From: Eremomyces bilateralis CBS 781.70
Taxonomy: Eukaryota
Assembly (NCBI GenBank): GCA_010015585.1
Contig: ML975154.1
DNA length: 43,140 nucleotides
Direction: 5' to 3' (one strand)
The translations under genes and the position numbers were made by a program. Numbering within the stretch: the stretch's first letter is position 1; every line of letters begins with the position of its first letter. Positions 1 to 43,140 of the stretch are shown one piece after another. Below the pieces are notes generated by a model. The model saw only the letters and a program-made list of their open reading frames with translations. It was not told where the DNA came from and made no database searches.

Positions 1-775
1 TCGACGCAGCCGCATCATCGTGGTATACGGCATAATTTGTGTTGCTAGCCCCCTCACGCCTTGGGCGTTCGTTCGCAACCGGCTTCTTGGCCTCTTTATT
101 CTGCAATGCCCAGTGTGTGAGGCTTCCTAATCGCGCCTCTTCGCTGATCTCGTTCTCGATGTAGGGAAATGAGCTGTCGATCCGCTCGAGTTGCCTGGAG
201 AGCGTAACATTTGCCGCGCCGAGTACCGCGATCTTTTCATCCAAGATCGGAGCCATGTGATTGATCGCAAAGCACATCCGATGCATCAACTGTGTCCGGT
301 TCATGTCTGTTCCAGGGTCCAAGGCCGGTTGTGGTTTGGCCGAGTTGAACAGCGTTTTCGCGATCGCTTGAGTATGCATCGGCGTCCCCGCAACGTCGAC
401 AGATCCATTGACGCTTGCATTTGCGCTCGGATTCACGCTTCCGTTGCTCGCACTGCCAGCCGCCGGCTGCGAGTATCGCGACATCGGAGCTGGGAGCTTC
501 GTGATAGCCTCAGCAATCAGCTTCAGTTCATGATCCGGGCCGTATGATTTCGACTCGACTTCTTTCAGCATGGAGAAATGTTTCATGACTTCTTCGGGTA
601 GCATGGCCACCGAGTTGGTGAAGTGGGTGATGGCTGGGAAGAAGCCAGGAGGATTATCCGGTCGCGGAGGCGGCTCGGCGGCCGCAGCTTGTCGTCCATA
701 GTAATTCGCAGGCTTTGCAGCTGATGATCGAGCTACTCGAGTAGACAGGCGTCGATTGGGAGGAGCGGTAGCCAT
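1..775 (-). CDS. ING-family (Pho23/Yng-like) chromatin protein, N-terminal part; continues beyond the window's left edge
   Basis: Not in the ORF track because it has no stop in the window. Manual translation from ATG at 775 is open to base 1: MATAPPNRRLSTRVARSS...PGFFPAITHFTNSVAMLPEEVMKHFSMLKEVESK...ILDEKIAVLGAANVTLSRQLERIDSSFPYIENEISEEARLGSLTHWA. This resembles the fungal ING N-terminal helical domain. The PHD finger is not visible in the window. Confidence 0.8.
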   Translation of the reverse strand, partial: MATAPPNRRLSTRVARSSAAKPANYYGRQAAAAEPPPRPDNPPGFFPAITHFTNSVAMLPEEVMKHFSMLKEVESKSYGPDHELKLIAEAITKLPAPMSRYSQPAAGSASNGSVNPSANASVNGSVDVAGTPMHTQAIAKTLFNSAKPQPALDPGTDMNRTQLMHRMCFAINHMAPILDEKIAVLGAANVTLSRQLERIDSSFPYIENEISEEARLGSLTHWALQNKEAKKPVANERPRREGASNTNYAVYHDDAAAS

Positions 776-1333
776 ATCGTCGTTCGGATGGCTCGTAACA
801 GGTCGGAGGGTGGTGGGAAAGGAGGGCAGGCTCGTACGAGGGGAGGAGGTATCAAGGAAAAGAGTATTTCAGCCTTATCTACTTCACCCGCATACCTCTC
901 AGTGGGGATTTGAAGCGGAATAGTCCAAAGACGATGGTAGGAGGGGACGGTGAAATTGAGGCTGTTGCGCATTGTTTCGCACAGCGGAGCCGATTCAAGT
1001 TCGAATGACGGAGATCGGTGGACGGGTGATCCTCGGATCATTGGACATGCAACAGGGAAGGCGCGAACCGGACGGAGGTAGGGACGCGCGCTGCGCCACA
1101 CACGCGCCACACACTACATTAGCCACGAGCCACACTTTCCCTCTCTGGACCCACAAAAACTTTCACGGTCCTCCTCCGCATCTCTCACTTGACCGCAACA
1201 CCACTTCCGCGTCTATCAAACGACGCGCTTCAAGCTCCACCACGTTTCATACTTTATTGGCTATTGCTGGTTACAATCCGCAGAATTAGTAGCTCTATGG
1301 CCTAACACATTATTGCTATCTGCTTCGAGGAAG

Positions 1334-4300
1334 ATGCGGTTACGACTCAGGATCAGCAGGCACAAACTGCCGCCTGCGAATGTGATCTGGACCGTCGCAG
1401 AGGCAGCTAATGGAGTGCCATGTAGTGTTGTGGGCTTCTTAGAACGGGTCAACGAAATCATTCCTCTGGTGTCTAGCAGTTGGGGACTGGAGGATTATGT
1501 TGTGGAGCTGGACGGCTTTGAGTGTTTACATTTCAGGGCCGTGACGGAGGTCTTCAAAGACGAAGACACGGTAATGTAAGTTCTGCTCAACATGCGTGTG
1601 AATCGCTTATTATGGGAAGATCTAACTTGTTATATAGTATCCGACCTTTAGAGACCTCAGAGTACCGAGCCAGACAATTTTCTGGTCGTCATCAGATCTC
1701 TGTCGCTGGCGCCCATCTGGTTGATGGTATTCCTTTCGGGCGACGGTACATTCGACAACCAAGGCGTCCTGCCCTCCACATTCCTTCGAGAAAGCACCGG
1801 CATCTTACGCCTACTGAAAGCGAAGAACTGACGATATCCGATGACGAACACGATGTGGCCGTTAGAGGAATGATTGAAGAGGGTACTGTTGATGAGACCG
1901 TGGAAAGCCATGAGGCTGCATCAACACTAGGAAAACGAAAGCGGCCGGATAGCCTCAAGTCTGTCCGATTCGATACAGCTACTGCTCTATTCGGAAGCGA
2001 GGATGATGAGGACGAAGAAGACGATTTAGACTTCGAACTTGACTCCCCAGCCCTCACTGGGCTTTCCCAGAACTCCCAGAACTCCGAGAACGAACCATCA
2101 TCACTTCTTTCGGAGACTGAAAGTGATCTCAGTAGCTCAGAATCAAGCGCTACAACGAGTTCTTCTTCAAGCTCGGACGATTCAGACGATTCAGACGATT
2201 CAGACGGATCACTTTCGAGCCTGGTTGCGAGTTTATCCAGGCGGTCACAGGCTGTGAGAGAGAAAATTCCCACGAACAATGCCGCAACCCCTACCGCCAC
2301 GACATCGGCCAAATCGAAGACGCCTCAACAAATGGAGAAAGGTACAGTACTAAAGCAAGAGACCACGAAGATTCCGCAGCCTGTAGCGAGCACCCATACT
2401 CTGCCTGGAGCAGGCAAACCGGAGACTCAATCGCGGAATGCGCGAAAGCGAGATAGTCGAAGATTGCGCCAGCTCAAAGATGAAGGTCTCATTCACCCGG
2501 ATGCTACCATCTCGGACATGAAGACAGGTGGGATTTGCAGACCACGCAATGAGATTGCCAATACCGCGCATACCACAAGTTCCATTACACCCTCTACTAC
2601 TGGCCTCGAGTCTGACCCCGAAGAGAGATCAAAAACTGAACCCCACAAGGATATCGACGAAGAGAAGGAAACGGAGGGAATGAATGATGTGTCTGATGAT
2701 GTCGCTTCTGAAGCTCCCTCTGAAGAGCCGATCGTTAAGCCACAAGATGCGGCCATGACTGTCGCTTTATCGTCTAGAAATTCCGAGTCCAGCATAACGA
2801 AGAAGGATAAGAAGAAAGACAAGGCTACCGATATGGATGCAATCGAAGGGGGGGCGGAAGGAGTGAAGCCACAAGAGAGCAAATCTGCTCAAATACCCGA
2901 AGAAGCCGCTGGAGCGGATGGCAAAGGGAAGAAAAAGAAAAAGGACAAAAAGGAGAGGGCGAAGAAAGAGAAGTTCAAGCCCGATTCTCAGGAGAAACCA
3001 GCCGATCACAGTCCAACGGCTAATGGCAGCCTTGTAGCCGATGGCGTCTCAGTCGACGACAGTCACCTTCACGACGTTGCCGACAGCTCTGCTATGGCCA
3101 TTTTGGAGCCGCAAATCGTTACACGGTCCAGGAAGAGTCGAGATGGGTCAACGCATGACTTCGAGCTATCTGGCTCAAATGCCTCGATAGTCAATGGTGA
3201 GACACCCATCGAGCGCACTCCTCTTGTGACCCCTCTCTCCAAAGCAGTTGAAGCTGGCAAATCTTTTGCCGTACCAACCTCATCAAGCCCAGAAGAGTCC
3301 GCACCCAAGCGATCACGACTTGACATCGCCGGATCCCGCCGCCTCCTCTTCGGCTCCCTCGGCATCAGAACCCCTAAAACCCCCGAAGAAGAGAAAGAAG
3401 CGCGAGCGAAGCTTGCGGCCCAGGCGCAGCGACCTGGCCTCGCCAAACTCAAGCAAAAGCTCGACGTTGAGACAGCTGCTACAACCCCAGGTGCAGAATC
3501 CGAGCCGCCAGTGGACCCCCACTCGGACGAATGGAAGAAGAAAATCGACCTAGATGCTGTAGAGTGCGTGGATGAGGGAATCGAGCTGTCCACCCCGCCC
3601 TACCCGTTCAGGAACCTCTGGGATCCGCAATATGAGGGATGGCACTCGCAGAGCAAGAAATCGAAGAAACGCAAGCGAAATACGCGGAACAGTTACGGGG
3701 ACGATCACGACGCGTATGGCCCAGGGACTGGCCCAGGGACCGACTATGCAGATGAGCCCCCGGACAACTCGCTTCACTACAACGACGATTACAATGACGA
3801 CCACAACGAATACTACGACGACGCCGAGCCCGCACCACATCTGCAAGGACCCGCAGCGGACCACGAAGAAACAGTCAAGGTCACCCGCGTCCGCGGCGAC
3901 TTCTCCATCCCCACGGTGCCACGACACGTCGCCAAGTATCCCGTCCTGAAGAAAGCCCACCTCTCCCCCGGCACCATCGTCCTCTTCAAGCAACTCGATT
4001 GCTCTGAAGCCACGAAATGGGCGCCCACAATCTCCGACTATCGCTCCGCGCGGATCGAGGCTGTCGAAGCCGATGGAACGGTGGTTCTCCGGCTCGCGGC
4101 GAACTACGTGCCGCGCACGACGAAGCGGTTCGTGGGTGGGAAGCGGGTGTTTAGTGGGTTTGAGGACGTGGAAGCGGATGAGGAAGAGGAGGAGGAAGAT
4201 GAGGGGGTGAGAGAGGTGGTGTTTGAGGAGTTGTTGGAAGCGCGGTTGTTGAAGGGGGGGAGGGCGGTAGATGATGGGCTTGCACACCAGGGTAATGTAC

Positions 4301-4419
4301 AGGTGCCTGGAGCTATGAGCGACAAGGCAGCGGTGACTGCTGAGGGCGACGAGGTTCCTATGGATGGCGCAGGAACAGATGGCATCGCGGTTACTCCGAT
4401 GCTCGAGACAGCTGCGTGA
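1334..4419 (+). CDS. Conserved fungal low-complexity nuclear protein, putative coilin-like (compact N-terminal domain, acidic/Ser/Lys-rich middle, C-terminal Tudor-like domain)
   Basis: join(1334..1575,1638..4419); intron 1576-1637 GTAAGT...CTAAC...TAG joins MRLRLRISRHKLPP...EDTV in frame to IIRPLE. The C-terminal LSPGTIVLFKQLDCSEATKWAPTISDYRSARIEAV resembles the coilin Tudor-like signature. Gene structure is well supported; the family call is inference. Confidence 0.7.
2176..2206 (+). repeat. Coding 9-nt tandem repeat (GACGATTCA)x3+, encoding DDS repeats
   Basis: gacgattca gacgattca gacgattca gacg, read directly. Confidence 0.9.
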
Positions 4420-6085
4420 GAAACTAGACGTAGGGTTGCGGGACGCATTATGCTCAGGTCGTCTCGAACCCCAGAATTCGGAATATTTCTACTGGTCAGG
4501 GGTGCATTCTGACGTAGCGTACATAGGACAAGTGTCAGAATGCCAATGATACGATAGCTGAGAGCTCTCTACGAAGAGACAGATTAATGTGCCTACCTAT
4601 GTAAACCTGCCCGATACTTCCCCCCAGACACTAGGTCCTGCCCAGCGCCTGGGACATGATGGCTTGCAAACTGGGACGGTTTCATTTCAACATTGTGATG
4701 CGGCGTTATGAGATGGTCTCAAGGGCGCAGATTCGTTCCAGATACCCAGTCAGGAATCTCTGCTCCCTCCCGCCTATACGTAGCTACTCGCCGTCCGGTT
4801 GGATCGAAGGTTTCCCATCGGTCAGCACGGACTATATCGTCTGCCTAGACGGCTCCCAGAGTCGGCCAGAGAGGAGAGATCAGAGAACCAAACGATAATA
4901 AATAGATAGGCGAGCTCCTATCCTTGCGGGCCATGAGAGGGAAATATGCACGAGGACAAACATGATTAAGCTGGGGTAATTAGGGTCAGTGCGCAGCGGT
5001 AGAGGGCGGCTCCAATGATCAAAGTGCCTGGGGACTGAGGAACGGATATGGAGGATAGAGAGGATTTGGTAGATGGATGGAACAGGAAGGTCGAAAGTTG
5101 ATGGATGCGGATCAAAAGCACGAGGCCCTAGCCTTGCTCCAAGCCACCAGCTCATCACCAAGACACCAAGCCGACGCTAGGCAAGACAAGATTAGCGGGG
5201 GACGCCACATACCTTTGAAGCACTTTAACGTTGGTAGCTATCTTTGCTGCAAATGCAAAGGTTCAGGCATTTGGCATATCATTCAATATCAGTTCCGTAC
5301 TCCTGTGAGTGAGAAAGGAATCGAGAGGCTTGCGATGCACTGCGATGATTCTGCGACACACTCCGACACCTCATTGGCCGATTCAACCTCCGCGCTAGGA
5401 TACGAATAAGCAGCAATGTCGATCGATCATCCTTCGACCTTTGAGGGATTGATCCTTATCAATCGGCTCTGATCTCACTCCCATTGGGTCTGCCTAGGCC
5501 CTAGAAAAATCTGGCCTCCACATATCACGGCTAACGGTTAACGCTCTTATCCACTTAGGCCAATGGACAGTCCCAACCCTGAGATATCATTTCCCCAGGG
5601 TCGACACGCCGGCTAGTTCGGTCGAGATGCCCTGGTTTTTGGTAGTATTTCATCGTCGTAGCACCAACGGCTGGGTCGCTTGTAGTACGTACGAGACCCT
5701 GGTGGACTTAGCGGAGACTACTGCTAGGATGGGAAGCTGCTAAGATTGGGTTTCCCGCTCGCACATTGCTGATATCGTGTGGTTGGCCAGTCATTTGCTT
5801 TTGCGTCTGCAGCCCTTCGAGGTGGACGGGAAGGGTGATGGAACGTTGGTGCGCATCTATCGGCGCGGTCCGATGAGACATACATATTGTGCTCGTGTCT
5901 CGCTGTCGCTCTTAAGCACCAAGATTTTCCGACTCCTTCACACATCCCAACGAGAGGGTCCGCTAGCGATTGACGTTCCGGCCGGCAAGAATCGAGTGGA
6001 TATAGGAAACGGTTCGAGCCTCGAGGACCTTGACAGGTTGTCTTTGTGCTTCTTCGATCGACATCTTCTTGTGTTCCGTTCCACA

Positions 6086-8172
6086 ATGGCATCGGACGAT
6101 CGTCACAATATGTCCCCTCAGCGGGGCGTATCCCCCAACCCCGACCCAGCTCTGGACTACGCCAACGAGCATATCCACCAACACCTGCATCACGACCCTC
6201 GTGCGGTGTCGAAAGATGAAAATGTGATGTATACCACAGGAACGACGGTGGACAAGTCGGCTATCCCCGACCCGAGCCCTCTGGAGCATGATTTGCACAA
6301 GCGACATCCTATCGAGCGGACTCTCGGCGAGAAAGCGGCGGCCGAAAAGAATGGCGGCGTGGCATATGATGCCGAGAAGGGCGAATATGAAGGACAGGAG
6401 CCCGCTTCTGAGACCGAAGAAGAGCGGAAGAAGAGTTTATTTGCTCTGTATTATGCCAAGTACCGATTCGTCGCTCATATCGCTGTCTTCGTCGTGTTCA
6501 CCGGGTAAGTCCATCCCACGACTTGCGATTCGAAGCTATTCAAACCCCAGTTAGAGAAGAAGTGCTTACGAATGGCGATGTAGCTGGTGGATAGCAGGTC
6601 TCGTCCTTCACCGGAAGGATAAGAATTGGCTCATCCCCTTCCTTCTGTGGCTCGCCATCTCGCTCCGTCTGCTCTTCTTCTATATCCCCAGCACGATCAT
6701 TTCGAAGCCGATGCACCTCATCTGGAACAACACGGGTGTCCGATTTGCGGATCTGATTCCAAAGAAATTCCAGATCCCTCTCGGTGCGCTTTTGGTCATT
6801 GCCGTGATCCTTGTCGGTTCTTTCGCCTCTGAGGAAACCGAAGACAATACGCGAGAAAACAGGGCCGTCAGCTTGTTCGGTCTGGTTGTGATCATCTTCG
6901 GTCTCTGGCTCACCAGCCGAAATCGAAAGGCCATCAAATGGCACACCGTGATCGTGGGTATGCTGATGCAGTTCATCATCGCCCTATTCGTCCTCCGAAC
7001 TCAGGCCGGTTACGATATCTTCGATTTCATCTCCACCTTGGCTCGCGAGCTCCTTGGATTTGCCGAAAAAGGTGTCGAATTCTTGACAGACGATACTGTC
7101 CCTCCGTTGCACTGGTTCATCAGCGGTGTGCTTCCTGCTATCATCTTCTTCGTCTCGATTGTACAGGTCCTCTACTACCTCGGTATTCTGCAGTGGTTCA
7201 TCGGTAAATTTGCCGTGTTCTTCTTTTGGAGTATGCGCGTCTCTGGAGCCGAAGCCGTCGTTGCGGCCGCCTCCCCCTTCATCGGACAGGGTGAATCCGC
7301 CATGTTGGTAAAGCCGTTCGTTGCGCACATGACGGTGGCAGAAATCCATCAAATCATGACGTCTGGTTTCGCCACGATTGCTGGTTCCGTGCTCGTCGCA
7401 TATATTTCGATGGGTGTCTCCCCTCAGGCCTTGATCTCCAGCTGCGTCATGTCGATTCCGGCATCGCTAGCCACCTCGAAGCTACGATATCCGGAAGAGG
7501 AGGAGTCCTTGACCGCTGGGCGGGTAGTTATTCCCGACGACGACGAGCACAAAGCTGCGAACGTCCTTCACTCGTTTGCCAACGGTGCTTGGCTAGGTTT
7601 GAAGATCGCAGGCATGATTCTGTGCACGATTCTTTGCATCATTGCCCTCATTGGCTTGATCGATGGTCTCTTAACCTGGTGGGGCCGTTATTTGAGCATC
7701 CACGACCCAGACCTGACTCTGGAACTCATCCTCGGATACCTTTGCTATCCGGTTGCTTTCCTGATGGGCGTCCCGCGAGGTGATTTACTCCGAGTCGGGG
7801 AACTGGTCGGTGTCAAGATCGTCGCTGTAAGTATTCCCGTCCTATGCCAGCATTGCGTCAGTCCAGATATTTACATCGTGACAGAACGAGTTCGTCGCCT
7901 ACGCCCGCCTCGTCGACCCCGAGAAATACCCGCAATATGCTGCGATGGCCGTCCGCTCTAAACTCATTGCGACATACGCTCTGTGCGGATTCGGTAACAT
8001 CGGGTCTTTGGGTATTCAGATCGGTGTGCTCTCTCAAATCTCCCCTAGCCGAAGCGGTGATGTCAGCCGAGTTGCGGTCAGCTCGCTCATCACTGGTGTT
8101 CTCAGCACTCTGAGCTCCGCAACCATCGCTGGGCTTCTCATTACAGACCAAGGGAAGTTCATCAGTGTCTAG
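6086..8172 (+). CDS. CNT: Concentrative nucleoside transporter (CNT/SLC28 family, H+/nucleoside symporter)
   Basis: join(6086..6504,6584..7826,7885..8172); introns 6505-6583 and 7827-7884 are both GTAAGT...AG. Family motifs: AAASPFIGQGES, IMTSGFATIAGSVL, SSCVMSIPA, NEFVAY (restored by splicing), YALCGFGNIGSLGIQIG. Confidence 0.95.
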
Positions 8173-10312
8173 GTCTTGTGACCACCGGTGGCTCGTTCAG
8201 TAATGTATTGGTAGCTTGAGTAGCAAATGAACGATCCTTCTTTTCATCTCATTCGAGCATAAAACGCGTTGAATGAATGAAATAATAGCACCGCAGGGCA
8301 ACCTGTGAATTGGAATCTTGAGAGACAAACGAAGAAGACGAAAACATTGAACAGGAGATAAAAGGTTGAGGTCGTCTCGGTGTCCCAAAACGGCATCGCG
8401 GTCACCCCAATCCAAGCAAAACACGAATCACGCCTTTCTACTTTCGACTGGTGCGATGCTCGAATAATGCTAGCTCCATTACTAAGCCAATCATGTTCCT
8501 CCTTTTATTTGGTGACCTCGTATTCCGTATTTGTAATCACAATATATTAATAGATATTGTCTATGGATCATACTGGTCTCAGACCTGGTTGAATATTCTT
8601 TTCGCGAGAGTTGATTGTAAATGATAGAAAATGTATCATCCAAATCACTGGCTCGACTAAGTACCAGTTGTTTGTAATTTCTCAGTTGTTTCATTCCATG
8701 GTCCATCGCGTCGCAGCTGAAGGTGTGTATCAGGGGCTACATATATGTATGGACGCGCCTCCTAAACAGCAATATAACAAAAGAAATGCCAGCCTGGACC
8801 CAGCTTGACATCTAGACGGCTTATGGGAGAGCCCAATGCTCCCCCAAAGAACATCCCAAAATTTCGAAAAGGCAGAGAAAGTGACAACGACCATAATTTA
8901 GTACTGCTCGAAAGGCCATGAAACCAAAAAAGTCCTACCAGGACGATTGAGTGAGCGTGAAAGGCAGAAACAAACCAAAGGACAACACTCTCCGAACTCG
9001 CCCGACACTGCGCTTTTGATGTGGCGCACGAGCGAGCTGCACTGTTATCAGGATGGGAATCATATACCTAATATGTTCATTTCATCAGCCATGCTTCAGA
9101 GTTCAGAGACAAGAGTTGAGAAATAGCGAATGTCAGGGGGTGTTTTCTAGCACGAATCCTTTGCTCAGTTCCGTAATGAACTCACATGCATTGTGAGTGT
9201 GAGAACCCTGCTTGCTTCGAGATACCTTCAACATGAATCTCTTAGGAATAAGGACTCAGGAGGTGCGAAGTCGCAGCCCGCAGGGGTTGTCCAGCTCCGA
9301 ACCCCATCGGATAGCGGCGTAGGTGGTGAACGACAAGTCATGGCCCTCATGGGAGTCATGGGTTGCCTGCTCTTGGCGCCAGCCACAAAGTGTTAATTTT
9401 GTCTTTTGACTAAACTCTGTTGACAATCTCTCATGAGCTTATCTCAAAGTCAATCTCTTTCCCACTCTCTGAATTACAGCCAAGGATACAGGTAAGCGTG
9501 TTTCTCCGGCATCTGCCATGCCCTGAACTTGCGTCGATCGATCAGCGATCCAATGAGTGGCTCTCCAGCTTGAGTCTTGGATCCTTATCAGCTCGTATGC
9601 ACGATACCCTTGCTTCAGTCATGCACAATCCCGTGGAGCGCGCCTCAATATCTCGATGCGAAGATGGTATCCGGCATGTCGCGTGCAAATAGCCTCCTCG
9701 CCTGGATCGCACCTGGGTCTTCCTTTCGGCGGGCAGCCAACATCCCACGAGGGCTCTGTTGATATCTCAAGCCAAGAACACGCCCTAGTGTCAGATTTGA
9801 TATAGCGACGCCACTGATTAACCCTCCGAATGGGAATCAACGATTCAGAAGAAGTAAAACTGGATCTGTGCTAAAATCGTTACGGATTATCCAAATCGTA
9901 GTGTCCGAATCACTTCATTGGCTCTGTGGAACCCGGATCTCGAGGCCTTGGACCCTCGAATATGCGAGTTTCGCGAGTTTGGGTCTTGGATTCGCAGCCT
10001 ATCTTTTTACGGAATCGAAACAGTGACGCCATGGGGACTGTAACCCGGGGAGCAGTCTGATATTCATGGGGGACAAAGAGAAAGAGCATGGAGTTGGCCG
10101 ATCACCATGCCATCACGCTGCAAGCGCGTGGAGTTTATAAGTAACGCGGCGCCCGGTGGGTCACGGTTTGTTTGTTGTCGGAATCTTGAAATATTGCTAT
10201 CCCGTCTATACTGAACGGTGTGTAACTCGTGAGACTTTTGGACTTCGAAGTCCCTTTCTGCTTCCTTATCCACACGGTCACTCGGGTCATCATCGAATTA
10301 CCTGGTACCAGC

Positions 10313-13116
10313 ATGGCGGAACCGCCTCTCAGTCAGGGCGTCGGATATGGCGTTGTCATTGGGCTGGGATTCCTGTTTGCGTAAGTGGCGCCATCCGTTG
10401 CAATTGGAAGTCAGCATATCCCATTACTGTACTACCCGGTTTTCTTTTCGCGAGACCCCGAGGGCCTCTATCAAGTCTCTGTCTCTACGTCCGTTTTTAG
10501 ACCTGTTAAGCGTGTGGACGAAGGAAGACTTGGGAGGGCCGAAGGCCATCGCGAAAGGATCACAGCTCGATGATCTAGACTCATGTTAAATCAAAGCTCT
10601 TGGAAAGTGTTGGGGTATAAAATGCATATTCCGGCTCTGAAATACCCACTTGGATCCATATTGTTACAGTGTTTTGCGCCAAAGAGCATTTGACTAATTG
10701 GATATTAGTTTTGGTATGATTTTGACCACCTTCGTCCTCAAGCGTTACAACTATGAGCTCCAAACCTCCGAAATGTTCAGCACGGCCGGTCGAACGGTGA
10801 AGTCTGGACTTGTTGCCTCAGCTGTCGTTTCCTCCTGGACCTGGGCAGCGACCCTGCTTCAGTCATCCGGTGTCGCATACAAATAGTAGGCACGCAAGCA
10901 ACAAAGAGACCAAGGAAATGTGCTGACAAGCTCTAGTGGCGTCTCCGGGCCCTTCTGGTATGCCAGTGGCGCAACTGTCCAAATCATCCTGTTCGCGACC
11001 CTGGCTATCGAACTGAAGCGCCGCGCTCCCAACGCACATACCTTCCTTGAAGTCATCAGGGCACGTTATGGAAAGGTCACCCACTTTGTCTATATCACGT
11101 TTGGTCTCATGACAAATATCCTGGTGACTTCCATGCTGCTGACAGGAGGTTCCGCAGTCGTGACATCGCTCACCGGTGTCCCAACTGCGGCGGCTTGCTT
11201 CCTACTCCCGATCGGCGTTGTGCTCTATACCATGTTCGGTGGAATTAAAGCGACGTTCTTGACTGATTATGCGCACACGGTCGTGATTCTCGTAATGTGA
11301 GTGGAGAAGGAGTTGCTTTAACACAGCCCTAACCCCTGACCTGAAACCTTCTCACCTATCTCTCGCCCAACGCTGTTTCTATCGAACGAATTACCAGCTA
11401 ACGGAACATCCTAGCATCATGACCTTTGCCTTCACTACGTATGCTACTAGTGATGTACTCGGAAGCCCTGGTAAAGTATGGGAGATTCTAGTCGAGAAGG
11501 GCAAGGAGTTTCCCGTTGAAGGCAATGAGGGAGGCTCTTATCTGACCATGCGATCGCGCGAAGGAGCCATCTTCTTCGTCATCAATATCGTAGGTAACTT
11601 TGGTGAGTGCAATGTTCCCTGTTCTTGAAATTTGTCGTACATCCCGGATTCCCTTTTCAGTCTCTTCAGTGCTCCCCTGGCCATATTGATGCGTCGATGA
11701 ACTTTAGCAATTGCGCCTCTCTAGAACTATCGCTAACTAGGTTGTGCAGGCACTGTGTTCATGGATAATGGATATTACAACAAGGCTATTGCTGCCCATC
11801 CAGTCCATGCCCTTCCAGGCTACGTCCTTGGGGGTCTCTCTTGGGTATATATTCCTCCCAAACTCGAGCAGACAATCAACTAACTCCAAAAGTTTGCCAT
11901 CCCATGGTTGGCCGCTACGACGATGGGACTGGCAGCCTTGGCGCTCGAAGGCCACTCCTCCTTCCCTACCTATCCCGACCGTCTCCCCGCCGCCGACGTG
12001 AACGCCGGTCTCGTGCTTCCGAGCGCCGCTGTTGCACTGCTTGGCAAGGGAGGTGCTGCCGCTACTCTGCTGCTGATCTTCATGGCGGTTACGTCGGCCA
12101 TGTCGGCGGAGTTGATCGCCGTGTCGTCCATTGCGACCTACGACATCTATCAGACCTACATTAACCCGGCCGCCTCGGGCAAGCGCCTTATTTACTCGGC
12201 GCACATGTGTGTTGTCGCCTATGCGTTCCTCATGGCGGCGTTCTCTACTGGCCTGTACTATGCTGGTATCTCCATGGGTATGTCACTAAGTGGAACTGGC
12301 AGATCTTTCCATACATTGAATTCATCCTAGAATCACTAGCTAATCTTCCGATCCACAGGCTACCTCTACCTGCTCATGGGCGTCATAATTGGAGCCGCCG
12401 TCCTCCCCGCCGCCCTCACACTCCTCTGGTCTCAACAAAACTGGTGGGCCGCCACCCTCGCCCCCCCACTCGGCCTCGTCTGCGCCCTCATCGGCTGGCT
12501 TGTTCAAGCGAAGCAAGAATTCGGCACCCTCACCGTCGACTCCACCGGCGCCAACAATCCCATGCTGGTCGGCAACGTCGTCGCGCTCATCTCGCCCATG
12601 ATCTTCATCCCCGTGCTGACCTACGCGCTCGGCACCCAGAAGTACGACTGGCAGAGCATGAAGGAGATCCGGCGCGCCGACGACCACGACCTGGCGGATG
12701 CCGCGCACATCGACCTTGAGCTGATCCCTGGCGGGCGGAGGGAATCCATCGCGAAGACCGAAGAAGAGCAGGTGAAGCTGGCGAAGGCGGCGAAGTTCGC
12801 GCGCATCCTCACCGTGACGTTGACGCTGTCCATGCTCGTGCTGTGGCCGATGCCGATGTACGGCTCGGGCTACATTTTCAGCAAGAAGTTCTTCACCGGC
12901 TGGGTGGTCGTCGGTATGATCTGGATCTTCTTTAGCACCGTGTGCGTCGGGCTCTACCCTCTCTATGAGGGCCGCGGCACCATGGCTCGGACGGCGAAAG
13001 CGGTGTATTTGGATCTGACGGGGAAGAAGAAGCCGACGCCAGTGCATGGACAGGTGGTGGAGGAGACGGGCACGAGTACGCCGACAGAGAAGGTTGCCCC
13101 TGAGAAGACGGGGTGA
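10313..13116 (+). CDS. DUR3: Urea (and possibly polyamine) active transporter, sodium:solute symporter family, DUR3/UreA clade
   Basis: join(10313..10380,10709..10885,10937..11296,11415..11602,11750..11844,11893..12277,12359..13116); all six introns are GT-AG and keep the frame. Motifs: [124 protein letters not shown]. Confidence 0.96.
10381..10708 (+). other. Long (328 nt), extensively self-complementary first intron of DUR3; candidate structured RNA element
   Basis: Donor GTAAGT at 10381, branch TGACTAAT at 10691-10698, acceptor TAG at 10706-10708. Nested pairings read by eye: 10443-10453/10549-10559, 10463-10478/10526-10540, 10488-10492/10516-10520, 10591-10603/10679-10693, 10605-10618/10642-10651. 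Confidence 0.6.
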
Positions 13117-13473
13117 TGCGTTCTGAACGACCATATACCTGACTGCACTTGGGGGTTTGTTTGTGAAGTTTCGCAATATACCAGAGACTATCTTGACAGT
13201 GCCTTAGCTTATTCCAATCTAAGAGACATTTTTGCACATCGTTGGCAAATGATTTGTTATGGAAATCGCAAGCGTCGATGACTATCGGGATCGTTCGTAT
13301 TCGTTCTAGACTCATGGCAGGCAATGATGAATGGAGTTCGTAATTGCCATGATTTATTGATTTTATCATCCGGTTCGTTATAGATGACCATCATAATGAA
13401 GTTTTCGTTAATACCTGAGTGAAGGGACACACAGCAACCAGTAGGTTTTCTTCGTTCATCACACCTTCGCGAT

Positions 13474-14607
13474 CTACGACGTCTTGAGCGGGCTAATTTC
13501 CAAAACCGCCTTCCCAAAGTTCTTCCCCTGCAGCATCCCCACGAACCCCTCCGCCGCCCCGTCGATGCCCTCAGTCGTAGACATCTGCGCCTTGAAGCTC
13601 CCGTCTGCGATCCACTTGCTCACATTTTCGCGATGCTCCTTCGCATACACGGGACCCATGTTGTCGTCGCCGACGATGAATCCGCGGAACGTGATGCGCC
13701 TGGCGACGATCAGCATGAGGTTGCGGATGGGGTAGGCCGGGGTGGGGTTCTCGGCAGTGGGGAGCAGGTTGTATTGGCTGATCATGCCACAGGCAACTAG
13801 AGCCGTTGTTAGCGGAAGATATTAGAAATGGGGGCCAATGAAATGGTTCGTACCGATTCTCCCAAAGGCTTTCATCGCATCGATTGCTGCTTCGAGCTGC
13901 TCGCCGCCGACATTCTCGTAGTAAATGTCTATGCCGTCCGGCGCAAGTCGCGCAAGCGCTGCTGCAGGCTTCTCCTTCTTATAATTGAATCCCGAATCGA
14001 ATCCTAGATCCTTGAGGATGAAGTCAAGCTTCTTGTCATCACCAACGCTCCCAATGACCTTAAGTCCCTCATGCTTGGCCAATTGCCCGACCAGCTGCCC
14101 CACCGCTCCCGACGCCGCCGAGATGAAGATCGTCTCCCCCTTCTTCGGCTTCCCGATGTCGTAGAAGGATGAATAGGCGGTCAACCCAGGCATTCCCAGC
14201 GCGCCAATGAAAACCTTCGGGTCGAGCTTATACGGATTGTCTAGTACGTGCGCCCGCTCTGTGACCTCCTTATCCAGATACCCATATTCGGCCGTCGGGC
14301 AGCTGTCCGTGCTCACAATGACATCCCCCGCCTTGAAGTTCGGGTTGTCGCTCTTCAGCACGGTGCTGATTCCGCGGTTGGTGATGGGCTCGTTCAGCTT
14401 GAATGGTGCGGAGTAGCTTTTGATATCGGGGGCTCGCATGCGCCCGCGCTGGTACGGGTCGAAGGAGAGGTAGTGGTTCTTGACCGAGAGGCCACCGGCC
14501 GGTGGGGTGTCGGGGTTGAACTCGCGGGATTCAACGACCAGATCCTGGCCTGGGACAGGGTAGCCCTGCGGGACCTGCTTGAAGATGAGACCTTTGTTGG
14601 CGACCAT
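13474..14607 (-). CDS. NADP-dependent oxidoreductase, zinc-independent MDR family (prostaglandin/2-alkenal reductase-like)
   Basis: complement(join(13474..13796,13854..14607)); 57-nt intron GTACGA...CTAAC...TAG restores GRIVACGMISQYN. Motifs: YLSFDPYQRGRM, GALGMPGLTAY, FISAASGAVGQLVGQLAK, GIDIYYENVGG, GKNFGKAVL. Confidence 0.95.
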
Positions 14608-15476
14608 GGTGGAGGTTTGAGGAGTTTGAGGAGTTGAAAATGTTCAATTGGAATCTAGAAGTATCAATTCCCAGTTCTTAACTAAGATAACCACGATGTT
14701 CGATATTTAATGGGGGTGATAGCCTATGGTAAGCCGGGGAATGCAAGGAGGTCGGTCGTGCAGAGTATATATAGGTGTCTTAGATGGGCAGGAGGCGACT
14801 ATAGAAGTTACGGTAGCACAGAGGAAGTCCCTCTATTACAAATCAAGCACCATACGACCGGTTACGAAAGAATTGCGAGATTTGAACCCTCCTTCTGGCT
14901 AAGAGGGTCTCGATAGATTGCCTCGGTAGGATAGACCAATGCTTTCCACGTCCACATCTCGGGCACACTTCTCTTTTCGACCAGCTCCTCACAGCTTGAG
15001 CTGCTGGTGGTGGATTTCATCGGGTCCATTGCTCATTGTCCGGGCTATCCCCGAGTCCGATTTGTGAGTGGAACGCCTAGGACACGATTGGAAAGTTCTT
15101 AGCCCGAATAAGGCGATATAAAATGGACTGTTCAGCGTCAGATTGAGAAGCTGAAGACGAAATGGGGGGTATGACGTTCGTGGGGTGTGTGCTCAGGCTC
15201 AAATTGATGCCTTATATGCCTGTCCAGGTCAGCTGCAGTGTGCCAGCCAATCCGTTCCACTGCGGACATTATTCGTTACGGACATTATCTTTGACCACAT
15301 GCAGCACCATACATCAAAACTCCGTACAGATTACAGACACAGACGGTATTAAATATTAATCAGGTTATTGTTAATATTAATGCCGATATATCCACCTTCT
15401 TAGGGAACCAATTATCAATCAACGATTTCTCCGCCGATCAAACCCCTCTCCATATGCTTACCAATCGACCATCACA

Positions 15477-16343
15477 ATGTCCAACCCCATAGCGAAAGAT
15501 CCACCACCACCCTATGTCTCGACAACCCCGACCATCCCCCCACCACGTCCTCATGGAGTTGCCCGTCCTCCCTTCCCCCTCGAGCTCCCCTCTATCGCCG
15601 CCCTCAAATCCCAGCGCGTCATCCTCGCCAGCGCCTCCCCCCGACGCAAGCAGATCCTCTCGCAACTCTTCCCCAAAGTCGAGATCATCCCGTCAACCTT
15701 CGCCGAGGACCTCCCCAAGTCGCTCGGCGGCTTCGACTACGTGCTGCAGACGGCCGTCGCCAAATGCCGCGAGGTGTACGGGCGGGAGATCGACAACGTG
15801 GAGGCGGAGCGGGAACGGGGGGAGGTCGGGGTGGTGATCGCGGCAGATACGATCGTGATGAGCGCGGCGGGGCAGATTTTGGAGAAACCGAGGAGCGAGG
15901 CGCAGCATGTGGCGGTGTTGAAGAGTTTACGGGATGAGTCGAGGATAGGCTCGGAGATGAATCCTGGCGCGGGGATTGCGGTGGGAGGGGCTGGTGCTGG
16001 ATGGCATAAGGTCTATACGGCGCTGGCGATCATGAGGCCCATGACGACGGCGATGGATCCTGGATATGTGCTGACGACACATGTTGAGGAGACGTCCGTT
16101 AAGTTCGACCCGGATATCACGGATGACCTGATTGTGGCCTACGTCAAGACCCGGGAAGGCGCGGACAAGGCGGGTGGGTACGGGATGCAAGGGCTTGGAA
16201 GTCTTCTCGTGGAACGGATCGAAGGGTCTTGGGACAATGTTGTCGGCATGCCGCTCCGAGCGACATTGGTCTTGATCGAAAAGATCCTGGTCGATGAACA
16301 GGAAGAACTTGATGAAGCACGGGAACTCGAGGAAGAGTACTGA
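15477..16343 (+). CDS. maf: Maf-family nucleoside triphosphate pyrophosphatase (dTTP/UTP type)
   Basis: Intronless 288-aa ORF with ILASASPRRKQIL, VIAADTIV, ILEKP, DKAGGYGMQG and IEGSWDNVVGMP motifs. Confidence 0.93.
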   Translation: MSNPIAKDPPPPYVSTTPTIPPPRPHGVARPPFPLELPSIAALKSQRVILASASPRRKQILSQLFPKVEIIPSTFAEDLPKSLGGFDYVLQTAVAKCREVYGREIDNVEAERERGEVGVVIAADTIVMSAAGQILEKPRSEAQHVAVLKSLRDESRIGSEMNPGAGIAVGGAGAGWHKVYTALAIMRPMTTAMDPGYVLTTHVEETSVKFDPDITDDLIVAYVKTREGADKAGGYGMQGLGSLLVERIEGSWDNVVGMPLRATLVLIEKILVDEQEELDEARELEEEY

Positions 16344-17733
16344 GGAGATTAGCTACGATGCTCTTCAACTCTCGTCCGCTCGCCGTGAGCGTGCCGGACA
16401 TGACCCTTTCTTCCCAACTATCTCGGTGGAATGAATTGGGAATATTAGTAAAAGGTCGTTTGGGCCTAGCGCCACTCTGAACGGGTGTGCCTAGGCTGCT
16501 GGGGTTCGTCAAGCGCTTCATATTCGTTCAGTGGACGCCTGTGGGGATATGGACTTGGAGTGTTCGAGAACCTCGCCTACAAGTGAAGGACTGGATTTGA
16601 TCCAAAACCGTTTGATTTTTTCCCTCTGATCTGGTTCATCAATAGTGAAACCAGAAGTTCGGTCGCGTTCTGAGCCCTGCCAGTTCCAACCTGTTGCCTG
16701 CAGCTTGTCGACCTCAAACTTGAGGAACTCGTACACTTACATGTCCGAGTATATCGGTACCTTAAACACCAATTAAGCCCGATGCAAACAAGCTTCCCGA
16801 ATCTATTGCAAGTACTACGTACTTCCATTTTCCTCCAATGCCAGGAGTCGAGGGGATTTCTCCTCACCTTAATGGACCATTGTTCCTAAGGTGGCAGGGT
16901 TACACCCAACGATTGGCTGAGCGCAGCGCATTCAGGGGTATACGACCCCCTTGCACCGAACATCAAGTGTATCACATCAAATGTACGGAGTATCATCTTC
17001 CCATCGCCAACTCCCTTGTCCCTCACCATTGCACGAACTATCCCCTCCTGCATCTCCTTTGTTTCATCTGCTCCTCCGCCCGAACTGAGGTCGCGCATCA
17101 GGCGCTATGGCTTCATCCTTATGTTGCCCATCTGCTACGCATCCCTGGCATGCGCTTCAGCGCTGCAGCCAAACTCGCAATATGTCCCATCGTACCACAC
17201 TACCGCTCTCTTGATGCGACAGAACCGACTGTAGATCGAGTCTTGCTTTTTGCAGGCACAACTACCGACAGACATATCCTGGGGACCTGGCTGTCGTGTA
17301 AGAGGGAGGAGAGTATCCTGCTCGTAGCCATTCGGTTCTTGTGTTCGTGAACCCGTTCGTATCTGCGAGCTCCCTTCATTGAAAGAGCAGCTGTCGTCCA
17401 ACCAGCCGGTGGGGAGCGGGTGACTTTGAACAGGATTCAGTCATTCTTTCCGGGCGACTGCTGCAAGGCGAACACGTTGGTGGACCACGTTGCCAACCGG
17501 TTGTTGTCTTGCCCATGGCCAACATTGACAATATCTGGCAGAGTTTGCAACACAATAACCCGCGGGCGTGCAGGACACGAGGCTTTTTGTCAACACGCGC
17601 GTCTTGCAGGTCAACACCGAGTTTGACTTTATCACAACGCGTCTGAAAGGGCCTTGAAAGAGTTGGATACTTCGAAAGAAGATTCGACGGCAGGACAATC
17701 TTTCCTCTCCACATCAGCGACGACGCGATCATC

Positions 17734-19116
17734 ATGACCCCCTCAGTAGTAGGCACTGCCTCCCCGAGAGCACGATGGTCCCGTGTTACTGCGCTGCACG
17801 AAAACGTTCGCTCAATGTTATTCGGAAGCTCGGTCTATTCCCAAAGTCCCACCCTCCGACAAGACGAAGAGCCCCCGAAACTTCCCCCGCTCGTCTTCCT
17901 TCGTCAACCGAATACTCGGACCGAACCTTCAGACCACGCTCGAGGCCTCGAGGAAGGTATCGGCTCCGCGCCAGCGAGGAACCATGCGAACAATTCTCAC
18001 AACTACCCGACCAACTACTCCCCAGCTTCGATACCTAGCACATGGGAACGATCATCGCTCTCTCTTGCGAGGGGTACAACGCAGGGATCGTCAACGTTAG
18101 AAAGAACGGTGGTAGACTCCGGAGCGGATGGGGTGGCGAGAGGAGTCCGTCGCAAGCGCAGGAAGCAGAAGCAGAAGCCGAAGAGGGGTTGGGTTCGAAA
18201 TCACCATCAATCTCCCATTTTCAACCGTTCCCTTTTGCGTGGACGCACGAGGACGAAGGCTATCACCTTAATGATATCGGGAGTCTTGCTCGCAACGATG
18301 CTAACAATCTGTAAGTCCTCTCACTCCCCCACATCACCCACGCAGCGCATGTTAAACCATCTAGACCTAGCCCTCGCGCTCACCAACAACGCCGTCGCGC
18401 AAGAAGTCCATATCTTATTCATCCTGCTCCTCATCTGCACCACGATCGTCTTCTGCCACGCCCTGATCCGCCTCTGCATGCTCGCCACGCGACCTCCTCC
18501 CACTCGCCGCCATCACCGAGTCCCTGACCTCGCCGGACCGCAAGGGTTCGAGCCCAAATCTCCTATCCGCGTCCATGTCGCCCGTGACGATGAAGAGGCG
18601 GTGGAAAGCGTGGAAGAAGTGCTGGTAGAGGAGAAAGACGCGCCTAAGCCGCCGCCACCGGCATACGGGCTATGGCGATGTAGTGTTGTAAGTGTTACGC
18701 TCCCATCACTCGACCTGCGCAATGCTAACCGTCGCGACCAGCGTCTGAATCCAAATCTCCTCCATTGGCAACGAGTCGACGCGCTAGGCACCCATGCGCC
18801 AGGTACCCCTACGCCAGCAACCCCCACGCTCATCGACCTCCGCTCTCCCTCGCACTCGAATCCGAATAGCACTCATCGTCCGCCATCCTACGTCTCCGAC
18901 GATGGGGTGGACTACGTCGTGAGCGTACAGCCGCGTTCCACGGTACATTACTCGCACGTGCCGTCGCCGTTACCGCGATCATTTGGGGATGAAGGACAGA
19001 CTCCGCCGATACAGGAATTCCGCGGACCCCTAAACTCGCATGTCCCGGAGTTTATCGTTGGGTTATCGGGCGCGGGACGGCCGCCGAGTCAGATCCATCC
19101 GGCTTGGAGGACGTAG
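17734..19116 (+). CDS. Conserved fungal hypothetical membrane protein (two TM helices, Pro-rich tail with PPxY motifs)
   Basis: Probable join(17734..18310,18365..18687,18742..19116); two 54-nt GTAAGT...AG introns restore LLATMLTIYLALAL and PPPPAYGLWRCSVRLNPNLLHWQR. A further RPPSY motif follows. Confidence 0.75.
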   Translation: MTPSVVGTASPRARWSRVTALHENVRSMLFGSSVYSQSPTLRQDEEPPKLPPLVFLRQPNTRTEPSDHARGLEEGIGSAPARNHANNSHNYPTNYSPASIPSTWERSSLSLARGTTQGSSTLERTVVDSGADGVARGVRRKRRKQKQKPKRGWVRNHHQSPIFNRSLLRGRTRTKAITLMISGVLLATMLTICKSSHSPTSPTQRMLNHLDLALALTNNAVAQEVHILFILLLICTTIVFCHALIRLCMLATRPPPTRRHHRVPDLAGPQGFEPKSPIRVHVARDDEEAVESVEEVLVEEKDAPKPPPPAYGLWRCSVVSVTLPSLDLRNANRRDQRLNPNLLHWQRVDALGTHAPGTPTPATPTLIDLRSPSHSNPNSTHRPPSYVSDDGVDYVVSVQPRSTVHYSHVPSPLPRSFGDEGQTPPIQEFRGPLNSHVPEFIVGLSGAGRPPSQIHPAWRT

Positions 19117-19474
19117 CGGAGGGAGGCAACTACTCTCTGGATGTATTCCTAGTGCATTGTGTTGGGGGGATGAAGTTCGTGGGGAAGAGGGGCATTGTGG
19201 GATATACTTGCTGATGCGAATGGCAGGACCGTGTCGCTGAGCGCTGGGATGTATCCTATGTACTGTACAATATGGTAGTCGACTTTCGGTCCGCTAATGT
19301 ACTGGTGGAAGCTTTGCAGATGGTGTGCATAATGTTGGCGCCCGACAAGACTCTATATCCTCCAAAGTTGCAGTAGGATTAATGGGTGCAGGCAGGCAGG
19401 AGTCGACACAGGTAGGTATCAAGGTCATGATTGCTGACCCAGAGAATCTCTCCAGAGTAAACAAACGCGTGATA

Positions 19475-19614
19475 TGAGTCAATGGGTGTGGTGTGACAAT
19501 CACGTGCCTCGACCCCGCTCCGATATTCGGCGCTGAATTCCACACGTGATGCCAAGCCCACTCTAGTCCCCCAGCACTTTCAAAATCTGATCTGATCTTG
19601 ATCTGATAAGATAA
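19475..19614 (+). promoter_or_regulatory. hapX upstream motif cluster including an SreA/Sre1-type iron-repression site ATCTGATAA
   Basis: ATCTGATAAGATAA at 19601-19614, preceded by ATCTG repeats; exact match to the ATCWGATAA consensus, about 70 nt upstream of the ATG. Also CACGTG at 19501 and 19543, TGAGTCA at 19475, and SRE-like GTCACACCAC (minus strand, 19488-19497). Confidence 0.7.
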
Positions 19615-19681
19615 CCTCTCCATCTGCACCACCTTCATCTTCATCACCACACCACCTGGTTACTCATCGAACCCAACCCCA

Positions 19682-21333
19682 ATGGCGTATATCACCGACG
19701 GGCTCTCCCCCCCATTGAGCTCCGGTTCCTCCGCCCAGTCCCCGGAATACAACTCCTCCGACTCCTCGCTCCCCCCGGTCCCCCATTCGAGTCACCATCC
19801 GGTTATCCTCCTTCGCCCGGACGCCAGCCAGGCGTCCTCGACCGCCAAAACGGACCATGGCCTCCCCCTCGCCGCGTCCCGCGGCCCGCTAAACGGGACC
19901 TACCACATCCCTCCGCGGCCCAAGCCCGGCCGCAAGACCGTCAACGAGGTGCCGCCGACCAAGCGGAAGCAGCAGAACCGGGAAGCGCAACGGTCGTTCC
20001 GGGCGAGACGGCAGCAGCAGAAAGAACAATTGGAGCAGGATGCGGTGAATAATAAGAAAGAGCGGGATGATTATGAGGGGCGGTTGGAGATGGCGAGTCG
20101 GCAGTTGACGCAGCAGGAGCAGGTGATTCATGGGCTGCAACAGCGGTGCGAGGCGGCGGAGGGGTCGGCGGGTCGGATGAATGGAGAGCTGGTGGAGATG
20201 CGAGCGAGGTTGGTGGAGGCGGAGAAGACGGTCCGGGGGAAAGATGAGGTGATAGAACGGTTGAGACGGCAGATTCAGATGGGTTCGAATGGCTCATCGA
20301 ACGCTGCGGCTCACCGATCGTATTCAGTCGATCAGAGTTATGTCGGACAGACGCAATATTCATCGGAGCATCGACGGTCGGAGACTACAAGCTATCCCGG
20401 CTTCAGCTCTACACCATCACAGACACCGTCCTCAGATGCCACGGAGTTGCCGGCCGACGCCGCTCCTTTCAAACCCTCGCCGGCGAAACAATCCAAGCGG
20501 GCTCCAGATGGCTGCGATAACTGCACCGAAGACCAGTGTCCCTGCGTCGAGCAATTCACAAACGTCACCTCCAAATCCGCCGACGAGATCACGACCGACA
20601 CGGACATGACTAACAACTTCTCCATCCCCTCCATCCCCTCCATCCTCACTCCCCAAGCATCCACCGACCCCTCCACCACAATTCCCACCCCTACCTCAAC
20701 CTTCGAAGACCGCGAAATCGACTTCACCAACTTCCTTAAGCCCGCCCCCACCGCACCCCCCACCGATCCCTCCTCCCCCTGCGGCTTCTGCACCGACCCC
20801 CAAAACTGCCTCTGCACAACCCCTGCCACCACCCCTGCTACCACCACCCCCATCTCCCTCCCACCCNNNNNNNNNNCCCACCCCCGAAAAAACCCCGCCG
20901 CCAACCTGGTACCTGCCCACAATGCCAGGCCAACCCCGAACAAAAGCGCTTCTGCGAAGAACTCTCCCGCCGCCGCGCCCCGTTGTCCATTCGCGAGATG
21001 ACCAACCCCTCCGACGTCCCCCCGCACGCGAAGCGCCCGCGCCTGTCCGCCGCCGCCGCGCCACCCCCAGACGCCACCCCTTGCGCCACCGAAACCAAGC
21101 GCGGAACGACGCTCGACGGCGACGGCCGCGAGGTGAAGATCACGTGTGCGGAGGCGTTCCAGGTGTTTCAGTCGTATCGGGAGACGGAGATGCGGGAGCG
21201 GGAGCGGGAAGAGGAGGAGGAGGAGAAAAGGAAAGGGTTTTCGGCGTTTGAGATTGGGGTGGGGGAGGCGTTGATGGCGATGGCGGCCATGAAGTCGGGG
21301 AGGAAGGGGGATGTGGAGATGGGAGATGGGTGA
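19682..21333 (+). CDS. hapX: HapX-like bZIP iron-responsive transcription factor; reading frame interrupted by an assembly gap
   Basis: Hap4-like motif HIPPRPKPGRK, bZIP basic region TKRKQQNREAQRSFRARR, coiled coil, Cys-rich regions GCDNCTEDQCPC and CGFCTDPQNCLC, and EIDFT motif. After the Ns, in the frame of ORF 20983..21333: QPGTCPQCQANPEQKRFC and ITCAEAF. Confidence 0.85.
20867..20876. other. Assembly gap (10 N) inside a C-rich tract
   Basis: Ns read directly. The hapX frame differs on the two sides, so the true gap length is probably not 10. Confidence 0.98.
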
Positions 21334-22758
21334 GGGATGGAGGCATGGTATATATACAATAGGTATTAGATGAGGTGCTTTGGGATGGATGGATGGTGCT
21401 TCATGTATAATACATGTAGATAACGAATCATACGCATGATGTATTTCGAGTGGATAGAACTGAGGGTCCTTCACCTTTCATGTACTCCTCTTGCCGAAGT
21501 GCGAGTTGTATATATACTTTCCAACTCGCGTAATGAAAAAAGGGGGGGGTCAGATTATCCCAAGAGAGGTGACGCCGTATGCTTCAGACCATCAGCTCTG
21601 TCTAATTCGGGAAGGCGGTAATTGGGATTTTGATAACCAAAATATGCGCTAGACCATCAACTCTCCTCCTACAAATGGCGAGAATCCGGACCGGTTTACG
21701 AATTGCTCTGAATTGATGGAAACACGGTTCTACGTAACACAATCCAACGCCATAAACTCTAACCACCCAATCCTGCTCATCCAACGCGATTCTCCCTCCG
21801 CGTCCACGTCCGCGACGACATATCCCCCGACACCCCCACCCTGGCACCAATCACCGGATGCCCCAAGCTCTCCGCTGCCTAATCCACACCATTGAACGTT
21901 CATGCAGATTCCGCAGCTCCGCTGGTAGCTATGGGTTTGCTTTGGGAACGGTTTCGGGCCGTGGGATGGTGGGGGAGAAGCCGATTGGCTAGGACTGGGT
22001 TCTGGGGACTTTTTTTAGGAGCAGGTGCTGGGGTCGTCTTGGCGGCGAAGGAGACCATTCTGAAGTTTCTGGCGGGGATTTCGACGTTGTTGAAGGCGTC
22101 GTGTAAGCAGCGGAGTTCAACGGGGAGGCTACGGTCCGCGGTGGGGATGGATTTGCAAGTGGTGGTAGGGGTGGGGTTGTGGGGTCGTGGGACGGTGCCA
22201 TGGTCGTGTGTCGAGAGGTAGATGGGGAAATGTGCTCTGAGTGCCGGGATATCGAACGCATTGATGACGAGGAAGGAATATAACTGGATGACGAGGATGC
22301 TTCGGGTTTAAGGGGAAGGGGTGAGGGAGGCTTTGATTCGTGTGCGGGTAGAACATAATCCTCCGCGAGGAGCGCACTAGGCAGTATGAGAGGGTCGGGT
22401 GAAGAAGACAGAGATTCGTTCCCTCTTTGAAACAGCTGACGGAACGTGTTGCGGAACATCGACTGGAGTGGGATCGCGAGTCGCTGGGTGGGAAACTTGA
22501 TTGGATTCTGTCGCGGGGGGGTCGGCCGTAAAACCACCATCCCACGACACATCCCACTGTTGCGCCGACGATGCGAAGTGATCAGAGCTAGAAACATCGG
22601 TCTCATAACCGGAAACAACGGTCTCGCCCTGCGACACCCGGTCATTCGTACTCTCCTGTTATTTCTTGCCCCCGAAGTTAGTAAAGCGCGACAATTTTTG
22701 ACGATCGGTTGGTAGGTAATATTATTTTTCATTTGGTTGGTTGAATCTGCTAGGGGTA

Positions 22759-24285
22759 TCAGTGTTGAGTCTCAACTGCTTGGTTTGAGACCTCCGTGTT
22801 TTCAGCGTCATGCATGACAAATTTTGACGGCCGGAAGATCTGGAGTTGGTTGTCCTCCGCGCAGGCGGCTAGGAGCCACGGGTCGTTCTTATTCCAGCTG
22901 AAGTCCGCGACACGGTTGGTGAAGCCGCCGTGCATGAAGAAGCTGTTGATTCTCTAGTCAGCGATGTGGACTGAAGGGGTGAAGGGGATGACTTACAGCT
23001 CCGGGGCCCCGTCTTCCGCTTCTTCTGCAGTTTGCTCATTTCCGATTCGGTTGATATCCCACATGATCAGTCGTCGATCGTCACTACTGCTAGCGAACAG
23101 ATTAGGCATCACCGGATTCCACTCCAGCTTCATAACTGCATCTTTATGGCCTTCGCAGCACTCGCTCATCTTGTTCAGGTACCGCAGATCCCAGATACCG
23201 ACCGTGCTGTCTGCCGAGCCGGTCAATACGATCGGATCCCAGGTCGGGTGGAAAGCCAAGCAGTTGATCGGCTTCGCGTGCGCTTCTTTCTTGAAAAGTG
23301 CAGGCTTGTCGGCTGACTGTCGGGTGTCAATCACCTGGAATGTCAAGTCGTCCGAGACCGACCCTATCCACGACTTGTGGATCGGGTGGTATTGAACATC
23401 GTTGACAGTTGCCGAATGGTTTCGATACGTCGTCTTCGGCTTGATTGTAGAGGCGCCCTTGGTGTAGCCACCTTGCAGGTCCCAAACGCGGACGGTGCTG
23501 TCCTCGGTACCCGTCACAAGATGGCCTTCATCATGAGGACTCCAAGCAAGTCCGAACCCTTCCCTTTGGTGCCCGACGAGCTGCAAATCCATTTGGTTTT
23601 CTTCGGGAGATTTCGGTTCCAGAGGATGCTTAGTCCGGTCATAGATGAGCGCGCGACCAGTGCTGTCCATCGTAGCGATGATGTTCGCGTTCTGCGGCTG
23701 ATATCGTGCCTTGTTCACTTCCCCGGGATGGTTCATCTTCTGGATGATGTTGAAGGTGAACGGCTTCCTGGCGTTGCCGTGACCGCCGACTTCCCCGGAT
23801 TGTTCATTGAAGTCGGTGATGCTTGGCTTGCCGGGTTCCGGGATTTCAGTCTGTGCGATCTGGAGATAGTTATTCGTACCATCCGAGGTGTTTGTGCCGA
23901 TGAGCATTCGATGCTGGTAGAGTCCATCCCCTCCAGGTGCTCTGGACCGTATTAGATAGTCCTTTGCTTCGATGCCGCATCGAACTTACTCCTTCCTGTC
24001 TGGCAGCCATTGTGTGGTAAGAGATGGCCACTCAAGAGCACGGCTGGTGAATTTGTTAGCCTATACTATTCTCGAACTGATATGACTGCTGGGGAAGCTC
24101 ACGCATAGATGAGGTCATAAAGGAGGACGGAGTTCTTCTTCCATATCTTGTACTCCTCATTGATGATCTTCTGTTCCCGGTATGGATCGTCTCTGATAGA
24201 GTTAGGGTCGATCTCCTCTAGAATATGGTCAGGACTAGTCATGTAGATATCGATCGGGATGCGCACCATCATATCCTCCTTCCAT
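22759..24285 (-). CDS. HAT2: Histone-binding WD40 protein, RBBP4/MSI1 family, histone acetyltransferase type B subunit 2-like
   Basis: complement(join(22759..22942,22997..23941,23990..24043,24103..24217,24267..24285)). Motifs: [75 protein letters not shown]. Confidence 0.93.
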
Positions 24286-24930
24286 GATTGCTATCTGATG
24301 TAGAGTATGGGACTGCTCAGGTTTGTGATGCGTTGTGTCGATACAGTGGTGCAGATGTGTAAGTAGGTGGGAGGATGCGATACCGTAGGTAAGCTATTTT
24401 AGCAGAGGTTAAAGCGGAGCGAAGGTGGAAATAAGTGCAGTAGGTCTTGGTTGAAGCTGAGGGATGGTGGTGTGGAAGCTCTTTCCAATATTAGAACGCG
24501 TTTCTCAACTTTGGACGCGTTCCTCAGATGATTATGGGCACGTGACCCGCCATAGATCTCACAGACCCATTTCCTCATACCATGTTTTATATTATGTTTT
24601 ATATTATGTAATTATCACGTGCTTTGTGCTGAATGTTTCCCCACCGACCACCCACAAGTCACTCACGTGACCGCCTCTCACCAACTTCACTCAGCTTCAT
24701 TGCGACAACTTGACTCTTTCCTGGATCAAGGACCTCTGAGTCGAGAATCTACGTCACTATCATAACCGCGCCGCGAGCGCTTAATCGCATCCTACCTCTA
24801 GAGGAGTTCACGGCTTGCCACCTTTCCGCGGACTCAATACCCAAGCCTCTCATCATTTGAGGCATCCCATCCACCATCGTTTTTGGCCAAACCACAGCTC
24901 CACGTTGATTATTGTTGAGACACAGCCATC
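24286..24930. promoter_or_regulatory. Divergent HAT2/XRN1 promoter with two MCB boxes and three CACGTG E-boxes
   Basis: ACGCGT at 24496-24501 and 24515-24520; CACGTG at 24539, 24616 and 24664 (TCACGTG contexts on one or both strands); AT-rich 12-nt tandem repeat ATGTTTTATATT x2 near 24582-24609. Confidence 0.6.
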
Positions 24931-27900
24931 ATGGGTGTCCCAAAATTCTTTCGCTGGCTCTCGGAGCGGTATCCCACCATCTCACAGCTGATCGCGGAGA
25001 ACCGAATCCCCGAGTTCGACTGCCTTTATGTATGTCGCCTCACCGTATGGGATGGCCATGACTGACTTGAGGGGACACAGCTCGACATGAATGGAATCAT
25101 CCATAACTGCACGCACAATGATTCCGACTCGCCAACTTTCCGCATGACGGAAGACAAGATGTTCATCGCGATTTTCAACTACATCGAGCATCTGTTCGGA
25201 AAGATCAAGCCTAACAAGCTGTTCTTCATGGCCATCGATGGCGTGGCCCCTCGCGCGAAGATGAACCAGCAGCGTGCTCGCCGATTTCGTACCGCTTTGG
25301 ACACCGAACTTGCTCGCGAGAAAGCAATCAGAGAGGGTCTAGAGATGCCGACGGAAGAGGCATTCGACAGCAATTGCATTACGCCTGGGACAGAGTTCAT
25401 GGCAAAGCTTACGCAACAACTCAAATATTTCATCAACAAGAAGGTTTCGGAGGACAAAGACTGGCAAGGCGTCGAGGTCGTCCTTTCTGGTCATGAAGTT
25501 CCCGGTGAAGGGGAGCACAAAATCATGGAGTACATCCGACTGGCAAAGTCGCAACCGGACTATGATGCCAATAGACGGCATTGTTTGTATGGTCTTGACG
25601 CCGATCTGATCATGCTTGGCTTGTTGAGCCACGATCCGCATTTCTGTCTGCTTCGAGAAGAAGTTACATTTGGCCGGTCGAACCAGAAGAAATCCAAGGA
25701 ATTGGAGCACCAAAACTTCTTCCTTCTTCACCTCTGCCTTGTTCGCGAATATCTGGAGCTCGAATTTCAGGCTCTGAAAGAGCCCGGAGCATTGTCCTTT
25801 AACTTCGACATGGAGCACATTATCGATGATTTCATTCTCATGGCGTTCTTCGTCGGCAACGACTTTTTGCCGAATCTTCCCCATCTTCACATCAACGAAG
25901 GTGCACTGTCACTCATGTTCAATGTCTACAAACAAATCCTACCCAAGGCGAAAGGGTACATCAATGAAGGCGGGACTATCAACATGGAGAGACTCCTGCT
26001 TCTTCTTGATGAATTGTCCAATGTGGAATATCGGTTCTTCGAGTCGGAAAACTCGGATGCATCGTGGCTGAAAGGAAAGCAGAAGATGACCGAAGAAGAA
26101 TTTGCGCAGCGCTCCAAGAAGGGTCGGAAACTTGTCATCTCCCCGGAGCAGAAGGTCTTGTTGAAGAAGATCAAGAAGTACGTCATCAGCAGTCAGGAGA
26201 ATCCAGCGGAAGCTGGCTCCTACGACCTGCCTGCAACTCTTCCTGCACGCGATCGCGAGTTCGTAAAACAACTCGCAGACAGCTTGCACCTGCAATGGAC
26301 GACTGTGGAGGAGGAATCCGGCGATCGGCATCTGCAGCTCAACCTCCCTCCGAGGCTCGAAGGAGACGAGGATGATGAGGCTGAAGCGGATAATGAGGAA
26401 GCATCTCTGGCCCTTTTCAGCGTCTTCCGAAAATACGAAGGCGCGAAAGTCGTGGACATGAGCATGGAAGACAATCAAGCCGAATTGGAGAAGAAATACC
26501 AAGAGGAGTTCGTTAAGTGGAAGAATTCTCATTACCAATCCAAATTTGGTTGGGGTCTCGACAATGAGGAAGAGTTGAGGAAGCTTACGGAGAACTATGT
26601 TCAAGGACTTCAATGGGTCCTCTTCTACTATTATCGAGGAGTTGCTTCATGGCCGTGGTTTTACGCCTATCATTATGCGCCTATGATTTCGGATGTCAAG
26701 AAGGGTCTTGGAGCCGACATGAACTTCAAGCTTGGTCAGCCATTCCGACCTTACCAGCAGCTGATGGGCGTCCTTCCGGATCGCAGCAAGAAGATTGTTC
26801 CGGAAGCATATCATGACTTGATGACGAACAAGGATTCTCCTATTATCGATTTCTATCCTCGCGACTTTGAACTGGATATGAACGGAAAGAAGCAGGAGTG
26901 GGAAGCGGTGGTTAAAATCCCTTTCATTGATGAGAAACGACTTCTTCCCGCCATGGCAACGAAGGAGAATTTGCTCACTGAGGACGAGCGAGCGAGGAAT
27001 GGTTTCGGCGTTTCTTTGAAGTTCACTTATAGTCCGGATTTGGACTATGTCTATCCCTCTTCCCTGGCCGGAATCTTCCCGGATTTGGCGCATTGCAAGT
27101 GCATTGAAAACATCTTCGAGCTGCCAACGATGGATGGCTTGGAGGTTTATGTCGGCCTGGTTGAAGGCGTTCAGCTAGGAGCCGAGGCGCTTGCTGGGTT
27201 CCCGAGCTTGTATACCCTTCCTTGCACCGGTACACTGGGATTCCATGGCATTACCGTGTTTCAACAGGAGTCCCGGAATGAGAGCATGGTGGTTACTGTG
27301 TCTGATTCCGACGAACGCGGAAAGGCTTCAACGGCAAAGGAACGCCTTGGGAAGAGCGTATTTATTGGATATCCCTTCCTCCAAGAAGCGAAGGTAGTCA
27401 AAGTTACCGATGAACTTTTGAGCTACACCCTGAATGCGAATGGGCAGTTGATGCAGTCTCCACTGAGCCCGAGGGAAATGGAGAATTTCCAGAAGAAGTC
27501 GGACAGGGTCGAGGCAATGTACAGCAAGAAGCTGGGCGTCGTCATCGGCCCGGTGGAGTCTATTGTCCATGTGGAACCCCTCCGTGGTCTGAAGAAAACT
27601 CCCGATGGGGCTACAGTCAAAGACTACGCCGAGGTTCCAGGCATTGAAACGGAGTATGCGGCCCAAACCGTCGTGGAATCGGTGTTCAGCGAAGATCAGC
27701 GATTCCTCGAGAAAGCAGCCGTTCCATTCGAGGAAGAGTTCCCCATCGGTGCCCGCGCTTTCTTCCTTGGCGAGATGGCATACGGCCGACCGCTCGAAGT
27801 TGCGAGCCACCTCTCTGCGACCCATGCGGAAGTGCTGGTCCTGACGCAAAAGGGCAAGGAGCAAGAGTTTGGGCGTGACATCGTCCGTATAGCGGAGCAA

Positions 27901-29325
27901 CAAACGAGATACACGCCGTCGTTCGCGGTTGCGCGGATGCTTCATCTTAGTCCCCTGGTGTTGAGCAGGCTGACGTCGGCATTTTCGGTCAACTCCAGTG
28001 GACTCCGCCTGAACTTGGGGCTCAACTTGAAGTTCGAGTCCAAGAAGCAAAAGGTCCTTGGATACTCTCGCAAATCAACCTCCGGGTGGGAGTACAGTCC
28101 AAAGGCAGTCGAGCTGATCCAGCAATACATGATCCGATTCCCGGAGTTCATAGCTGGAGTGAGTGCGAACCCGAAGGGCGATCTCTACGAGGACACCGAC
28201 TTCTACCCTCAAGATGTCGCTGCGGCGAAAATGAAAGAGATCGGCCAATGGCTGAAGTCCATTGAAGCCAAGAGCTTTGAACGTGTTTCCCTGGAAGCCG
28301 AGCAGCTCGACTCCGATGTTGTGGCACAGATTGAGCAAAAGGCGGACCAGATCAGCCAGAACTCGCCTCCGTTCGAACGGAAGCGCATCAAGAGCGTTCC
28401 TCGCAATGCCATCCTCAAGCCATCCGACGCGGAGCAACGCATCGGTCCTCAGCGTTTCCAACTCGGCGATCGTATCGTCTACGTCCTTGACTCCGGTCGT
28501 GTCCCCATTGGTCTGAAAGGAACTGTGGTCGGCATGACCCGCACGTCGCGGACGATGTTCCTGGACGTCGTGTTCGATCATACATTCATGTCCGGATCGT
28601 CCCTCGGTGAGCGGTGCTCGCCATTCCGCGGATCCACCGTTCCAGCCGAGAGTGTCCTAAATCTCACCGACAAGCAAGCCATCGTTTACACGTCCGCTTC
28701 CTCTGCTCGAAATCCAAACCAAGCCGCCGAACCGCTTACGGTGCCTGGCTACTACGGTGCTCCTGCCGCCGCCGGTGGTGCAGGCCAATACCGCGCCGCC
28801 CCATCACCCGCGCCGCTTCGCGGATCGTTCCGCGGTGCCTTATCTCGAGGCAACAACGGCACGCCTCGAGGCGGTGCCCGAGGGCAGTTCCAACAATCCC
28901 TCCCCTTCCGCACCGCCGAGCAAAACACCCCGCCCGCCAACGAAAACGGCACCGTGTCCAACAGCCGCGGCCGCGCCGGCTACGCCCCCAGAAACTTCCC
29001 CAACTCCTCGCCCGCCCACCCCGGCCAAAACGGCCACATCCAGCGTGGCCGCGGCCGCGGCGGGCTCGGCTCGGGGTCCGCGCCGCATGTCAACAACACG
29101 CAGGGATTCGTGGTCACGGATTTGGATAACCCGGCGGAGGGCATCGTGCCGAACAATCCGAACTTTCAGCCGCAACAGTATAACTCGGTGCCGCCTCCGT
29201 CGACGCTGCATCCGAATCAGGGGCGCGGTCGCGGGGGGTTTGGCGGGGGGAGGGGGAGGGGGTTTAATGGGGGAAGGGGGAGGGGTGGGCCGAGGGGTGG
29301 GAGAGGGCGTGGACAGGCGCAGTAG
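24931..29325 (+). CDS. XRN1: 5'-3' exoribonuclease 1
   Basis: join(24931..25029,25081..29325); intron GTATGT...CTGAC...CAG. Motifs: MGVPKFFRWLSERYP, LYLDMNGIIHNC, MAIDGVAPRAKMNQQRARRF, FDSNCITPGTEFM, VPGEGEHKIMEYIR, HCLYGLDADLIML. Length and C-terminal domains fit XRN1 rather than XRN2/Rat1. Confidence 0.97.
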
Positions 29326-30659
29326 GGTTCCAACTCGGACGCGTTTGAGAACTAGTGGTGGAAATTCTTGCGAAGAGGTGGTTGGCAATGTCTACAGTAG
29401 TGAGGCTGGCTCTCATGAACGGTCTACTAGTTAAGGCATATTGAAAGGACTGGCCGACTGCGGATCGAAGACAGTATCGATCGCATGAGTATGTCGTGGG
29501 ATCGGCGATGCCGACTAAGTCGGTCAGATTCAGAAACTATCGATGTTTCTGCTAATGCCACCGCCACGGAAAATTTGCGAAAATTTGCGAAAAGCGGTAG
29601 ATCTCGTGATGATACTTCATGCTCTGCTTCGTCTACATGCGCCGAGACTCCGAAGACGGAAGGATTGCCTACTCTCTATCGCAACAGATCTCGAGTCGTT
29701 CAACAACTTCACGACCAACCGAGTATAGTCACCCCAAGTGGTCCCGAGTAAGAATGTTCAAAGACGCCGCAATGTCGCCGGTACTCTGTTTCCACTGCAT
29801 GTCCTGAGCATACCATCCACCTTGAATGTTCGCCAAGACGTCTTCATCCCCATCTCCGCACTCTTCATCGCGCCCATGGTTGTCAGGGCCGATGGCAGCC
29901 TTCAACGACAGCTCGCATGTGGTCTGGCGTGAAGATTTGCCTTCGATGACTATGTAGATGATACCTGAATCCATCGACCAAGTAGAATAGGTAGCACGAC
30001 CGGGAAGACCGGTTCGTTTTAGACAAAACTCGCGGGACAGGTGACCACAGTTGCGTCGATCGAGCTCCAACCTGGCACTCCTTCATTGTACCTCAACCGA
30101 ACCGCCTTCACCCTCTATGACCACGTTTGTATCCATCTTTTTCCAACTGTATAACGACAAGCGGACCGCAGCGTTGTAGCCAAACGCAGTATTCGCCGCC
30201 CCCGACACGAGGGACCATCCGACGATTGACGTCAGAACCGCTAGCCATATTAAGGGACCAAACTCTCCGCACGACCACCCTTCATTATTGCCTGCAGTGA
30301 GTGCAGCATGTCGCCCACCTCTTCAATCCAGTACGCCATTATTCAATCTAGCGCAACCCGTGCTTGATAAGGCTTTGGACTATTCGCGAAAGCGGTCGGC
30401 CCACCTTCGCTTTCCTGCGTACGACCCGAGCTCCGGTGCGACATCACAACCCGGCCCCGAACCCCCAGTAAAGCGCTGCAAACGCCCTCTCTCGTGGCCT
30501 TATATCACCAACGACCTTGAAAATCCATCTCCGCCTGCCTCACTTCCCCCGAGCGCGCACCAGCCGCCCTCGTCCCTATTATTCCCATCCCGCCGCGGAC
30601 CAAACCCCCTGCGTCCACCCCTCCCGCCGCGCTTCTCCAGCTCGGAGGCGGCTGTGAGG

Positions 30660-33600
30660 ATGCTTAGCAAGACACACGAAGATGAGAGTGTCATAAAGAC
30701 GGTCACATTAGCCCGCGGCACCTTCAGCGGACAAAGCCCCCCGGGGATCGGCCCGTCGAGTGCTGCGAGGAGCACAACGGATCGGTCGAGCTTCGGAAGC
30801 ATATCGAAGTCCTCCTCGTCGCCGGAGACTGGAGATGGCGCGCGGACACTTACTCAGATCGGGATACTAGAGTTGATGGAACAGGATACGAGACCGACCT
30901 TCGTGGTGGATTTGGCCGAAGCGAGGAACTACAATTCGGGTCCGCTGCACGTCATTTGGGCAAACTCGGCCTTATCAAGAGGTTGCCCGGGACTGCTGGA
31001 AGCCGTTTCGGGCGAGCTACGAGAATCGTCAAATGGCAGCGATTTACCTCACCCAAAAGACTTCGGGCAGTTCAAATCATGGACGCTGTCGGCTGTGATG
31101 ATCGGGGATGGTCTGGATCCTCTGCAGCCAACCATCTATTTCAAAGACATGACATGGTCGTGCTCGACGATTCGGAAACGGTTGCGTGTTGTGAGCGCGC
31201 TCAAGGTCTTACCGAGGATACAGTCCAGAGCAGCATCAGCAAGAGTATCGCCAGCGATCGGGCATCATTCTCGTCCTTTTATGGAGCCTCTTCGGAGCAT
31301 TTCTTCCGCCACCAACTTAACCACCGTCCTCCAATCCGCCGAAGAGCCCCAAGACTACTTCGGTGGTGCAGGCTCTCTAGCAGCTACCGTATGCCTTTCA
31401 CCACCTCCCTCCGAACCAAAAACATCCTCCCCCCACGAAATACCTAGCTCTATAATCGCCTCGGAGCCTACTTCACAACCTCACTCAACCGCGACCGAAA
31501 TCTCGAAAAGCCCTCGATCTCCCAGAACGCCTGGTTCCGACAACATACACCCTATCAGGACACTAAAAAACCAGATATCCTCTATCTTCGAGACCCACCC
31601 CTCCTTAACGAATGAGTGCGTACTAAGTGCCGCTGCCTCTGCCGATATTGACTCCTTTACTAGCCCCTCGTATGGGACCTTCGGTGCGAACCTCCCCTCC
31701 GGTAATCGAGACGATACGAGTGCTCTACAAGACGAAGACAACATTGGCGATATCGGCTTCTTCGACTGGACTCGACTGTCCCCGACAGTGTCACTGCCCA
31801 CACATATCCAGTTCGCACGCGATCGGGACTGGGCATCCACCAGCCTCGGTCCGATGGACTTTTGGCCACCGGACTTAAGGCAGATGTGCAATCTTATCAT
31901 GGCAAGCCCTCATCCCGCCGCAATGTATTGGGGAGAAGACCTTGTCGCGATTTATAACGAAGCATACGTCCTACTTGCCGGCCAGAAACACCCGGAATTG
32001 ATGGGCCAGAGCTATAAAGCCGCCTGGGTCGAGATTTGGGACGAGGTCAAGGATGTTTTCCACAGCGCTCGAGACACCGGGCAAGCGACAATGAAGGACG
32101 ATGATTGTCTATTTATCATGCGGAATAGCTTTCTAGAGGAGACTTACTTCTCTTGGTCGATCATCCCCATGGTTGGTAGCGATGGGACTGTGACCGGTCT
32201 TTACAACCCGGCGTTTGAAAAAACCAGACGAAAAATCGCTGAACGACGCATGTTCACGCTTCGGGAAGTTGGTGAGCGAACGGCGACAGCGAGGGATGTC
32301 AAGTCCTTCTGGGGACTGGTTACGGAAGCGCTTGCCACAAACGAACGAGACACGCCATTCGCACTCCTCTACTCCGTTAGCGACGAATCCGATCGAGAGA
32401 GTAGTAGCATCCACTCCAACAGCGCCATGGAAGACAAACATTGCTTTCTTGAAGGCGCACTTGGCGTACCAGACGGACATCCGTGCGCTCCGAAACAAAT
32501 CGAGTTGAAGAGCGGAATGGAGGGGTTTGGGCCATTCTTCCGTGAATGCATGAACACCGACAAGCCTGCTCTACTACACATTGCCTGGGATACGTCGGTG
32601 AAGAATGGCGATGGCGCTGAAATTGGCGAAGAGCGGTTTGGAGAAATTCCGGCGGCAACGATGGAAGGGATTCAATGGAGAGGATTTGGCGATCCCTGCC
32701 GGTCGGTGGTGGTGTGTCCTGTGCATCCGACGACTGGCGAACTGATCTTGGGCTACCTTGTGCTCGGGGTCAATCCTCGTCGACCGTTCGACGATGATTA
32801 TAGCCTATTCCTACAGCTTTTGAGTCGACAATTGGCCACTTCTCTGGCTTCGGTTGTCCTTTTCGAAGAAGAGATCAGAAGAGGGAAAAAGGCAGCAAAA
32901 ATTGCCGCGTTGGATCACATCGAGCTATCCCAACAACTTGCTGCTCGGACACAAGAAGCAAGGGATATCGAGACGAGGTTCACGCGCATGGCGGAGTTCA
33001 GTCCTGTGGGACTTTTCATCGCGAACTCCAATGGGAACGTCGTTTACTGCAACGACGCCTGGTTTGAGATCACCAAGGTTCCGAAAGAGGAGGATTGCTT
33101 TGATAAGTGGATGGATTCCGTCAAAGAGGAGGACCAGGAACGAATCCGGGGATTATGGAAGCAGCTGGTCGAGAACAAGACGGCTGTCACTGCCGAGTTT
33201 CGATTCAAAGCGCCCTGGCAGGACCAGAAGGGCAACACGACGGACGGCACTTGGGTACTATTCAGCGCGTACCCCGAACGATATGCCGCGGATTGCGTGG
33301 GATATCCGGCTGGAAGCTTGAAGAGCATCTTCGGTGTGATAACCAACATCAGCCAGCAGAAATGGGCGGAAGATTTCCAGAAGCGCAAGATGGAGGAGGC
33401 CGTCGAGCTGAAACGGCAACAGGAGAACTTCATCGACGTGACCAGTCATGAGATGAGGAACCCGCTAAGTGCGATCCTGCAATGCGCCGACGAAATCCAA
33501 TCAACCTTACATGGTTTCATCGAGCAGGAAGACCGCGTGATGGACAAGCATGTTGTGCAGGACAACATCGATGCGGCGGAGACGATCGCACTTTGCGCCA

Positions 33601-34940
33601 TGCACCAGAAGAGAATTGTGGACGATATCTTGACGTTCTCCCGATTGGACTCTGGATTGCTCATCGTGACTCCTATCGACGTCCAACCGTTAACCATCGC
33701 TCAGAAAGCGGTCAAGATGTTCGAAGGCCAGCTACAGAACGCCGACATCCACATGAACTTCATCATCGATCCATCGTACCACAAACTGGGCATCGACTGG
33801 GTTAAAATGGACCCCAGCCGCGTCCTCCAAATCTTCATCAACCTCATCACCAACGCCATCAAATTCACATCCGAAGGCCCCCAACGCACCATCACCCTCA
33901 CCATCGCCGCCACCACCGAGCCGACGCGCGACCGCGGCCGGGAGGTGCCGTCCAAATCCTCCCCTGACTTGCCCACCTGGGTCGATTACTTCCCGACCCG
34001 CTCCCAGCGGCCTGACATCACCGACAGCAGCCCGGACTGGGGCACTGGCGCGCCCGTGTACATCCACTTCGCCGTGCAGGACACCGGAAAAGGCCTCACG
34101 GAAAACGAGAAGAAGATGCTATTCCTCCGCTTCAGCCAGGCCAGTCCGCGCACGCACGTGCAGTACGGCGGGTCGGGCCTGGGACTCTTCATCTCCCGCG
34201 AGCTGACCGAGCTACAGGGCGGCGAGATCGGCGTCGCGAGCGAGGCGGGCAAGGGTAGCACGTTCGCGTTCTACATCAAGGCGCGGCGCTGTGAGAACGC
34301 GGTTGAGGAGATGGTCGTTCCGGTGCCGCTGGCGGTCGATCGGGAGGGTAGCCAGTCGAGGGCGGGGAGTCGCGGGCCAGATAGCGGGTCGACGTCGAGA
34401 GTGCGGCTGGATGGACTGTCACCCGCGCGGGAGCCGGCGTCGAGGAAGAGCTGGCACGTGCTGATCGTGGAAGATAACCTGGTCAATCAGCGGGTACTGG
34501 TTAAGCAGTTGCGAAACAAAGGGCTGGCGATCTCCACGGCGAACCATGGTGGCGAGGGGCTCGAGGTGCTGAAGAAGAGTAAACTTTGGCACAGAAATCG
34601 GACGAAGTCCGAGCGGGAAGCGCCGCATATTGATGTGGTGCTCATGGATCAGGAGATGCCGGTCATGGACGGGTTAGAGGCCACGAAAGCGATTCGAGAG
34701 TTGGAAAGGAAAGGGGAGCTGCTCGGACATGTGCCGATCATTGCGGTAACGGCAAATGCGAGGAGCGAACAGGTGAAGGCTTTGTTGGATGCGGGATCAG
34801 TGAGTCTCCCTTCTTGATACATGGTCGTGTTGCAGTTACTAACCCAAGCGTAGGACGATGTCGTCTCCAAGCCATTCCGGATTCCGGAACTCATACCGAA
34901 GATTGAGGAGCTGGCCGACAAGTTTACGAGGGGGGTTTGA
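30660..34940 (+). CDS. Hybrid sensor histidine kinase/response regulator with PAS domains; true start uncertain and possibly further upstream
   Basis: First in-frame ATG at 30660 (frame open from 30180); last intron 34800-34853 GTGAGT...CTAAC...TAG restores AGSDDVVSKPF, stop at 34938-34940. H-box SHEMRNPL, N-box QIFINLITNAIKFT, G boxes VQDTGKG and GGSGLGLFIS, receiver VLIVEDN / VLMDQEMPVMDG; PAS-like segments (DWASTSLGP...YNEAY; MAEFSPVGLF...YCNDAW). Confidence 0.92.
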
Positions 34941-35368
34941 TTTGGCGCTGCAATCTCATTTATTGGCATCTAAACCATTGGCAAACGAAACATCACGTTG
35001 GTTTTGGTCATGTCTTTCCTCGGGTATACATCTACAAGTATGCATATGGACGGCGTTATTGGGCTTCTGATACCAGAACAAGATCACGGCGGAATGGAAT
35101 CTCGGCACGCATCCCGTGCATCTAGCGGATATTTTGTCGGCATTGCCGATTACGGACCCGGCGTACAGGTCTTGGTTATGAACACGATTAGACGAGAATA
35201 GATATCCTGAGTGGCATACCCTTTATCTAGGCAGCGTTCCTGCATTCAAAGAGAGAAACTTAGAACCATGTAGCTCCTTTCAGGACAAAGGTCACTCCCC
35301 ACCAATCAAACATCGTCATCGATTGAACATACGCTCATCCTGTAGAGGTAAATGTTTTGTCTGTGCCC

Positions 35369-36599
35369 TCAATGATTCCTCTCCACAATCTCCCTCGCAA
35401 ATTGCGCAAACGTTACCCCCTCATCCACCTCCTCCTCCAAATTCGGCTGCGTAAACACCGCCAACGTATTCCTCGCCACCCTCGCCATCCCCTCCCCTCC
35501 CGCCCCCTTCCCCAGCGCCGCCCCCCTCACAAAATGCGGCACCGCTCGAAACTTCCCCTTCGTGATCCGCTCCAGCGCCTCGCCCGTCTGGAACGCCAGA
35601 CAATCGCGCGGGATTCCGACTTTTGTCGTCTGCCCCGTGCGAGAGCGGATGTACAGCCCCGCGCGGGGGTCGGGGGAAGCGGGAAGTTCAGGGAGGACGG
35701 GAACGGCGCTGCTGGGGGAGAGGGTGGGTGGGCTGGCGGATTCGTCGATGAACATGGCGGAGGTGAGGCCGGTGAGGCAGCCATGGTCGAGGTGGGTGGC
35801 GCACCAGTCGTCTTCGTCGTTGCCTGTGACGTCTCCGGTGTTCGCACCGCTGGAAGATGAAGGAGGGAAGTAGTGCAGTAACCGTGCCTTGGTGCTAACG
35901 CTCGTTTTCACGACGTGCGCCAGGTATCCCTTTTTATACCCATCGATCTTCGCTTCGGCATATTGGTCACAAGCGCGGGCGACCAGCACGGCGACGTCGA
36001 TAATCAAGTCGCACAGTTCGTGAAAGGTCGCCTCGAAAGCTTCGAGGATTGCTTCCGATGGCCAGACATTTGGCGCGGTGTACTCGGGGAACCCTGGGAA
36101 TTTCTTCTCCAGATCAGCGCGCGCAGTATCGAAGCCGGAAGCACAGTTCACGTAGTAGGATCCCTTCAGCGTGTCATATTTGCCGTCTTTGAGCGTCTCC
36201 TTTCCGCAGGACCAGCCGACGAGATAGTGGGATTGTGGGGATTCAAGCTTCGCTAGGGTACCGTCAGTTCACAATTATGGTTCATCAATTTAGTATTTAT
36301 TTGTCTAAACTCACACAATTCTTCGGCTGGTAAATTCGCCAAATATGAAGCGTACGACAGCAACTTCGCCCGCAACTCCGCAAATTTCGTCGGAAGATGT
36401 TTTACCACGATAATCCCTAACGATGAGGGCCCAAAGGCATCCTCAAGGCTATCGAAAGACACAACCCCTACATGACCACAACTAATTAACCATCATGATC
36501 AGTTTCCTCATCAGGAGATCGGAGTTAGCGATGAGGCGCCCTACCTTGCTCGAGCTCCGAGAGGCTCACGGCCACTGCCTGCTGTGCTGAGTCCTGCAT
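35369..36599 (-). CDS. 2-oxoglutarate/Fe(II)-dependent oxygenase family protein
   Basis: complement(join(35369..36252,36315..36467,36545..36599)). AFGPSSLGIIVV, GWSCGKE, KGSYY, KARLLHYFP, HxD in WCATHLDHGCLTGL, distal His in AVPHFV, RNTLAVF. Confidence 0.9.
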
Positions 36600-37009
36600 G
36601 GCTGAAGGCTACTGGTAACGTCGGCGATTGTGATTTGATGGCGAGAGAGAAATGCGACCCAGAGTCATTAACATTATTACGAGGCCTGACGCGTTTCCGG
36701 TGCGATCAAGTGTGCGGGGCAATGGAATCGGCATGCTGATGACGCGGCGGTGGTGATGCCTCCGAAAGCCGACGACATGGATGATACGGCCGCAGCCACC
36801 ACTAGTATAGCCTCCATCGGGATGTGGAAGAGCTGTCCTTTTCTTTTCAGGACATAATATAGCTGTGAGGATAAGCGGACCTATAGTCTTTTTCTCTTTT
36901 ATTCCGGGGTTGCCTTTTATTTCACCATCGAGTCTACTCTGCAAATGCGTAATCATACCGCGTCAGCTCCTACTCCCTCATAGAGTTGAGCGACCATATA
37001 TCCCCAGCC

Positions 37010-39661
37010 ATGGAGAAGTCTACGCCCACCGAATCCCGCAATCCGGATCATTTTATCCTAGACGATCATGATTCTGACTACGAGTCACACTATTCACCGA
37101 TGTTGACCCCACAGAGCAGTCAGTTAGGGGAAGTTCCCGACCTCCCTCCTTCATATGAACAGGCACAGGCAGAGTTGGAGCAACAGGCTTCGAATCTACA
37201 AGTGTATCGAGTGGTGCTTCAAGATGGATCTCAACACGCAGCCCGTGGAGAACATGATCCTTCGAATGAACATCTCCATGTCGCAAACGGTGTAAGAAGC
37301 GGCACGACAGCGCCGATTCCGGTGCTATCAGGTCCCCAAAGGGACAGCACAGCGGCTCCAATTCCCGCGGCTGGGAACCACAGCCCAGAGAACCCGCAGG
37401 GACAAGGAGATGTTAGACCTCCTGCTAGCCTTCTGGATACCGCATTGTCTTTCGCTCAGCACACCCCAAGCGAGGATACACGTTTCGCCCCGAGGCTTTC
37501 TCAACCGGTCGTTATACCGCAACTCATTCTCCCTCACACTTCCACCTCTGATAATGGAGGCTTACCTACCTTTGCACGCGCATACTCCAAACCTCTCCAC
37601 GCTCACGATATCTCCCCTCAAGACTTTGTTGCATTCCTGGATGGCCTAAATGCACTTGCAAAGGCGCCTATCAATGGCGAGGTGGTTCGAGACTTCCTCT
37701 ATAGGGCCAATACGATGTTCTTCGTACCCCGTGGATTGCACGTCCGTATCTCTGCGCTTGGCGAGCTCATCGCATTGTTGAATAGAGGTTCAGGGGCTCG
37801 AGGAAATGTTGATGAGTTGATGGCAAAGCTCATGCAGGAGGAGGAGGATATCCGAGCTTCCCTTACACCTGGTGCGGACGGGACAGGATCTGCCGATGGC
37901 ATTACCAACGCCGTAAAGCTGTCGAGAACCCTCGAGCCGCTTGCTGCGACGCTGCTCTTTGAAGTCCCAGAAGCGGGGGCTGCAGCTGTTGCGCTCAGGG
38001 CGATGATTGATAGGATGGGTACTCTGAGCTTAGGAAACGAAGCCGCAAGCCCGAACGGAGGGAATGCATCCCGAGAGGAGCGACCGGTCACAGTCCATGA
38101 ACTGTCCAATGACGCAGCGTCAGAGAATACCGGTTTACTATTGGACATCGACCGTCCTTCATCCCCGGTACCAAGCTACCACACAATTCCGACTGAGATG
38201 TCTGCTCAGGACTTCTCTACACAACGCCAGCCGCCCTCAGACGAGAAACGACCCATGCCCAACGCCCGCACACAGTCCTGGCAGGAATGGGGCGAAGATA
38301 TCGGCAAGCGGTGGGGCGACTGGGGCCAAGATGTCGGCAAACGGTGGGGGACGTGGGGTGAGAATTTCGGCGCGAGGGCCGAGTACTTCGGTGACGATAT
38401 CGGGCGACGAGCGGAGAAATGGGGCGAGGGTGTCGAGAATAAGTTCGCGGGTCCATCTAAGAGAGGGTGCTACGGGAAAGAGAAGGGGAGAGCCGGCTCA
38501 GTGCCGTTCGGATCACCGTTCGGCCCAGGTCATGGACCCTTTGCACGTGGTGGACCCTTTCCACACGGTGGTGGACCCTTTCCACACGGTGGTGGACCCT
38601 TTACACGCAGTGATGGCCCATTTGGACGACCACATGGGCAGGGTGGGTGTGGTTCTCGTCCATGGAGTGGTGCCGGATATGGAGGAAGAGCTTTTGGAGG
38701 TCGACGGGGCAGCTGGGGTGGTCAAGGGCGAAGGCGAGGATGGAACCAGCATGACCGCGATGGCGACGATTCCGGAGATGAATCCGATTCATCCAGCGCA
38801 TCCAGCTCCAGCTCCTCCTCGGATGGTTCCTCGCGTCGTGATGGTCGCCGAAGCGGTGAGCAACGGGGTCGTCGCAGCTATCATCCTGATCGCGGTGCTG
38901 TTCGTGGTGATCATAACCCTCTTGCGTCCCACCCTGCATCGTCTCCCATGCCTGGCGCATTCCCTCCTCATCCGCCTCCGCCACCCATGCCCGCAACGCC
39001 AGCTGTGCCTTCATTGCCGGCGCTGCCTTTTGGGCTCACTCGACCGCCCATGCCAGGCTCATTCCCAGCCCCGCCACAACCCCCCTCCCCCCACGGACAC
39101 GGCCGCCGTGGCCGTCGACGTGACCGCAAGCACAAAGATGCCACTTCCAAATACACCGAGAGGATCACCGCGATTGAAGAAGCCGCCGCCGCCGCACTTG
39201 CGGCTGGGATCCCCGACTCGGAAATATATGCGGAGCGCACTAAGGCACTGGAGAAAGCGGCATTGAGGCTCAATAAGCGGATGCGGAAAGAGGTGGGCCA
39301 TTCGGAAAAGAAGGCGCTGAAAGAGGTGTGGAAGGCGAGGGTGCAAGGGTTGACGAGGGAGGATAAAAAGCGGATGAAGCAGCTATGGAGGGAGCATATG
39401 GGGCGGGGGTGGCGGCCGAGGGGGGTTGATGCACGTGATGAAATGGAGGAGATGTGGAAGATTTGGGAGAGAGTGAGGGATGGGGTGGATGGGACGGAGG
39501 GGCAGACGCAAGGTATTGAGATTGGGGCGAGGAGCGGTGGTGAACGGGGATCACAAGTGACGCAGGAGGTGGGGATTACTGGAGTCCAGACGGATAAGGG
39601 AGTTCATAGGGAAGATAAGGAGTTGATGTGGGTTGTGGTTGAAAACTTGGGGGGTATGTGA
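37010..39661 (+). CDS. Fungal hypothetical protein: conserved globular region plus WG repeats, GGPF repeats and Gly/Arg/Pro-rich low-complexity regions
   Basis: Long intronless ORF (ATG at 37010 in GCCATGG context). PVVIPQ...FARAY...DISPQDFVAFLDGLN...FLYRANTMFFVPRGLHV and terminal WVVVENL resemble a widespread uncharacterised ascomycete family. Confidence 0.85.
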   Translation: MEKSTPTESRNPDHFILDDHDSDYESHYSPMLTPQSSQLGEVPDLPPSYEQAQAELEQQASNLQVYRVVLQDGSQHAARGEHDPSNEHLHVANGVRSGTTAPIPVLSGPQRDSTAAPIPAAGNHSPENPQGQGDVRPPASLLDTALSFAQHTPSEDTRFAPRLSQPVVIPQLILPHTSTSDNGGLPTFARAYSKPLHAHDISPQDFVAFLDGLNALAKAPINGEVVRDFLYRANTMFFVPRGLHVRISALGELIALLNRGSGARGNVDELMAKLMQEEEDIRASLTPGADGTGSADGITNAVKLSRTLEPLAATLLFEVPEAGAAAVALRAMIDRMGTLSLGNEAASPNGGNASREERPVTVHELSNDAASENTGLLLDIDRPSSPVPSYHTIPTEMSAQDFSTQRQPPSDEKRPMPNARTQSWQEWGEDIGKRWGDWGQDVGKRWGTWGENFGARAEYFGDDIGRRAEKWGEGVENKFAGPSKRGCYGKEKGRAGSVPFGSPFGPGHGPFARGGPFPHGGGPFPHGGGPFTRSDGPFGRPHGQGGCGSRPWSGAGYGGRAFGGRRGSWGGQGRRRGWNQHDRDGDDSGDESDSSSASSSSSSSDGSSRRDGRRSGEQRGRRSYHPDRGAVRGDHNPLASHPASSPMPGAFPPHPPPPPMPATPAVPSLPALPFGLTRPPMPGSFPAPPQPPSPHGHGRRGRRRDRKHKDATSKYTERITAIEEAAAAALAAGIPDSEIYAERTKALEKAALRLNKRMRKEVGHSEKKALKEVWKARVQGLTREDKKRMKQLWREHMGRGWRPRGVDARDEMEEMWKIWERVRDGVDGTEGQTQGIEIGARSGGERGSQVTQEVGITGVQTDKGVHREDKELMWVVVENLGGM
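38279..38445 (+). repeat. Degenerate 33-nt (11-aa) coding repeat, WGxDxGKRWGx type
   Basis: WQEWGEDIGKR-WGDWGQDVGKR-WGTWGENFGAR-AEYFGDDIGRR-AEKWGEGVENK. Confidence 0.85.
38549..38610 (+). repeat. 21-nt coding tandem repeat GGTGGACCCTTTCCACACGGT (two perfect copies plus one degenerate)
   Basis: Read directly; encodes GGPFPHG GGPFPHG GGPFTRS. Confidence 0.92.
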
Positions 39662-40439
39662 GTTAAGGTTGGGGTGGTGATTAATGTCGGAGGGTCCTAA
39701 CTGATCTTGTACCAACTCAACTTAACTATAAAGAATTTATGAATATCAGCTTAATTAACCGCGACCGTCTTTACTGTGCTGATACGATGGATCTTACCTT
39801 CGTCCAATATAAAATATTGCAAATATTGCGGATTACGGATTACCAAGGCTGGTTTTCTTAGGGGCAATTTTCCGTTTTCCTAACCCTAATGCTTTCTAGA
39901 TATGTAGCTGCAATCCGCGAGAGCGGAAGTAGTGGTTCCCAGCTGTGAACAACAATTGAGGACAAAAATAGGGCTAAAGCCGGCAATCCGCCGTAGCGCT
40001 AGCGTGGTTTTCTAAAAGAGAGCTGAGGTTTTCCCTACGGGGGATTTTGTCTATAGAAGCGATACAGCCTGCATGGACTAGAGAAGATTGTATCACTAGA
40101 TAGGACTGTATCAGGCGCTAAATAGACGAAATAATATATGTAGATGCATTTATCATCCAAAGTCTCATTTAAATAGTGCTCCATACTTCATAGTGATCTG
40201 AATTTAGTTTGAATGCTCAGGGGTGCTCAGGCGGAGATTGGTATGACTGAAGAAGCACACGGCGCCTCGCAAAAGGACGTCACCAATCCGATTCAGAGCC
40301 CGTCGAAAACCTATCATTTCTCAAGTCTGAATACATCCTCGTATCCAGTGACAACATTTAATCAGCGGAAGAAACCATTGAGGAGTGAGATAGGAGGGGT
40401 TCCGCACTGCCCCCACTGAGTTTAGTGGTACCCCTATAG

Positions 40440-41030
40440 ATGGGAAGCCGATGGTATGTAGTTTCTCTAGACATTCAGGGCATGTGAAGAAGTTAAGAAT
40501 GTTATATCAAAGTTCCGGAATGCAGCACCTGATCCACACAAACGTACAGGTGAATGGTCATGTTGTGGTCAAATTCACTCCATTGACATATGAATTGTGA
40601 TATTCTCTTCTTCTTTCACCTACCTCTCCCACTAACTTCTTTTGTCCACAGCAAATAAATCCACTCATCATCTCTCTGGGCGGACATCCATAACTCCCAA
40701 TCATGATGCTTGGATTCATTTTCCCAATACTCATGTGCATCAACTCCACCCTCGAAACTCAAGACACTGGCACGGCGAGAACTGAAAGGAAAAAGGAAGG
40801 AAGAAGGCTACAAAACAGAATGGGAGCCAGAGACTTGGACCAGGTACAATGGTGGAGTAAGTAGCAGCAATTTCTCGACACTGGATTTCAGTAACGGTGT
40901 TTAAAGGGCAGCTTTATGAAATATGTCAGAGCATCCCATGATGAAATGTTGGGGTAAACAAAGTTGAATGGAACAACCTCATTCACCTTTCCTATTATAT
41001 GCCTACTGATGTATAAATGTACTCTTCCTT
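40440..41030 (+). pseudogene. Possible decayed multi-exon gene relic of unknown family
   Basis: Intron-like segments 40550-40651 (GTGAAT...CTAAC...CACAG) and about 40857-40906 (GTAAGT...AAAG) join protein-like frames interrupted by TAA and TGATGA stops. No family recognised. Confidence 0.3.
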
Positions 41031-41338
41031 GAAGGCGAGTCCGACTTCAGTTTCTGTTTGTTCCCAAAGATGGGATATCACTGGATGTATGTGGTACATT
41101 CTCAGCATTGGTTTATGTGTTGGTCTGGCAGGTGTTACCAGACCTTCCTAACACTACTGTATGAGTAATTATATGAAGCTTGCAACTGGATCCATGTTCT
41201 TGATTTCTATTTCTCCTTCTTAGATGCTGATATTTGAGTTCCCTTGTGCAACATCCCCCTTCAAACCTCTGGCTGACCCCTGACACACTCTAACTTGAAA
41301 CGTACAAGGACAGCCTGCATTTGCCCTTAAAATTCATC

Positions 41339-42681
41339 ATGAGTTCTCTCCCTAGCCTAGCGTCAACACTCTTTAACGTAAGACTGAACGGGGTGGAGGC
41401 GGAACTGAATCGACTGAAGAATGCTGCCAAACAAAGTGAGAACTGATGAACTCATATCGTAACTCCATTGCGAAACTAACGAATAAGATGAGAAAAACCG
41501 GGCCAAGAATCAGGAAGTACACAAAGTCTATTGCCTGGAACGGCTTGCTCAATATGTCTACGACTGCACCCGCTTTGTGATAGGTCCATGGGAAAATAGT
41601 GGACACGCTGGAAAGTACTGGTTCTTAATTCTTTGTCTACCATCTTGATACCGATTGGTATCTGGCTTTCCAAAAACTCAATGGAATTTCCTCCCTTCCG
41701 TCCGGATTCAAAACCAAATTTGATAACCTCAAAAATTAGCCCAACTTCTTCTTGGGAAACCATATTGAAGATCATGTGGAAGGACTACATATGCTCTTCC
41801 CCACTTGGTATCCGATTGACATCCTCGGCGAAGGCGAGCTCAAGCATCCTCTTTCCCGAGTGCCGCCTGCAAAGCCGCTTCTGTTGATACATAGACTGAA
41901 GCACTGCGGAAAACCGTATGCCACTGTGAATGCCTCTGCTAGCTCAGGGGTCCACATGTCTTATGGCGCCCACAATATAGCAATGGATAACTAGGAGGGC
42001 GAAAAGGCATGATCCGAAGAGATAGAAATCTTCCTCAAAGTTGAATCTTGAGATATTGGTTTGGTGTGATTGACTGGCTTGGGATACCATACTGAGATGG
42101 GGATTCTCGCATGAGTTATTCGTTGAAAGGATGCCAAGAACTCCTTTGATGGGCCAAAGTATATGGATATTGAAAGCAAACGACTCTTGACAAAGGTCCA
42201 TATTAGGAATTGAAATAAATCAAGTGCGATTGACAACTCCCAACTCACTATTTGCAGTGGGATACGTAATTGGCTTCCGTTTTTTGCAACTCCAGAAACT
42301 CTCAGAGCACAGCCTCTTTCCGGGACTTGGCGTAAGCTACTATATACATACGTATCGATTCTTAGTGATCGGTATGCCACGGTATCGTTTCAGCACCTAC
42401 ATCTTTGCAAAATGGGTGCCCTATCGATCATGAACATCACATGGCAATACCAACGAGAAAAAAAAGTATATGCATTAACCGCTAAATGGGGTATCTCTTA
42501 TCGAATCACTGTCAACTGCCTTCATCTTACGAGTTTGCGTATAAATTTTCTCACGACTGACCGACGTTCTCTCATTGCATCCTTCTTATCTACCATCTCG
42601 GCCGCCTCCGCTTCCTCTGTCCGTCTCATGTCGTCTGCGAACTCTCCTGTCAAAAAGTTAGTCGATATCATTCCATCCTGA
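41339..42681 (+). pseudogene. Probable pseudogene of unknown family, with an intact intron, one frameshift and multiple in-frame stops
   Basis: ATG at 41339, intron 41436-41487 (GTGAGA...CTAAC...AAG) keeps the frame, frameshift near 41640. One frame from 41641 to 42681 then has TAG at 41737 and 41992, TGA at 42010, 42049, 42067, 42112, 42124 and 42211, and no TAA. Confidence 0.5.
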
Positions 42682-42684
42682 TCA

Positions 42685-43140
42685 TTAGAGAGTACCTTTC
42701 GGATGATCAAGAGATAATAGTTGACCCTCAAGCCGCTGGCATTGGTCAGAGGATGGCCCAAGACGAACCTGATAGCCAGCAAGAGCACGCGTATACATCG
42801 TTTTAGCCTTATGTACCTCCCCTTTGGCTGCAAAGAGATCGCCGAGATTCCATATAGTGTCAAGGGCTGGTCGGTATCTCGGAAGGGTCTCAGCGTCCAG
42901 TGTCTCCTCGAATCCTTGCAGCGCTCGCATGTACATCTCTTCTGATTCCTTTAGGTTCCCTTGGTCAGAGTAGAGGAGACCCAGGTTGTTGACCGTGTCG
43001 AGCGTCGAAGTGTGCTTCGGTCCAAGTACCTCCTCGTATCCTTGCAGCGCCCGCATGTACATTTCTTCTGCCTCCTTTAGCTTCCCTTGGTCAGAGTAGA
43101 GGAGACCCAGGTTGTTGACCGTGTCGAGCGTCGAAGTGTG
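42685..43140 (-). CDS. 3' end of a TPR-repeat protein (kinesin-light-chain-type 42-aa repeats), probably a fungal NLR-like (NB-ARC/NACHT-TPR) gene; 5' part lies outside the window
   Basis: Frame is open from the right edge to TAA at 42685-42687; repeat unit LGPKHTSTLDTVNNLGLLYSDQGKLKEAEEMYMRALQGYEEV. No nucleotide-binding domain is visible, so the NLR label is inferred. Confidence 0.85.
   Translation of the reverse strand, partial: HTSTLDTVNNLGLLYSDQGKLKEAEEMYMRALQGYEEVLGPKHTSTLDTVNNLGLLYSDQGNLKESEEMYMRALQGFEETLDAETLPRYRPALDTIWNLGDLFAAKGEVHKAKTMYTRALAGYQVRLGPSSDQCQRLEGQLLSLDHPKGTL
42915..43140 (-). repeat. Near-identical 126-nt tandem repeats encoding TPR units
   Basis: 42961-43014 is identical to 43087-43140 (offset 126); the flanking part of the unit differs at only a few positions. 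Confidence 0.95.

Follow-up and report, generated by a model that had tools for sequence, protein, structure and literature searches.

A long hairpin, which at the level of DNA is an imperfect palindrome, lies in the first intron of a gene for a DUR3-type urea transporter. We consider it most probable (at roughly 55%) that this palindrome is a one-off relic of an insertion or inverted duplication, which is passively folded in the transcript, is spliced out with the remainder of the intron, and has no dedicated regulatory function. The original prediction had put forward three readings of the hairpin, namely a cis-regulatory RNA controlling the splicing of a nitrogen-regulated transporter, an intronic small-RNA precursor, or a relic of a MITE. 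A relic is the best of the three, albeit a solitary one that is no member of a MITE family. We use "the window" for the whole stretch of 43,140 nt that was analysed.

The first intron of the transporter gene and its hairpin

The transporter gene lies on the plus strand and extends from 10314 to approximately 13116. Its last exon was 100% identical to that of a deposited protein of 676 aa (P0001), named by its source as the urea active transporter of Eremomyces bilateralis CBS 781.70, and the next-best proteins were ~71-73% identical over the same exon. Spliced translation of the gene reproduced the deposited 676-aa model, with the N-terminus being formed by exon 1 and the sequence from 10709. 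A contig from a run (X3) whose label as RNA is a guess lacked six GT..AG segments of the gene and defined intron 1 precisely as 10381-10708. The features of the gene, with the joints seen in this contig, were as follows:

10314..10380, plus strand: exon 1; ATG at 10314, 22 codons and 2 bases; matches the start of P0001 and is covered by the X3 contig
10381..10708, plus strand: intron 1; 328 nt, GTAAGT...TTAG; X3 joint 10380>10709, GT..AG
10693..10698, plus strand: ACTAAT, similar to a branch point, 11 nt upstream of the acceptor, seen in the sequence
10709..10885, plus strand: exon 2; bounded by the X3 joints 10380>10709 and 10885>10937
Joint 10885>10937, plus strand: intron 2, 51 nt
Joint 11296>11415, plus strand: intron 3, 118 nt
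Joint 11601>11749, plus strand: intron 4, 147 nt
Joint 11843>11892, plus strand: intron 5, 48 nt
Joint 12276>12358, plus strand: intron 6, 81 nt

Intron 1 is genuine, is spliced, and is the longest of the six introns of the gene. The length of 328 nt given to it earlier was borne out by both the sequence and the joint 10380>10709. The accompanying statement that most introns measure about 50-80 nt is partly right for the transporter gene, which has introns of 48, 51 and 81 nt, but two others are longer than 100 nt (118 and 147 nt). The ACTAAT at 10693-10698 resembles a branch-point motif. The normally spliced form was the sole form of intron 1 seen in one RNA assembly representing a single condition, and contigs of this kind can miss rare forms. 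Three GATA sites were counted in intron 1 by eye, which by our own estimate is approximately the number expected by chance.

Folding of intron 1 gave the following elements:

10443..10559, plus strand: irregular unbranched hairpin of 117 nt; 42 pairs (21 GC, 15 AU, 6 GU); -50.8 kcal/mol
10494..10500, plus strand: acceptor-like TTTTTAG in the apical part of the hairpin; its use would lead to a stop, TGA, at 10571-10573
10559..10574, plus strand: small GAUCA/UGAUC hairpin of 4-5 bp adjoining the long hairpin; found in the centroid and in the MFE of the minus strand

The observation of a long hairpin in intron 1 was thereby confirmed. The three stems that had been named were present in both the MFE and the centroid structures of the segment 10441-10576 as well as when intron 1 was folded in full, and the full fold retained the hairpin at 10443-10559 in both its MFE and its centroid, with the apex in the MFE pairing slightly otherwise than had been drawn. 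The GAUCA/UGAUC mini-hairpin was seen in the centroid structure of 10441-10576, and the sequence of the proposed competing GGCC-GAA-GGCC hairpin, GGCCGAAGGCC, was located at 10537-10547. The cryptic acceptor TTTTTAG was also found at 10494-10500, and the reading frame of exon 1, when continued from 10501, indeed meets the TGA at 10571-10573. Reading by eye, we found no CTRAY branch-point motif within 40 nt upstream of this TTTTTAG, and a joint to 10501 was absent from the X3 contigs, which drop rare forms.

Stability of the hairpin and symmetry between strands

The segment 10441-10576 (136 nt) was more stable than its own shuffles, with a z of -2.31 and 5 of 200 shuffles being equally stable. 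When the whole intron was shuffled and the best local fold with a span of up to 120 nt was taken, the energies had a mean of -33.5 and an sd of 4.2, and one shuffle in 500 reached -50.8; part of this gap is due to the higher G+C content of the hairpin region compared with the remaining intron sequence. Intron 1 taken as a whole showed no significant structure (z -1.38; 9 of 100 shuffles were as good). The expectation that the fold would surpass shuffled controls was therefore upheld for the local segment and in the comparison with 500 intron shuffles, but not for the intron in its entirety. The other five introns of the gene folded no better than their shuffles (z +0.25, +2.03, +0.83, +0.52 and +0.65), indicating that structure is no general need of the introns of this gene, including those of 118 and 147 nt.

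We scanned the window on both strands with segments of 120 nt at steps of 10 (8606 scan windows), and the folding energy was regressed on G+C content. After this correction the hairpin ranked 8th of the 8606, with a residual of -2.78 SD. All seven scan windows that ranked better belonged to one G+C-rich locus on the minus strand (28951-29130), and the hairpin is the second-best locus in the window for its G+C. The residuals that came next were -2.76, -2.70 and -2.67, and the hairpin thus lies in a continuous tail and is no outlier. Unbranched MFE hairpins with at least 42 pairs were found in 16 scan windows, of which the present hairpin was the most stable below a G+C of 0.6. We read the hairpin as a real local surplus of self-complementarity, of a magnitude to be expected once or twice in a scan of 43 kb.

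A structure that is selected in a transcript is usually biased towards the transcribed strand. The minus strand of the hairpin folded to -50.4 kcal/mol (z -3.21), and none of 200 shuffles was as good. G-U pairs made up 6 of the 42 pairs on the plus strand and 3 of the 38 on the minus strand. The two strands therefore fold equally well with no bias towards the transcribed one, as expected of an imperfect palindrome in DNA and unlike an RNA structure kept by selection. The arms of the hairpin were ~70% alike in a blastn alignment that contained several gaps. The hairpin is, in sum, an imperfect palindrome at the DNA level.

The intron in other fungi and the search for further copies

Metagenome contigs were scanned using an alignment of five DUR3 proteins, which gave 80 loci. 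The intron was placed by local tblastn with three N-terminal pieces of the protein; 61 of the 80 loci had all three pieces, and the remaining 19 were left out. Multiple loci of a single organism stayed in the count, and the intron lengths, which were obtained by extrapolating the ends of alignments, may carry an error of a few bases. An intron was found at the site of intron 1, or within a few codons of it, in 39 of the 61 scorable fungal DUR3 loci, with lengths of 46-78 nt and a median of 54 nt. No intron was present at the site in 22 of the 61 loci, some of which are probably transcripts. Eight of the 61 carried a different intron one mini-exon downstream, after the LKR codons, ranging from 52 to 305 nt. 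Intron 1 is thus 4-7 times longer than its fungal counterparts, which are too short to accommodate a hairpin of 117 nt. A blastn comparison of intron 1 with all 80 DUR3 loci revealed no shared sequence (best E 0.38), and the original prediction, in as far as it looked for conservation among DUR3 first introns, found no similar intron among these loci.

Two of the loci have long neighbouring introns. A likeness to the 304-nt intron of one of them (L008) was noticed by eye, found no support in blastn, and was dropped as chance. When folded, this intron (302 nt) had a z of -1.12 and that of the other locus (L069, 174 nt) a z of -0.10, with shorter hairpins inside. Neither value is unusual, and excess structure is therefore no common tendency of long DUR3 introns.

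The genome of a relative (X4), which is ~80-82% identical in the exons, aligned with the transporter gene from 10705 on but not before. The final 30 letters of the X4 intron 1 were dissimilar to those of the present intron, although this is a loose end, and its exon 1 could not be placed. Introns 3 and 4 of the transporter gene likewise exceed their X4 counterparts in length (118 versus 55 nt, and 136 versus 86 nt as measured in the X4 alignment), which fits a general growth of introns in the present lineage. Since the site is widely shared and the intron is short elsewhere, the intron site is ancient, the length of the intron is lineage-specific, and the hairpin lies in the sequence that was added.

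No second copy of the hairpin was found in the window using a probe of 24 nt, which gave one match when up to 3 mismatches were allowed, and short-word blastn of intron 1 against the window gave no second match longer than 14 nt. Among the 130,522 contigs of a genome run that is possibly the source of this DNA (X1), one aligned at a likeness of at least 80%, a threshold that short diverged copies may escape. This single contig, of 31,120 nt, spans the stretch with no difference. A repeated element of 117 bp is expected to break such a contig or to add extra pieces. There was no target-site duplication at the edges of the stem, where the flanking bases are TT and TC, and neither a donor sequence nor an empty site was found for the palindrome. 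We noted a direct repeat of 24 nt (10414-10437 and 10624-10647, 71% alike), which is to be expected by chance according to our own estimate. Of the proposal that the hairpin is a MITE relic, the palindromic nature stands, as both strands fold alike, but a target-site duplication and a second copy were not found. The lack of copies in the window, or in the X1 contigs at a likeness of at least 80%, indicates that the palindrome does not come from a live multi-copy family, and that it is at most an old, solitary relic.

Comparison with known elements and alternative explanations

A search of positions 9900-11200 on both strands with cmscan and Rfam 15 (E<=10) gave no match to a described RNA family in intron 1. 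The only Rfam match was to sR22, at 10816-10871 on the minus strand within exon 2, which we ascribe to chance (16.5 bits against a gathering value of 40, E 2.6). Riboswitches of the guanidine or TPP type had no Rfam match. Box C/D snoRNAs carry UGAUGA and CUGA together with a terminal stem, and H/ACA RNAs consist of a hairpin, ANANNA, a hairpin and ACA. There was no UGAUGA in intron 1 and no Rfam match to an intronic snoRNA. At 10562-10564 the stem is followed by an ACA, which has neither a second hairpin nor an H box beside it, the nearest ANANNA being ~30 nt further on. An element derived from tRNA was set aside, ARAGORN having found no tRNA in the window, and a nested (twin) intron likewise, as no internal set of donor, branch point and acceptor was evident by eye.

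Introner-like elements (ILEs) are described as multi-copy introns that are longer than regular introns and have a lower predicted free energy (PMC3609843). Like the ILEs of Dothideomycetes and other fungi, intron 1 is a dothideomycete intron of far greater length than its neighbours, with a stable predicted structure. It has the length trait of an ILE (328 nt, compared with 48-147 nt for the other introns of the gene), and its energy as a whole is that given above (z -1.38), with the hairpin segment alone standing out. Unlike ILEs, which occur in many near-identical copies, it is single in the window and in the X1 contigs at a likeness of at least 80%; its site, unlike the gained positions of ILEs, is common to the 39 of 61 fungal DUR3 loci and to X4; and its structure fills the middle of the intron and not the whole of it. 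MITEs and foldback elements are similar to the hairpin in that it is a non-coding piece of ~117 bp whose halves are inverted copies and which folds equally on both strands. They differ from it in that no target-site duplication (TT/TC) and no other copy was found, and in that its arms are just ~70% alike. Template switching in replication has been described as creating reverse-complement copies that are able to form RNA hairpins (10.1101/2021.04.15.439925). The present hairpin resembles these as a solitary, local and imperfect inverted repeat lacking mobile-element features. Its arms, however, carry several gaps, and a switch event would be reconstructable only from the ancestral state.

Intron stems with a role in splicing offered a further comparison. 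In yeast, stems that bring the donor and the branch point closer together are reported to promote intron splicing (PMC2536676; PMC12350175), and a zipper stem is defined as lying at least 10 nt from the donor and no fewer than 20 nt away from the branch point, with linkers totalling 42-85 nt (PMC12350175). The hairpin is similar to zipper stems of the RPS17B type in being a stable stem in a long intron between donor and branch point, but its linkers add up to 195 nt (62 + 133), outside the range of 42-85 nt. Hypoxylaceae are known to have internally symmetrical stwintrons and introns related to them (PMC8469720). By description, and in a shallow comparison, the present intron is similar to these as a fungal intron with internal symmetry, and differs from them, as repeated sister introns, in that no nested intron or repeat family was evident here. 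Our literature search found no paper linking DUR3, intron and hairpin in fungi, and among the matches listed for literature naming the species of the best protein hit there was no title on introns.

The fold of intron 1 may indicate that neutral extra DNA in the intron happens to form the best of many local folds in 43 kb, with no palindromic origin at all. The modest z of -2.31 in local shuffles (5 of 200) and of -1.38 for the whole intron would fit such a chance fold, as would the closeness of the residuals of -2.76, -2.70 and -2.67 to that of the hairpin, the 16 scan windows with unbranched hairpins of at least 42 pairs, and the gapped arms that are just ~70% alike. Against this, a local fold as stable was reached in only one of 500 shuffles of the whole intron and in none of 200 shuffles of the minus strand, the hairpin is the most stable scan window below a G+C of 0.6, and none of the gene's five further introns surpasses its shuffles in stability. 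We regard a chance fold as possible but unlikely. It is slightly less likely again that the hairpin aids splicing, by packing away 117 nt, hiding decoys such as TTTTTAG, and so allowing a machinery suited to short introns to pair donor and branch point. By analogy, such a role would be consistent with the yeast stems that shorten this distance and promote splicing (PMC2536676; PMC12350175), with the presence of the hairpin in both the MFE and the centroid of the whole intron, with the acceptor-like TTTTTAG within its apical part, and with the fact that the intron is spliced in spite of being 4-7 times longer than its counterparts. The geometry of zipper stems failed, as linkers of 195 nt are set against 42-85 nt. 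The path from donor to branch point measured 14 steps in the MFE, the only structure used for this count, compared to 16.6 +/- 7.9 in shuffles, and was as short in 43 of 100 of these, so that the compaction is not special to the sequence of intron 1. In addition, the 118- and 147-nt introns of the gene do without structure, and the pairing shows no strand bias.

A regulatory or processed RNA, being either a nitrogen-dependent switch of intron retention or of the cryptic acceptor, or a microRNA-like precursor released from the excised intron, appears very unlikely. The hairpin does have the dimensions of a precursor, being long, mostly unbranched and of ~42 pairs; the alternative GGCC-GAA-GGCC pairing could form in competition with some of the stem; and both retention of the intron and use of the acceptor at 10500 would end the reading frame early. 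These points are to be weighed against the absence of any Rfam match at E<=10, including riboswitch, snoRNA and microRNA families, the lack of a counterpart in other fungal DUR3 introns, the equal folding of both strands, and the normal joint being alone in the RNA assembly. The motifs of snoRNAs were also missing: the intron lacks a canonical box C (UGAUGA), and the stem has no H box beside it. Nothing supported the cis-regulatory RNA controlling splicing that had been suggested originally: there was no sequence counterpart and no Rfam match, and only the normal splice form was seen. A young, lineage-specific functional RNA that arose from a palindromic insertion, and that would act as a nitrogen-gated splicing switch or as a mirtron-like small-RNA precursor, we hold to be less probable still.

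We favour a solitary relic palindrome, whose history may have been as follows. A short ancient intron of the urea transporter would have been lengthened to 328 nt in the present lineage, and an insertion of the foldback or MITE-like kind or a local inverted duplication, with template switching as a described route to such repeats, would have added the palindrome of ~117 bp, which has presumably decayed since. In the pre-mRNA the palindrome, being local, would fold at once into the long hairpin, and ordinary splicing would remove it along with the rest of intron 1. That the palindrome arose by insertion or duplication, and that it lacks a function, is what we consider most likely, whereas the splicing of intron 1 was seen in the contig and its folding is directly predicted. 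Some observations speak against a relic: neither a donor sequence nor a target-site duplication or empty site was found, gapped arms that are ~70% alike also fit a chance hairpin, and the rank of second-best locus in the window for its G+C, together with the one in 500 shuffles, leaves room for structural selection.

Were the hairpin to be conserved in the family or active in splicing, it would represent a rare instance in eukaryotes of an RNA structure within an intron that controls a nutrient transporter, a direction in which nothing found here points. As a relic, it would instead provide a case of a short ancient fungal intron that grew several-fold in one lineage and gained a solitary palindrome, and thus a data point on the origins of long introns and of new RNA hairpins.

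Transcript contig and neighbouring genes

The urea transporter appeared in spliced form in a contig of 8888 nt assembled from X3, a sequencing run that we take, by guess only, to be RNA. This contig began approximately 1.3 kb ahead of position 9900 and ended approximately 5 kb beyond 13300. Since it extended far past 9900-13300, the urea transporter was merged with its neighbours in a single contig, either via overlapping untranslated regions, by read-through or through an assembly join. The 5' untranslated region of the transporter in this contig covered at least 9900-10313. No obvious nitrogen-metabolism cluster was found among the neighbours annotated using Pfam, which were the following:

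5744-7961, plus strand: concentrative nucleoside transporter (Nucleos_tra2_N/C, Gate), upstream of the urea transporter
13822-14643, minus strand: zinc-type alcohol dehydrogenase family oxidoreductase, downstream of the urea transporter
15381-16343, plus strand: Maf-like protein

Repeats and structures in and beyond the gene

The hairpin in intron 1 is flanked by a 24-nt direct repeat (10414-10437 and 10624-10647, 71% alike, with a spacing of 210 nt). By a rough estimate, approximately 0.3 matches as good as this are expected by chance in the stretch concerned, and we therefore did not take the repeat for a target-site duplication. A search of Rfam weakly matched the archaeal C/D RNA sR22 to the minus strand of exon 2 (10816-10871), and this was taken as a chance match, since it scored 16.5 bits where the gathering score is 40, with an E value of 2.6.

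When the whole window was scanned for folding on both strands in 120-nt windows, the most stable locus was found at 28951-29130 on the minus strand. Here the 120-nt windows had a G+C content of 0.70-0.78 and folded at -64 to -71 kcal/mol, and the G+C-corrected residual fell to -4.0 SD. CCGCGGCCGCGGCC-type palindromes were seen in this G+C-rich segment, which may simply be coding sequence of low complexity.

Long introns in urea transporter genes

Other fungal DUR3 genes, on metagenome contigs, carried a different long intron, located after the LKR codons and one 36-nt mini-exon beyond the intron-1 site:

L008, 3157-3458, and L010 (the same gene from another metagenome): 304-305 nt
L069, 3105-3278: 174 nt

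Both introns were present in L008, the long one together with a 52-nt intron at the intron-1 site. Each long intron (L008, L069) contained a short near-perfect hairpin, and folding of the two did not reveal unusual overall structure.

Within the Eremomyces bilateralis gene, introns 3 (11297-11414, 118 nt) and 4 (11602-11748, 147 nt) exceeded their counterparts in the related genome X4, which has 55 and 86 different letters, respectively, at these places. Nearly all shuffled versions of intron 4 were more structured than the intron itself (z +2.03). Because introns 3 and 4 are also longer than in X4, sequence comparison suggests a general lengthening of introns in the Eremomyces bilateralis lineage.
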